Shown in pieces: positions 1-64,000 of a stretch of DNA of 64,000 bases. The position numbers and the translations under genes are program-made. This stretch comes from Bacteroidota bacterium (GTDB taxonomy: Bacteria > Bacteroidota > Bacteroidia > Bacteroidales > Paludibacteraceae), in assembly GCA_017860295.1 (NCBI GenBank), contig JAFNAS010000010.1, positions 4,151 to 68,150 on the forward strand. Reading direction: 5' to 3'. Below the pieces are notes generated by a model, which was not told the origin of the DNA, ran no database searches, and saw only the letters and a list, made by a program, of their open reading frames with translations. The first letter of the stretch is position 1; each line of letters opens with the position of its first letter.

Positions 1-2
1 GC

Positions 3-722
3 GATTTGGTTCGCACCATTATTGTCGATAGTACGGTAACCTGCCGTATGAAGCGTGCAAACGTTATTTCAAACGATAAGATCCGTCCGGGCGATGTGGT
101 TGTCGGCCTCTCATCGAGTGGCAAGGCAATCTACGAAGACGGTTACAATGGCGGTATGGGTAGCAACGGACTGACCTCTGCCCGTCACGATATTTTTGCT
201 TATTACCTCGCTGAAAAATACCCGGAGAGCTACGATGCCAGCATGCCTACCGGACTGGCTTATTCCGGGTCAAAACAACTGACCGATGAGATTAAGCATG
301 TAGGCATGGATGCCGGTAAGCTGGTGTTGTCGCCTACGCGTACCTATGCGCCGATTATCCGCGATATTCTGGAACATCACCGCGAACATATTCACGGAAT
401 GGTTCATTGTTCGGGTGGCGCTCAAACAAAAGTGCTTCATTTTATCGATAATCTTCATGTTATAAAAGACAATCTCTTCCCGGTACCTCCGTTGTTCGAA
501 ATGATTCAGGCAGAGTCTCAAGCTGATTGGAAGGAGATGTACAAGGTCTTCAACATGGGGCATCGTATGGAAATTTATCTCGATTCCGAATGGGCTGAAG
601 ATGTCATTATTCTTTCCGAAAAGTATAATGTCGATGCGCAGATCATCGGGCATGTGGAAGCTTCCGATGGAGCTAAGGTGACCATTCGTAGCGATAAGGG
701 CGTATTCAAATATACGAAATAA
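3..722 (+). CDS. purM: Phosphoribosylformylglycinamidine cyclo-ligase (Bacteroidetes-type AIR synthase), 5'-truncated by the window edge
   Basis: Motifs GLSSSG, GMGSNGLTSARHD, VLSPTRTYAP, HCSGGAQTK, VFNMGHRMEIY. The frame is open to the window start. Confidence 0.9.
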   Translation, partial: DLVRTIIVDSTVTCRMKRANVISNDKIRPGDVVVGLSSSGKAIYEDGYNGGMGSNGLTSARHDIFAYYLAEKYPESYDASMPTGLAYSGSKQLTDEIKHVGMDAGKLVLSPTRTYAPIIRDILEHHREHIHGMVHCSGGAQTKVLHFIDNLHVIKDNLFPVPPLFEMIQAESQADWKEMYKVFNMGHRMEIYLDSEWAEDVIILSEKYNVDAQIIGHVEASDGAKVTIRSDKGVFKYTK

Positions 723-769
723 GAGCCGTTGGCTCATTTTGTGTAACTCAGCGCTGAAAACGGAAGCTT

Positions 770-1684
770 ATGGAAAAGATGAATTTAACCATATTGGGGT
801 GTAATTCGGCGCTGCCTTCTATCAATAGCTTTCAGACTTCGCAGTTGCTGTCGCTTCGCGAAAAACAGTTTATGATCGACTGTGGCGAAGGGGCTCAGAT
901 TCGCCTTCGTCAGCTCAAAATCAAAGCTTCGCGGCTGAATCATATCTTTATTTCACATCTTCATGGCGATCACTGTTTCGGGTTGATCGGACTCATTTCG
1001 TCGCTGGGCATGTTGGGCCGCACTTCCGATTTGGTGATTCATTCGCATTCCGATTTGGTTGGAATTTTGCAGCCTCAAATAGACTATTACTGTGCGGATG
1101 CCGGATATAAAGTGGTTTTCGAACCGTTCAATCCGAGGCAACATGCACTTATTTATGAAGATCGTTCGTTGCAGGTTTTTTCTATTCCGCTGAAACACCG
1201 TGTGCCTACCGCCGGATTCCTGTTTTCCGAAAAAGAGAAAGAGCGTCATATCATTCGTGAAATGATCGATTTTTACCGGATTTCGGTTCGGGAAATTGCC
1301 CGTATCAAGCAGGGCGATGATTTTGTGCGTGAGGATGGTGAGATTGTACCGAACGACCGCTTGACTACAGCGCCTAATCCGGTGCGTAAATATGCCTATT
1401 GTTCCGATACGGCCTATTCGGAAAAAATTGTTCCGATTATCGAAGGTGTCGATCTTTTGTACCACGAGGCCACGTTTATGCAGAGTGAAATTGTGAGGGC
1501 GAAAGAGACGGCTCACTCTTCGGCACAGCAGGCTGCCGAAATTGCCAAAGCCGCTCATGTTAAGAAACTTATTATCGGCCACTATTCGGCTCGTTACGAT
1601 AATCCGAACGGTCTTTTGGCCGAAGCCCGGGCCGTTTTTCCCGACACGCAACTGGCTTTTGACGGAATGCGGCTCGAGGTCTGA
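770..1684 (+). CDS. rnz: Ribonuclease Z
   Basis: LTILGCNSALP, DCGEGAQ, metallo-beta-lactamase motif SHLHGDH, YCSDT, YHEATF, HSSA, GHYSARY. Confidence 0.95.
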   Translation: MEKMNLTILGCNSALPSINSFQTSQLLSLREKQFMIDCGEGAQIRLRQLKIKASRLNHIFISHLHGDHCFGLIGLISSLGMLGRTSDLVIHSHSDLVGILQPQIDYYCADAGYKVVFEPFNPRQHALIYEDRSLQVFSIPLKHRVPTAGFLFSEKEKERHIIREMIDFYRISVREIARIKQGDDFVREDGEIVPNDRLTTAPNPVRKYAYCSDTAYSEKIVPIIEGVDLLYHEATFMQSEIVRAKETAHSSAQQAAEIAKAAHVKKLIIGHYSARYDNPNGLLAEARAVFPDTQLAFDGMRLEV

Positions 1685-1690
1685 TTTTTT

Positions 1691-1781
1691 ATTCCAAAAA
1701 TTCAGATTCCAAAATTCAAAATAGAGAGGAAACAAAGTATATTTGTTGTTCCGGAATCTTGAAATGGTGAATTCTGGAATC
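1691..1781. repeat. Inverted pair of degenerate 7-mer tandem repeats
   Basis: Left 1691-1722 attccaa/aaattca/gattcca/aaattca. Right 1751-1781 reads gattcca/gaattca/(c)catttca/agattcc on the minus strand. Confidence 0.7.
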
Positions 1782-1815
1782 GTTGTTTTGTAATTTTTCA
1801 ATCGTAAATAAATAT

Positions 1816-2634
1816 ATGGAACAGAATCCTTTTCAGCGCCGGCCACAGTCGCGCAGCAACTCAAAACCTAATCCTTTTCGTCCCAAATGGGAACACCGGC
1901 CTCCCAGTTCGGATTTGATTTTCGGTATCCGTGCCGTCATCGAAGCGCTCGAAGCCGGGAAAGAGGTGGATAAAATTTTGATAAGAAGAGAGTTGTCGAG
2001 CGATCTGGCAAAAGAACTTTTTGCTGTTCTGCAGGGACGCAATGTGCCGGTGCAGCGTGTTCCGGTTGAAAAACTGAATGCAATTACCCAGAAGAACCAT
2101 CAGGGCGTGATTGCCTACGCGGCAGCTATCGAGTATCAGCAGATTTCCAACATTATTCCGGCATTGTACGAAGAGGGAAAGAATCCGTTGGTAGTGGTGC
2201 TTGACGGGGTAACCGATATTCGCAACTTCGGAGCTATTGCCCGTACGTGCGAATGTGCAGGCGTAAATGCCATTGTGGTGCCGTCGCGGGGTGGTGCCGC
2301 CGCGAATGCCGATGCCATCAAAACTTCGGCAGGAGCATTGCACGTTATTCCTGTTTGCCGTGAAAATAGTCTGCTGGATGCTGTCAAATTTCTGAAAAGT
2401 TCGGGACTGAGAGTGATAGCTGCTACCGAAAAAGCGGCAAAAGATTTTACGGCGATTTCATATAAAGAGCCGATCGCTATTGTGATGGGGTCGGAGGATG
2501 TCGGAATTTCCGATGAAATACTTCGCTTGTGCGATGAACTGGTGTCAATTCCTGTGTTGGGAACCATTGCTTCGTTGAATGTTTCGGTAGCTGCCGGAGT
2601 ATTGATTTATGAAGCGGTAAAACAGCGTCGCTAA
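1816..2634 (+). CDS. rlmB: 23S rRNA (Gm2251) 2'-O-methyltransferase, SpoU/TrmH family
   Basis: IFGIRAVIEAL, KNHQGVIA, LDGVTDIRNFGAIART, MGSED, SLNVSVA. The ATG at 1816 is preferred over the track's TTG at 1783. Confidence 0.93.
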   Translation: MEQNPFQRRPQSRSNSKPNPFRPKWEHRPPSSDLIFGIRAVIEALEAGKEVDKILIRRELSSDLAKELFAVLQGRNVPVQRVPVEKLNAITQKNHQGVIAYAAAIEYQQISNIIPALYEEGKNPLVVVLDGVTDIRNFGAIARTCECAGVNAIVVPSRGGAAANADAIKTSAGALHVIPVCRENSLLDAVKFLKSSGLRVIAATEKAAKDFTAISYKEPIAIVMGSEDVGISDEILRLCDELVSIPVLGTIASLNVSVAAGVLIYEAVKQRR

Positions 2635-2649
2635 TGTAGGCACAATGAT

Positions 2650-2693
2650 AAAATACAAATGACTGATTCAAAAGAATCAGTCATTTGTATTTT
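2650..2693. terminator. Perfect 20-bp inverted repeat between convergent rlmB and tetR; probable bidirectional terminator
   Basis: aaaatacaaatgactgattc (2650-2669), loop aaaa, gaatcagtcatttgtatttt (2674-2693). Confidence 0.75.
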
Positions 2694-3321
2694 CTGGAAA
2701 TTGTTTTTCTTCCCTGTTTTGTTTGGGAATCAGAATGCCGTGCATAAAGGCATTGATAATAAATCGTTTGTTGTATTTCATTTTTTCGCTTACCCTGTCG
2801 CGTACGTAGGGGGTTTCAATTCCCCGGAGTGCGTAATGGAATATTTGAGCCGAAAGCTCGGCATCGTGCAGATTGAAATATCCTTTCTCTTTTCCTTCCT
2901 GAAAAATTCCGACCAGAAGCTTAATCTCTTTGATGTCGAAACGACGGCGAGCCTTCTCCACTTCGTAAATGTCGCGGAAAAAATCGGACCGTAGCGAACC
3001 GTTGCGGGTGATGGATTCTTTAACGGCATCTAAGCGTGTGAAGATATACTCAGCCAGTTTTTTATCGGGAGGAATATCCAGCGCGGCAACTTTTTGCAGT
3101 TTCTCATTCAGAATGTTGAGCTCTTGTTCGATTACCGCCAGATAAATCTGATCTTTATTGCTGAAATAGGTATAAAGCGTGCGTCTGCCTTTGTTGGAGG
3201 CATTAGCAATGTCGTTCATCGTGGTGTTTGCCTTTCCCCATTTGGCAAAAAGCATCCGGGCGACATCTACAAGCATGGCGCGCGTTTTTTGTCCTGTAAG
3301 AGAAGCTATGGATGGCATCAT
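2677..3321 (-). CDS. TetR/AcrR family transcriptional regulator
   Basis: N-terminal HTH LVDVARMLFAKWGKANTTMNDIANASNKGRRTLYTYFSNKDQI. Confidence 0.9.
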   Translation of the reverse strand: MMPSIASLTGQKTRAMLVDVARMLFAKWGKANTTMNDIANASNKGRRTLYTYFSNKDQIYLAVIEQELNILNEKLQKVAALDIPPDKKLAEYIFTRLDAVKESITRNGSLRSDFFRDIYEVEKARRRFDIKEIKLLVGIFQEGKEKGYFNLHDAELSAQIFHYALRGIETPYVRDRVSEKMKYNKRFIINAFMHGILIPKQNREEKQFPENTND

Positions 3322-3345
3322 TTAATTTAGTTTCGATTGTTTGCG

Positions 3346-3353
3346 CAAAAATA
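3346..3353 (-). promoter_or_regulatory. -7 promoter element for tetR
   Basis: TATTTTTG on the minus strand matches TAnnTTTG, 25 bp upstream of the start. Confidence 0.5.
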
Positions 3354-3524
3354 ATAAATTTGAGCAGAATTGCTACAGTTGAGCCTTAAAATATTTAGTT
3401 AAAAAAGATTGAAAGCATTTGGGGTGAGTCAATTGGTCTACCAAATGACTTGCAGAACGATAAATAGGTCTATTTTTTGACTGTTTTCGTCTCAATATGA
3501 GTATTTTTTTTGAGAATAAATTAC

Positions 3525-3532
3525 TACATTTG
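3525..3532 (+). promoter_or_regulatory. -7 promoter element for kduI-kduD-DUF4861
   Basis: TACATTTG matches TAnnTTTG, ~90 bp upstream of kduI. Confidence 0.6.
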
Positions 3533-3622
3533 CGTACTGGAAAACCAATTTTTTATCATACGCAGGATAAAATGATGCTTTTGCTGGCTTCGTTTTATTT
3601 TCAAATCAACAAATAAAAACAA

Positions 3623-4465
3623 ATGAAAACTAACTATGAAATTCGTTATGCAGCTCATCCTGAGGATGCAAAGCATTACGATACAACACGCCTTCGTAAA
3701 GAACACCTGATTGAAACTCTGTTTGTGGCTAATGAAGTGAATCTGGTTTACACCATGTACGATCGTTTGATTGTGGGTGGTGCAATGCCGGTTGGCGAAA
3801 AATTGAAGCTGGAAGCAATTGATCCGCTTAAAATGCCCCATTTCCTGTCGCGTCGCGAACTTGGAATATTTAACGTGGGCGATAACGGAAAAGTAATTGT
3901 CGATGGTGTCGTGTTCGAATTGGGTTATAAAGAGGCTTTGTATCTGGGTATGGGCGACCGTGAAGTCTATTTTGAAAGCGTAAATGCTGCGTCTCCTGCC
4001 AAGTTTTATTTCAACTCTACACCGGCTCATCAGACGTATCCCGACAAAAAGGTAACCAAAGCCGATGCCGTGGTTGCCGAGATGGGTGCGCTTGAAACCT
4101 CCAATCACCGAAATATCAACAAAATGCTGGTAAATCAAATACTACCTACCTGTCAGTTGCAAATGGGTATGACCGAATTGCAGCCGGGCAGCGTCTGGAA
4201 TACCATGCCGGCTCACATTCACAGCCGTCGTATGGAGGCTTATTTCTATTTTGAAGTGCCCGAAGGTCAGGCGGTTTGTCACTTTATGGGCGAACCTACC
4301 GAAACACGTCACATCTGGATGAAAGGCGATCAGGCGGTGATCTCTCCGCAATGGTCGATCCACTCGGCAGCAGCAACCGCTAACTACACCTTCATTTGGG
4401 GTATGGGCGGCGAGAATGTCGATTACGGCGATCAGGATTTCTTCAAAATAGAAGAGCTTCGATAA
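3623..4465 (+). CDS. kduI: 4-deoxy-L-threo-5-hexosulose-uronate ketol-isomerase
   Basis: YTMYDRLIVGGAMP, RRELGIFNVG, CQLQMGMTEL, WNTMPAHIHSRRMEAYFYF, WSIHS, WGMGGEN. Confidence 0.96.
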   Translation: MKTNYEIRYAAHPEDAKHYDTTRLRKEHLIETLFVANEVNLVYTMYDRLIVGGAMPVGEKLKLEAIDPLKMPHFLSRRELGIFNVGDNGKVIVDGVVFELGYKEALYLGMGDREVYFESVNAASPAKFYFNSTPAHQTYPDKKVTKADAVVAEMGALETSNHRNINKMLVNQILPTCQLQMGMTELQPGSVWNTMPAHIHSRRMEAYFYFEVPEGQAVCHFMGEPTETRHIWMKGDQAVISPQWSIHSAAATANYTFIWGMGGENVDYGDQDFFKIEELR

Positions 4466-4501
4466 TTACTAACTAATACATTAAATCAAATATTTACGAC
4501 A

Positions 4502-5284
4502 ATGGCAGATCAATTTTCACTCAAAGGAAAAGTCGCGTTGGTGACCGGCGCTTCTTACGGTATTGGGATGGCTATCGCCAAGGCTTTTGCAGCAGCAGGC
4601 GCTACCATTACTTTTAACGACATCAAACAGGAACTTGTTGAGAAAGGAGTTGAAGAGTACAAAAAGAGCGGCATCGAAGCTCACGGTTATGTTTGCGATG
4701 TAACCAACGAGGATCAGGTGGATGCTATGGTGGCTCAGATTGCCAAAGAGGTGGGCGTGATTGATATTCTGGTGAACAATGCCGGTATTATTAAACGTAT
4801 CCCGATGATTGAAATGAAAGCTTCGGAATTCCGCCAGGTGATCGATGTGGATCTCAATGCTCCGTTTATCGTTTCGAAAGCGGTTATTCCCGGAATGATT
4901 CAAAAAGGCGGCGGTAAAATTATCAACATCTGCTCCATGATGAGCGAACTGGGACGTGAAACCGTTTCGGCTTATGCGGCTGCCAAAGGCGGTTTGAAGA
5001 TGCTTACCCGCAACATCGCCTCGGAATATGGCGAATACAATATTCAGTGTAACGGTATCGGCCCGGGTTATATTGCAACTCCTCAGACTGCACCCTTGCG
5101 CGAAGAAGGTCACCCCTTCAACTCATTCATTATTGCCAAGACTCCGGCTGCCCGTTGGGGAACACCCGAAGATCTTCAGGGTCCTGCCGTATTCCTCGCT
5201 TCCAGTGCATCCGACTTTGTAAACGGGCACGTGTTGTATGTCGACGGCGGTATTTTGGCTTACATCGGCAAGCAACCCAAATAA
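4502..5284 (+). CDS. kduD: Gluconate 5-dehydrogenase / 2-deoxy-D-gluconate 3-dehydrogenase (SDR, KduD role)
   Basis: TGASYGIG, NNAG, catalytic YAAAKGG, directly downstream of kduI. Confidence 0.85.
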   Translation: MADQFSLKGKVALVTGASYGIGMAIAKAFAAAGATITFNDIKQELVEKGVEEYKKSGIEAHGYVCDVTNEDQVDAMVAQIAKEVGVIDILVNNAGIIKRIPMIEMKASEFRQVIDVDLNAPFIVSKAVIPGMIQKGGGKIINICSMMSELGRETVSAYAAAKGGLKMLTRNIASEYGEYNIQCNGIGPGYIATPQTAPLREEGHPFNSFIIAKTPAARWGTPEDLQGPAVFLASSASDFVNGHVLYVDGGILAYIGKQPK

Positions 5285-5305
5285 CTGTTTTATAAATTTC
5301 ATTGC

Positions 5306-5360
5306 AACAGAATCAAGCAACAGCCGGTCTTATCCGGTTGTTTGTCTTGATTCTTCTGTT
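5306..5360 (+). other. Long intergenic stem-loop between kduD and the DUF4861 gene
   Basis: aacagaatcaagcaacagccgg pairs with ccggttgtttgtcttgattcttctgtt. Confidence 0.6.
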
Positions 5361-5383
5361 TTGAGGTTAATATCCATAACATT

Positions 5384-6514
5384 ATGAAGAAAATTATAGT
5401 TGCATTGGCAGCCGTGTTGTTTGTTGCAACAGGGTTTGCTGCTTCGTTGAAGGTAACGGTAACCAATTCGTTGGGTTTTGATCGAAACAAAGAGATCGTC
5501 TCGGTTGGCATGGCAGCGGTGAAACAAAAACTGGGAACTGATGCCAAAAGTTTTATCGTGGTGGATGCTAAGGGTGCTCAGGTGCCTTATCAGGTAACGG
5601 CCAATAAACTGACGCTCATTTTTCCGGCAACGGTGAAAGCCAACAGTTCGGCGGTGTATGAGATCAAGGCCGGCACTCCCGAAAAGTTCGCAGCTAAAAC
5701 CTTCGGACGCTTTGTGCCTGAACGCAAGGATGATTTTGCCTGGGAAAGCGACCGTATTGCTTTCCGCATGTACGGCCCGAAACTGGCCAACGAAAATCCC
5801 AGCAACGGAGTGGACGTTTGGCTAAAAAAGACAGAAGCGTTGATTGTGGATAAGTTTTACTACAACGACCTCCAAAAGGGAATTCACTATCACGTGGACA
5901 ACGGCGAAGGACTCGATTGTTACAAAGTGGCTCACACGTTGGGTGCCGGTGGTATTGCTCCCTATACCGATTCTACGCTTTGGGTGCAGAATCAGTACAG
6001 CACGTGGAAAGTGATTGAAAACGGTCCGTTGCGCACCACTTTCCAGTTGACCTATGACTCGGTGAAGGTAGGTAAAACTTGGTTGAAAGAGTACTATACT
6101 GTTTCAATCGATGCAGGTTCGCAGCTGAACAAAGCTGTTGTGTCGTATATGGGTAAAATTCCTGCCGGAATGAAACTGGCCACCGGACTCTTCTTGCATG
6201 ACAAAAAAGGTGTTTCTAAAATAGATGCCAAAGCCGGTTATATTGGTTACGGAGAGGTGGCAACTTCCGATGCCGGTGTTCCTGCCGGACGCGATTATGT
6301 GGGAGCCGTCCTCGGAAGCGGGAAGATGCTTTCCGGTAAGTTGCAGGGCGATCACGTACTTGCTTTTGCCAACTACAAACCCGGCACCAAATTTACCTAT
6401 TACTTCGGCGCAGGCTGGAGCCAATGGGGTTTTCCCAATGACCAGGCCTGGTTCGATTACCTGCGTGACTTTAGCCTGAAATTGCAGAACCCGTTACGAG
6501 TGACAGCGAAATAA
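5384..6514 (+). CDS. DUF4861-family secreted protein
   Basis: Signal peptide; RFVPERKDDFAWESDRIAFRMYGP, GVDVWLK, YHVDNGEGLDCYKV, LGAGG, GPLRTTFQLTY, YYFGAGWS. Confidence 0.8.
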   Translation: MKKIIVALAAVLFVATGFAASLKVTVTNSLGFDRNKEIVSVGMAAVKQKLGTDAKSFIVVDAKGAQVPYQVTANKLTLIFPATVKANSSAVYEIKAGTPEKFAAKTFGRFVPERKDDFAWESDRIAFRMYGPKLANENPSNGVDVWLKKTEALIVDKFYYNDLQKGIHYHVDNGEGLDCYKVAHTLGAGGIAPYTDSTLWVQNQYSTWKVIENGPLRTTFQLTYDSVKVGKTWLKEYYTVSIDAGSQLNKAVVSYMGKIPAGMKLATGLFLHDKKGVSKIDAKAGYIGYGEVATSDAGVPAGRDYVGAVLGSGKMLSGKLQGDHVLAFANYKPGTKFTYYFGAGWSQWGFPNDQAWFDYLRDFSLKLQNPLRVTAK

Positions 6515-6537
6515 TTACAGTCGTGTTATAATAAGCG

Positions 6538-6572
6538 AAAGCCGTGCGGAATGAATTCTGCACGGCTTTTTT
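6538..6572 (+). terminator. Intrinsic terminator of the kdu operon
   Basis: aaagccgtgcggaat-ga-attctgcacggcttt followed by a T run. Confidence 0.85.
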
Positions 6573-6669
6573 GTCTTTGCCGAAATTTGATGTAATTTCG
6601 TTGAAGCAAAACGAATCCTCGTTGTAAAGAAATAAACGATATAAAATCAAATAATTAAACCATTTTACT

Positions 6670-7176
6670 ATGACTCCGGTTGTAAGCATTATTATGGGCA
6701 GTACCTCCGATTTGCCCGTTATGGAAAAAGCCGCCAAGGTTTTTGACGAGTTCCAGATTCCGTTCGAAATTCATGCCCTTTCGGCTCACCGTACCCCAAA
6801 AGAGGTGGAAGCATTTGCCACCGGTGCCCGCGAACGTGGCATCAAAGTGATTGTGGCTGCTGCCGGTATGGCGGCTCACCTCCCCGGCGTAATCGCCTCG
6901 ATGACTCCGCTGCCTGTGATCGGGGTACCTATCAACGCTTCGCTCGACGGTATGGATGCTCTGCTGGCCATCGTACAGATGCCTCCGGGTATTCCCGTGG
7001 CAACTGTCGGTATCAACGCTTCGATGAATGCGGCTCTGTTGGCAGTACAGATCTTAGCTTCAGGCGACGAAAGCCTGCAAACCAAACTGATCGACTACAA
7101 GGAAGGCCTGAAAAAGAAAATCGTGAAGGCCAACGAAGAGTTGAAAGAGGTGAAGTTTAAGTTTAAAACGAATTGA
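6670..7176 (+). CDS. purE: N5-carboxyaminoimidazole ribonucleotide mutase
   Basis: [40 protein letters not shown]. Confidence 0.97.
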
Positions 7177-9353
<2,177 letters not shown>

Positions 9354-9385
9354 CTTGCTATTTGGTGTAAAAGTGCGTACCTTTG
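9354..9385 (+). promoter_or_regulatory. Housekeeping promoter for DUF4783-nadC
   Basis: CTTG (9354-9357), 20-bp spacer, TACCTTTG (9378-9385). Confidence 0.65.
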
Positions 9386-9417
9386 CACTGCAATTTACAA
9401 TTCAAAAATAATATATT

Positions 9418-9813
9418 ATGAAGCGGTGTATTGCACTTTTATCGTTTGCCCTGTTCGTGCTCGTAAGTGCCCAGTTATGTGATGCTCAGAGCTTTGAAAA
9501 TCAGAGTGCGTCCATTGCCGCTGCTTTCAATGCCCGGAACGCAACCTCCCTGTCGGTCTATTTTTGTAACAGTGTGGAACTAGTGCTGCCCGGTGTCGAC
9601 AATACCTATCCAAAAGCTCAGGCTCGCAATCATGTTGCCGAATTCTTCGGGAAGCAACAGACAAAATCCTTTGAGGTACTCCATCAGGGATCGCGTGCTA
9701 CTGTCTCCTTTATTGTCGGGCAACTTACTACAATTACTTCCTCCTTCAGAGTAAATATGCTCTTTAAGAAAGAGGGAAATATTCTGAAAATATATCAATT
9801 ACGTATTGAATAA
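9418..9813 (+). CDS. DUF4783-family small secreted protein
   Basis: Signal peptide ending CDA|Q; IAAAFNARNATSLSVYF..SVEL, YPKAQA..FF, FEVLHQG, G.L.T...FRV. Typical nadC neighbour in Bacteroidetes. Confidence 0.75.
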   Translation: MKRCIALLSFALFVLVSAQLCDAQSFENQSASIAAAFNARNATSLSVYFCNSVELVLPGVDNTYPKAQARNHVAEFFGKQQTKSFEVLHQGSRATVSFIVGQLTTITSSFRVNMLFKKEGNILKIYQLRIE

Positions 9814-9833
9814 TAAGTTGGTGTTTGCCAATT

Positions 9834-9868
9834 GGCTACTGTCAACCAACTACTATCTACTGACTACT
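9834..9868 (+). repeat. Five degenerate 7-mer tandem repeats
   Basis: ggctact/gtcaacc/aactact/atctact/gactact immediately upstream of nadC. Confidence 0.65.
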
Positions 9869-9874
9869 TGAAAA

Positions 9875-10717
9875 ATGATTGACAACTTACACGAACAGAT
9901 TAAGATCTGGTTTGCCGAAGATATTGGCGATGGCGACCATACCTCACTTTCCTGTATTCCTGCTACAGCAACAGGAAAATCGCAGCTCATCATCAAAGAA
10001 AAAGGCGTTTTGGCCGGGGTCGAAATTGCCAAGGAAATATTCAAAGCCTTCGATCCGGAGCTTAAAATCGAAGTGTATATCAACGATGGTGCCGAGGTAA
10101 ATCCCGGTGATATCGCTTTTGTGGTGGAGGGAAAGGTTCTTTCTCTTTTGCAGACCGAACGCCTGATGCTGAACATTATGCAGCGCATGAGCGGCGTGGC
10201 TACCGTTACCCGTAAATATGTGAAACAGCTCGAAGGGCTGAAAACCCGCGTGCTCGATACCCGTAAAACCACTCCGGGTTTGCGTTTGTTGGAAAAAGAG
10301 GCTGTACATATCGGTGGCGGTGTCAATCACCGGATCGGTTTGTACGATATGATTCTGTTGAAGGATAATCATGTCGATTTTGCCGGCGGCATCGATAAGG
10401 CTATCATTTCGGCGCAGAACTATTTGAAAGAAAAGGGGAAATCGCTGAAAATCGAAATAGAGGTGCGCAGCTTCGACGAAATCAATCAGGTGTTGAAACT
10501 GGGAGGTGTCGATCGTATTATGCTCGATAATTTCTCTGTCGAAAATACGAAGAAGGCAGTCGAACTGATCGGCGGTCGTTTCGAAACCGAATCGTCGGGT
10601 GGAATTACTTTTGATACGCTTCGCGCTTATGCCGAATGCGGCGTCGACTATATTTCTGTCGGTGCGTTAACTCATTCGGTGAAGAGCCTCGATATGAGCT
10701 TCAAGGCGGTAAAATAA
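9875..10717 (+). CDS. nadC: Nicotinate-nucleotide pyrophosphorylase (carboxylating)
   Basis: EDIGDGDHT, ERLMLN, DTRKTTPG, HRIGLYDMILLKDNH, IMLDNF, SGGIT, ISVGALTHS. Confidence 0.97.
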   Translation: MIDNLHEQIKIWFAEDIGDGDHTSLSCIPATATGKSQLIIKEKGVLAGVEIAKEIFKAFDPELKIEVYINDGAEVNPGDIAFVVEGKVLSLLQTERLMLNIMQRMSGVATVTRKYVKQLEGLKTRVLDTRKTTPGLRLLEKEAVHIGGGVNHRIGLYDMILLKDNHVDFAGGIDKAIISAQNYLKEKGKSLKIEIEVRSFDEINQVLKLGGVDRIMLDNFSVENTKKAVELIGGRFETESSGGITFDTLRAYAECGVDYISVGALTHSVKSLDMSFKAVK

Positions 10718-10730
10718 TTGTTTATACAGT

Positions 10731-10768
10731 AAAAATCCGTCGCACACAATCTGTACGACGGATTTTTT
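10731..10768. terminator. Bidirectional terminator between nadC and gldF
   Basis: aaaaatccgtcg ... cgacggattttt, with an A run before and a T run after the stem. Confidence 0.85.
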
Positions 10769-10787
10769 GTCTTTTATATGGCTATCT

Positions 10788-11513
10788 TTACTTTGCCCGG
10801 ATAATCCAACGGGTAAATAGAAAACACACAGCAATGACGCTGAGAAAATAAACCACATCGCGACTGTCGATCACGCCCCGGCTCATAGCCGCATAGTGAC
10901 TGTTGATGCCGATAGACGCGATAAATGTCTGTACGGTACCGGAAAGCGAGAGAGCCCCTATCAGTTCGAAACCAAAATAGAAGATGAAACTGAGTGTTAC
11001 GGCAAAAACAAAAGCAATGATTTGATTGCCGGTGCAGGCCGAAGTAAAAACTCCGATTGCGACATAGACTGAAGCCAGAAAAAGCAATCCGGTAAATGAT
11101 CCCCAGAAAGCTCCGGTATCAACATTCCCTACCGGTTCGGCCATTAGGTAAACTGAAGAAAAATAGATGATGGTAGGAATGAGTGACGTTATCACCAGTA
11201 GCATTCCTGCAAGGTATTTGGCTGCTACTATTTGAAGTTTCCCGATAGGACGGGTATAGATGAGTTCAATGGTTCCCATTCGTTTCTCTTCGGCAAAGAG
11301 CCGCATGGTGATGGCTGGAATCAGAAAAAGGTAGAGCCACGGAGCCAAAGAAAAAAGTCCGTTTAGTTGTGCGTAACCCGAATCAAGAATATTATATTCG
11401 CCGGGAAAGACCCATAAAAACAGTCCGGTAAGAGAAAGAAAAATGCCAACAATGATATAGCCAACGGCTGAACTGAAGAAATTGGCAAACTCTTTTTTGA
11501 GTAAAACAAGCAT
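10788..11513 (-). CDS. gldF: Gliding-motility-associated ABC transporter permease, GldF-like
   Basis: KKEFANFFSSAVGYI, YNILDSGYAQL, LFLIPAITMRLFAEEKRMGTIEL, HYAAMSRGVIDSRDVVYFLS. Confidence 0.85.
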   Translation of the reverse strand: MLVLLKKEFANFFSSAVGYIIVGIFLSLTGLFLWVFPGEYNILDSGYAQLNGLFSLAPWLYLFLIPAITMRLFAEEKRMGTIELIYTRPIGKLQIVAAKYLAGMLLVITSLIPTIIYFSSVYLMAEPVGNVDTGAFWGSFTGLLFLASVYVAIGVFTSACTGNQIIAFVFAVTLSFIFYFGFELIGALSLSGTVQTFIASIGINSHYAAMSRGVIDSRDVVYFLSVIAVCFLFTRWIIRAK

Positions 11514-11589
11514 GATTCTTTTGATTTGAAATTCTATGACAAAGATAGTGTAAATCGCTGTTGGAGAAAAATGAAAAAAGAGAGTCTTT

Positions 11590-11620
11590 CTTGCTATTGT
11601 ACTAAAAATAGATACCTTTG
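11590..11620 (+). promoter_or_regulatory. Promoter for the repeat-protein/DUF3943/QC operon, divergent from a gldF -7 element at 11540-11547 (minus)
   Basis: CTTG (11590-11593), 19-bp spacer, TACCTTTG (11613-11620). The minus strand has TATCTTTG at 11540-11547. Confidence 0.65.
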
Positions 11621-11646
11621 TGAATATTATCTACAGACGAGCCTTT

Positions 11647-12789
11647 ATGTATAAGTTATTGATAATCATTATTTCTATTTTTGCATCAGGCTCAATTTTT
11701 GCACAGACGGATATTAAGTATCTGAATGTTTCGTTATGGAATCCCGTAGCGACTGTCCCTTATTCATACGATAATTCGGTGATGCTTTCCCTTGGATTGT
11801 TACAATCGAAAACCAATAACATATATGGTTTGAGTGCTAGTGCATTGAGCGGTGTTACAGCGGGCAACATGTATGGGTTCCAATTTGGAGGATTGCATTC
11901 CAGAATCGAAGGAGCGGCTAAAGGGGTTACTATTTCAGGCCTTTACAACATTCATCATGCGTCTATGAGTGGAGTGGATATGAGCGGTCTTGCCACTCTG
12001 AATGTGGTGAATCATCATGGCGTGCAGCTCTCTGGTGTTCAGAATATTTGTATGTTCAATACGGATGGGGTGCAGATGGGTGGATTGATGAATGTAACTG
12101 GTCAGATGCTCTCCGGAGTACAGCTTTCAGGCGGATTCAATGTATCAAATGTTGTGCATGGAGTGCAGCTCTCTGGAATTGTTAATTTTGCGCTTCAAGA
12201 TTGCCGGGGAGTGCAGTTTTCTGGCTTCAATTATGCAACATCAATGAGAGGTATGCAAATAGGAGTCGCCAATTTTGCCCGTCGAATAAACGGAGTGCAA
12301 TTGGGCATCGTTAATTATTCAGCCGATTCATCTACGCTTAAACTTGGATTAGTGTCGATTTCTCCGAAAACCAAAATTCGACCTATGATTTATTATAGTA
12401 ATCTGGCAACGCTTAATGTAGGGTTCCGCTTTATGAACCGTATTTCGTACACCATTCTAGGGCTGGGAACTCCGTACGATGCTCCACAAACAACTTCATC
12501 GGGCATGTTTTTTTACCGTGTCGGACTTTATAAGCAAGTAGGTCGGTTTATCTTCAGTACGGATGCGGGCGCCAGTTATATTTCAAAATTTGTTGAAAGC
12601 ACCGAAACGACAGCATTGTCTGCCGAAGGTCGTGTAAACGTTGAGCTGGCAATCAATAAACAACTTTCAGTCACTTGCTCGGGAGGCTGTTCTTTGCGAA
12701 AGGCCTTTGCCGGAAAAAGAGTGAAGGAGGCAAAGCCGATTGTCGAATTTGGGATAGTATTGCCTAACTTGTTAAAATCAAGTAGATGA
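11647..12789 (+). CDS. Secreted repeat protein, LA_2272-like G-x-Q-x-S/G-G-x-x-N repeats
   Basis: Signal peptide SIFA|Q; about 11 repeats of 14-16 aa (e.g. HGVQLSGVQNICMFNT, SGVQLSGGFNVSNVV, RGMQIGVANFARRI); beta-strand-rich C-terminal part. Confidence 0.7.
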   Translation: MYKLLIIIISIFASGSIFAQTDIKYLNVSLWNPVATVPYSYDNSVMLSLGLLQSKTNNIYGLSASALSGVTAGNMYGFQFGGLHSRIEGAAKGVTISGLYNIHHASMSGVDMSGLATLNVVNHHGVQLSGVQNICMFNTDGVQMGGLMNVTGQMLSGVQLSGGFNVSNVVHGVQLSGIVNFALQDCRGVQFSGFNYATSMRGMQIGVANFARRINGVQLGIVNYSADSSTLKLGLVSISPKTKIRPMIYYSNLATLNVGFRFMNRISYTILGLGTPYDAPQTTSSGMFFYRVGLYKQVGRFIFSTDAGASYISKFVESTETTALSAEGRVNVELAINKQLSVTCSGGCSLRKAFAGKRVKEAKPIVEFGIVLPNLLKSSR

Positions 12790-14282
12790 CGAAGCGATTG
12801 ATATATATACAGATTTTCGTTTTCGCCTCTTTTATGTCGCTTTGTGCACAAGGCGTTGCGGTAATTAAGCCATTGCCGTCCTATGCCGACAGCATTCAGC
12901 AGACGGCTGAGAGATTAAAGAAAAAACCGCTCGTTGCGGTTGCTGAAGTCGTTGGCTTAAACCTGGGTGTGTGGGGAATGGATTATTTGATGGGAGCTGA
13001 ATTTGCGAAGATCAGTTTCTCAACGATGAAATATAATATTGCCCATAAATGGGTGTGGGACAACGATCAGCTGAATACAAACCTATTTGCCCATCCCTAT
13101 CATGGTGGACTGTATTTTGCAGCTGCACGTTCGAATGGAATGAATTTCTGGCAATCGTTACCCTATTCTTTTTGTGGTAGTCTGATGTGGGAAACCCTTA
13201 TGGAAACAGAGCCTCCTGCCATTAATGATTTGATGGCAACCACATTAGGAGGTGCCATGATGGGTGAGATGCTGTTTCGTTTATCATCGTCAGTGTATGA
13301 TGATTCCAAAAGTGGTACCAGTCGTATCGGACGCGAAATTCTCGGAGGACTTCTCTCTCCGATGCAGGGGTTTAATCGGCTTATAACCGGTAAGGCCTGG
13401 CATGTGCGTCGCAATAATCATGCCGACTATTTTCATTATAATCCTACTATCTTTGAAGTCTTTATCGGAGGACGTTATTTATCGGAAAAAGGGCATGCCT
13501 TTCAGGGTGCTTATACTACCGATTTCGGGTTTACGGCTAAGCATGGAAATCCTTTCGAAAAAGAAAATTATCAGCCCTACGACTGGTTTAATGTTAGTAT
13601 GAATTTCGGTTTTGGCGGAGGTCAGCCAACAATCGGGTCGGTGAATGCGGTGGGATTGATTGCCGGTCGCAATGTGGAACTGTCGCATAATCAGCAGATG
13701 GTGTTGGGAATCTATCAACATTTCAACTTTTTCGATTCAAATCCGGTGCTTTCAAGTGGGAGTAATGTTACTCCTTATCAAATAGCGGAAACTGTCTCTT
13801 TTGGCCCCGGATTGTTGTATAGACTGGATCCTGAGAATGAGAAGTTAGGCTTTGTCGGATCAACGTATGCCAATTTTGTATTACTCGGGGCATCTCTTTC
13901 CGATCATTATCAGAATATGAATCGCAAATACAGTATGGGGCAAGGGTTTAGCCTGAATTTAAGTGCATCGTTGCAGTATAAAGGAGTTGGTGAATTCGGT
14001 GTCAAGTTGTACAACCTGAATATTTACACATGGAAGGGCTATCCTGCCGGATTGGATCTGACAACGTTGACGCGCGAGCAACAGCTTTACCTGAATGCTC
14101 AGGGAGATAAGGGTCGTACCTCTATATTCATGATAACTCCTACGTTTAGTTTCGATTTATCTCCTTCGTTAGGCCTGGTATTCGAGCAACGGAGTTTTAT
14201 ACGGACATCTAACTATGTACATTTCCCGATTGTGCGTTATGCAACATTTGATGCTCAAGTAGCGTTGAAATATAAATTTTAA
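12786..14282 (+). CDS. DUF3943-domain outer-membrane protein
   Basis: WDNDQLNTNLFAHPYHGGLYFAAARSNG and SLMWETLMETEPPAINDLMATTLGG; C-terminal Phe (LKYKF); start overlaps the upstream stop (ATGA). Confidence 0.8.
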   Translation: MTKRLIYIQIFVFASFMSLCAQGVAVIKPLPSYADSIQQTAERLKKKPLVAVAEVVGLNLGVWGMDYLMGAEFAKISFSTMKYNIAHKWVWDNDQLNTNLFAHPYHGGLYFAAARSNGMNFWQSLPYSFCGSLMWETLMETEPPAINDLMATTLGGAMMGEMLFRLSSSVYDDSKSGTSRIGREILGGLLSPMQGFNRLITGKAWHVRRNNHADYFHYNPTIFEVFIGGRYLSEKGHAFQGAYTTDFGFTAKHGNPFEKENYQPYDWFNVSMNFGFGGGQPTIGSVNAVGLIAGRNVELSHNQQMVLGIYQHFNFFDSNPVLSSGSNVTPYQIAETVSFGPGLLYRLDPENEKLGFVGSTYANFVLLGASLSDHYQNMNRKYSMGQGFSLNLSASLQYKGVGEFGVKLYNLNIYTWKGYPAGLDLTTLTREQQLYLNAQGDKGRTSIFMITPTFSFDLSPSLGLVFEQRSFIRTSNYVHFPIVRYATFDAQVALKYKF

Positions 14283-14297
14283 AATACATTTCCGTTT

Positions 14298-15281
14298 ATG
14301 AATAAATTAATATCAGTTTGCTGCCTTTTACTTTTTGTGGGTGGATGTAGTTCGGCTGGCAAACAGGCTACGTCCACCGATCAGACTGCTCAGGTGTCAG
14401 TTCCTCAATTCGACTCCGATTCGGCGTTTCTCTATGTGAAAACCCAGTGCGATTTTGGTCCTCGTATTCCCAATTCTAAAGCTCACGAAGCTTGTGCCGA
14501 CTATTTGACCGGGCAAATGGAACGTTTCGGTGCAAAAGTGATTCGTCAAAAGGCCGACCTGAAAGGATATGATGGAACTATACTGAAATCGACCAATATT
14601 ATTGCTTCCTATAGACCTGCTCTGACAGAGCGTATTCTACTGTGCGCTCACTGGGATTGTCGTCCTTGGTGCGATCACGATAAAGATCCGGCCAATTATC
14701 ATAAACCTGTGATGGGAGCCAATGATGCTGCCAGTGGGGTAGGTGTGCTGATGGAAGTTGCCCGGCAGTTGAATAAGCAACAGCCTTCGGTTGGCGTCGA
14801 TATTATTTTTCTCGATTCGGAAGATTATGGAACTCCCGAGTTTTACAAGGGAGCTCAGGACGAAAATTCGTGGTGTCTTGGAACTCAATATTGGGCTAAA
14901 AATCCTCATGTAAAGGGCTATAAAGCACGCTTCGGCATCTTGCTCGATATGGTAGGAGCTCCGGGCGCGGTCTTCTACAAAGAGCAGGAATCACTTGGCT
15001 TTGCTCCTTCGGTGGTGGATAAGGTCTGGAACAAAGCCCGTGAGTATGGTTTTACTTCCTATTTTGTAGACGGAACAGGAGGGGCTATTACCGACGATCA
15101 TATCTATGTCAATCGCCTGGCGGGTATTCCATGCATCGACATTATTCACTTTGATCCTCACAGCGAAACTGGTTTCGGCAGTTACTGGCATACGACTCAC
15201 GACACGATGGATAATGTCAATAGACAGACGTTACTCGCAGTTGGTCAGACTCTACTGGGAGTAATTTATTCTGAAAAATAG
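14298..15281 (+). CDS. M28-fold lipoprotein, probable Bacteroidetes glutaminyl cyclase
   Basis: Lipobox FVGG|C; QCDFGPRIPNS, LCAHWDCRPW.D.D, GANDAASGVGVL, DSEDYG, LLDMVG, TDDH, WHTTHD. Confidence 0.8.
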   Translation: MNKLISVCCLLLFVGGCSSAGKQATSTDQTAQVSVPQFDSDSAFLYVKTQCDFGPRIPNSKAHEACADYLTGQMERFGAKVIRQKADLKGYDGTILKSTNIIASYRPALTERILLCAHWDCRPWCDHDKDPANYHKPVMGANDAASGVGVLMEVARQLNKQQPSVGVDIIFLDSEDYGTPEFYKGAQDENSWCLGTQYWAKNPHVKGYKARFGILLDMVGAPGAVFYKEQESLGFAPSVVDKVWNKAREYGFTSYFVDGTGGAITDDHIYVNRLAGIPCIDIIHFDPHSETGFGSYWHTTHDTMDNVNRQTLLAVGQTLLGVIYSEK

Positions 15282-15385
15282 AGGAAATGCAAAATATTTA
15301 GCGAAGGACTTTACTGCCGGTGAAGTATTTTTGTTATGTATTGAATTTGGGTAATATATTCAAAGTTATAGTTCTCAAAGCATAT

Positions 15386-15419
15386 AAAAAGGCAACCTCT
15401 GTAAAGAGATTGCCTTTTT
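15386..15419. terminator. Bidirectional terminator downstream of the M16 pair
   Basis: aaaaaggcaacctct-gtaa-agagattgccttttt. A second, weaker hairpin at 15308-15326 follows the M28 gene. Confidence 0.8.
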
Positions 15420-15438
15420 GAACAATGAAATAGTTGTT

Positions 15439-16743
15439 CTATTTTGTGGTTCTACCGAAAGCCTCTTTGTCGGTTAGAGTTTCGTCACCGAGGTAGCTCC
15501 ATTTAATGCCGTCAATATATTTTGCAAATGTGTTCTGCATTTCAGGCAGGGTGACCGCATTAATTTGATTCAAAAGAGAGATCTCGTTTTTCCAGCTGCC
15601 TTTAATTTCGGCAATTCCCAATGCTCTGGCATTAGCAGAGGTTGACTCGTTACGCATAAAATAAGAAGTCATTAATTTGCTTTTGGCATCTTTCAGATCG
15701 GTTGCGGTAAATCCACCGTTGCGCAATCGTTTGATTTCATCCACTATGACGTTTACCGCTTCTCTGGGTTTTGTCGTCGTTACATATACCTCGGCAAAGG
15801 GCAAAAATCCACTCGACAGAGTGGCTGCAGGGGTATACGAGAGGTTTCTTTTTGTTCTTACCTCTTCGAAGAGTTTATCGTTAAGAATGGCAAATGCCAG
15901 ACGATATGCATTGAATTCGGAGGAGGTAGGAGACGGCGCACCAAGGATACCCGACATGTAGTTGGTGGCCAGTTTTCGATTCTCGACATTTAATGTAGTG
16001 GCGTTTATAATAGTCGATTCCGGAACTTTGACCTGTGCCAGTGGGGCTGAAGGTAGAGTGCCGAATGCGATTTCTACTTTTTGTTTTACATCCTGAATGG
16101 AAAGATTTCCCACAATAACAAGGAGCAGCCGGTTTACATTTAGCAAATCATCGTAGTATTTTTTGATCTCTTCCTGTTTGAAGGCACTCATGGTTTCTAT
16201 CGATCCTTCGGGACGTATGGCATAACGGGTGCCTTTGAATGCGTCCTGCATTGTCATTTGAGTCAGTGAATTATCAGGATCACTCTCTTGGCTTTTTAGA
16301 CCTGAAATTTTCTTTTGTTGCAACATACTCAGCTCTTTTACGTCAAAAACTGGATGATTAATGGCTTCTGCAAAAAGATCCCAGCCTTTGTCAAAATAAG
16401 GTTTGACGCAACTCATACTGATGAAGCCGTAATCGTAGTTGGAACCTCCATTGGCATCTATGCTATATTTATCAGCTAAATCCTTAAAAGCATCTTTTGG
16501 ATATTTCTGAGTACCACACTCGGTAGCAGCACTTAAAGCCAGCGATTCGATACCTTGTTGTTGGGCAGAATAGTTGGCTGTTCCTCCTTTGAAAAACATA
16601 TATGCACTTACCGATTGTTTGGCCGATGGCTTAAAAATTACTTTTAGCCCGTGTATATTCATTTCTGTGACATTGACTTGAGCTTGCAAACAAAACGAAC
16701 AAGTTGCAAGTATCGCGATCATGCTAAATATTTTAATTTTCAT
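15439..16743 (-). CDS. M16B peptidase, non-catalytic subunit (no HxxEH)
   Basis: Signal peptide LQA|Q; insulinase fold motifs; HxxEH position replaced by SAATECG; retains the R/Y motif EVRTKRNLSY. Confidence 0.8.
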   Translation of the reverse strand: MKIKIFSMIAILATCSFCLQAQVNVTEMNIHGLKVIFKPSAKQSVSAYMFFKGGTANYSAQQQGIESLALSAATECGTQKYPKDAFKDLADKYSIDANGGSNYDYGFISMSCVKPYFDKGWDLFAEAINHPVFDVKELSMLQQKKISGLKSQESDPDNSLTQMTMQDAFKGTRYAIRPEGSIETMSAFKQEEIKKYYDDLLNVNRLLLVIVGNLSIQDVKQKVEIAFGTLPSAPLAQVKVPESTIINATTLNVENRKLATNYMSGILGAPSPTSSEFNAYRLAFAILNDKLFEEVRTKRNLSYTPAATLSSGFLPFAEVYVTTTKPREAVNVIVDEIKRLRNGGFTATDLKDAKSKLMTSYFMRNESTSANARALGIAEIKGSWKNEISLLNQINAVTLPEMQNTFAKYIDGIKWSYLGDETLTDKEAFGRTTK

Positions 16744-16784
16744 TTGATTCTTGTTTAATGTTCAAATCTATCCTTTTATTCTCC

Positions 16785-18143
16785 TTATTCTTTCCAAAAT
16801 GTTTCCGGTTTCAACTGATCTTTCTGGGCTGGATTGATCAGTAATCCTGCACAATAATTCTTTCCTTTGATGTATTTGCGAACATAATCTTGCAGATCTT
16901 CTTTTGTTATTTTTTTGATATTCGCAATGTAGTTGTAAAAATAATCGAGATCAGCCGTACACCAGTTGTAAGCCAAATCATGCGATAATGACGAGGTAAC
17001 ATCAAATTCTTGCAGATTTTGGATTTCCAGTTGACGTTTTGCATTTTCCAATTGTTCATTTGTAATATAATCAGGCGAATCCCACTGGGCAATTTGCTCT
17101 TTCATTGCTTGTGCGCAGGCAGCTACATTGGCAGGATGTGGCACTACAATGACTCTGATTGGACCGGTATGTTTCAGCGTTTGGTAGTTTACACTGGCTT
17201 GCAATGCCAGACCTTTGTCTACTAGCTCTTTTTGGAATTTGTTTGAATTCTGAGATAAAATATATGAGAAAACATCAGCCGCGTAAGTGGCTGGGCGGTC
17301 GCCTCTGGTATCAGGTCCATGCCAGCCGAGCATGAACAAAGGTACTCGCGCATTTTTTGATTCCACTACAAAATAATTTATTTTATCTAACGGTTTGAAC
17401 TCTGGAATCGGCCATTTGGTAAAAGGATCGAAACCAGAAGCTTTCCACGAACCGAAAAGTTCTTTCACTTTGGCGAAAACCGTAGTGTGGTTGATATCTC
17501 CAGAGATGATTAACATTGAGTTGTTCGGCCAATAGTATTTGTCTTTGATGGCCTGCATCTTTTCCGGAGTTGCTGTATTAATGATAGTGTGATCGCCAAT
17601 CACATTTTTACGGCTGAAAAGATCGCCCCACATTGCCCGATTCATGGCCATGAAGAGTGGAAAATAGGGATTTGATTCGTTGCGTTGAAACTCTCCGTCC
17701 ACAACCACATTCTCTTTTTTCATCTCTTCGGGAAGAAAAAGAGGATGACGGATTGCCGAGTTCATAAAATTAAGTCCTGCTATCCAATTGTTTTTAGGCA
17801 AGGTGAAGAAATAATTCACTCTTTCTTCGGAGGTCGTTCCGTTAAAAACGATGCCTAGTTCACGCACTTTGGCCATAAACTTTTCCTGACTTGGATAATC
17901 TTTATTCGCTTTGAAGAACATGTGTTCGTACAAGTGACTTAATCCGTTGAATTCGGGAGATTCTGTGTACGAACCATTTTTGGTCGTGATTTCAACAGTG
18001 GCAAGAGGTACGCTTTTGTCTTCAACGACCAATATTTCCAGCCCATTAGCCAATTTTGTGCTGAAGAAATTGGCAGGCTTTTGAGCAACTACCTGCACAA
18101 GCATGACAAGCATGCTCGTGCATAAAACCATCTTTTTAATCAT
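16785..18143 (-). CDS. M16B zinc peptidase, catalytic subunit
   Basis: Signal peptide VVA|Q; GLSHLYEHMFF (inverzincin HxxEH), FNGTT, ENVVVDGE. Confidence 0.9.
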   Translation of the reverse strand: MIKKMVLCTSMLVMLVQVVAQKPANFFSTKLANGLEILVVEDKSVPLATVEITTKNGSYTESPEFNGLSHLYEHMFFKANKDYPSQEKFMAKVRELGIVFNGTTSEERVNYFFTLPKNNWIAGLNFMNSAIRHPLFLPEEMKKENVVVDGEFQRNESNPYFPLFMAMNRAMWGDLFSRKNVIGDHTIINTATPEKMQAIKDKYYWPNNSMLIISGDINHTTVFAKVKELFGSWKASGFDPFTKWPIPEFKPLDKINYFVVESKNARVPLFMLGWHGPDTRGDRPATYAADVFSYILSQNSNKFQKELVDKGLALQASVNYQTLKHTGPIRVIVVPHPANVAACAQAMKEQIAQWDSPDYITNEQLENAKRQLEIQNLQEFDVTSSLSHDLAYNWCTADLDYFYNYIANIKKITKEDLQDYVRKYIKGKNYCAGLLINPAQKDQLKPETFWKE

Positions 18144-18213
18144 ACAATTTAAGTAAATAAGTGAAATGTATTTAAGGTACTAGCCTATAATACCTGTGAT
18201 AATATTAACATTA

Positions 18214-18221
18214 CAAAAGTA
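18214..18221 (-). promoter_or_regulatory. -7 promoter element for the M16 pair
   Basis: TACTTTTG on the minus strand, ~70 bp upstream of the start. Confidence 0.55.
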
Positions 18222-18542
18222 GTGATTTGTCTTGTAATATGTAATATTTTGTGTTAAATATGAGTAGTGCTGGGTGTGATGGCTATAAATGCAAAAGAAA
18301 TTCTTCATTTTCCCAAAAAGAATAATGCTTTTAGATATAGGAAAAACACTCTTCTGATTTTTCAGTCGAGTAAAAATTGGCATGGTATGCATATCTGTAC
18401 ATCGCTTATTTGTGGTATTGATACAATACTGCTATTATAATCAATGCATATATACGCTTGCGTCCATATTTATTTGAGTCTTTTAAGTTACGAACAGATA
18501 GAAAGGTGTCCGAATGTGCCGATAAGTTGTCTGTTATAGATT

Positions 18543-18960
18543 GCACCAAGAGTATTGCAATTATCTTCAATCAACTACAGGTGTGATTGTTGGAGCAATA
18601 GTTTTTTGCAATCTGTATGGTGGATATACGGTAGAACCTGCGCTCGAATGAACAGATAGGTTATTGGTTAATAAAACGATAAAGGCTCCAAGGGGGAAAG
18701 GCAAATTAACGATACGATAATCGCAATGCCGCAACCGTGTAATTACAGAAAACAATTTCAATATCAGGAAAATAAACTGAAAAAGCAATTTAGAAGAAAA
18801 GCTGCCATAGAACCTATAAACGGTCAATTGAAAATAGATCATGGCTTAAATCGTAATTTCTACAAATGAATTATAGACGATAATATTAATGAGATGTAGC
18901 AGCTACATTTAACTTCAAACGGATGATCAATAAATAGAAATCATCTTTTTGGTGGATGCT
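18543..18960 (+). pseudogene. Decayed IS5-family transposase (C-terminal fragment)
   Basis: Manual translation across frameshifts and stops gives TKSIAII / STTGVIVGAIVFCNLYGGYTVEPALE*TDRL / QINDTIIAMPQP..KLKKQFRRKAAIEPINGQLKIDHGLNRNFYK*IIDDNIN / AATFNFKRMINK*. This matches the Bacteroidetes IS5 C-terminal pattern RRRAAIEP.IGHLK.DH...RNF.KG..GD.IN...AA.AFNFKR. Confidence 0.85.
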
Positions 18961-19035
18961 TAAACTGCAGATTGTTGATTTGATAAACTCTATGTTTTTC
19001 CAAATCAACAATAAAATAGTACTAAAACGGACATT

Positions 19036-20262
19036 TTAAGACTCAATATTAAAATATTTTTTCAAAAAATTGGGAGTCTTTCGCTTGAGTATAAATTTTG
19101 TGTAGTGAAGATTTTTATGGCGAAGATTTTTATAATCAAATTGTTGGTAAATTAACTCAAGTCTAGTCTTCATTCTTTCGCCTACTTTCTCAAGAGAATA
19201 GTTCGTGTTTAATTCAAGTTGAGCTTTATTGGCTATTTCTTTTGCCCGATTGTAATCACTTCTTACCGTTTTCATTAGTTCAGCGGCTTTGTCTATATCT
19301 GGTTCTGCCCAAGAATAGCCCTTTGTGTAATTTGAATTAACATTAGCAACTTCAACCATTTTATACGGAACAAGGAAACTATTCTTATCATTCATGAAGT
19401 CGGTATTGCCCGAAAAATTGGTGGCAATAACTGGTTTTCCAACAGACATTGCTTCGAACATGGTGAGTCCGAACCCTTCTCCCCTATGTAATGAAACCAA
19501 TACGTCGCATGATTTTATTAGACCATTGTATTCATCACGTCCTAAAGTAGTATCTACAGTGAGGATGTTGGCTGTATTGGCAATTCTATCCAGAAGTTGC
19601 TTTCTGGCAAGAGGGTGATTATCGCCTGCAATAGTTTTAATAATCAAAATTGTAGATAGATCATCTTTGAATACCTTTTCAAAAGCCTCAATAACCCCCA
19701 TTATGTTCTTTCGAATGATAGAGCTGCAGAAATCGAATATTGTTAAAAAAATAAATTTGTCTTCCGGTAATTTTAGGTCTTGACGTGTAATGTGAGATGA
19801 ATTTGGCATGACCGGGCAAGTGAAGACTGATATCGGAATTGGAGAGACTAAAGACATCGATTGGGCACAGAATGAACTTTGCGTCCATACTTCATCAAAG
19901 AAGGAGAAATAAGAGTTCCATTTTTTTGGAAATTGAGGTAATTCCCATACCCAAAATGCTATGTTATATCTGTTTTTTAATAGCTTCCGATGCTTTCTAA
20001 GGAATCGGTTAAGATGATCTGGTTGTATCTGGATAATATTTATTGGATATTGAGGTGTTTTGGATATTTTGGTAATACTTTTATCGATAGAGCGTTGTTC
20101 TGTTTTTCTGTTGAAATTGATAGCATTTACCTTTATTCCTGCAGATTCAAGAGCTTTGATAGTCATGATAGCGCCTTGTCCAAGGCCAAATTCGCCTCTT
20201 ACAAAGCCAATAACATTAACTCCAAGGTCATCTTTTGGTATGGGTCTGATTTTATGAAACAT
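19036..20262 (-). CDS. Glycosyltransferase family 4 (AT-rich, atypical)
   Basis: IAFWVWELP, IFDFCSSIIRKNIMG, signature SLHRGEGFGLTMFEAMSVGKPVIATNFSGNTDFM. Confidence 0.88.
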   Translation of the reverse strand: MFHKIRPIPKDDLGVNVIGFVRGEFGLGQGAIMTIKALESAGIKVNAINFNRKTEQRSIDKSITKISKTPQYPINIIQIQPDHLNRFLRKHRKLLKNRYNIAFWVWELPQFPKKWNSYFSFFDEVWTQSSFCAQSMSLVSPIPISVFTCPVMPNSSHITRQDLKLPEDKFIFLTIFDFCSSIIRKNIMGVIEAFEKVFKDDLSTILIIKTIAGDNHPLARKQLLDRIANTANILTVDTTLGRDEYNGLIKSCDVLVSLHRGEGFGLTMFEAMSVGKPVIATNFSGNTDFMNDKNSFLVPYKMVEVANVNSNYTKGYSWAEPDIDKAAELMKTVRSDYNRAKEIANKAQLELNTNYSLEKVGERMKTRLELIYQQFDYKNLRHKNLHYTKFILKRKTPNFLKKYFNIES

Positions 20263-20326
20263 TTAATAATTGTAAAGGTTGTGCTTCTAATGAGATATTC
20301 TAATGCTGAGAAACTTCAATAATTAA

Positions 20327-21439
20327 TCATTCTGCTGATAAATTGTTTCTCATTGAACGATATAAATTAATATATTCTTTTACATTGCTTTCATGCGAAA
20401 ATTGTAAAGCGTATTGTTTCGCTTTTGCTGCCAATTCAGGGTGTTGTTGATAGTCATATATGGCGCGTGTCACAGTATCTTTGATATGCTCAGGTTCGAA
20501 GTTTTCAAAAAAATAGGCCATGTTACCCCCGATCTCTTTCAGACTTGTCATCTGTGAAGAACAAACTGGTTTGTTAAATTGCATAGCTTCAATGATAGGA
20601 AGACCAAACCCTTCAAACTTTGATGGAAATACAAACGCAGTACAATGCGCATACATCCATATGCGGTATTGATCTTCAATAATGTCGGTTAAAAAAACAT
20701 TCTCGATTTTTTCTTTAGTAATTCTATCTTGTAGCATATTTGCATAACTGCTATTAAGATTTCCGCTGATATATAAGTCATATTCGGGCATCAATTTCAT
20801 AGCATCTAACAATACATGAAAATTCTTTTTTGCTTTGACTTCTCCTATCGTAAATAGAAATGATTTATGCTTATGTTGTATAAAGTCGGGAGCTTCCATC
20901 TGCTTGTTTTCTAACTGTTCCACACCACAATAGATTACGGTGGGTTTTTTGTTTCCCTTGAGATGGTTTGAGATCTCTCCGGCTGAGAAATGCGATACCG
21001 TTGTAATAACATCTGCTCTGTCGACTTCTTTTTGTATTTTACTTAAATAGTGCAAGGCTTTAATTCTTTCTTTTTCATATAGAACATTCAAGTCGTGCAG
21101 GGTTAATATAACCTTTGCAGTAGGAGGTGGCGTATTTCTTGATAACTGGTAGGTAGAATGCCAAATATCAAATTTGGGTAACAAAAAGGGGAATCTTCTG
21201 TATGTTTTTCTGTAATTTAAGTAGGTGACATTATTGCCAAAATAACCGTTAAATTGTTTTGGTACATATAGCGTAAGTTTTAGATCGTCTGGAACTTGTA
21301 GTGATAAATGTTTTCCAAAGTTTAGGGCAAATTGGCCTAATCCACAGTTTGGGTGTCTTAGGGTAGTTAAATCAATTAAAATGGAGGTATTAGAATGTTT
21401 CTTTGTTTGTTTTTTTCTCTTGAGCAAGAATAAATTCAT
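20327..21439 (-). CDS. Glycosyltransferase family 4
   Basis: IGEVKAKKNF, FVFPSKFEGFGLPIIEAM, SLKEIGG. Confidence 0.92.
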   Translation of the reverse strand: MNLFLLKRKKQTKKHSNTSILIDLTTLRHPNCGLGQFALNFGKHLSLQVPDDLKLTLYVPKQFNGYFGNNVTYLNYRKTYRRFPFLLPKFDIWHSTYQLSRNTPPPTAKVILTLHDLNVLYEKERIKALHYLSKIQKEVDRADVITTVSHFSAGEISNHLKGNKKPTVIYCGVEQLENKQMEAPDFIQHKHKSFLFTIGEVKAKKNFHVLLDAMKLMPEYDLYISGNLNSSYANMLQDRITKEKIENVFLTDIIEDQYRIWMYAHCTAFVFPSKFEGFGLPIIEAMQFNKPVCSSQMTSLKEIGGNMAYFFENFEPEHIKDTVTRAIYDYQQHPELAAKAKQYALQFSHESNVKEYINLYRSMRNNLSAE

Positions 21440-21474
21440 AGCGTAAATAGTAAAAATATTTAATGTGTTGTTAG

Positions 21475-22590
21475 TTAAATTAAACCGGAATAAATAGCCA
21501 TCATTTGCTGAGCAACTTTCTCATCCGTAAATAGAAGAGAATGCGTTAACCCTTCTTTGATCATGCTATTGCGTAATGCTGTATCGTGTAATACGATGTT
21601 GATCTGTTCTGCAAGTTCATCTGCATTATTTGGATCAACATAAACGGTGGCTTTTCCTCCAGTTTCTTCAAAACAACTTCCTTTTGATGTGATTACAGGG
21701 GTTTCTGTGCATAAAGCCTCTAAAATAGGTAATCCGAAACCTTCAAAGATAGACGGATAAATCATGACAGATGCTGCACGGTAAAAGGCCGGTAAATCCT
21801 CATTCGGAACGTTGCTTAGTACAACTATTTTATTCTCAAGAGAATATTCTCTTGCTTTTTCTTTAATATTATCCAGATATTTTGTTGGACTCCCAATTAT
21901 GACTAAAGGGATATCCAAGTGTCCTTTGTGCAATGCTTCTAGGATAAGTAATTGATTTTTCCTTTCTTCAATAGCGCCAACTGTGAGCAGAAACTCGGAC
22001 GGAAGATGGTATTTGTTTCGTATCTCAGTAATTTTATCATTCGATATTGGTTGACGAAAAATATTGTCACATCCGTGATACACCACATCAACTTTCTGTT
22101 CGTCGACGCCGAAGAATTCAATGATGTCTTGTTTGGTTTGTTCGCTGATAGCAATGATCCGGTTTGCAACATTGCAACTATAACTGTTTTTTTTCTTAAA
22201 TATTGCCCTGTAAAAAGGATCATACATGTGTGGATAGCGAATAAAAATAGCATCATGTATGGTTACTACACTTTTTATGCCGGTTTTTGCAAAACCGAAG
22301 GGTAGTTCCTGATTCATTCCATCATAGACATCCGGTTTTAAATGTTTTAGGTCTTTTGTCATGCCGTAACTACGCCAGAAAGAGGGTATAGACTGATTGA
22401 TCCATCCTTCGGGGGTAATGGTCTTACAATTATCAGCTTCTGTGTGGTAGAGACCGTCAGACTTGGGAGTGAAAAGAAGATATTGGTTGTCTGGATAGTA
22501 GGTGCTCATTAAGCGAAATATGTAGCGGCTGTAGTTGCCTAACCCTCTGCTGTTGCAGAAGGCTCGTTTTGCATCAAATCCAATAATCAT
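21475..22590 (-). CDS. Glycosyltransferase family 4
   Basis: IGFDAKRAFCNSRGLGNYSR, VVTIHD, VGAIEERKNQ, YPSIFEGFGLPILEAL. Confidence 0.92.
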   Translation of the reverse strand: MIIGFDAKRAFCNSRGLGNYSRYIFRLMSTYYPDNQYLLFTPKSDGLYHTEADNCKTITPEGWINQSIPSFWRSYGMTKDLKHLKPDVYDGMNQELPFGFAKTGIKSVVTIHDAIFIRYPHMYDPFYRAIFKKKNSYSCNVANRIIAISEQTKQDIIEFFGVDEQKVDVVYHGCDNIFRQPISNDKITEIRNKYHLPSEFLLTVGAIEERKNQLLILEALHKGHLDIPLVIIGSPTKYLDNIKEKAREYSLENKIVVLSNVPNEDLPAFYRAASVMIYPSIFEGFGLPILEALCTETPVITSKGSCFEETGGKATVYVDPNNADELAEQINIVLHDTALRNSMIKEGLTHSLLFTDEKVAQQMMAIYSGLI

Positions 22591-24077
22591 TTCTGAAAAA
22601 GTTTATTTAAATGTAATATTTTATCTAAAGGAAGATCATGGCGTGTCATGTACCATATGTATATGCCAAGCAATACCGTACGAAAGATTAAATTTAGTAG
22701 CATGTGATGCCAGTTGATATACCAACCGAGAACAAAAAGTACGAGTGCCAGGGTTGTGTATTTGCCAATAATCTTTAATTGGTAGTTAATAGGGAAGTGT
22801 CTTTGTCCTATAATATAAGAAACAACCATTACGGCGAAGTAACAACCGAAAGCCGCCCAAGCTGAGCCCATATAGCTATATCGAGGCACCAGTACTATAT
22901 TGCCAATTACGATAATCATAGTTCCTATTAGAGAGAACCATGCTCCATATATGGTTTTGTCTGTTAATTTGTACCAGACAGAAAGATTGAAATAGATACC
23001 CTGGAAGATAAAAGAAACCAATACCAGGGGCACAACATTTAATCCAGACCAATAGGCTCGGCCGATGATAAATTTGAAAACATCGATGTAAAGAACCATT
23101 CCTAAAAAGATGAGCCACGAAAAGATGATGAAATATTTCATAGCATCCGAGTATGTCGTTAGGCTGTCTTTGTCTTTTTTTTGCGCAAAAACGAAAGGTT
23201 CATAGGCATACCGGAATGCTTGAGTAAACATGAGCATTACCAGCGCAATCTTTGAAGTTGCTCCGTAAATTCCCAGCTCGGAAGCTCCTTTGCTTCCGGG
23301 AAAGAGAAATGGAAATAATATTTTATCTAGTGTCTGGTTCATTATTCCAGCAATACCAAGTACAAGTAGTGGAAGAGAGTATCTCAAAATTTTACGTAGC
23401 AAAAAGGTGTTTAACTTGAATTTAACTGCGAAAATATAAGGAGTTAGAAATGCAGTCTGAATGGCAGTGGCTAAAATATTTGAAACGAATACATATCCTA
23501 CTCCATAGGTCGGATTGTAAAACCAAATGACTGTCTGTGGCGCAATTTTCATCAACCACGGACACACTATTAGGAAAAATAGATTGAACGTGATATTCAG
23601 GAAAACAAAGAGTAGCTTGTATGCGGCAAATTTGATAGGGCGTTTCAGATAACGCAAATATGCAAAGGGGATGGAAGCAAAAGCGTCCATAGCAACCGAT
23701 AATCCTAGCATCCATATATATTCCGGGTAATTAGCGTAATCGAGCCAGTGGCTGATCTGTGGTGCGAAAAGAACACACCATACAGCAAAAAGTAGAGACG
23801 TAATTCCTACAGTAATCATGGTGGTGCTGTATACCAAATCGGGATTGTGGTCTTCCTTGTTGGCAAAACGGAAAAAACCGGTTTCCATGCCATATGTCAA
23901 GATGACTAATAAAAGGGCGGTCCAAGAGTATAAATTGGTGACGATGCCATAATCGGCCGAACTGGCTAATACGTGAGTATAGAGTGGTACTAACAGCCAA
24001 TTCAGGAATTTACCCAAAATACTGCTAACGCCGTAAATGGCAGTATCTTTTGCCAGCGATTTTATTTCTTTTGCCAT
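22587..24077 (-). CDS. Polysaccharide biosynthesis / oligosaccharide flippase (Wzx/MOP family)
   Basis: KSLAKDTAIYGVSSILGKFLNWLLVPLYT, TYGMETGFFRF, about 12-14 hydrophobic segments. The ATG at 24077 is preferred over the track start at 24128. Confidence 0.85.
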   Translation of the reverse strand: MAKEIKSLAKDTAIYGVSSILGKFLNWLLVPLYTHVLASSADYGIVTNLYSWTALLLVILTYGMETGFFRFANKEDHNPDLVYSTTMITVGITSLLFAVWCVLFAPQISHWLDYANYPEYIWMLGLSVAMDAFASIPFAYLRYLKRPIKFAAYKLLFVFLNITFNLFFLIVCPWLMKIAPQTVIWFYNPTYGVGYVFVSNILATAIQTAFLTPYIFAVKFKLNTFLLRKILRYSLPLLVLGIAGIMNQTLDKILFPFLFPGSKGASELGIYGATSKIALVMLMFTQAFRYAYEPFVFAQKKDKDSLTTYSDAMKYFIIFSWLIFLGMVLYIDVFKFIIGRAYWSGLNVVPLVLVSFIFQGIYFNLSVWYKLTDKTIYGAWFSLIGTMIIVIGNIVLVPRYSYMGSAWAAFGCYFAVMVVSYIIGQRHFPINYQLKIIGKYTTLALVLFVLGWYINWHHMLLNLIFRTVLLGIYIWYMTRHDLPLDKILHLNKLFQK

Positions 24078-24146
24078 AAGAAGCCTCTCTAAATTCGTAC
24101 TTACAAAGTGCGTGTTGCAATGTAGCACTCTTTTTTTATTGTGTTT

Positions 24147-25169
24147 TTAAAATAGTTTTCCCTGTTCGTCGGGTTTGGTTCTTCCCAAGTGTTTATATGC
24201 TAATGGAGTTACTTCACGTCCACGGGGAGTTCGTTTCAAAAATCCTTCTTTGATGAGGAATGGTTCGTAAACTTCTTCCAGTGTGCCGGAATCTTCACCC
24301 AGAGCTGTGGCAATGGTTGATAAGCCGACCGGTCCTCCCTGAAATTTATCGATAAGGGTTGTCAGAATCTTATTGTCCACTTCATCCAATCCGTATTTGT
24401 CGATATTGAGTGCTTCGAGAGAAAAACAGGCAATGTTGTGATCGATGGTTCCGTTCCCTTTAACCTGCGCAAAATCGCGAACCCTTCGTAATAAAGCATT
24501 TGCAATTCGGGGAGTTCCGCGGCTTCGCGAAGCAATTTCCCCGGCAGCTTCATGCGTGCAAGGAATATTCAGAATTTTTGCCGACCGAAGAATAATAGAT
24601 CTTAAAATCGAGTCGTCGTAATATTCAAGGTGACAATTAATGCCGAAACGGGCGCGTAACGGACTGGTAAGCAGTCCGCTGCGTGTTGTTGCTCCGATAA
24701 GTGTGAACGGATTTAACGTCAGCTGGATAGAACGTGCACTGGGGCCTTTGTCTATCATAATGTCGATGCGAAAATCCTCCATGGCAGAATAAAGATATTC
24801 TTCCACGATGGGACTCAAACGGTGAATTTCGTCAATGAAAAGTACATCGTTTGGCTCGAGGGATGTCAATAATCCAGCCAAGTCGCCGGGTTTATCCAGC
24901 ACCGGTCCTGAAGTAATTTTAAATCCGACACCCAATTCATTGGCTATGATGTTGGAAAGTGTTGTTTTTCCCAATCCGGGAGGGCCGTGAAGCAGCACAT
25001 GATCGAGCGATTCGCCCCGCATGCGCGCAGCACTTACAAACACGGAAAGATTTTCGACGACCTTCGATTGTCCATTGAAATCCAGAAAGGAAAGGGGACG
25101 AAGAGCGTTTTCATATTCTTTGTCGGTATCTGTGCGGGGTTGTTGATCGCGAATGTCGAAAGATTCCAT
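24147..25169 (-). CDS. ruvB: Holliday junction branch-migration helicase
   Basis: LRP, Walker [46 protein letters not shown]. Confidence 0.98.
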
Positions 25170-25194
25170 TGTTAAACTATCGGATAATGTGGTG

Positions 25195-25307
25195 CAAAGG
25201 TAGCGATTTGTCTTTAATGTGTCGCAATGTCGTGCTGTGATGTGCCTCCTTTTAAGGCACTAACGTAGAGAAAGTCGATGTAAAACGGGCAAAAAAATAT
25301 ATCTTTG
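25195..25307. promoter_or_regulatory. Divergent -7 elements for ruvB (minus, 25195-25202) and the aminotransferase (plus, 25300-25307)
   Basis: TACCTTTG on minus and TATCTTTG on plus, each just upstream of its gene. Confidence 0.6.
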
Positions 25308-25355
25308 CCAATCCAAAATATTCCAGATTATTCATTATCTAATACTGTTATTATA

Positions 25356-26543
25356 ATGTCTTGTTTTTCACAATCAGTCAGTGCTTTGCGTTCGTCGGCC
25401 ATTCGCGATTTGATGAGTTTGGCAACTCGCCCCGATATGATCTCTTTTGCTGGCGGAATGCCCGATAACGAACTTTTTCCAATTCGTGAAGTGCAGGAAA
25501 TTGTTGATGATTTGTCGGTGAAAGAACGACAGGTAGCCATGCAATATGCACCTACGACCGGCTATCCACCATTGCTTGATGCTTTGGGTGAATGGCTTCG
25601 AGAGAAGGGCTTCCCGATGGATAACAATAAGCTGATTATTACCACCGGATCGTTGCAGGCAATCAATATCTGGGCCAAAATGTTTATTGATCCGGGAGAT
25701 GTGGTGCTGACCGAAAATCCGGCTTTTATCGGAGCCTTGTCTGCATTTGGGTCATATATGCCCCGCATCCACGGGATTGAGATGGATGGAGAGGGTATCC
25801 TGATCGAACTGTTAAAAGAAGCGTTGAAACTCGATCCCAAATTTTTATATGTTACACCTACATTTCACAACCCGGCCGGTTTGACCTATAGTCCGGAACG
25901 ACGAAAAGAGTTGCTGGAAGTGATGAATGCGACTGAAATTCCTATTCTGGAAGATGATGCATACGGCGAATTGTGGTTTGACGAAGTCGAAAAACAGCAT
26001 ATTGTCCCTCTCAAAATTCAGTCGGAGAAAGAGCAACAGATCTGTTATACCGGCTCGTTCTCTAAAATATTCGGACCGGGAATGCGGCTTGGATGGATGT
26101 TGGTAGGCGAAGAGTTTTATCGCAAAGCCGAACTTTGCAAACAATGTGTCGATGCCTGTTCTCCCACTTTTACGCAAGTGCTGGCGCATCGTTTTCTTGC
26201 ATCGGGACAACTCGACAGTTACGTGGCGAGTGTGCGGGGTATTTATCATCAACGGTGCAACTATATGAAAGAGGCCATTAAATGCTATTTTCCTGCCGAG
26301 GCCTCTTTTGTGGAGCCCAAAGGAGGATTTTATATTTGGATTAAATTGCCCGACGGAGTTGACGAAATGGAGTTGCTCAAAAAAGTTATTGCCGAAGGAG
26401 CGGTTTTTGTGGTGGGATCCACATTCGATCCGCAAGGAGCTTCAAATGGATATATTCGTGTGTCTTATTGTAACACTGACGAAGTGAAAATCGAAAAAGG
26501 AATTAAGGTTATTGGTGACGTGTTGAAAAAAATGATGGTATAA
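25356..26543 (+). CDS. PLP-dependent aminotransferase class I (LysN/MocR-catalytic-domain-like, no HTH)
   Basis: SAIRDLM, ISFAGGMP, QYAPTTG, PTFHNPAG, EDDAY, PLP lysine in GSFSKIFGPGMRLGW. Confidence 0.9.
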   Translation: MSCFSQSVSALRSSAIRDLMSLATRPDMISFAGGMPDNELFPIREVQEIVDDLSVKERQVAMQYAPTTGYPPLLDALGEWLREKGFPMDNNKLIITTGSLQAINIWAKMFIDPGDVVLTENPAFIGALSAFGSYMPRIHGIEMDGEGILIELLKEALKLDPKFLYVTPTFHNPAGLTYSPERRKELLEVMNATEIPILEDDAYGELWFDEVEKQHIVPLKIQSEKEQQICYTGSFSKIFGPGMRLGWMLVGEEFYRKAELCKQCVDACSPTFTQVLAHRFLASGQLDSYVASVRGIYHQRCNYMKEAIKCYFPAEASFVEPKGGFYIWIKLPDGVDEMELLKKVIAEGAVFVVGSTFDPQGASNGYIRVSYCNTDEVKIEKGIKVIGDVLKKMMV

Positions 26544-26574
26544 TGTCAAGATTCAATGCGATCCTTTTGTGAAT

Positions 26575-26606
26575 TTTGATTGTTTAAGAAATAAATAGTA
26601 TCTTTG
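26575..26606 (+). promoter_or_regulatory. Full-consensus Bacteroidetes promoter with no downstream protein gene
   Basis: TTTG (26575-26578), 20-bp spacer, TATCTTTG (26599-26606). Confidence 0.8.
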
Positions 26607-26611
26607 CGCTG

Positions 26612-26797
26612 TTTTTGTTGTTGGAATGTTCGTGCAACTTCACAGCGAGAGCAATTTAAGCATGTAACCAAAGGCCTGTTTCAGTTATCGGAGTATGTCT
26701 TTTTGCTTAAATTCAAAGGGATAATAGTTTTACACGATATGCTACTGAGGTAGTGACCGGGAAACCCTTTTGAAGTCCTTTCAATTGGGTTTTTTTT
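26612..26797 (+). ncRNA. Candidate ~185-nt structured RNA, 6S-like (possible Bacteroidales-1-type RNA)
   Basis: Own promoter and terminator. Outer stem 26630-26639/26726-26737, central bubble of 13 and 12 nt, perfect 10-bp inner stem 26653-26662/26704-26713, further stem 26670-26675/26697-26702. Confidence 0.6.
26762..26797 (+). terminator. Intrinsic terminator closing the candidate ncRNA
   Basis: AAACCC-tt-TTGAA-gtcct-TTCAA-tt-GGGTTT followed by a T run. Confidence 0.8.
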
Positions 26798-26858
26798 ATT
26801 TCTGAAAACGAAGTAGTGTAAATGTATAATCGATTGTAATTCAACGAAAAAAAATAAT

Positions 26859-26866
26859 TATCTTTG
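26859..26866 (+). promoter_or_regulatory. -7 promoter element for rimP-nusA-infB
   Basis: TATCTTTG, 28 bp upstream of rimP. Confidence 0.65.
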
Positions 26867-26894
26867 CGGTTAATTTACCCGGTCAGATGATTTT

Positions 26895-27362
26895 ATGATA
26901 CAGAAAGAACTTATATACCAACTTATTGAAGAGTTTATTGCTGATACAGAGCATTTTATTGTCGATGTAAAAGTAAGTCCCGACAACGATATCGTTGTAG
27001 AACTCGATTCAGCAAAAGGCATTGACATTGAATATTGTGCAGAATTAAGCCGTTATATAGAATCAAAGTTTGACCGGGAAGTGGAAGACTATGAACTTGA
27101 AGTCGGTTCGGCAGGTTTGAGTTCTCCGTTCAAAGTGTTAAAACAGTATCAAAAAAATATTGGCAACGAAGTGGAAGTCCTTACCAAAGCAGGTCAAAAA
27201 ATCTGCGCTGTTTTGAAAGATGCGACCGAGGAAGCTTTTATGGTAACTGTCGCCAAACAGGTAAAACCGGAGGGAGCCAAGCGCAAAGTAACAGTAGAAG
27301 AAGACGTAGTGTTTCCGTATAACGAAGTAAAATACACAAAATATCTAATAAGATTCAAATAG
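26895..27362 (+). CDS. rimP: Ribosome maturation factor RimP
   Basis: CAELSRYIE, DYELEVGSAG, PFKVLKQYQKNIG; first gene before nusA-infB. Confidence 0.95.
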   Translation: MIQKELIYQLIEEFIADTEHFIVDVKVSPDNDIVVELDSAKGIDIEYCAELSRYIESKFDREVEDYELEVGSAGLSSPFKVLKQYQKNIGNEVEVLTKAGQKICAVLKDATEEAFMVTVAKQVKPEGAKRKVTVEEDVVFPYNEVKYTKYLIRFK

Positions 27363-27364
27363 CT

Positions 27365-28615
27365 ATGAGCAAAGTTGAACCTGTCAATCTTATTGACACC
27401 TTTTCCGAGTTTAAAGAGCTGAAGAACATTGATCGTCCTACGCTAATTAGTGTGCTCGAGGAGTCCTTCAGAGGCACTTTGGCCAAAATGTTCGGTTCGG
27501 ACGAAAATTTTGACGTCATTATTAACCCCGATAAGGGTGACTTCGAAATTTGGCACAACCGTGAGGTGGTTGCCGATGACGAGGTGGAAAATCCTGTCAG
27601 TCAGATTTCGTTGACTGATGCAAAGCAAATTGATACGGATTATGAAATAGGGGAAGAGGTGACCGATGCCGTTGATTTCCTCGGATTCGGTCGTCGGGCT
27701 ATTTTGACATTGCGTCAGACGCTGGCCTCCAAAATTTTAGAACTTCAGAAAGATTATCTCTATAACAAATATAAAGACCGGATCGGTCAGATTGTTATGG
27801 GAGAAGTATATCAGATGTGGAAAAAAGAAATTCTGCTTTTGGATGATGAAGGTAATGAATTGATTCTTCCGAAAACGGAACAAATTCCAGCTGACTTTTA
27901 CCGGAAAGGAGATACGGTGCGCATGGTGGTTGTGAAAGTAGACAACCGTAACGGTAATCCAAAAATCATAGTATCTCGTACTTCTCCATTATTCCTGCAG
28001 CGTTTGTTCGAACTGGAAGTGCCTGAAATTCATGATGGATTGATTACTATTAAGAAAATTGCTCGTATTCCGGGCGAAAGAGCGAAAGTTGCCGTGGAAA
28101 CTTACGATGAACGTGTCGATCCGGTAGGAGCTTGCGTTGGGGTCAAAGGCGCCCGTATTCATGGCATTGTGCGTGAGTTGCGCAACGAAAATATTGATGT
28201 TATCAATTATACGGCGAATGTCTCTTTGTTTATTGCAAGAGCATTGAGCCCAGCCAAGATATCTTCTCTCCGTTTGGATGAGGAAAATAAAAAGGCAGAC
28301 GTTTATCTGAAGCCCGAAGAAATTTCGATGGCCATAGGTAAAAGTGGCATGAATATTCGGTTGGCTTCAATGCTTACCGAATTTACCATTGACGTTTATC
28401 GTGATATTGACGGAGAAGAAGATGAAGATATTTATCTGGATGAATTCACTGATGAAATAGAACAATGGGTAATTGATGTGCTTAAATCCATCGGCTGCGA
28501 TACAGCCAAAAGCGTACTGGCAATTTCTCGCGAAGAGCTGATTCAACGTACTGACCTTGAAGATGAAACTATTGATGATGTATTGAACATTATCAAAGCA
28601 GAATTTGAAGAATAA
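27365..28615 (+). CDS. nusA: Transcription termination/antitermination factor NusA
   Basis: S1 and KH domains; RIPGERAKVAV, DPVGACVGVKGARI, AIGKSGMNIRLA. Confidence 0.97.
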   Translation: MSKVEPVNLIDTFSEFKELKNIDRPTLISVLEESFRGTLAKMFGSDENFDVIINPDKGDFEIWHNREVVADDEVENPVSQISLTDAKQIDTDYEIGEEVTDAVDFLGFGRRAILTLRQTLASKILELQKDYLYNKYKDRIGQIVMGEVYQMWKKEILLLDDEGNELILPKTEQIPADFYRKGDTVRMVVVKVDNRNGNPKIIVSRTSPLFLQRLFELEVPEIHDGLITIKKIARIPGERAKVAVETYDERVDPVGACVGVKGARIHGIVRELRNENIDVINYTANVSLFIARALSPAKISSLRLDEENKKADVYLKPEEISMAIGKSGMNIRLASMLTEFTIDVYRDIDGEEDEDIYLDEFTDEIEQWVIDVLKSIGCDTAKSVLAISREELIQRTDLEDETIDDVLNIIKAEFEE

Positions 28616-28714
28616 AACGAAAACTTCCCTGAAGCACGATCGGATGATCCGGCTTCATGTGCAAATTGTCGGTTGTCATTTTGCTTATCTTTTCAAACAC
28701 ACTAAATATAAACT

Positions 28715-31690
28715 ATGTCGAGTATCAGGTTAAATAAAGTAGTTAAGGATTTGAACGTGGGACTTTCGACGGCAGTCGAGTTCTTGCGCAAAAAAGGCTA
28801 TGCTGTTGAGGAGAACCCCAATTTCAAGATTTCGGACGATCAGTATCTTATCCTTGTTAAAGAATTTAGCAATGATAAAGATCTGAAAATGAAATCGGAG
28901 CGTGAAACACAAATGCGCTTGGAAAAAGAGAAGGCTCAAACGATTACAGCTGCAGGCTATGAAGCTCCTGCTGCCAAAGAGAAACCCAAACCTGAAGTTA
29001 AACCTGAACCTAAAGTTGTTGCTGAAGAGATAAAAGTTGAGGTATCGGAGGAGATCCGTCCTCATATTACAACTGTTGGTAAAATAGATCTCGATTCTTT
29101 GGAAAAGAAACCGGAACCAGCCCTCGTAGCTCCTGCTCCGGAAAAGAAACCGGAACCGATTCCGGAGCCTGAAGTGATAGAACAAACCGTTGAAAAAATT
29201 GAAGAACCGGCTCCGGCTCCTGTAATAGTAGAACCAGAACCGGAAATGCCGAAAGAAGAACCGGTAGCGGAGATGAAGCCTGTAGTAGCAGAACCGGCTC
29301 CTGTGGTTGAAAAGAAAGAACCGAAAACGAAAGCCCCTGAAGAAAAGGTTGTAACTATCCAACCGGAGGTCTCGGAGGAGGTCGTTGCAACTCCTGAACA
29401 GGTAGATGATAATGGCGTATTTCAATTGAGACCTACTGTTATTGAACAAAATATCCGGGTCGTAGATAAGATAGACCTTTCGGCGCTTAACCAACAGACC
29501 CGTCCGAAGAAAAAATCGAAGGAAGAAAAGCGTAAAGAACGCGTACAGCGCGAACAACAGAATACGCCGAATAATCAGCATCCTACTACAGCACCTGCAG
29601 CAGCACCTGCAGCTCAGGGTAACGCAGCGACTGCTGATCAGAAAAAAGAAAAACGGAAGCGAATACATAAGGAAAAGGTAGATATTACCAAGCCGAATAC
29701 ACCGGCAGGCAATGCTCAACAAAAACCTCATGACAACCGGCATAAGAGTTCGGGTAATTTTCAGAAAAGACCCTTTAAGCCGGCAGTGAATGAGGAAGAT
29801 GTTCAAAAACAAATCAAAGAAACCCTCGCTCGTCTTACAGAGAAGAAGATCAAAGGTTCTAAATATAGAAAAGAAAAGCGTGACAACGTCTCGGCTCGTA
29901 TGCAGGAGCGTGAAGACAAGGAACGTGACAATGAAAATATACTGAAACTCACCGAGTTTGTTACGGTGGCAGAGTTGGCTACCATGATGGATGCTCCTGT
30001 TACAAAGGTGATCGCCACTTGTATGAACTTAGGTGTAATGGTGTCTATCAATCAACGTCTTGACGCTGAAACCATCAATATCGTTGCTGATGAATTCGGA
30101 TACAAGACCGAATATGTGAGCTCGGAAGTAATCGATGCCATTGCTCAGGATCAGGAGGAAGATCGCGAAGAAGATCTGGAATCCCGTCCTCCTATTGTGA
30201 CAGTCATGGGACACGTCGATCACGGTAAAACATCTTTACTCGATTACGTTCGCAAAGCAAATGTGATTGCCGGTGAAGCCGGTGGTATTACACAGCACAT
30301 CGGAGCCTATCACGTGACATTGGAGAGTGGTCGTGAAATTACTTTTCTCGATACTCCGGGTCACGAAGCATTTACAGCTATGCGTGCCCGTGGTGCTGCT
30401 GTTACCGATATTGCCATTATCATTGTGGCTGCCGACGATAGCGTGATGCCTCAAACCATCGAAGCCATCAACCATGCATCAGCAGCAAATGTTCCGATGG
30501 TGTTTGCTATCAACAAAATAGACAAGCCGGGTGCAAATCCTGAAAAGATAAAAGAAGCGTTGGCTAATATGAACTACCTGGTGGAAGACTGGGGCGGTAA
30601 ATATCAGTCACAGGAAATTTCGGCCAAAAAAGGAGTGGGTGTGCATGAACTACTTGAAAAAGTGTTGTTGGAAGCCGACCTGCTCGAACTGAAGGCCAAT
30701 CCTAATAAACGTGCGATCGGTTCTATCATCGAATCGTCGTTGGATAAGGGGCGTGGTTATGTATCAACCGTTTTGGTAAAAGACGGAACACTGACTATTG
30801 GTGATGTGGTACTTGCCGGAACTCACTTCGGTCGTGTGAAAGCGATGTTCAACGAACGTAACCAACGGGTAACTACAGTGGGTCCTTCGGAACCAGTGCT
30901 GATTCTTGGTTTGGACGGAGCTCCTCAGGCAGGCGATACTTTTAATGTGTTACCGACCGAACAGGAAGCGCGGGAGATTGCCAACAAACGTGAACAGTTG
31001 CAGCGTGAACAAGGTCTGCGTACCAGCCGTCACATTACGCTGGACGAAATCGGTCGCCGTATCGCTATCGGAAACTTCCAGGAGTTGAATGTGATTGTGA
31101 AAGGTGACGTGGATGGCTCTATCGAAGCGCTTTCCGATTCGTTGATAAAACTTTCTACCGAAGAAATTCAGGTAAATGTGATTCACAAAGCGGTCGGTCA
31201 GATTTCCGAATCGGATGTTATGCTTGCTGCGGCTTCGAATGCTATTATCGTCGGTTTCCAGGTGCGTCCGTCAATGGCAGCCCGCAAACTGGCCGAGAAA
31301 GAAGAGATCGATATCCGCCTCTACTCCATTATCTATAATGCGATTGAAGAGTTGAAAGCGGCTATGGAAGGGATGCTTTCTCCCGAAATCAAAGAAGAGG
31401 TGGTGGCTACGCTCGAGGTACAAGAGGTCTTCAAGATTACCAAAGTGGGTTCGGTTGCCGGATGTATCGTACGTGAAGGTAAGATTAAACGCGGAACGAA
31501 AGTACGCCTTATTCGTGACGGTATTGTGGTCTTCAGCGGCGAGCTTGGGTCTCTGAAGCGTTTCAAAGACGATGTGAAAGAGGTTGCCAACGGATACGAA
31601 TGCGGTTTGAATATTGCCAACTACAATGATATTAAAGCGGGCGATCTTATCGAAGGCTATGAAGAAGTTGAAGTTAAGAAGACTCTTTGA
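28715..31690 (+). CDS. infB: Translation initiation factor IF-2
   Basis: [55 protein letters not shown]; Pro/Glu-rich N-terminal linker. Confidence 0.98.
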
Positions 31691-31718
31691 TTATAAGTAA
31701 TATAATTGCAGCAAACAC

Positions 31719-31770
31719 AACGGCTGCGGATAAAGACCTGAGTCGTTGTCCGTAGTCGTTTTTGTTTTTA
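31719..31770 (+). terminator. Long G-U-rich hairpin with U tract after infB
   Basis: aacggctgcggataaagac-ctga-gtcgttgtccgtagtcgtt then tttgttttt; 18 of 19 positions pair, several as G-U. Confidence 0.75.
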
Positions 31771-31789
31771 TTCCTACTAATAATTTTTT

Positions 31790-32329
31790 ATGTCCACTCT
31801 GGATTATTTTTTTCTGATTCTAATGGGAATCGGTATGGTTTTCGGTTTCGCGAAAGGAGCATTCCGCTTGCTTGCTACGTTGGCCGGAATCGTACTCGGA
31901 ATTTATGCCGCCCGTTTTTTCTATCAACCGATGGCCTCTATGCTGATGGCACTGTTTCATGTGTCGTCGAAAGTAGCATTTCCTCTGGCCTTTTTTGTGT
32001 TGTTTGTGGCCGTTGGTCTGGGCTTATATCTGTTGGGATGGATGATGACCAAGGTGTCGAAGGCGATGGCACTGTCGTGGCTCAACCGTTTGTGTGGCGG
32101 AGGACTGGGTATTTTGCAGGTGGCACTGGTTTTGGGTGTGTTGATAAATCTTTATTCGTCGGCGCATTATAAAGTGACCGGAAAAGGGGCGGAGACTGCT
32201 CCCGGATCGTTGCTCTATTCGCCTTTGAAGCAGTTGCCTGATCTTGTTCTGCCGTACATGGATTTCGATAAATGGAATAAGACGCCGACGGTTCGGAATA
32301 ATGCAAACGATGCAGCTTTTGCGTCGTGA
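31790..32329 (+). CDS. cvpA: CvpA family (colicin V production) membrane protein
   Basis: LDYFFLILMGIGMVFGFAKG, LSWLNRLCGGGLG, SLLY; four hydrophobic segments. Confidence 0.85.
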   Translation: MSTLDYFFLILMGIGMVFGFAKGAFRLLATLAGIVLGIYAARFFYQPMASMLMALFHVSSKVAFPLAFFVLFVAVGLGLYLLGWMMTKVSKAMALSWLNRLCGGGLGILQVALVLGVLINLYSSAHYKVTGKGAETAPGSLLYSPLKQLPDLVLPYMDFDKWNKTPTVRNNANDAAFAS

Positions 32330-32413
32330 AAAAATGTTATTTTACTGGGATTCCTTGCTTAAAATGAGTATCTTTGCACTTGTAAAGTTCAAACACAATA
32401 AACAATAAATACT

Positions 32414-33406
32414 ATGGTAAGCTACAAAGAATTAGGACTCGTAAACACAAAAGAGTTGTTTAAGAAAGCGATCGAAGGCAAATATGCCATTCCTGCTTTC
32501 AATTTCAATAATCTGGAACAGTTGCAGGCAATTATTTCAGGTTGTGTTGAAACAAAATCGCCTGTGATTTTGCAGGTTTCGAGCGGTGCCCGTAAATATG
32601 CAAACCAGACCTTATTGCGTTACATGGCTCAGGGAGCTGTTGAATATGCAAAAGAATTGGGTTATGCAATTCCGGTTGTATTGCACCTCGATCATGGCGA
32701 TAGCTTTGAATTGTGTAAAGATTGTATCGATATGGGCTTCTCGTCTGTAATGATCGACGGCTCTCATTTTCCTTACGAAGAAAATATCGCTTTGACAAAG
32801 AAAGTGGTAGAATATGCTCATGCTCACGATGTAACCGTTGAAGGTGAACTGGGAGTGTTGGCTGGCGTTGAAGATGACGTGGTTGCCGAACATCACACCT
32901 ATACTCAACCTGCTGAAGTGGTTGATTTTGTTACTCGTACAGGTGTTGACTCGTTGGCTATCTCTATCGGTACTTCTCATGGTGCAAACAAATTTACACC
33001 GGCACAATGTACCCGTGATGCAAACGGTATTTTGATTCCGCCTCCATTGCGTTTCGATATCCTTGAAGAGATCGAAAAACAGATTCCGGGATTTCCTATC
33101 GTATTGCACGGTTCTTCTTCTGTACCTCAGGAATATGTTGCAACTATTAACAAATTCGGTGGTGCTTTGAAAGATTCTATCGGTATTCCTGAAGAACAAT
33201 TGCGTCACGCAGCTTCTTCGGCTGTTTGCAAAATCAACATCGATTCCGACGGTCGTCTGGCTATGACCGCTGCCGTTCGTGAAGTGTTGGCAACTAAACC
33301 GGGTGAATTCGATCCACGTAAATATTTAGGCCCTGCTCGCGATGAGTTGAAAAAACTTTACATGCACAAAACACAAAACGTTTTGGGTAGCGCAGGTAAA
33401 GCGTAA
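32414..33406 (+). CDS. fba: Fructose-bisphosphate aldolase class II
   Basis: AFNFNNLE, LHLDHG, SSVMIDGSH, VEGELG, IGTSHG, VLHGSS, KINIDSD, FDPRKYL. -7 element TATCTTTG at 32369-32376. Confidence 0.97.
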   Translation: MVSYKELGLVNTKELFKKAIEGKYAIPAFNFNNLEQLQAIISGCVETKSPVILQVSSGARKYANQTLLRYMAQGAVEYAKELGYAIPVVLHLDHGDSFELCKDCIDMGFSSVMIDGSHFPYEENIALTKKVVEYAHAHDVTVEGELGVLAGVEDDVVAEHHTYTQPAEVVDFVTRTGVDSLAISIGTSHGANKFTPAQCTRDANGILIPPPLRFDILEEIEKQIPGFPIVLHGSSSVPQEYVATINKFGGALKDSIGIPEEQLRHAASSAVCKINIDSDGRLAMTAAVREVLATKPGEFDPRKYLGPARDELKKLYMHKTQNVLGSAGKA

Positions 33407-33448
33407 TTCTAATACTTCAAGCCCCCTGCTTTGCGCAGGGAGCGGATA

Positions 33449-33477
33449 AAGGCCGTCTCGCAACAGACGGCTTTTTT
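33449..33477 (+). terminator. Intrinsic terminator of fba
   Basis: gccgtct-cgcaac-agacggc followed by tttttt; preceded by a second hairpin ccctgc/gcaggg. Confidence 0.85.
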
Positions 33478-33527
33478 ATGCTTTCAGTAACAAGAAATTA
33501 TATTTAATTTTGTGGGTAAAATAAGCC

Positions 33528-34046
33528 ATGACCGCTTTTTCTCGCTTACGTTCCGCTTTTTTCAGAAGAGATGCCGTTACCGTTGCCCGCGAGTTGCTGG
33601 GCAAAACTATTGTGCGTCGCTTTGAAAGCGGAGAGATAAAGCGTTTTGTTATTGTGGAGACCGAAGCTTATCTGGGAGAGGACGATTTGGCCTGTCATGC
33701 AAGTAAAGGGCGTACGCCACGTACCGAAGTGATGTATCACGATGGAGGCAAAATTTACGTGTATCTTATCTACGGTATGTACTGGATGCTTAATTTTGTT
33801 ACCGGTGACGATGGTCATCCGCAAGCAGTGTTGATCAGAGGCGTAGATAATGTGATAGGTTCGGGCAGGGTAGGACGCCTGTTGCAACTCGATAAAACGT
33901 TTTACGGCGAAGATTTGTTTACTTCCGAACGTTTATGGGTGGAAGATAGTCCTATGTTGGAACAGTACACAACGGCGCCTCGTGTAGGGGTTGACTATGC
34001 TGGAGAGTGGAAAGACCGGAAGTGGCGATTTATTGCCGGAAAATAG
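33528..34046 (+). CDS. DNA-3-methyladenine glycosylase (MPG/AAG family)
   Basis: VARELLGK, IVETEAYLG..DLACHA, YVYLIYGMYWMLNFVT, AVLIRG, PRVGV, WRF. Confidence 0.92.
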   Translation: MTAFSRLRSAFFRRDAVTVARELLGKTIVRRFESGEIKRFVIVETEAYLGEDDLACHASKGRTPRTEVMYHDGGKIYVYLIYGMYWMLNFVTGDDGHPQAVLIRGVDNVIGSGRVGRLLQLDKTFYGEDLFTSERLWVEDSPMLEQYTTAPRVGVDYAGEWKDRKWRFIAGK

Positions 34047-34068
34047 CGTTGTAATGTGAGAATGAACA

Positions 34069-34144
34069 CACACGTATGCAAATAAATTTGCATACGTATC
34101 CGGGTAAATTTATATACGTCCGGAAATTTATTTGCACACGTGTG
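34069..34144. repeat. Composite palindromic element with 21-bp terminal inverted repeats
   Basis: cacacgtatgcaaataaattt (34069-34089) versus aaatttatttgcacacgtgtg (34124-34144), 20/21 complementary; internal aaattt..tacgt units. Confidence 0.8.
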
Positions 34145-34231
34145 AGATTCTGCTTCCGAATGAATGAACCGAAACCTCTTCGGTTAGAGTTTGCTGCACG
34201 AACAAAATAAACAGTATTAAAGCAGAAAATT

Positions 34232-34567
34232 ATGGATACAACAAGACAAGAGAAAATAGGACGGATGTTGCAAAAAGAGCTGAGCAGTATGTTTCTCGGC
34301 ATTGCGCGCAATTATCCGGGTGTGATGATTACCGTTACCAATGTGCGTATTACGTCCGATTTGAGCATCGCAAAAGTGTACCTGAGTATTTTCCCGGGTG
34401 ATAAGTCTGAGTCTACACTGGCTCTTATCAAGGGACATACCAAGACCATTCGTTACGAGTTGGGGGTAAAAGTGCGACATCAGTTGCGTCTGGTGCCGGA
34501 ACTGGTGTTTTATCTCGATGATACGCTCGACTATATCGAGAATATCGACAAGTTGTTGAAGAAATAA
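34232..34567 (+). CDS. rbfA: Ribosome-binding factor A
   Basis: RQEKIGRMLQKEL, VRITSDLSIAKVYLSIFP, RHQLRLVPELVFYLDDTLDY. Confidence 0.96.
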   Translation: MDTTRQEKIGRMLQKELSSMFLGIARNYPGVMITVTNVRITSDLSIAKVYLSIFPGDKSESTLALIKGHTKTIRYELGVKVRHQLRLVPELVFYLDDTLDYIENIDKLLKK

Positions 34568-34600
34568 GGGAGGTTAGGACATCTTCAAATTTAGATTTTC

Positions 34601-35830
34601 GTGAATTTAGCATTCCATATTGCCCGTCGTTATCTTTTTGCCAAAAAGTCGCACAATGCCATCAATATCATTTCGGGTATTTCGGCCGGAGGTGTATGTG
34701 TGGGCACCATGGCGATGATATGTATACTTTCGGTTTTTAATGGTTTTGAAGGGCTGATTCAACAGCTTTTCAGTGCTTTCGACCCTGATTTGAAGATTGA
34801 GCTGGTGCAAGGGAAGTCGTTTGACACGCATACCAAAGAGTGGGATGCAGTGCGTCAACTCAAAGATATTGCTTTTTATGACGAAGTAGTGGAAGATAAT
34901 GCCATGTTGCGTTATAAAGACAAGCAACTGCCTGCAATTATTAAAGGAGTGGGAAGCAAATTTCAGACGATGACCGCTATCGATAGTTTATTGGTTTCGG
35001 GTAGTTTTGTGCTGAATGACGGTGTTTTCGAAAATGGAATTATGGGTGTCGGGCTGGCCGGTGCATTGGGAACGGGATCAAAAGCGCTCGATCCCATTCA
35101 GGTGTATGCTCCTAAACGGACGTCGGCTATCAATCTGGTAAATCCGGAGAGCAGCTTTAATCGCGATCAAATATTTATATCGGGTATCTTTGCCGTCAAG
35201 CAGGCGGCCTACGACGATAAGTATTTCCTCGTTTCGTTACCTTTTGCGCGTCGTTTATTCGACTATCCCGATAATGTGGCAACTTCCGTCAGCCTGAAAC
35301 TGAAACCGGGTGTCGAAAACGTTCAGGTGCAGAAGGCGGTCAAAACTATATTGGGTGACAAGTTCTCGGTGCTTAACCGATACGAACAGCAGAGCGACTA
35401 CTTCCGTATTATGAAGATTGAGAAGTGGATGACTTATCTGATTTTGTCTTTCATCCTGCTGATAGCCGTGTTCAATATCATCGGCTCTTTATCCATGCTG
35501 ATTATCGACAAGGAAAAAGATATCCAAACGCTCCGTAATCTTGGCGCCGACAACCGATTGATTCAACGGATATTTCTCTTCGAAGGGTGGATGATTTCGG
35601 TAGGAGGAGCATTTCTTGGAGTTGTGCTGGGCGTGTTGTTGTGTCTTGGGCAATATTATTTCGGCTGGATCAAACTGCAAGGCTCCGGTTTTATTATCGA
35701 TTCTTATCCGGTGGAGGTGGTTTGGACGGATCTTGTCGTTGTCCTCTCGACCGTCAGTGTGATGGGATTCCTGGCGGCTCTTTATCCGGTACGTTATTTG
35801 AGGAAAAACCTGTTTGAAAAGGTGAGTTGA
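34601..35830 (+). CDS. ABC transporter permease, LolC/E (FtsX-like) family
   Basis: IARRYLFAKKSHNAINIIS, LSVFNGFE, AVFNIIGSLSMLIIDKEKDIQTLRNLGA, IFLFEG, SYPV. Confidence 0.88.
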   Translation: MNLAFHIARRYLFAKKSHNAINIISGISAGGVCVGTMAMICILSVFNGFEGLIQQLFSAFDPDLKIELVQGKSFDTHTKEWDAVRQLKDIAFYDEVVEDNAMLRYKDKQLPAIIKGVGSKFQTMTAIDSLLVSGSFVLNDGVFENGIMGVGLAGALGTGSKALDPIQVYAPKRTSAINLVNPESSFNRDQIFISGIFAVKQAAYDDKYFLVSLPFARRLFDYPDNVATSVSLKLKPGVENVQVQKAVKTILGDKFSVLNRYEQQSDYFRIMKIEKWMTYLILSFILLIAVFNIIGSLSMLIIDKEKDIQTLRNLGADNRLIQRIFLFEGWMISVGGAFLGVVLGVLLCLGQYYFGWIKLQGSGFIIDSYPVEVVWTDLVVVLSTVSVMGFLAALYPVRYLRKNLFEKVS

Positions 35831-35851
35831 ACGAGTTGGAAATGCAATAAT

Positions 35852-35884
35852 AAAAAAGGATGTCTTCTGTAAGACATCCTTTTC
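35852..35884. terminator. Bidirectional terminator between the lolE-like gene and gltX
   Basis: aaaaggatgtctt-ctgt-aagacatcctttt, perfect 13-bp stem. Confidence 0.88.
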
Positions 35885-35890
35885 TGTGTT

Positions 35891-37408
35891 TTAAAGCCTA
35901 ATGGTTTCTATTGCCCGTTGTACACGGCGTAATGTCTCTTCTTTGCCGATAATTTCGGTCAGGTCGAAGATATGCGGGCCTTTCGATTCGCCAACCAGCG
36001 CGATGCGAAAGGCATTCATTACGTCACCTGTTTTATACTCTTTGGCGGCGATCCATTCCATCACTTTTGCTTCCGTGTCAGCTTTGTCGGTCACAAATTT
36101 GTCCAAGGATTCAATAAATGATGATAGTTCGGTGAGTTGTTGCGCCGTAAACGGTTTCCAACGTTTTTGAACCGATTTTTCGTCGTAAGCGGTAGGTGCC
36201 ACGAAGAAGTAAGAGGTGATGTCCCATAATTCGCCGATGAAGTTGATCCGTTCACGCATCAGTGTCACCACTTTGGTAATGGTCTCGTCGGATGCTGATA
36301 CTCCTTTGGTGGCTAGAACCGGTTTGAACCGGCTTGTAAGTTCTTCAACCGGCTTTAGTTGCAGGTATTGGTGGTTGAACCATTTTCCTTTTTCGAAGTC
36401 GAATTTGGCGCCGCTCTTGCTGCAACGTTCCATCGAAAACTCTTTGATCAATTCTTCCATCGAAAAGATCTCTTGATCGGAACCGGCATGCCAGCCCAAT
36501 AATGCAAGAAAGTTGATAACCGCTTCGGGTTCATAACCTGTTTCGCGGTAGCCGCTCGAAATGTCGCCTGTTTTCGGATCTTTCCATTCCAACGGGAATA
36601 CAGGGAATCCAAGACGATCGCCATCGCGTTTGCTCAGTTTGCCGTTTCCATCGGGTTTAAGCAGCAGGGGCAAGTGGGCGAATTGCGGCATGGTGTCTTG
36701 CCAACCCAGCGCACGGTAAAGCAACACGTGCAGCGGAGCCGATGGCAACCACTCTTCGCCGCGAATCACGTGCGAAATCTCCATCAGGTGGTCGTCTACC
36801 ACATTGGCAAGATGGTAGGTGGGCAGGCTGTCGGCCGATTTGTAGAGTACCTTGTCATCCAGAATCGATGAGTTGATCACCACTTCGCCACGGATCAGAT
36901 CCTGCACATGAACCTCTTCGTTCGGCTCTATCTTGATGCGGACAACATACTGTTTGCCTGCATCGATGCGGCTCTGAACATCATCGGCAGATAGCGTCAG
37001 CGAGTTCTGCATCATGCTGCGGGTAGAGGCATCATATTGGAAGTTTTTAATTTCGTTACGTTTGGCTTCCAGCTCTTCGGGCGTGTCGAATGCAATATAA
37101 GCCTTGCCGTCGTTCAAAAGTTGGTCGACGTATTCGCGGTAAATCGCTTTGCGTTCGCTCTGACGGTAGGGCGCATGTGGCCCGCCTTGTTGTACTCCCT
37201 CGTCGATTTTAATGCCTAACCATGCCAGCGATTCTTCGATATAGGCTTCCGCTCCTGGAACGAAGCGATTGGAATCGGTATCTTCGATGCGCAGCAGCAT
37301 GTCACCGCCGTGTTGTTTGGCAAAAAGGTAATTGTATAACGCGGTACGTACTCCTCCGATGTGGAGCGGACCGGTAGGACTTGGAGCAAAACGGACTCTT
37401 ACTTTCAT
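35891..37408 (-). CDS. gltX: Glutamate--tRNA ligase
   Basis: [14 protein letters not shown] (HIGH), [26 protein letters not shown]. -7 element TATCTTTG at 37480-37487 (minus). Confidence 0.98.
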
Positions 37409-37678
37409 TTCTAGATGGTTGTTATTCTGATAAATTGTGCGATAGTTAATGATGTCGGGTCCCCGACAAAAGCAGCGTGCAAAGATAACAAAAAGAGTTG
37501 ACCCTGTAAAGGCTAGACTCTTGTATAGTTGATCTGATAATGGTTTGCGAACGATATATGTGTAGGCTAAAAAGATGGATTATAATAAATAGACCGAAAA
37601 ATGTATCTTTGTAGTGTGAAATCTTCTTTTTTGTAATAACCTGTTTTGAATCGGAACTGTTCGACTTTTTGTCTAGGA

Positions 37679-38791
37679 ATGAATAATTTAGTGTACATAT
37701 TATTGACAAATGCGTTGGCAGCGGCCTGTATGGTTTTTGCCATCATATTCATTACCTTTCCGATACCTCAAAAGGAGGGACTAAAAAATTACCGGATATC
37801 GTTACGTTTTTTGTTTGTTGCCTATGCCATTTCGGCACTTATTGCAGTATTTGACAAGATATTGGTAAACGTTTTGTCCATGATTTTCCTGTCCATGTGT
37901 TCGTTTCTGATATTACTCTTTTCTATCGCCTTGATCAATTTACTGCATCCCGAACGAATAACTCGAAAGTTTATTTTGTTGCATTTTTTTCCTTTATTGG
38001 CAATCAATATGGTATATTGGTTGATTGCCATAAAAGCAGGAAACCCAAGGCTTACAGACCTGACTCAGGTAATCGGCAACATATCCCATTTTCCGGTGTT
38101 GATCCGGGTAATGACATGGCTGGCGTGTATTGTACAACTGGCCTATTTTGCATGCATCTTTCAACGCGAATCGGCATTGTACAAGAATCGGCTGAATGAA
38201 TGCTTTTCCGAAAACTACCAGCTGAATTTGCCGTGGGTACGTTTATGTTATTATGGTGCGATTGCGCTTGGCGTATATGCATTGATTATTGCATTAGTTC
38301 CTTCTCCGATTGCATTGATGACTTTCTTTTCGGTGCTTGCTGTTTTTTTTATCGTGTTCGGTGTTTGCTATATCCAATATCCGCGCACGTATGTGAAAGT
38401 GGAGACGGCATTCCATCCGTTGATGCAAGAGGCGAAACGAATGCCGAAGCGCCGTTATTCGTGGCCTCAACTTAGAGAGCAGGTAATAGCACGCAAATAT
38501 TACATGACACCCGGTATCAATATTGAAGAGATTGCACAGTCGCTGAAAATAGGGCGAACCACCTTGTCGGGTTTTATCAACAAAGAGGAGGGAATGAATT
38601 TTAATTCCTGGATAGGAACTCTACGGGTGGAAGAAGCCATCCGTCTCTTTCACGAAGACCCGCAGCTTACCATAACGCAAGTGTCGGAAATGGTAGGCTA
38701 TAGCGAACCCTCCAACTTTAGCCGGCAGTTCAAGAGCGTAACAGGCATCTCTCCTTCCGAATGGTATCGTCAGGAACAAAAACCGGCATAG
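37679..38791 (+). CDS. Membrane-anchored AraC-family transcriptional regulator
   Basis: About 6-7 hydrophobic segments, then an AraC domain (INIEEIAQSLKIGRTTLSGFIN, FNSWIGTLRVEEA, VSEMVGYSEPSNFSRQFKSVTGISPSEW). -7 element TATCTTTG at 37604-37611; the ATG at 37679 is preferred. Confidence 0.88.
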   Translation: MNNLVYILLTNALAAACMVFAIIFITFPIPQKEGLKNYRISLRFLFVAYAISALIAVFDKILVNVLSMIFLSMCSFLILLFSIALINLLHPERITRKFILLHFFPLLAINMVYWLIAIKAGNPRLTDLTQVIGNISHFPVLIRVMTWLACIVQLAYFACIFQRESALYKNRLNECFSENYQLNLPWVRLCYYGAIALGVYALIIALVPSPIALMTFFSVLAVFFIVFGVCYIQYPRTYVKVETAFHPLMQEAKRMPKRRYSWPQLREQVIARKYYMTPGINIEEIAQSLKIGRTTLSGFINKEEGMNFNSWIGTLRVEEAIRLFHEDPQLTITQVSEMVGYSEPSNFSRQFKSVTGISPSEWYRQEQKPA

Positions 38792-39012
38792 GCGGTTCTT
38801 TGTTTTAAATAATGCCGTATTCTTCCGAAAAATTGATTCTTTTTGAGTAAACTTGTCAGAATGAACGGTCGTTTTGCATGTATTGATAAATAGCCGACGG
38901 TGCAAGTTGGCTAATTTTGTCACGTCAAATCCACTCGAGGTTTTCCATGGTGTATTTGGTTAGTGTACTTTTAACTGCAAAAAACCAAAGTCTAAAGAGA
39001 AGAGTAATCGAA

Positions 39013-39049
39013 AAACCAGCCTTCGGGATTTAATCCGGGAGGCTGGTTT
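39013..39049. terminator. Strong hairpin, probably a bidirectional terminator
   Basis: aaaccagccttcggga-tttaa-tccgggaggctggttt; 15 of 16 positions pair. Confidence 0.75.
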
Positions 39050-39938
39050 GTTGTTTGTGTCGTGTTGCTCTTCCTTCTGATTGGTATACGCACAAGTGTG
39101 AGGAGTATTTATTGTTTACACCGGCGATCAAGACCATTCTTTTTCTTCGATCTTGTCAAAATAAAGGACTACTATTCGACCTTTAACTTCAAAAGGGAAT
39201 ATCTTCCTGAAGTACACCTTCATGTTGTACTCAGGGGGGGGGCGGGTCAATTCTTATTTCTTGGTTTCCTCATTTTTTTTCTTGGCAGCCATTGTGGCGC
39301 GGGCTTTGCATCCGATGTAAAATGGTTTCAACCGTTGTTGGAAGGGCTTTGCATGTGTTGTTGACTGGTTCCGATAGTGGTTGACATGGCATTGCCGCCA
39401 GTGAAGTGTGATTTCAATAGTCGTTGCAAGAGAACACAGCCCATGAACTCTCTTTTAGGCTCCGGTTGACGGTGGTGTTGGATCGTTGGAAGATTAGATA
39501 AAACTAATTTGAAGAGAGAAATGTCGGTATGACGCGCCTCATGCTTCCGTCCGGAATCGGAATATAACCATTGGGTGTGACAGTATAATAAGCGTGTTTG
39601 TGTTGCTATCCATGAGCAGAAAACTAAAGTATTCGTCGTAAATATAGAAAAATGATTTTATAGTCTCCATGACGTAAAAAATATTTATTGTTATCGGACT
39701 CTATGCTCTATCGTTTGGATGGAGAGTAGGCATATTGATGTATGTCGCATGTTGTTTTACTGCGTATTTTCGATGGAAGAGAGAGAGTTGAGGATGCATA
39801 TTCTCTGTTGAAAGGTGAGTTTTAACGGACTAATTGTACGAACCATATTTACGTGCAATGCCGGATGGTATGCTGTCGGTTATTCGCTATTTGTATAGTC
39901 TTTATGGGCGAAGGCTGTAATTCGGATGACCGCAGAGT

Positions 39939-39969
39939 AAAAAAACAGCCGACCTTGTTGGGGTCGGCT
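39939..39969 (-). terminator. Intrinsic terminator of ispH-pfkA
   Basis: agccgacc ... ggtcggct with an adjacent A run (T run on the minus strand). Confidence 0.75.
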
Positions 39970-39998
39970 ATCCGGTATGAGGAGCAATCGGAAACGGA

Positions 39999-40982
39999 TC
40001 AGATGGACAAAATATGAAGCACTTCCATCAACGTCGTGTTCACCGGTTTTTCGTCTTTAATGGCTTTAATAAACGGCACGTAAGCAATTTCGTTGTTTAC
40101 AATCCCGATCATCACATTGCGTTGGTCGGCCAGCAGGGCATCTACGGCGGCAGTCCCCATGCGACTGGCCAGAATGCGGTCGTTGGCAGTGGGTGAGCCT
40201 CCCCGTTGGATGTGACCGAGGATGGTGACGCGGCAATCGAATTCGGGATGCGCTTTTTTCAGCTTTTCGGCTACGCCCATAGCACCGCCGGTGATGTCGC
40301 TTTCGGCCACTAACACGATGCTACTGTTTTTCGATTTACGGAAGCCTTGTTCGATGAGTTGACTCAGCTGGTCGGTGCTGGTAGCAATTTCGGGGATGAT
40401 AGCAGCTTCAGCTCCTGATGCGATGGCGCCGTAGAGAGCAAGGAACCCGGCATCACGACCCATCACTTCAATAAAGAAGAGCCGTTCGTGCGAACTGGCC
40501 GTGTCGCGTATCTTGTCGACAGCCTCCACAATGGTGTTCAACGCCGTGTCGTATCCGATGGTGTAGTCGGTTCCGAAGAGGTCGTTGTCGATAGTTCCCG
40601 GAATACCGACGATGGGTATGTCGTTATAGATTTGTCCGAAGATGCGGGCTCCGGTAAAGGTACCATCACCGCCGATTACGATCAATGCATCGATCTCTTC
40701 GCGTTTGAGGGTTTCGTAAGCGGTTTGCATGCCTTCGTCGGTTTTGAACTCCATACTTCGGGCCGACTTGATAATGGTACCGCCCTGCTGGATGATATTA
40801 CTGACGTCTTGTGTTTGAAACTCTTTGATCTCGCCCGAAATAAGACCCTTGTACCCGCGATAGATCGCTTTTACCCTGATGCCGTGATAAATCGCTTTAC
40901 GAGTTACTGCTCTGAGCGCAGCGTTCATGCCTGGAGCATCGCCTCCCGAGGTAAGTACCCCGATACATTTTAGTTGATACAT
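39999..40982 (-). CDS. pfkA: ATP-dependent 6-phosphofructokinase
   Basis: [39 protein letters not shown]. Confidence 0.97.
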
Positions 40983-40994
40983 GACAGTTTTGAT

Positions 40995-41873
40995 TTAATC
41001 GTTTGTTACACTTGCAATCTTTTCTAACTTTTTGGCAACTTCTTCCATCAACCATTTGGGTGTGGATGTAGCCCCACAGATTCCTGCTGTGGATACGCCC
41101 TTCAATAAAGACGGAGTGATATCTTCAGGGGTAGATATTAGATGTGAATTGGGGTTAACTGCTTTGCATTCGTCAAACAGCGCTTTGCCGTTCGAGCTTT
41201 TTGTGCCGCTCACAAAAAACACTATGTCGTGTCGTACGGCAAAGGTACGAATATTTGGAATACGATTTGATACCTGACGGCAAATTGTGTCGTAAAATTC
41301 GAAGGAAACTGCCGGATTAATCTTCTTTTTGATAGTTTCGACCAAATTATTGAAACCGGATATCGATTTGGTGGTTTGGGCAAACAAACAGATGTTTTTA
41401 TTCATATCCACTTGGTCGAGGTCTTCCCAATGTTCTACCACAATAGCGGTGTTGCCGGTTTGTCCCACCAGACCGTTTACCTCGGCATGACCTATTTTGC
41501 CATAGATTACTATCTGCCATTCGTGGTGAGGATGTGTTTCGTATGCATGTTTGATGCGTTGTTGCAGTTTCAACACCACCGGGCAGGTGGCGTCAATTAC
41601 CTGAATATGGTTCGCTTTGGCTGCAAGATAGGTGGAGGGCGGTTCTCCATGAGCACGAAACAGCACCCGCACGTTTTTCAGCGAATCGAACTCCTCGTGC
41701 TCGATAATTTGCAGTCCCCGTTTGTTGAGGCGTTCTACTTCACTGCCGTTGTGTACAATATCTCCCAGGCAATAAAGGGGAGAGGCATTATCTAGCTCTT
41801 GTTCTGCTTTTTTAATGGCGTTGACCACTCCAAAGCAAAATCCCGAGCCTGTATCCATTTCTATTTTTATCAT
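40995..41873 (-). CDS. ispH: 4-hydroxy-3-methylbut-2-enyl diphosphate reductase
   Basis: GFCFGV, LGDIVHN, RAHG, DATCPVV, HAEV, QTT, DTICRQV, SSNG, GATSTP. True start is the ATG at 41873 (MIKIEMD), not 42056. Confidence 0.95.
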   Translation of the reverse strand: MIKIEMDTGSGFCFGVVNAIKKAEQELDNASPLYCLGDIVHNGSEVERLNKRGLQIIEHEEFDSLKNVRVLFRAHGEPPSTYLAAKANHIQVIDATCPVVLKLQQRIKHAYETHPHHEWQIVIYGKIGHAEVNGLVGQTGNTAIVVEHWEDLDQVDMNKNICLFAQTTKSISGFNNLVETIKKKINPAVSFEFYDTICRQVSNRIPNIRTFAVRHDIVFFVSGTKSSNGKALFDECKAVNPNSHLISTPEDITPSLLKGVSTAGICGATSTPKWLMEEVAKKLEKIASVTND

Positions 41874-42011
41874 GTGTTTGTTTTCTGAATAGGTTATACA
41901 TGGGTAGGACATTGTAATCGGTTTTTGCCAGATATTCATTGGCGAATCCCGGCAACCGGTTTGATCTCCTTCCGATCTTGTGTTTAGTCCATTATCGGCG
42001 CTAAACTTGTG

Positions 42012-42073
42012 CAAAATTAACACACATCGCACAAAAACGGACATACGCATCCTCAATTTAATGATTATCTTTG
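42012..42073. promoter_or_regulatory. Divergent -7 elements for ispH-pfkA (minus, 42012-42019) and sufC-sufD (plus, 42066-42073)
   Basis: TAATTTTG on minus and TATCTTTG on plus. Confidence 0.6.
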
Positions 42074-42144
42074 CATAGCTTTTTTATTTTGTCAAAACAG
42101 TCAATGCGTTGGCGTCGGCTATTTAATAAAACAAACTGTTCATT

Positions 42145-42900
42145 ATGCTTACAATAAAGAATTTACATGCCAATATAAACGGGAAAGAGATATTGCGGGG
42201 AATCAACCTTCAGGTAAACGAAGGCGAAATACATGCCATTATGGGTCCGAATGGATCGGGCAAAAGTACTTTGTCGGCCGTGCTTACAGGTAATCCGCTG
42301 TTTACGGTTACCGAAGGCGAAGTGTTATTTAACGACAAAAACCTGTTAGATCTGGCACCCGAAGATCGTTCGCGCGAGGGTATCTTTCTTAGTTTTCAGT
42401 ATCCGGTGGAGATACCCGGTGTGAGTATGACCAATTTTATGCGTTCCGCTATCAACGAACACCGTAAATACAAGGATCTCGATCCTATTTCGGCCTCCGA
42501 TTTTCTTAAACTGATGCGCGAAAAGAAAGATTTGGTGGAGCTCGACAATAAACTGGCCAGCCGGTCGGTCAACGAGGGATTTTCGGGCGGAGAAAAGAAA
42601 CGGAACGAAATTTTCCAGATGGCAATGCTCGATCCGAAGCTCTCTATTCTGGACGAAACTGATAGCGGATTGGATATCGACGCCCTGCGCATTGTGGCAA
42701 ACGGTGTCAACAAGCTGAAGACCGATCACAATGCCTGCATTGTGATTACTCACTATCAGCGCCTGCTCGATTATATCAAACCCGATATTGTTCATGTGCT
42801 CTACAAAGGACAAATTGTGAAAACGGCCGGTCCGGAGCTGGCTCTCGAACTCGAAGAGCGTGGCTACGACTGGATCAAACAGGAAGTGGATGCCCGGTAA
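42145..42900 (+). CDS. sufC: Fe-S cluster assembly ATPase SufC
   Basis: MGPNGSGKST, FQYPVEIPGV, VNEGFSGGEKKRNE, LDETDSGLDIDAL, ITHYQRLL. Confidence 0.97.
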   Translation: MLTIKNLHANINGKEILRGINLQVNEGEIHAIMGPNGSGKSTLSAVLTGNPLFTVTEGEVLFNDKNLLDLAPEDRSREGIFLSFQYPVEIPGVSMTNFMRSAINEHRKYKDLDPISASDFLKLMREKKDLVELDNKLASRSVNEGFSGGEKKRNEIFQMAMLDPKLSILDETDSGLDIDALRIVANGVNKLKTDHNACIVITHYQRLLDYIKPDIVHVLYKGQIVKTAGPELALELEERGYDWIKQEVDAR

Positions 42901-43000
42901 CTATTGACAATTTATCCATTTACAATTTACGATCAGACCGGATCTTTGATTCGGGTCTTATTTCCAAATTGTTGAATCTCTAAATTTTCAAATTGAACTT

Positions 43001-44329
43001 ATGTCGATAGAACAATCATATGTAGAACTATACAAGGAGCATCAGGCCGATTTGAAAAAGCCCTGCTCCGACTTGCTGAATGCTGGTCGCGATGAGGCTT
43101 TTGCCCGATTCGAAAGCCTTGGTTTCCCCACTACCCACAACGAAGATTATTTGTACACCGATTTGGGCGTGCCTTTTTCGATCGACTACGGATTAAATCT
43201 CAACCGGCTCTATATTCCGGTGGCTTTTCGTTGTGATGTGCCGAGCATCAATGCCTATCTTTACTATGTAGTGAACGATAGTTTTTACGTTACTCAGGAA
43301 CAACCTGTTTTGCCCGAAGGGGTGATTATTTGCGGTCTCAACGAGGCGGCACAGAAATATCCCGAACTGGTGGCAAAATATTACAATCGTCAGGCAGGAA
43401 GAGATAAAGCGGCTACCGTCGCTTTTAATGAAGCCTTTGTGCAGGATGGTTTCTTTATGTACGTGCCGAAAGGTGTTGTCTTACCTCAACCGGTGCAGCT
43501 GGTCGATATCATGCGTTCCGATGTCGATTTTATGGCTAACAGTCGCAATCTCGTTATTATTGAAGAGGGTGCTAGCGCTCAGTTGCTGGAATGTGCACAC
43601 ACACAAGATCCAGTGCAGTTTCTTTGCAATCGTGTCACCGAAGTGTTTGTGTGCGAAAATGGCTCTTTCGAATATTATGCATTGGAAAACACCCATAACA
43701 AAACAACTAATATCGGGTCGTTGCTTGTGAAGCAGGAGGCATCGTCCAATGTCTTAATCAATACGGTGACACTGCATAATGGATTGACCAGGAATAATAT
43801 TCGGGTTGATTTGGATGGAGCTAATGCCGAGATATTGTTGTGTGGAATGGCAATCGGAGATAAAAATCAACAAATAGATAATTTTACGCAGATCAACCAC
43901 AATACGCATCACTGCCGTAGTCATGAGTTGTTTAAGTATGTGCTGGATGACTCGGCGATCGGTGCTTTTGCCGGACGGATTTATGTTGCTCCCGGAGCAC
44001 AAAAGACGGAAGCCTTGATGACTAATAAGAATCTGTGTGCTACACCTACGGCAAAGATGAAAGCCAAGCCGCAGTTGGAGATCTATGCCGACGATGTGAA
44101 GTGTTCGCATGGAGCTACTGTAGGTCAATTGGACGAGGCGGCACTGTTTTATATGCGTTCGCGTGGAATCTCTGTGCAAGAGGCAAAGTTATTGCTGAAG
44201 TTTGCTTTTGCTGCCGATGTGATTGAAAATATACGCATCGATGCTCTCAAGGACAGAATTCACCTTTTAGTAGAAAAACGTTTTCGTGGAGAACTTTCGA
44301 AATGTGCCGGTTGCGTGATTTGTCAGTGA
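43001..44329 (+). CDS. sufD: Fe-S cluster assembly protein SufD
   Basis: DYGLNLNR, HCRSHELFKYVL, GRIYVAPGAQKT, KPQLEIYADDVKCSHGATVGQLDE..LFYMRSRGI. Confidence 0.95.
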   Translation: MSIEQSYVELYKEHQADLKKPCSDLLNAGRDEAFARFESLGFPTTHNEDYLYTDLGVPFSIDYGLNLNRLYIPVAFRCDVPSINAYLYYVVNDSFYVTQEQPVLPEGVIICGLNEAAQKYPELVAKYYNRQAGRDKAATVAFNEAFVQDGFFMYVPKGVVLPQPVQLVDIMRSDVDFMANSRNLVIIEEGASAQLLECAHTQDPVQFLCNRVTEVFVCENGSFEYYALENTHNKTTNIGSLLVKQEASSNVLINTVTLHNGLTRNNIRVDLDGANAEILLCGMAIGDKNQQIDNFTQINHNTHHCRSHELFKYVLDDSAIGAFAGRIYVAPGAQKTEALMTNKNLCATPTAKMKAKPQLEIYADDVKCSHGATVGQLDEAALFYMRSRGISVQEAKLLLKFAFAADVIENIRIDALKDRIHLLVEKRFRGELSKCAGCVICQ

Positions 44330-44335
44330 GATCGT

Positions 44336-44405
44336 TTTAAAATAAAAATTCCAGGGTTCCAGCCAGCAGAAGCTTGGTTTGGGATCTTGGAATTCATATT
44401 TTAAA
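44336..44405. repeat. Imperfect long inverted repeat between convergent sufD and the ECF module; probable bidirectional terminator
   Basis: tttaaaat..aattcca-gggttcca pairs with tgggat-cttggaatt..attttaaa. Confidence 0.6.
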
Positions 44406-44412
44406 TTGTCGC

Positions 44413-44727
44413 TTACCGGAATATGGCTTCCTTGCGTTCGTAGGTCGTAACTGCGAAGATAATCACTGCCGCAATGGAGCAGCTGATAACCGGTAATATC
44501 CACCAGGAGGTTTCCAGTATTGTCATTACTACATAATACACTCTGCCATAATTGCCGGTAAATATTACTATCAACGTGCTTAATACGGCACATATCCAAA
44601 CTAATTCCGGAGTGCGTTGCTTCTCGGGCAAGCGACGTATAATTTTGTCCGAAAATCCTTTGTCAGCGATTTCTTGTTTGTGTCCGGCAAAAAACGTTTG
44701 TAGTTGCTTATCGTTCATTTTTGTCAT
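44413..44727 (-). CDS. Small membrane protein (DUF5056-like), candidate anti-sigma factor
   Basis: DKQLQTFFAGHKQEIADKGFSDKIIRRLP then two hydrophobic helices; directly downstream of the ECF sigma gene. Confidence 0.65.
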   Translation of the reverse strand: MTKMNDKQLQTFFAGHKQEIADKGFSDKIIRRLPEKQRTPELVWICAVLSTLIVIFTGNYGRVYYVVMTILETSWWILPVISCSIAAVIIFAVTTYERKEAIFR

Positions 44728-44760
44728 TCTATGTTTCTCTTTGTCCTGTCTTCTTTTTTA

Positions 44761-45285
44761 TTATCGCAAATGGTGTGCCAGCTTGGTTTTGCCGGCAGCA
44801 ACATACGATTTTAGTGTTCCCAGCGGGCATTTCATTACTTTGGCCGCCTGTGAGTGGCTCATTCCCTCCATGTAACAGAGCAGAATAGCCGTCCGTTCTT
44901 CGTGACGCAATTTACGCAAAGCATCGTACAAATCGCTCTTTTCGGCAGAAAAATCGTTGTCGACTGAATACCACCGATCCACTTCGTCAAGCGAAGCCTC
45001 GTTTTGCCGCTTTTGGGCTCGCACCGAGTCGTAAAATACATTGTAGGCAATGCGAAACAACCATGTGGAAAATCCCGAAAGTCCTTGAAACGATTTTATT
45101 TGAATGTATGCTTTGATGAACGTTTCCTGCGCCAGATCATCGCTCAACGATGAATCGCCCATTGTTAGATTCAGAAAGAAGCGACGGATAGGCGATTGGT
45201 ATTTTCTGACGAGAGGGTCGAAAGCGTCTCTATTGCCCAAAAGGGTAACCTGCATGACCCACTTCAGGTCCTCCGCATTACTCAT
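44761..45285 (-). CDS. ECF RNA polymerase sigma factor
   Basis: AFDPLVRKYQ, DDLAQETFIKAY, FSTWLFRIAYN, region 4 HSQAAKVMKCPLGTLKSY. Confidence 0.93.
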   Translation of the reverse strand: MSNAEDLKWVMQVTLLGNRDAFDPLVRKYQSPIRRFFLNLTMGDSSLSDDLAQETFIKAYIQIKSFQGLSGFSTWLFRIAYNVFYDSVRAQKRQNEASLDEVDRWYSVDNDFSAEKSDLYDALRKLRHEERTAILLCYMEGMSHSQAAKVMKCPLGTLKSYVAAGKTKLAHHLR

Positions 45286-45865
45286 CTTGGGCAGCGTCCG
45301 CTTTACCTTTTTTTTCGACGAAATAACTAATCAGATAGGCAATACCGACGAATAAAGGTATCAATCCGAAGCCCCAAGGCGAGTGTTGACCCATCAAAAA
45401 AATGGCTCCGATCGAGGCTCCAAATCCAACGCCGATCCAGATTAACCCTTTCAATAAGTGGCTCTTTGGCTCTTCTTCCGAGCGGCGAAAAAAACTATCA
45501 GGTAGATCTTTGCCTGCTTCCAATGCTTTTTCATATAGCTGAATCATTCGTAATTCTTTCATCCGTTTGTTACGTACAATAAAAAATACGATCAATATGG
45601 CAGCTAGAAATGGCGCTAAAGAAATTAATACAATACCCGCACTTGTCAACTTCGGCTCGTCACGGTCGTACCCTAAGGCGCGGGACTTTTCCAGTTCATA
45701 GAGCTGTTCCGGTGATAGTTTCTGCATTAACAACGCATTGTAATCCGATGTTTGAACACTACTGTCTGCCGATTTTACGACTGAATCCGTTTGAGCTACC
45801 TGCACGGCATTGAGACTAAATGTGGCTATGAAGGCTAACAATAGTAAAAATCCAAGTTTTTTCAT
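45278..45865 (-). CDS. DUF6249-like membrane protein
   Basis: Signal peptide, TM helix (LISLAPFLAAILIVFFIV), ALEAGKDLP..FF, LLKGLIWIGVGFG, GLIPLFVGIAYLI; stop overlaps the sigma start. Confidence 0.7.
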   Translation of the reverse strand: MKKLGFLLLLAFIATFSLNAVQVAQTDSVVKSADSSVQTSDYNALLMQKLSPEQLYELEKSRALGYDRDEPKLTSAGIVLISLAPFLAAILIVFFIVRNKRMKELRMIQLYEKALEAGKDLPDSFFRRSEEEPKSHLLKGLIWIGVGFGASIGAIFLMGQHSPWGFGLIPLFVGIAYLISYFVEKKGKADAAQDE

Positions 45866-46048
45866 AATTGTAATTTTTTTGGGAGATCATTTGCACATTA
45901 GACGTAATTCAGTATCGGTTTGGATGAGTGATGGTGTCTTTTTAGAAAATTATTTTTGTGAAGTCCGTTAGCATAATGATTGCAGTATGACAAAAAAAGT
46001 CGACAAGATAAAGATACATAATCTTTACGATGCCGACCTTTTCCTGAT

Positions 46049-46504
46049 TTACAACAGCACCTCTTTGAGTTGTTCCGAATGCGCTTTGGTATTTACTTTT
46101 TCGATGACATGGGTGATGATTCCCTGTTCGTCGATTACAAAGGTGGTGCGCAGGATTCCCATATATTTACGTCCGTACATACTCTTTTCGGCCCAAACGC
46201 CAAAGGCGGTTGCCAACTCCTTTTCGGTGTCGGCCAGAAGGGTGAAATTCAGACTGTATTTGGCAATAAATTTTTGATGCGATGACGGGCTGTCGGGACT
46301 TACTCCGACGATTTGATATCCTTGTTTGGCCCATTCGTCCAAACCTCCGTTCAGACTGCAAGCCTCAGCCGTACACCCAGAGGTGTTGTCTTTCGGGTAA
46401 AAATAGAGAATGGTTTTCTTGCCGGTTAACGACTCGGTGTTGAACGGGTTTCCGTTGTGATCTGGTAAAATAATTGCGGGTATTTTGTCTCCTTTTTGTA
46501 ACAT
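46049..46504 (-). CDS. bcp: Thioredoxin-dependent thiol peroxidase (bacterioferritin comigratory protein)
   Basis: LYFYPKDNTSGCTAEACSL, GVSPD, LLADTE, MYGRKYMGILRTTFVID. Start is the ATG at 46504; -7 element TATATTTG at 46563-46570 (minus). Confidence 0.95.
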   Translation of the reverse strand: MLQKGDKIPAIILPDHNGNPFNTESLTGKKTILYFYPKDNTSGCTAEACSLNGGLDEWAKQGYQIVGVSPDSPSSHQKFIAKYSLNFTLLADTEKELATAFGVWAEKSMYGRKYMGILRTTFVIDEQGIITHVIEKVNTKAHSEQLKEVLL

Positions 46505-46627
46505 GGTAATTTTGTTTTTAGATATGCAATAACTGTTCAGGCAGCTTTTCTGCGAACAGATACAAATATACACTATCGGTATGCGGTTTTGCAAAAAAAT
46601 AATGGCAAAAGAAGACTGAAGGTGTAA

Positions 46628-47593
46628 TTAATAGTACCAGTCGTGTTGCCCCTGACAACTTTCACAAATGGAACTGGCTTTAGTGGGAATGCGGTATTCG
46701 AGCATGATTTCGTGAGTACCTGATTGATTGGAATTGATTTTGAAGTCGTAATCGTACGAATATCCGACACGAAAATTACTCGTGATATTGATTCCCAGTA
46801 GCAACGACAGTTGATTGGAGGTACGGTAACTGAGACCAACGTCAAACAATTCGCGGGGACCGTCGTACAATCCGGTAGGGTGTTTGAACCGTATCATGGT
46901 GTTGATTTCGGCAACGGTAAGGTTATTCCGGTTCGTTAGTTGAGTGCCTAAACTGAAATTGAAATATTCCGAGTCGGTATTTTTGTAGATGCCATACAGG
47001 TAGCGGTGGTTGGTATTCTGAAACAGATTACTGCTTTTGCCGATTGCAAAAAGGTGGGTGGTCGATAACCCGAGCACGAAATGTTTTGTCTGCAACTCCA
47101 GACCGAAGTTAGCATCGGGCTTGTAGGTAGTCAAATCCGAATAAATCAACGTCGGGTCGGTTGTATCGGTCGGATCGAATTGTGATCGGTTAATGGTGCG
47201 GGCAAAGAGTCCGGCCGAGATTCCCATAGCAAGCGACCACGAATCGAAATCGTCATTCGGCGACAAGCGGTATGCGTAGGTGAGGGTTGGATTCAGTACG
47301 TTGGTTAAGCCTATTTTGTCGTTAATAACAGAGATGCCGAAGGCCGAGTGCAGATCATGAATATATTCCGATGCTTGAACATTGAGAACGGTAGGTGCTC
47401 CGCTGATGCCTGTCCACTGATGGCGAACATTGCTGAAAAGATAGAGATATTCTGTCCGGGCAATAGATGCTGGGTTGTAGTTGGCTCGGTTGTTCCAATG
47501 GGTTGTCATGCTGATGTCTGCCTGCGCAAAAGAGCAGTTGAAAGGTAGCATGGCTAACAGCAAAGAGAATGTAATGAATAAAAATCGCTTCAT
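46628..47593 (-). CDS. PorP/SprF family T9SS membrane protein
   Basis: Signal peptide SFA|Q; YNPA, RHQWTGISGAP, SAFGISVINDKIG, YAYRL, GYSYDY, GTHEIMLEY. Confidence 0.9.
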   Translation of the reverse strand: MKRFLFITFSLLLAMLPFNCSFAQADISMTTHWNNRANYNPASIARTEYLYLFSNVRHQWTGISGAPTVLNVQASEYIHDLHSAFGISVINDKIGLTNVLNPTLTYAYRLSPNDDFDSWSLAMGISAGLFARTINRSQFDPTDTTDPTLIYSDLTTYKPDANFGLELQTKHFVLGLSTTHLFAIGKSSNLFQNTNHRYLYGIYKNTDSEYFNFSLGTQLTNRNNLTVAEINTMIRFKHPTGLYDGPRELFDVGLSYRTSNQLSLLLGINITSNFRVGYSYDYDFKINSNQSGTHEIMLEYRIPTKASSICESCQGQHDWYY

Positions 47594-47598
47594 GTTCG

Positions 47599-49824
47599 CT
47601 ATCGAATTAGTGTGATATAGCCTTTTCTGGTTTGTGTCTGGTTATTGAAGTCGGTATAGTGGATCACGTAAAAGTAGGTGTCCGGGTCGACTTTCTTTCC
47701 TTTGTATGTGCCGTCCCAACCAATGGTTGTTGTGGTTCCGGTATATAATAAAATTCCGTAACGATCGTATATCTTCATGTCATAATACGGCATAAAATAA
47801 TCGTTGTGTCCGTCGCCATTAGGAGTAAACACGTTTGGAATAAATGGCTCCATAACGATGGATTTGGTAGCCGAATTCGTGCAGCCATACACGGTGTCGC
47901 TATCTTTTAAGGCAATCAAATAGCGGGCAGTAGGAAGCGATTGACTGTAAAGATGAGAGACCGGATTTCCGGAAACAAGCGTAGTATTGTCACCAAAATT
48001 CCAACTGTAAATCACATTCGATTGCTGTGTGATAGAACAAATGACCTCATTGTGTTTTGGATTGATAACAAGAGGTGACACTGAAAAATCGGTTAAAGGT
48101 AATGCTTTTTCGCTTACATTCACAGCTGTAGAACGAGAACATCCCCATGGATCGGTAGCTGTGACGGTGTAAGTTCCCGGTTTTCCGATGAACACGGTGT
48201 CGGTAGTTGCTCCATTACTCCAAAGATAACTCAGTGATTGTTTTGCAGCGCCGATGAGTTGTTTTGCATTTACATACCATCCGGAAGCATTTAATTGGGT
48301 GCTGTCTTGTGCGCAGAACCAACATTTTCCTTGTATTGAATCCATCCATTCGCTTTCGTCGCTGATGGTAGCGTAATGTTTCTTCGAAAAGCAGTTGTAG
48401 GCCGAGTTGTAGCCAATAACCCAATAGGTATTTGCCGGGAGTCCTGTCTTGATGCTGGCTGTGTCTAGCTTTGTGGTCGTTGAGTCGATGCTCCATTTAT
48501 ACGACCATGCACCGTTGGCAATGAGTGTTCCTGTAGAGCTGCCTATACATATTGAGTCTTTTCCTGCTTTGAGCTCCACCATGTCGACATCAATCGATTC
48601 GACATCTTTTACCGTATCTATCGTACATGTCGATGGTGGATTGTAAACGGTGAGGGTGGCTGTGTGGTGACCTGAAGTCGTGTAATGGTGCAGGTGTACT
48701 TTGCTAGAAATAGTGTCGGTGGTACCATCGCCGTAGTCCCACAAATATGAGAGCTTTCCCCGATTAGTTGAAGAATTGTTGGTAAACTGAACACTATCGG
48801 CCGTACAAGAGCCAACCATTTTGGCGGTAAAAGAGGCTACCGGTTTGTATTTTAAAATAGTGGTCGATAGCGAATCGATACATCCTGTGGCTGAGCGCAT
48901 GATGCAATGATAAATAACACTGTCTTTGTTCACCATCGGGACGGAAATGGTCGAAAGGGTGGTGTCCGAATTGACAATGGATCCGCTACCCATATCGCGC
49001 CAACGGTAACTTTCAAAGCCAGTGGGAGCTATTAATTTGGCTGTATCGGAAGTGCCGCAAAAATTAGTGGATATTTTCATCGGTTGATAGTCGGCTACGA
49101 AATAAGCATAACCGAAATGAAATCTTCCGGTACAATCGGCAGACATAAATTCGAGAGTAATGTTTTGTCCCTTATAAGCCGAAAGGTCGGCTCCTATCGT
49201 AGTCCAGTCTCTCCATTGAATATTGGAAGCACTTGAAAAAAGCGAATTGGTAGATGTATAAGTTTTAAATCCGGTTACCAAAGAACTGGACGAGTAAACA
49301 TCATAGTTTGTACACGTATTGATTTCATTACCCGATGAATCGTAAAGGGTCAGTTTGAAACGGGGCTCCATTAATGCTGTGTGATCGGACGCGTATTGAA
49401 GTACACAGGCAAACTTCATTATTAGCAGCGAATTAGTGGAGTCGACGGCTAATTTGTATTGCAACTTTTGTTGCCAACACCTGAATCCCATGTTATTCCC
49501 TTGTGTTACATCTGCCGAAGTAATGACATCGCCCAACCTTGCGGAGTATTTGTATCCTTTGGGAATTATTTTTAATAAATTACCTACTGTCGGATCATAT
49601 GCAGTCGTATCTGTCATGATTACTTGCCTTCTGCTTGTAGGTAACGTTACTTCCACCCAAGATGTATTATTGGATGGTACATCAGTACTATAAATTCTTG
49701 TATACCCTGTCCATCCGGAGAATGTGCCTTTTTCAAATCCAAGATTGATAAGATTGGTATTCGCCCCTGACATGTTGAGTGTGACGATAATTAGGATGAG
49801 GATGAAGTTGTGCCACTTTTCCAT
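47599..49824 (-). CDS. T9SS substrate with PKD domains and type-B (gliding-motility-associated/CHU_C) CTD
   Basis: PKD motifs YLWDYGDG and YSWNFGDN; CTD FIPNVFTPNGDGHNDYF..IYDRYG..GWDGTYKG..DTYFYVI..KGYITLIR. Confidence 0.9.
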   Translation of the reverse strand: MEKWHNFILILIIVTLNMSGANTNLINLGFEKGTFSGWTGYTRIYSTDVPSNNTSWVEVTLPTSRRQVIMTDTTAYDPTVGNLLKIIPKGYKYSARLGDVITSADVTQGNNMGFRCWQQKLQYKLAVDSTNSLLIMKFACVLQYASDHTALMEPRFKLTLYDSSGNEINTCTNYDVYSSSSLVTGFKTYTSTNSLFSSASNIQWRDWTTIGADLSAYKGQNITLEFMSADCTGRFHFGYAYFVADYQPMKISTNFCGTSDTAKLIAPTGFESYRWRDMGSGSIVNSDTTLSTISVPMVNKDSVIYHCIMRSATGCIDSLSTTILKYKPVASFTAKMVGSCTADSVQFTNNSSTNRGKLSYLWDYGDGTTDTISSKVHLHHYTTSGHHTATLTVYNPPSTCTIDTVKDVESIDVDMVELKAGKDSICIGSSTGTLIANGAWSYKWSIDSTTTKLDTASIKTGLPANTYWVIGYNSAYNCFSKKHYATISDESEWMDSIQGKCWFCAQDSTQLNASGWYVNAKQLIGAAKQSLSYLWSNGATTDTVFIGKPGTYTVTATDPWGCSRSTAVNVSEKALPLTDFSVSPLVINPKHNEVICSITQQSNVIYSWNFGDNTTLVSGNPVSHLYSQSLPTARYLIALKDSDTVYGCTNSATKSIVMEPFIPNVFTPNGDGHNDYFMPYYDMKIYDRYGILLYTGTTTTIGWDGTYKGKKVDPDTYFYVIHYTDFNNQTQTRKGYITLIR

Positions 49825-49868
49825 AAAAATATTTTATGCGATTTATTTTCTGAAATAACGATTTTTAA

Positions 49869-49897
49869 TCAACACAAAGAGGGCACGTTTGTGTTGA
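49869..49897. other. 10-bp stem-loop between the two T9SS substrate genes
   Basis: tcaacacaaa-gagggcacg-tttgtgttga. Confidence 0.55.
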
Positions 49898-49998
49898 GTC
49901 GGCGTTTTGGGATTTTATAGGTATTATTTCTTAGTACTAAACTCTTCAATGTGTTATAATATTGTGAGTTTGCGATTATACGGCATCTTTTTTATTAA

Positions 49999-52194
49999 TT
50001 ATCGGATTAAGGTGACATAACCTTTGACTGTTTTGGGCTCTTTCAGGTAATTGAAATAGTGCATAATATAAAAATAAGTATCAGGATCGGCTTTTCGGCC
50101 TTTGGCGGTACCATCCCAACCGTCACTGTCTTTGGTCCCCTGATACACAAGGATTCCTTGGCGATCGAATATTTCCACTTCGTATTTGGGCATGAAGTAA
50201 TCGTTATGAGAATCTCCGTTCGGTGTAAACACGTTGGGAACAAAAGGTTCTATAATAACGCTTTGGCTGGCGCTGTCCTTGCATTCGTAAATATTATTTC
50301 GCGCATTCAGTACGATGTTATATTTTCCAATATCTCCGCTTCCGGTATAAGTATGGGTAATGGTTCCACCCTGCTCGTTGGTGTTGTCGCCCATGTTCCA
50401 TGTATATTCAATGTTGTTTTCCTGTGCAATAGAGCAGCATATCCGATTGTTCTTAGTATTGATAATGGTGGGCTCGATTTTGAAGAAGGTTGCCGGTAGC
50501 GGAATCTCTTTAACCTTTATCGATTGCGTGAGTATACATCCTCTTTGGTTGGTAGCTGTTACGTCATAGTCTCCCGGTGTATGGATCGTAATGGATGCGC
50601 CTTGTGTTTTCAGAGCACTCCAGCTATAGTTTATGCCGTCGCCCGAAGCAACAAGGGTCGTACTGTCGCCTACACAAAAATAGGGATTTCCGTTAATGCT
50701 TAATGCCCATGCCGGTTCTTCGCTGATGTTGATGTATTTGGTTGTACTACAAATCTCGTTGCTGGCATAGCCTATCAGACTGATTTTGCCTCCCGGGGCT
50801 CCCACTGCTAAGGTATCCTGAATGCCGGTCTGTGTACCATTCTGTTGTATCCATCGGTAGTGGTCGGCGCCATATCCTTTCAGGGTGGTGGTTTGGTTCG
50901 GACAGTAGGATGCCTCTCCTTTGATACCGATGAGAGGAGGATAAAATACCTCTATCAAGGTGTCTTTTGTTGCTGTGCAGGTGGATGGGTAACTGGTTAC
51001 TTTTAGATTTACTTTTTGCCAGCCGGACGTAGAAAAGGTGTAGGTCGTATCGGCGGCGTCAGAAGTGCCTCCATCACCGAAATTCCACTGGTAGGTAAGC
51101 GATGTGGATGCATCGGAAGGGTGCAGCGCATCGGCTACGGAGCTATTAGTAAATTTGACCGTGTTGGTAGAAGTAGTGCAATCGGTTGTTGAAAATTTAA
51201 AATCAGCCACCGGTTTGATGCGTTTGATGGTGGTCGACAGGCTATCTTGGCAACCAGCTTCGGTTGTGAAAACGCAGGTATAGATATCGCCTTCCGTTGC
51301 ATTGGGTATCTTGCATTGATAATCGGAGCCAATTACATTTCCCCGGCATTTCCAGACATAGGACGAGAATCCGTCGGGAGCTGTTAAGACGGCATCGTTG
51401 TTTCCACTGCAATATTTGGTGGTAATGTATAGCGGTTGTGCATCCACTACAATGTAGGCGTAACCGAAATGGCCTCCGGGAGTACAATCCATTGTGGTGA
51501 AGTTGATCGTTATGTCTTGTCCTTCATACGAGTTTAAGTTTGCAGAGACCGTTTTCCAGTCGCGCCATACAATGGGTCGTCCATTTGGAGCAAACGAATT
51601 TTGTGCATGGTCATAGGCAAGCGAAATGGCGTTTTCGTCAAAGGCGCTGCAAAGATTAGAAATGAGGTTGCCGTCATTATCCCGTAACGATATAATAAAA
51701 CGCGGTTGTTCTGATTCCGTATGAGGCTTGTTGTTGCTGTAACCGACTTCGAGTACAACTGCAAATTTAATAGTCAGCAGTTCGTTAGAAGGGTTAATTT
51801 TTAGTTTGTACTCAAGACTCTGATCTCTTCCGCTTGGCGAACCGTTTTTGAAGGAACCCAAACGGGCACTGTATTTGTAACCTGTAGGGATGGTTTTGAG
51901 TTGATAACCGGTGCAATTGTCATAAGCAGTCGAGTCTGACATCAAAACAATCCTGCCGGTTGCTTCAGGTAAAGCAACTGTGGTAGGGGTAGTTTTTATA
52001 AAAATCGTATCGTAAGCTTTGGTGGTATTATTGTATTTTGCAGAAAAATAATATGCCCATATCTTTCCTGTCCAGTCGGTGAATCCGTTTTCAAAGCCAA
52101 TATTTTTGATGTTGGGATTGGAGGCGAGCAGATAAAATGGCAGTAAAAGCAGCAATAATATTGTGTTTCTCTTTATGGATTTTGGATTTGTCAT
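49999..52194 (-). CDS. T9SS substrate with PKD domains and type-B CTD; paralogue of 47599-49824
   Basis: YQWNFGDG and YTWNMGDN; CTD FVPNVFTPNGDSHNDYF..IFDRQG..GWDGT..DTYFYIM..KGYVTLIR. Confidence 0.9.
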   Translation of the reverse strand: MTNPKSIKRNTILLLLLLPFYLLASNPNIKNIGFENGFTDWTGKIWAYYFSAKYNNTTKAYDTIFIKTTPTTVALPEATGRIVLMSDSTAYDNCTGYQLKTIPTGYKYSARLGSFKNGSPSGRDQSLEYKLKINPSNELLTIKFAVVLEVGYSNNKPHTESEQPRFIISLRDNDGNLISNLCSAFDENAISLAYDHAQNSFAPNGRPIVWRDWKTVSANLNSYEGQDITINFTTMDCTPGGHFGYAYIVVDAQPLYITTKYCSGNNDAVLTAPDGFSSYVWKCRGNVIGSDYQCKIPNATEGDIYTCVFTTEAGCQDSLSTTIKRIKPVADFKFSTTDCTTSTNTVKFTNSSVADALHPSDASTSLTYQWNFGDGGTSDAADTTYTFSTSGWQKVNLKVTSYPSTCTATKDTLIEVFYPPLIGIKGEASYCPNQTTTLKGYGADHYRWIQQNGTQTGIQDTLAVGAPGGKISLIGYASNEICSTTKYINISEEPAWALSINGNPYFCVGDSTTLVASGDGINYSWSALKTQGASITIHTPGDYDVTATNQRGCILTQSIKVKEIPLPATFFKIEPTIINTKNNRICCSIAQENNIEYTWNMGDNTNEQGGTITHTYTGSGDIGKYNIVLNARNNIYECKDSASQSVIIEPFVPNVFTPNGDSHNDYFMPKYEVEIFDRQGILVYQGTKDSDGWDGTAKGRKADPDTYFYIMHYFNYLKEPKTVKGYVTLIR

Positions 52195-52553
52195 AACCCG
52201 GAATCGTTTTCGAACGGCAATTTAAGGTTTTTGCTTTATGTGGACAATCAATAAAATATATCTTTTATTTCGTTGTAAATCATATTGCTATAGATGTGTT
52301 ACAGCCTTCGTTTCTTCTCTAATATTGGTGTCGTTACATTGGGTGCAGCGTATACATAAAATTTGCACGAACTGATTGTAATTCAGTAGGTACGAAATTC
52401 TCTGCCGACACCTGCGACCAGATCTTGACTGTAGCTGGAAGATACTCTTTAGATTGCGATTGATTCGAAAGCAGTGAATGCGAATTTCCGTATTCTTGAA
52501 TGGCTATACGTATAAATTGCTAATATTTATTGTGTTGTGTGGTTGATAAAAGG

Positions 52554-53444
52554 TCAGTCGGACAAAGGATATCCAAAATTTCTCAATTTGGTTTCCCGGT
52601 TTCTCCAATCTTTTTCAACTTTAATAAACAGTTCAAGATATACCTGTTTGCCAAAGAAAGCCTCTATGTCTTTTCGGGCTTCCATTCCTACTTTACGAAG
52701 CGATTTCCCTTGATGACCGATGAGAATGCCTTTCTGAGATTCTCTTTCGACGTAGATTACGGCATTAATGCGGATTATCTTTGTTTCTTCTTTGAACACT
52801 TCAACTACCACTTCGACCGAATAGGGAATCTCTTTTTCGTAGTTCAGCAAAATCTTCTCACGAATAATTTCGGTTACAAAGAAACGTTCTGGTTTATCGG
52901 TCAGTGCATCTTTGTCGAAGAAAGGTGGCGAATCGGGTAGTAATTCTTTGATGCGTTTTAATAACGGCTCGAGATTGAATTTTTGGGTGGCCGAAATGGG
53001 AATCACTTCCGCTTCAGGCAAAATGGTGTGCCAGTTTTCAACAAGTTCTACCAGTTTTGCTTCATCAATCAGGTCTATTTTATTGACAACCAGAATGATT
53101 TTGTAGTCGTTGGCATGTTGTTTTACCATTTCGACGAAATCGGCATTTTTCTCACTCGAATCGATTACGTCGGTAACGTAAAGCAATATATCGGCATCGT
53201 TCAATGCGGATTGGGAAAAACCCAACATTGACTTCTGTAGTTTGTAGTGCGGTTTTAAAACTCCCGGGGTGTCGGAGTAAATAATTTGAAAATCTTCTCC
53301 GTTTACAATTCCCAATATGCGGTGGCGGGTTGTTTGCGCCTTGGAGGTAATAATGGAAATGCGTTCACCGACCAGCGCGTTCATAAGAGTTGATTTGCCG
53401 ACGTTGGGATTACCTACAATATTTACAAAACCAGCTTTATGCAT
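52554..53444 (-). CDS. era: GTPase Era
   Basis: GNPNVGKSTL, QTTR, DTPG, NKID, ISA, C-terminal KH (EIPYS, SQKGILIG). -7 element TATATTTG at 53507-53514 (minus). Confidence 0.98.
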   Translation of the reverse strand: MHKAGFVNIVGNPNVGKSTLMNALVGERISIITSKAQTTRHRILGIVNGEDFQIIYSDTPGVLKPHYKLQKSMLGFSQSALNDADILLYVTDVIDSSEKNADFVEMVKQHANDYKIILVVNKIDLIDEAKLVELVENWHTILPEAEVIPISATQKFNLEPLLKRIKELLPDSPPFFDKDALTDKPERFFVTEIIREKILLNYEKEIPYSVEVVVEVFKEETKIIRINAVIYVERESQKGILIGHQGKSLRKVGMEARKDIEAFFGKQVYLELFIKVEKDWRNRETKLRNFGYPLSD

Positions 53445-53830
53445 AATTTTTAAGAGTCAAATAGTGATTTTAGAGATGTTCGCTTTATTGCGTATGAAAG
53501 CGGGTGCAAATATACTATATTTTTGCGTAAATCAATGCATTATGTATTTTATAGTTAATCTCTATCTGAAATGTAAACTTCAGATTACTATTTGATTAAC
53601 TCGAAGAGCAGAAAGAGAATGGTGCATATCTATGTACGAAAATACGCTAAATTTCACATTCGGATTTTTCGTTTCAAGGATAATCGGCAAATCGTTCTGT
53701 AAATAAATAGGTTAAAATAAGTGTGTCTTTTATAACGTTGTTTGTCGGAATACCGATGTAGCCTGTTTTTCTGATTTTGCCAATGCTCTGTTTTGTGTCA
53801 AAAAACGAAGTTAAAACATCAAAAAAATCA

Positions 53831-53860
53831 CTTGAGGCCATCGGTTAATCTTTACATTTG
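53831..53860 (+). promoter_or_regulatory. Promoter of the glycosidase cluster
   Basis: CTTG (53831-53834), 18-bp spacer, TACATTTG (53853-53860). Confidence 0.6.
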
Positions 53861-53887
53861 TAACTTCTTAAATTATGCGGTTATTCC

Positions 53888-56020
53888 ATGAAATTCCATT
53901 TGACATTCAAAATGTGGCTGATAGTAACTTTTCTATCGGCTCAAACGTGTCTGTTTGCTGCCATTAACAGGCAAGCTCTCGTTACCCGAAACAATCCGGT
54001 AGTACATTCATTTGATTCGCTCTCTTCGTTGTCGGTCGGTAATGGCAATTTTGCTTTTACGGTCGATGCCTCCGGACTTCAAACATTTCCGGAACTATAC
54101 AAGAGTGGCGTTTCCCTTGGAACTCAGTCGCAGTGGGGATGGCATAGTTTTGCCAATCCGAATAACTACCGCTTTGAAGAGACATTGAAGAATTACAACT
54201 TGCACGGATGGAACGAACCGTATTCGACCGAATTCAAAGAAGGACGTCAGAAAGAGGCCGCTGAATGGTTTCGGGCAAATCCGCACAGGTTGCACTTGGG
54301 AGTTGTAGGTCTTGAGTTGGCAAATCCGACGGGACAAAAAACTACGGTTTCTGATTTTACGAATATCAACCAAACTCTTGATTTGTGGACAGGAAATGTG
54401 CACAGTGCCTACTCTGTTTTTGGTAAATCAGTTGATGTTCAAACTGTTTGTCATCCGGCAGACGATATGATTTCGGTCTCGGTAACTTCCTCTCTGATTC
54501 GATCCGGCAATCTCAAATTTAATTTCCGTTTTCCATATCCTTCGGGCCAGCATACCGACGATGCCTGTAACTGGTTGCATCCGGAGGCTTATTCCACTTC
54601 TATTGTGGAAGTCGGTGCGGGTTATGCCGTTATCTGTTGCCGTTTGGATGCTACCATTTATTTCGTTAGGCTGCAATGGAAAGGAGAGGCTTCGTTGAAA
54701 GAGACGCAGGATCATTACTATGTTTTGGCTCCCGAAAACACAGATGCATTTTCTTTTTCGTGTGCGTTCACAAATAAAAAACCGGAGCACGATTTGAAAA
54801 ATTTTGAAGAAACCCGGATAGCGTCTGCAACTTATTGGAATGGTTTTTGGAGCAAAGGTGCAGCAGTCGATTTTTCGCAATGCAAAGATTCCCGGGCTAA
54901 AGAGCTAGAACGTCGTGTCGTTTTATCGCAATATCTGATGGCTATTCAGTGTGCCGGAGACGTTCCTCCTCAGGAGACCGGATTGACTTACAACAGTTGG
55001 TTTGGCAAGTTTCACCTTGAAATGCATTGGTGGCATGCCGTTCATTTTGCCCTCTGGAATCGGATCGATTTGCTGGAGAAGAGTATGGCCTGGTACAACA
55101 AGGCTTACGATAATGCAAAGAAAATTGCCGAGCGTCAGGGTTTTAAAGGCGTTCGCTGGATGAAGATGACCGATCCTTCGGCCATTGAAGCACCGTCCAA
55201 GGTCGGTTCGTTTCTTATCTGGCAGCAACCGCATTTTATCTACATGGCGGAACTGATCTATCGCGATCATCCGTCGAAAGCTGTGATTGAGAAATATAAG
55301 AAGCTGGTGTTTGAAACTGCCGATTTTATGGCTTCGTTTGCCACTTACGACAAGGCTAAGAACCGATACGTACTGAAAGGCGCCATTCCGGCACAAGAAA
55401 CGTTACGGGCGGCCGAAACTACTAATCCTCCTTTCGAACTCTCCTACTGGCACTACGCTCTCAGTGTTGCCCAGCAATGGCGGGTACGTGCCGGATTGCC
55501 CGAAAACAAAGAGTGGAATAAAATATTGAAATTGCTGTCGCCTTTGGCACAGAAAGATGGGTTGTATTTGGCTGCTGAAACGGCTCCCGAGACTTACCAC
55601 GATGTTCGCTTTACGTCCGATCACATGGCCGTGCTGGGGGCTTTGGGTATTTTTCCTCAGAGTCGTTTGGTGAAGCCTGAAATTATGAAACATACGCTCG
55701 ACTGGGTGTGGAAAAACTGGAACTGGGACAAAACCTGGGGATGGGATTATCCAATGACGGCCATGGATGCGGCTCGTTTGGGCGATGGAGAAAAGGCCGT
55801 GGGTGCACTTTTGATGAATAAACGTACCAACACCTACCTGATTAATGGGCACAATTATCAGGATGAACGTTTGCGTATTTATCTTCCCGGAAACGGAGGT
55901 TTACTGACTGCCGTTGCCATGATGTGTGCCGGTTGGGATGGAAGCAAAGGTAATAATCCGGGTTTCCCGAAAGACGGCAACTGGAACGTTGTGTGGGAAG
56001 GATTGAAAAAAATGCCGTGA
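53888..56020 (+). CDS. Secreted glycoside hydrolase-like protein, probable (alpha/alpha)6 barrel (GH65/GH95-like fold), family unassigned
   Basis: Signal peptide; LSVGNG.FAFTVD.SGLQT, PPQETGL..NSWFGKFHLEM, PAQE, WGWDYP, YLPGNGGLL.AVAMM.AGW; located in a CAZyme cluster. Confidence 0.7.
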   Translation: MKFHLTFKMWLIVTFLSAQTCLFAAINRQALVTRNNPVVHSFDSLSSLSVGNGNFAFTVDASGLQTFPELYKSGVSLGTQSQWGWHSFANPNNYRFEETLKNYNLHGWNEPYSTEFKEGRQKEAAEWFRANPHRLHLGVVGLELANPTGQKTTVSDFTNINQTLDLWTGNVHSAYSVFGKSVDVQTVCHPADDMISVSVTSSLIRSGNLKFNFRFPYPSGQHTDDACNWLHPEAYSTSIVEVGAGYAVICCRLDATIYFVRLQWKGEASLKETQDHYYVLAPENTDAFSFSCAFTNKKPEHDLKNFEETRIASATYWNGFWSKGAAVDFSQCKDSRAKELERRVVLSQYLMAIQCAGDVPPQETGLTYNSWFGKFHLEMHWWHAVHFALWNRIDLLEKSMAWYNKAYDNAKKIAERQGFKGVRWMKMTDPSAIEAPSKVGSFLIWQQPHFIYMAELIYRDHPSKAVIEKYKKLVFETADFMASFATYDKAKNRYVLKGAIPAQETLRAAETTNPPFELSYWHYALSVAQQWRVRAGLPENKEWNKILKLLSPLAQKDGLYLAAETAPETYHDVRFTSDHMAVLGALGIFPQSRLVKPEIMKHTLDWVWKNWNWDKTWGWDYPMTAMDAARLGDGEKAVGALLMNKRTNTYLINGHNYQDERLRIYLPGNGGLLTAVAMMCAGWDGSKGNNPGFPKDGNWNVVWEGLKKMP

Positions 56021-56095
56021 CCTGTTTTAAAATATGCGATTGAACTTTAATATATAAAAATCAGTAATTTATAATACAGACAAGAAATATCCGCA

Positions 56096-56875
56096 ATGAA
56101 GATAAATAGTCTGAAAATAATTATAGCTTTGCTATTGCCTTTGCTGTGGTTGTCAACCTTTTCGCAGATTAAGACTAGCACGATTTTGCTTAAAAATCAG
56201 GGAGCCGTTATGACTACCGGCGAAGTTCCCGAATTTACCTTTTATGTGCCAGATAAAGCCTCTGCAGCCCGATTTGGTTTGGTAAAAGGGAACCAGAGCA
56301 TCTGGCTCAGCGCGTTGAAATCGGTGTGCAAACCCGAAGGCAAGGGGTTGAAATATACTCTCACGGGTAAGTTTTTGGAGAAAGGAGAACTGGTATTTGA
56401 GGTGTTGCCGCTGTATCAGACCGACGGCGTAATTATTCGTGTCAACGGAGAAAATCTGCCCGACAGCCTCTCGCTATTCTGGGCTTTTGGAGCTGCTTGT
56501 GGAAAATCGCGGCAGGAAGTGCAGAACGGATTGAAGCCTTCCGATTGCAAAAACAATGTGTTTGTGGTGGAGCGAAACGGCGTGATTCTATACTATCCCA
56601 AAGGTGGATTGCACGATTTTTCGGTCTTTTACACCATGTTCCCCATAGAGACCTCGGCCGTTTTGTCGGATGCTCACAAACAAAATACACCATTGGAGCT
56701 ATATAATTCCGGACATAAAACCGATGCGCAGGCTTTGAGCGGGATGTTTCCTATCGAAAACGGGCAAAATTACTATTGCAGTTTTTACAAGCCAGCCTCC
56801 AACTACGACGTGAACTATTATCGTCTGCCGACCATGTTTGAGGAGACCAAAGCGGGAAAACCGCAAGACCATTGA
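56096..56875 (+). CDS. Secreted protein, stand-alone paralogue of the N-terminal (DUF4450-like) domain of 59859-63530
   Basis: Signal peptide TFS|Q; GEVPEFTFYVP, FGLVKG..SIWL, GELVFEVL, WAFGAACGK and LKPSDCKNN align with GDVPEFAFYLP, FGLMVD..TKWL, GELLLTAL, TVFGGATGK and LKPEYCTGN. Confidence 0.7.
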   Translation: MKINSLKIIIALLLPLLWLSTFSQIKTSTILLKNQGAVMTTGEVPEFTFYVPDKASAARFGLVKGNQSIWLSALKSVCKPEGKGLKYTLTGKFLEKGELVFEVLPLYQTDGVIIRVNGENLPDSLSLFWAFGAACGKSRQEVQNGLKPSDCKNNVFVVERNGVILYYPKGGLHDFSVFYTMFPIETSAVLSDAHKQNTPLELYNSGHKTDAQALSGMFPIENGQNYYCSFYKPASNYDVNYYRLPTMFEETKAGKPQDH

Positions 56876-56880
56876 TTAAT

Positions 56881-56912
56881 TTGAAAATTTGAGAATGTGG
56901 AAATTTGAAAAT
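56881..56912 (+). repeat. Four degenerate 8-mer tandem repeats
   Basis: ttgaaaat/ttgagaat/gtggaaat/ttgaaaat. Confidence 0.7.
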
Positions 56913-56968
56913 GAGTCATCTGCTTTTGAATAGCAAACTGTTTTTTATCGTAAATCTTCACCTAAACA

Positions 56969-59767
56969 ATGAATAAACTCAATAAACTCGGGTCTGTTGC
57001 AATCTGTTTGCTTGCAATAACATTGAATATGTCGGCTCAAACAACCTCATGGCCCGCAGTGAAAGCGGAAGCCAAACCGTGGGCGCGTTGGTGGTGGTTG
57101 GGTAGCGCTGTCGATAAGGCAAATCTTACCTACAACATGTCGGAATATGCCGCCAAGGGTATGGGTGGATTGGAGATTACCCCGATTTATGGAGTGCAGG
57201 GCAACGATGGCAACAATATCAGTTACCTCTCGCCTAAATGGATGGAGATGTTGACCCACACCGAAAATGAGGCTGCCCGTTTGGGGATGAAGATCGATAT
57301 GAATACCGGTACCGGCTGGCCGTTTGGTAGTCCCGAAGTTTCCATTGAAGATGCGGCTTGTAAGGTTGTTTTTCAGGATTATATACTCAAAGCAGGCGAG
57401 ACACTGAAGGAACCGGTGGCGATAATCGATACCAAACAGCAGGGTGTGGCAAAACTGTCGCGCCTGATGGCCTTTTCTGCTAACGGAAAGAAACTCGATC
57501 TGACAACAAAACTTGATAAAACGGGCAGGCTTCAATGGAAAGCTCCTCGGGGAGAATGGCATTTGACGGCTGTTTTTGTGGGAAAAACTTTGCAGAAAGT
57601 GAAACGTGCCGCTCCGGGAGGCGAAGGTTGGGTAATGAACCATTTTTCCAAACAGGCGGTTACGAACTATCTCGGGCGATTCGATCGGGCGTTTGCTCAA
57701 AATAAAACAGCCTATCCGCACTCTTTTTTCAACGACTCCTACGAGGTATTCAATGCCGATTGGACTCCCGATCTGTTTGAACAGTTTCAGCTTCGTCGCG
57801 GCTATAAGCTCGAAGAGTATCTACCAGAGTTCAGAGGGCAGGGAAATGCGGATATTGTAGCGCGTGTAGTGTCCGACTATCGCGAAACGCTATCCGATTT
57901 GTTGCAGGAAAATTTCACCAAAACGTGGACCGATTGGGCGCACTCGCATGGCAGTACTACCCGCAATCAGGCTCACGGTTCTCCGGGTAACCTGATCGAT
58001 CTCTACGCAACGGTCGATATTCCCGAATGCGAATCGTTCGGTATCTCCGATTTTCACATCAAGGGATTGCGTGTCGATTCCATCCGTAAAACGAATGATT
58101 CGGATATTTCGATGTTGAAATACGCCTCTTCGGCTGCTCATATTTCGGGCAAACCGTTGACTTCATCCGAAACATTTACATGGTTAACCGACCATTTCCG
58201 CACTTCGCTTTCTCAGTGCAAACCCGATCTCGACCTGTTCTTTATTGCGGGTGTCAACCATGTCTATTTTCACGGTACAACCTATTCACCCAAAGAAGCA
58301 GCCTGGCCGGGTTGGAAATTCTATGCAACGGTGGATATGTCGCCGACCAATACTATTTGGCGCGATGCGGCTCCTTTGTTTAGCTATATTGCCCGTTGTC
58401 AATCGTTTTTGCAGGAGGGGAAACCCGATAACGACTTTTTGGTCTACCTGCCCATTTACGACATGCGGAAAGCCGATCTGCAAAAGCCATATCAGGCTTT
58501 CACCATTCATGAAATGGCCGAAAAGGCGCCAAAGTTTATCGAGGCCATCCATGCTATTATCAAAAGTGGTTACGATGTCGACTACATTTCCGATCAATTT
58601 GTGCGTAGTACAACGGTTAACCAGGGGAAACTGCATACGATTGGGGGTGCAGATTACAAGGCAATTCTTCTGCCGGATGTTAAAACCATTCCCGACGATG
58701 TGATGGCTCATCTCTTGTCGCTTGCCAAAGAGGGCGCGACAGTGGTCTTTGTGGGAGGTTATCCGCAGGATGTTCCGGGACTGGGGAATCTTGAAAATCG
58801 TCAGAGAAAAATGAAAGAGAGTTTGGATCTCTTAGAAAGGACGAAATTCTTGCTGCAACCTTTCATCTGCAATTTTGAAAAAGGCAAAATTGCCATTGCT
58901 CCTGATTATTTGTCAGCAGTGGCTATTTTGGAGGCAATGGACATCCCTAAAGAAAATATGCGCACTGATCTGGGTCTCTCCTGTATTCGCCGGTCAAACG
59001 AAACCGGTCATCACTATTTCATCTCTTCGTTGCAGGACAAAGGGGTTGACGGATGGGTGCCTCTGGCTGTGAATGCCCAATCGGTCGTGCTGTTCGATCC
59101 GATGAGCGGCAATTCGGGCAAAGCCAAAGTTCGCCGGAACAATGGAAAAACAGAGGTCTATTTGCAGCTGAACTCGGGAGGATCGGTGATTCTGAAAACA
59201 TTTGAAACAACTGATGTGCAAGCTGCCGCATGGCACTATACCGAACCGGAAAAGAGTCCTGTGACTGTTTCCAAAGGTTGGTCGTTGCAATTTACCGAAA
59301 GCGATCCTGCCATTCCCGGTACCTTCGCCATCGATACGCTTGGTTCGTGGACGATGTTGAACCAACCGAATGCGAAAATCAATAAGGGAACAGCCTGTTA
59401 CAGCGTGGAATTTGAATTGCCTGAAAAAGCGGCTGCTGACTGGCAATTGAACCTGGGCGACGTCCGCGAGAGTGCGCGTGTTCGCGTCAACGGGCAGGAT
59501 GCAGGAACGCTTTGGGCTGTGCCTTTTGTGGCAAATGTCGGCAAACTGCTTCATCCGGGTAAGAACAAACTGGAAGTGGAAGTGACCAATCTTCCGGCCA
59601 ACCGCATCGCCGATTACGACCGTCGGGGTGTGAACTGGCGTATATTTAACGAAATCAACATGGTGAATCTCTTTTATAAGCCGGTGACGTATGCCGATTG
59701 GGGAACCGTTCCTTCTGGCTTGCTCGGTCCGGTAACGCTGACGCCGTTGAAAGAGAAGGAATTCTGA
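56969..59767 (+). CDS. Glycoside hydrolase family 106 alpha-L-rhamnosidase
   Basis: AKPWARWWWLGSAV, GGLEITPIYGVQG, MNTGTGWPFG, FFNDSYE, RNQAHGSP, ETFTW, GVNHVYFHG; C-terminal LNLGDVRESARVRVNG..LEVEVTNLPAN. Confidence 0.88.
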   Translation: MNKLNKLGSVAICLLAITLNMSAQTTSWPAVKAEAKPWARWWWLGSAVDKANLTYNMSEYAAKGMGGLEITPIYGVQGNDGNNISYLSPKWMEMLTHTENEAARLGMKIDMNTGTGWPFGSPEVSIEDAACKVVFQDYILKAGETLKEPVAIIDTKQQGVAKLSRLMAFSANGKKLDLTTKLDKTGRLQWKAPRGEWHLTAVFVGKTLQKVKRAAPGGEGWVMNHFSKQAVTNYLGRFDRAFAQNKTAYPHSFFNDSYEVFNADWTPDLFEQFQLRRGYKLEEYLPEFRGQGNADIVARVVSDYRETLSDLLQENFTKTWTDWAHSHGSTTRNQAHGSPGNLIDLYATVDIPECESFGISDFHIKGLRVDSIRKTNDSDISMLKYASSAAHISGKPLTSSETFTWLTDHFRTSLSQCKPDLDLFFIAGVNHVYFHGTTYSPKEAAWPGWKFYATVDMSPTNTIWRDAAPLFSYIARCQSFLQEGKPDNDFLVYLPIYDMRKADLQKPYQAFTIHEMAEKAPKFIEAIHAIIKSGYDVDYISDQFVRSTTVNQGKLHTIGGADYKAILLPDVKTIPDDVMAHLLSLAKEGATVVFVGGYPQDVPGLGNLENRQRKMKESLDLLERTKFLLQPFICNFEKGKIAIAPDYLSAVAILEAMDIPKENMRTDLGLSCIRRSNETGHHYFISSLQDKGVDGWVPLAVNAQSVVLFDPMSGNSGKAKVRRNNGKTEVYLQLNSGGSVILKTFETTDVQAAAWHYTEPEKSPVTVSKGWSLQFTESDPAIPGTFAIDTLGSWTMLNQPNAKINKGTACYSVEFELPEKAAADWQLNLGDVRESARVRVNGQDAGTLWAVPFVANVGKLLHPGKNKLEVEVTNLPANRIADYDRRGVNWRIFNEINMVNLFYKPVTYADWGTVPSGLLGPVTLTPLKEKEF

Positions 59768-59768
59768 T

Positions 59769-59800
59769 TTGAGAATTTGAGGATGAGGAAATGCGAAAAT
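59769..59800 (+). repeat. Four degenerate 8-mer tandem repeats
   Basis: ttgagaat/ttgaggat/gaggaaat/gcgaaaat. Confidence 0.65.
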
Positions 59801-59858
59801 GAAATCTGAAAAGCCGTTAGCAATAAATTGTACATGTTTCAATTGTAAATAGTTTAAA

Positions 59859-62800
59859 GTGCTAAGAAAAATAATATATATCACGCTGTTGCTTTGTCTG
59901 GCGGTATCTGCGAATGCCGACAACGGCCTTTGGCACGGTAAAGAACGGACGTTGCGCTACACGCCCGACGGTGACGATTTTGTGATTGTCAATGGAAAGG
60001 TGAAGTACAACCGGGCGTTGTACGGCACTAACACGGCGTTTCGTGCAGAAACGGGAGATGTTCCCGAATTTGCCTTTTACCTGCCGGGAATGGGAGGCAA
60101 CCTCCATTTCGGACTGATGGTGGATGGCGAAACCAAATGGCTGAACGATGCGCAGTTTGTTGAGGCGCGCTACCGGGCCGGTTCCCGCCTCTACACCATC
60201 AAAGATCCATTGCTGGGGGGCGGAGAACTGCTCCTTACGGCTTTGGCGATGGCCGATGCCGAAGGATTTGTCTTAAAAGGAGAACTAAAAAATTGCTATA
60301 AAAAGGTGGAACTGTTGACCGTTTTTGGTGGAGCTACCGGCAAACGCTTTTCGCGCGAAGGCGATCTGGGTGTAGATGCGGCCGACTGTTTTGACCTGAA
60401 ACCGGAATATTGTACCGGTAATCAATACCTGTTCGGTAAGAACGATTTTCAACTGACACTTCCTCCGACGAAAAAGAGCGCGGCGATAACGCTGACCGGA
60501 ATCTTTCCGGAGTCATCAGTTATTAAAGCCGGTAATCCGGCAGTTGTTTCGTCTCCGTTTGCTCAATGGAACAGCTCGGTGGCTAACGACCAGCCGGTGG
60601 TGATGGCGCGTTTTGAAGTGATACGGCAACTGCCTTTTTATGTTTCTGTTGTTAAGGATAACAAGGATAGCTTCTTATCGTATAAAAAGCTTGAGTCAGC
60701 GTTTGTGCTGGCGGAAGCTGCGCGTCAGCAATTGGCTTCACGCATCAAAATAACCACGCCCGATCCGTTTATCAATACTTTGGGTGGAACGTTGGCCATG
60801 GCAGCTAACGCTATTTGGGAACCGAACTCTTATCTGCACGGCGCTATCGGTTGGCGGATGCGCTTGGCCGGCTGGCGGGGTGCTTACACTGGCGATGCGT
60901 TGGGCTGGCACGACCGGGCTCGACTTCATTTCAACGATTATGCGGCTTCGCAGGTGACGGATGTGCCGAATACAATTCCGCATCCGGCGCAGGACAGCGC
61001 GCTGCATTTGGCACGTGCCTTGAAGCAGTGGGGGACGCCGATGTACAGCAATGGTTATATTTGTCGCAATCCGCAGAAAAATAACGAGATGCACCATTAC
61101 GATATGAATCTTTGCTACATGGACGAATTGTTGTGGCATTTCTGTTGGACGGGAGATCTCGATTATGCAAAAAAAATGTGGCCGGTACTGAAACTGAGCC
61201 TTGCGTGGGAAAAGCACAATTTTGATCCCAACGATGACGGGCTTTACGATGGTTATGCTGCCATTTGGGCCAGCGACGGCTTGCAATACAACAGTGGAGC
61301 GGCTACTCACACCACCGCCTATAATTACCGGGCCAATAAAATGGCGGCCGAAATTGCCCGTAAAATAGGCGAAGATCCGGGGCCTTACGAGCAGGAGGCT
61401 GCAAAAATATGGAATGCCCTGAATAAGCAGTTGTGGATGCCAGGCAAGGGTGTGTGGGCCGAATACAAAGATTTTATGGGTAATAAAGAGTTGCATGCGA
61501 GCCCGGCAGTTTGGTCTATTTATCATACCGTCGATTCGGAAGCCGGTGACCCGTTCCAGTTTTATCAGGCAACGCGCTATGTCGATACGCAGATTCCCCA
61601 TATTCCCGTCCGGGCAAAAGGTTTGAAGGATGAGGGTTGGGAAACGATCTCTACCTCCGACTGGATGCCGTATTGCTGGTCGACGAACAACGTGGCCTTT
61701 GCCGAAGTGTGGCATACCACACTCGCTTACTGGCAAAGCGGTCGCAGTGACGCCGCTTTTAAGTTGTTCAAAAGTTCGGTGCTCGACGGAATGTATCTGG
61801 GGGCAAGTCCCGGTAATCTTGGACAAATCAGTTTTTACGATGCCGCGCGTGGCGAGTGTTACCGCGATTTCGGCGATCCGATCGGGATGTTCTCGCGGGC
61901 ATTGGTTCAGGGTTTGTTTGGGATTTTGCCCGATGCGTTGAACGACCGGTTGGTGATTCGTCCGGGAATACCAACTGATTGGAAATTTGCTTCGTTTTCG
62001 ACACCGGATGTTTCGTTCGATTACAAGCGAAACGGTAACATTCAACGCTATCAAATTGGTCAGCATTTGCCGAAGTTACTCAACCTGGAATTGCATTTGA
62101 AAGCTTATTCCGATAAAATCACACGCGTTTCGGTCAATGGAAAACCGGCTGCCTGGCGCGTCGATACGACTGCGGTAGGTACTCCTGCTATTTGGGTAAT
62201 GTGTGGTAAAGATCAGGAAAATAGAGTCGAAATAGAGTGGGACGGAAAGGCAGTTAAAACGCCACAAGAGATTACTGTAGCTCGTGGCGATGCTTACAAG
62301 CAGTCAATTGGTGCTTTTATTGACAAAATTTACGATCCGCAATTTGTATTGAAGAATAAGAAGATTGAAGAAGCTATAATTTCCGGAACAATTACGGGTG
62401 AAGTCGGTCACCGTACCTTCTTTGTTCGTGCGACACAGGGCGATCTGACGTGGTGGATGCCGGTCGGACTTTGGGTGAAAGAACCTTTGGAGGTGCAGCC
62501 TGTAAATCCGGGATCCGGCCATCTCTCTTTTTGTTTGCGCAACAATCGAGATATGACTGTAAACGGCAAGCTGTTAGTGAATGGAGAGCAAATCAAAGAC
62601 AAACAAATTATCGCTGCCGGCTCGGTTTCGGAACAGATTGACGTTCCTGTTGGTATTGCGGTTTGCGGAACCAACCACATCTCGTTTGTGCAAGACAATG
62701 GTCAGAGGGAGGAGCTCACATTGGTTGATTGGGCGTTAGCCGTCAATGCCAAAGAGAGAATGGAGGTTGTTAATATGGATAATCATCTGAACGATAAAGT

Positions 62801-63530
62801 GACTCAGATTTTCAAAAACGAATACCTTGCCCCGCGTTCACCATACACCACACTGCAAACGCCTACGCAGGGTATCGGCGAGTGGACGCATCCGCTCACA
62901 ACGGCCTCCATCGACGATAGTGGGTTGCGGAAAGCCTCGCAAAATGGCGTTTTCAACACGCCGATGGGGATTTCGTTCCGTACGGCCTCATTGCCCGAAA
63001 CAAAAAATATTGCGTTTACCTCACTTTGGAACAACTATCCGGCTTCGGTCACTGTTCCGTTAACTGGTAAAGCGTCGCATGCATATCTGCTAATGGCAGG
63101 ATCGACTAATCACATGCAAAGCCGTTTTACGAACGGAGTGGTGAAAGTTTGGTATACAGATGGTACTTCCGATTCTCTGTCGCTGGTCAATCCGCAAACG
63201 TGGTGCCCCATCGAACAGGATTATTACGAAGATGGGTTTGCATTTAACATGCACGCTCCTCGTCCTTACCGGGTATTCCTGAAAACGGGAGCCGTCAGCC
63301 GCGAGATGATGGTGTCGAAAGAGAAACAACCAACGGATACGACCAAGCGGAATGGTGGCGACTATACCGAAACCCCGGTATCACCCGCCTCAGGACGCGA
63401 AATTGATGGTGGAGCAGCGGTGATTCTTGACCTGCCGTTGAACAGGTCGAAGCAGTTGAAACAGCTGACGCTCGAAACACGTGCCAATGAGGTGGTAATC
63501 GGTTTGATGGGTGTGACACTGATGCGATGA
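59859..63530 (+). CDS. Large DUF4450-domain glycoside hydrolase candidate (possibly GH139-related)
   Basis: GTG start, signal peptide; RYTPDGDDFVIVNG...NRALYG, HGAIGWRMRLAGWRGAY, HHYDMNL, YAAIWASDGLQYNSG, FYDAARGECYRDFGDP. The family link is from recollection only. Confidence 0.65.
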   Translation: MLRKIIYITLLLCLAVSANADNGLWHGKERTLRYTPDGDDFVIVNGKVKYNRALYGTNTAFRAETGDVPEFAFYLPGMGGNLHFGLMVDGETKWLNDAQFVEARYRAGSRLYTIKDPLLGGGELLLTALAMADAEGFVLKGELKNCYKKVELLTVFGGATGKRFSREGDLGVDAADCFDLKPEYCTGNQYLFGKNDFQLTLPPTKKSAAITLTGIFPESSVIKAGNPAVVSSPFAQWNSSVANDQPVVMARFEVIRQLPFYVSVVKDNKDSFLSYKKLESAFVLAEAARQQLASRIKITTPDPFINTLGGTLAMAANAIWEPNSYLHGAIGWRMRLAGWRGAYTGDALGWHDRARLHFNDYAASQVTDVPNTIPHPAQDSALHLARALKQWGTPMYSNGYICRNPQKNNEMHHYDMNLCYMDELLWHFCWTGDLDYAKKMWPVLKLSLAWEKHNFDPNDDGLYDGYAAIWASDGLQYNSGAATHTTAYNYRANKMAAEIARKIGEDPGPYEQEAAKIWNALNKQLWMPGKGVWAEYKDFMGNKELHASPAVWSIYHTVDSEAGDPFQFYQATRYVDTQIPHIPVRAKGLKDEGWETISTSDWMPYCWSTNNVAFAEVWHTTLAYWQSGRSDAAFKLFKSSVLDGMYLGASPGNLGQISFYDAARGECYRDFGDPIGMFSRALVQGLFGILPDALNDRLVIRPGIPTDWKFASFSTPDVSFDYKRNGNIQRYQIGQHLPKLLNLELHLKAYSDKITRVSVNGKPAAWRVDTTAVGTPAIWVMCGKDQENRVEIEWDGKAVKTPQEITVARGDAYKQSIGAFIDKIYDPQFVLKNKKIEEAIISGTITGEVGHRTFFVRATQGDLTWWMPVGLWVKEPLEVQPVNPGSGHLSFCLRNNRDMTVNGKLLVNGEQIKDKQIIAAGSVSEQIDVPVGIAVCGTNHISFVQDNGQREELTLVDWALAVNAKERMEVVNMDNHLNDKVTQIFKNEYLAPRSPYTTLQTPTQGIGEWTHPLTTASIDDSGLRKASQNGVFNTPMGISFRTASLPETKNIAFTSLWNNYPASVTVPLTGKASHAYLLMAGSTNHMQSRFTNGVVKVWYTDGTSDSLSLVNPQTWCPIEQDYYEDGFAFNMHAPRPYRVFLKTGAVSREMMVSKEKQPTDTTKRNGGDYTETPVSPASGREIDGGAAVILDLPLNRSKQLKQLTLETRANEVVIGLMGVTLMR

Positions 63531-63549
63531 AAAGTTCTCAGTACGCAGT

Positions 63550-63587
63550 CTTTGCGGATCTTACGCCATCTTTGTGCACTTTGCGGT
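63550..63587 (+). repeat. Degenerate 9/10-mer tandem repeats
   Basis: ctttgcggat/cttacgccat/ctttgtgca/ctttgcggt. Confidence 0.6.
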
Positions 63588-63617
63588 ACACATAATTTGA
63601 AATTCTATAGAAATGTC

Positions 63618-64000
63618 ATGAAGAAATACTTCTTTTTTGTTGTAATATCGCTATTGGCAACTGCGATGCAGGCAGCAACGTTTTTTAATGTGAGGGATTT
63701 TGGGGCAAAAGGGGATGGAAAAACCATCGATTCGCCTGCCATTAATAAAGCGATTGAGGCTGCGGCCAAAGAGGGTGGGGGCACGGTCTGGTTTCCTGCC
63801 GGAAAGTATGCGTCCTATTCTATCCGGTTGCAAAGCAATATCACCCTTTTTCTTGATAACGGTGCAACGCTGATAGCCGCATATCCTACCGAAACGGAAG
63901 GTTTTGACGTGGCCGAACCGAACGCGTTCAATATGTTTCAGGATTTCGGACACAGCCACTGGCAAAACAGCCTGATCTGGGGAGTCGGCCTTGAAAATGT
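63618..64000 (+). CDS. Glycoside hydrolase family 28 (polygalacturonase/rhamnogalacturonase-type), 3'-truncated and absent from the ORF track
   Basis: My translation: MKKYFFFVVISLLATAMQA|ATFFNVRDFGAKGDGKTIDSPAINKAIEAAAKEGGGTVWFPAGKYASYSIRLQSNITLFLDNGATL...FQDFGHSHWQNSLIWG; open to the window end. Confidence 0.88.
   Translation, partial: MKKYFFFVVISLLATAMQAATFFNVRDFGAKGDGKTIDSPAINKAIEAAAKEGGGTVWFPAGKYASYSIRLQSNITLFLDNGATLIAAYPTETEGFDVAEPNAFNMFQDFGHSHWQNSLIWGVGLEN

Follow-up and report, generated by a model that had tools for sequence, protein, structure and literature searches.

The candidate RNA region (26544-26894) was read from the sequence as the interval between an aminotransferase gene and rimP in the window, that is, in the whole 64,000-nucleotide stretch of DNA that was analysed. 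The features of the locus are listed below with their coordinates, strand and basis.

25305..26543, + strand: class I/II aminotransferase gene, 412 aa (Pfam PF00155, E=1.5e-29)
26575..26606, + strand: RNA promoter, with the -33 element TTTG at 26575-78, a 20-nt spacer and the -7 element TATCTTTG at 26599-26606 (sequence)
26611..26797, + strand: predicted RNA, ~185-187 nt (covariance model R1; start inferred at 26609-26613, end within T8)
26611..26652, + strand: P1 hairpin, stem 26611-26618/26645-26652, 26-nt loop 26619-26644 (covariation)
26653..26713, + strand: P2, 10-bp stem AATTTAAGCA/TGCTTAAATT at 26653-62/26704-13, variable hairpin cap 26663-26703 (pair counts)
26714..26741, + strand: linker CAARRGGAURAUAGUUUUACACGAU, invariant (alignment)
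26742..26753, + strand: P3, 4-bp hairpin CUAC-loop-GUAG with variable loop (pair counts)
26759..26797, + strand: intrinsic terminator GGGAAACCC-UU-UUGAA-GUCCU-UUCAA-UU-GGGUUU followed by U8 (sequence)
26833..26866, + strand: rimP promoter, with ATTG at 26833-36, a 22-nt spacer and TATCTTTG at 26859-66 (sequence)
26895-27362, + strand: rimP (Pfam RimP_N)
27365-28615, + strand: nusA (Pfam NusA_N/KH_5/S1)
28715-31690, + strand: infB (Pfam IF-2/GTP_EFTU)

Promoters of Bacteroidetes follow the consensus -33 TTTG / -7 TAnnTTTG, and a generic sigma-70 promoter scan is uninformative for Bacteroidota. A preliminary description of this DNA had placed a full-consensus promoter, TTTG-N20-TATCTTTG, before the RNA unit, a terminator about 185 nt after it and a separate promoter before rimP; all three were found in the sequence, at 26575-26606, at 26762-26797 and, for the second TATCTTTG, at 26859-26866. 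The -7 box of the RNA promoter was kept as TA(T/C/A)CTTTG in the alignment of 12/12 genomes of the genus Microbacter. The -7 box of the rimP promoter, which sits 28 nt upstream of the rimP ATG (26895), was also kept in 12/12 genus genomes, with a conservation equal to that of the RNA's own promoter. The leader from this second promoter to the rimP ATG is about 25 nt long and contains no hairpin, and the rimP-nusA-infB operon behind it spans 26895..31690 (+). The RNA transcript must start at or before 26612, because the pair 26612-26651 covaries.

The order of aminotransferase gene, promoter, RNA, terminator, second promoter and rimP was common to 12/12 genus genomes. The aminotransferase gene was syntenic in every within-genus copy (69-92% amino acid identity) and was not so in other genera. 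Its stop codon lies 67 nt before the RNA unit in the window and 67-262 nt before it across the species read, and no obvious terminator was seen by eye in the 67-nt interval of the window. The aminotransferase transcripts probably end at the terminator of the RNA. One clade had a long spacer of 196-262 nt between the aminotransferase gene and the RNA.

The strong terminator is composed of the arms AAACCC/GGGTTT (26762-67/26787-92) around TTGAA/TTCAA (26770-74/26780-84), followed by T8 (26790-97), and its hairpin energy was -13.3 kcal/mol. Its end is located 97 nt upstream of the rimP ATG. The segment GAAACCCTTTTGAAGTCCTTTCAAT showed zero substitutions across the 17 aligned sequences, the terminator being invariant with its loops included, and the DNA directly downstream of the terminator was unalignable among the genus genomes.

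The full-length RNA was present at the same site in the 12/12 species genomes that the genus comprises, whose records carry the names Microbacter or Paludibacter sp., and every part of the unit was kept in these 12 genomes and in 10 metagenome contigs. A BLAST-type search matched each of the 11 remaining genus genomes, with 73-98% identity, and no other genus. About 65% of the RNA positions were invariant, while RimP of the same genomes fell to 48-58% amino acid identity and the aminotransferase to ~69%. The invariant positions formed the blocks UGUUGGAAUGUUYGUGCAACUUCAC, CUUAAAUUCAARRGGAURAUAGUUUUACACGAU and GAAACCCUUUUGAAGUCCUUUCAAU, with freely variable segments between them; such an uneven pattern is what would be expected for a structured RNA.

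The distribution was examined with the covariance model R1, which was built from the 12 genus sequences and scored 180-229 bits in all 12 genus genomes and in the metagenome copies. When R1 was run on 251 family genomes, three weak matches (27-29 bits) appeared outside the genus, none of them upstream of rimP. Two of these, in genome g18, carried a -7-box-like promoter word, one of them (L032) being located just upstream of a lipoprotein gene, and the third, in genome g26, had a similar-looking terminator. Among 40 relatives, a looser R1 search gave only weak matches, which came from other families of the order and scored no more than 30.5 bits, and with filters off the model found nothing further in 18 rimP loci from other genera. 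An exact 23-mer scan of 185,579 species genomes matched this genus only, and a 20-mer of the terminator led to the 10 metagenome contigs, all of which contained the full-length RNA. The RNA was absent from ~240 other family genomes and from viral contigs, and no second copy was found in the window genome, where it is single-copy. Homologues outside the genus were rejected, with only weak look-alikes by R1 and none by the 23-mer scan. As far as these searches reach, the RNA is restricted to one environmental Bacteroidales genus, Microbacter.

The fold was derived with RNAalifold and explicit pair counts, and the analysis was repeated on a 17-sequence alignment that included four new metagenomic variants. 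In the consensus fold, 98% of cells were paired, versus 35-56% when the partners were slid by 1-3 columns. All cells of the P1 stem (100%) were paired, and three of its eight pairs showed compensatory double changes (UG to AU, GC to AU and UA to CG), while the P1 loop, UGUUGGAAUGUUYGUGCAACUUCACA, was nearly invariant. The P2 stem was nearly invariant as well, with 99% of cells paired and one compensatory pair. Its cap differed in sequence between clades and folded as a hairpin atop P2 in every species. The perfect 10-bp stem AATTTAAGCA/TGCTTAAATT at 26653-62/26704-13 and the AAAGGC/GTCTTT stem had both been described before and were recovered here. P3 was 100% paired, with one compensatory pair (A-U to G-C) in three distinct sequences.

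Two further pairings of the linker were seen. Linker positions 26726-29 and 26733-37 can pair with 26636-39 and 26630-34 of the P1 loop, which corresponds to the outer stem (TCGTG/CACGA and AACT/AGTT) of the preliminary description. This stem stood insofar as it was pairable in 15/15 distinct sequences; its changes were of the wobble type only, and with P1 formed it would be a pseudoknot between loop and linker, which is a plausible addition to the model. Positions 26713-20 can also pair with 26766-73 as a candidate antiterminator, again in 15/15 distinct sequences, with one-sided or wobble changes only. The duplex energies of these two alternative linker pairings were -7.5 and -10.9 kcal/mol. 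For the window sequence, the minimum free energy fold was calculated at -50.2 kcal/mol, the consensus model of P1, P2, P3 and terminator at -44.2 kcal/mol, and the antiterminator conformer at -40.5 kcal/mol, which makes it 3.7 kcal/mol less stable than the terminator conformer. The rod drawn earlier for this RNA, single and with an open central bubble, lacks P1 and reached -37.1 kcal/mol, 7 kcal/mol worse than the consensus model. That rod had to be given up, as positions 26645-26652, inside its 13-nt 5' bubble strand, pair with the leader positions 26611-26618 with the backing of covariation, and half of the proposed bubble is therefore duplexed. The broader claim was supported, namely that a structured RNA gene lies here that is unannotated and non-coding, is served by a promoter and a terminator of its own and lacks an Rfam match; conservation of structure in relatives was seen as covariation among the genus sequences. 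The unit has its own promoter, no conserved ORF, an intrinsic terminator and a covarying structure, which are the marks of an independent intergenic sRNA gene.

The RNA had been taken for a divergent 6S/Bacteroidales-1 RNA, and Bacteroidales-1 has been treated as a 6S homologue (bioRxiv 10.1101/2024.04.05.588293). With Rfam 15 at gathering scores, the whole 64-kb window gave no match, and within 26500-26900 at E<=10 only chance-level matches (E 0.39-9.5) far below the gathering scores were obtained; these gave no match beyond chance level to the rimP leader (Firmicutes) model. The covariance models RF00013 and RF01693 under permissive filters found no match in 26500-26900 at E<=10, and RF00013 had no match genome-wide at E<=1. 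The genome's own Bacteroidales-1 RNA was located on another contig (C17:33030-33205, minus strand, 104 bits) and takes the form of a rod closed by a 12-bp stem, and 12/12 genus genomes had one such RNA each, always elsewhere, at 95-107 bits. The words that had been named as Bacteroidales-1-like were absent from this genuine copy, to which the candidate aligned locally with a score below the shuffle mean. The 5' and 3' ends of the candidate do not pair with each other; the 5' end forms a local hairpin and the 3' end the terminator hairpin. With no model match, a true copy elsewhere, no closing stem and one bubble strand paired, the proposed identity was dismissed on the covariance models, the separate genuine copy and the zero sequence likeness, and the 6S RNA of these bacteria is a different molecule from the candidate. 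The distance between the Bacteroidales-1 RNA and the RNA upstream of rimP is only about 11 kb, on the same contig, in four species of the genus and hundreds of kb in others.

Possible targets and mimicry were searched for as well. Sense or antisense matches elsewhere in the genome were at most 14 nt long, which is the chance level, and with 2627 crude translation start regions the best duplexes did not surpass what shuffled queries gave. The linker's pairing to rimP codons 21-29 (26957-80, -20.2 kcal/mol) was the best in the window and fell to background level in other species, and the complementarity of UGACCGGG in the sRNA to CCCGGUCA in the rimP 5' UTR was lost in the alignment even in the closest species; both candidates were discarded. 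Mimicry of the rRNA operon leader or of 16S rRNA was likewise rejected, with local alignments below the shuffle mean; the comparison used a complete genome of the genus, as the window assembly contains no rRNA operon. In the 25 contigs of the window genome, no 16S/23S rRNA operon was detected, conserved primer words being absent at 2 mismatches, which is typical of a draft or metagenome-assembled genome. The KH domains of NusA have been reported to recognise the motifs AUA and AUU (PMC2724277). Both words occur in the linker and are too short for discrimination.

The leader that usually precedes rimP provides the comparison for a cis role. In most bacteria, the rimP-leader is a GGGc...gCCC hairpin with a U stretch before rimP, for which NusA sensing has been suspected; Naville and Gautheret (2010) called it the most ubiquitous bacterial attenuator, took the conserved sequence of the leader hairpin as a sign of protein recognition, and reported distances to rimP of 4-130 nt and a leader of ~180 nt in B. 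subtilis (PMC2965389). A structured 5' element without a name has also been reported before rimP in Flavobacteriaceae (PMC9723704). All 15 other genera that were read, 14 from the same family and one from a different family of the order, had the canonical leader, in the form of a TAnnTTTG promoter, ~20 nt, a hairpin such as GGAGGGGAC-loop-GUCCCCUUC, a weak T tract and rimP 10-40 nt later. In these sister leaders (loci L049-L070), a transcript start GCAnnCGAA, a GGGGAC-loop-GUCCCC hairpin and an interrupted T tract were noted 60-90 nt upstream of rimP. The rimP intergenic regions of the sister genera measured ~90-240 nt, mostly too short for an RNA unit such as this one. All the sister genera that were read have the leader and Microbacter does not, so that gain of the RNA and loss of the canonical leader go together. 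The terminator of the RNA, 97 nt before the ATG, falls inside the reported range of distances. Its arms, AAACCC/GGGUUU, have the reverse polarity of the canonical hairpin, and with -13.3 kcal/mol and U8 it is stronger than the sister leader hairpins with their interrupted T tracts. In an nhmmer search, a profile of the 15 canonical leaders from sister genera found no match in the RNA or its flanks at E<=100, and thus gave no support to a descent of the RNA terminator from the canonical leader.

Four readings of the unit were weighed besides the one we prefer. That it is a gene for a small protein or leader peptide of 13-43 aa, beginning MFVQLH at the ATG at 26626, is scarcely credible. The first six codons of this frame are identical in 16/17 aligned sequences (11/12 genus genomes), and the sole variable base among them (TTC/TTT) is synonymous. 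This frame is the only one in the unit that opens with ATG, and the genus alignment held no conserved ORF, in keeping with the earlier claim that no credible ORF exists here; its stops are scattered by species after 13, 14, 28, 42 or 43 codons, and one species has ACG in place of the ATG with no substitute start. Only one of five third positions varies and the other four stay fixed across deeply diverged sequences, the stretch in front of the ATG is just as invariant, and codons 7-9 covary with the 5' leader, which is untranslated, as partners in an RNA stem. The small ORF was therefore rejected on its scattered stops, its lost ATG and its almost complete want of synonymous variation. Nearly as improbable is a second 6S-like RNA that would bind RNA polymerase or sigma through the P1-loop word AAUGUUYG, which resembles TAnnTTTG. 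Some bacteria have two 6S RNAs, and the similar size (~185 nt), the promoter-like word in the P1 loop and the position next to the nusA operon would suit such a role. Against it stand the failure of both Rfam models, the canonical Bacteroidales-1 RNA in each of the 12 genus genomes, the lack of a closing stem and of a bubble open on both strands, and the dissimilarity to the genome's own 6S RNA; moreover, a T/C change in the loop breaks the TTTG in 5/15 distinct sequences and yet the RNA pairing is kept. The word itself (P1 loop, 26619-26634, UUG...AAUGUUYG) lies 18 nt downstream of the real -7 TTTG. In the DNA it might serve as a weak overlapping promoter; its T/C variation and the covariation of P1 argue instead for a constraint that would act at the RNA level.

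The constant position of the RNA beside rimP, in a genus that is without the canonical leader, points toward a cis role. The RNA might then be a leader or attenuator of rimP-nusA-infB and the functional replacement of the canonical rimP-leader in the genus; this is the main rival, which we regard as possible, if on the unlikely side. Transcription from the strong first promoter would either stop at the invariant terminator or read into the operon, adding to a basal second promoter. NusA, or some other protein encoded by the operon, would make the choice by recognising the invariant hairpin; alternatively, the domain of P1, P2 and pseudoknot would decide whether UCAAAGGG (26713-20) pairs with CCUUUUGA (26766-73) and thereby keeps the terminator from forming. 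The 185-nt product of termination would then be a by-product, or it would serve a further function. The arrangement parallels that of E. coli, where metY, terminators and a minor promoter precede rimP-nusA-infB. The canonical leader of the sister genera and its lack in Microbacter speak for this explanation, as do the structured element of Flavobacteriaceae (PMC9723704) and the sequence-invariant terminator, to which the argument for protein recognition made in PMC2965389 applies equally. The 8-bp alternative pairing, possible in all 15 distinct sequences, survives an AG/GA swap, and its conformer lies just 3.7 kcal/mol above the competing one. Anecdotally, the RNA region also has the 3-bp word GGG-AAA-CCC-UUUU, and the 8-mer UGAAGUCC occurs both in it and in the leader of the sister-genus locus L049. 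On the other side, a conserved full promoter separates the terminator from rimP, the U8 terminator is strong, and the canonical profile found no similarity in the RNA or its flanks, where the arms run CCC...GGG and not GGG...CCC. The antiterminator shows no compensatory change, and an 8-bp pairing with G-U allowed was estimated to be near chance expectation. A combined reading is doubtful, namely that a 185-nt folded sensor RNA replaced the rimP-leader, sets the expression of rimP-nusA-infB and is also released as a stable sRNA. Its domain of P1, loop-linker pseudoknot and P2 would bind NusA, IF2 or another signal, the binding would decide whether the invariant terminator or the UCAAAGGG/CCUUUUGA antiterminator forms, and an attenuator would have been caught in the act of turning into an RNA gene.

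The best reading, which we hold tentatively and at a little less than even confidence, is that of an autonomous, genus-restricted, structured sRNA that would act in trans. It is favoured by the gene layout, the strong U8 terminator and the equally conserved rimP promoter. No trans target emerged among the genome matches or the start regions, which counts against it, as does the invariance of the terminator with its loops, which is unusual for an ordinary sRNA. On this reading, termination would yield a discrete, abundant transcript that acts in trans, and the same terminator would also end the aminotransferase transcripts and shield rimP from read-through. As to how the trans-acting sRNA would work, we favour, at a rather low probability, recognition of the folded RNA by a protein partner, to which the freezing of about two thirds of the bases next to proteins of ~50-70% identity, together with the possible pseudoknot, points; pairing with mRNA through the exposed P1 loop is somewhat less probable still.

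To our knowledge, no regulatory RNAs have been described for the genus Microbacter. What is new, judged from the alignments and model searches, is an RNA family without an Rfam match that has a clear fold and experiences very strong purifying selection; it is this family, together with its apparent replacement of the rimP-leader, that is novel, and not the kind of mechanism. The RNA occupies the leader of an operon that encodes the termination factor NusA and the initiation factor IF2. If it took over the control exerted by the rimP-leader, it would show an attenuator growing into an RNA gene and would give access to the autoregulation of NusA in Bacteroidota. As a purely trans-acting RNA, it would be one more genus-specific sRNA.

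Several known systems resemble the candidate in part. Among the Bacteroidales, GibS and MasB of Bacteroides and SrcF of Segatella are intergenic sRNAs that likewise have a promoter and a terminator of their own. The candidate shares with them the gene layout, the narrow, genus-level distribution and the invariant single-stranded loops, but its invariant fraction is far larger and includes the terminator, and target predictions gave none. In E. coli, metY (the initiator tRNA gene) is followed by the t1/t2 terminators, the promoter P2 and rimP-nusA-infB, which likewise amounts to a stable RNA gene with its own promoter, a terminator, a second promoter and the operon; the candidate, in contrast, is not a tRNA, having no match in the Rfam scan, and is confined to one genus. 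To the 6S/Bacteroidales-1 RNAs (RF00013, RF01693) it is similar in length, in being non-coding and in having one long imperfect hairpin (P2 in the candidate), whereas it fails both models and has neither the closing stem nor the open bubble. The rimP-leader (PMC2965389) is separated from the candidate by the conserved promoter that stands between the candidate and rimP and by the lack of detectable similarity to the sister leaders. Like the rimP-leader, the candidate lies directly upstream of rimP-nusA-infB on the same strand with a hairpin and U run conserved in sequence, but it has about 150 nt of extra conserved structure, reversed arms (CCC...GGG) and a strong U8.
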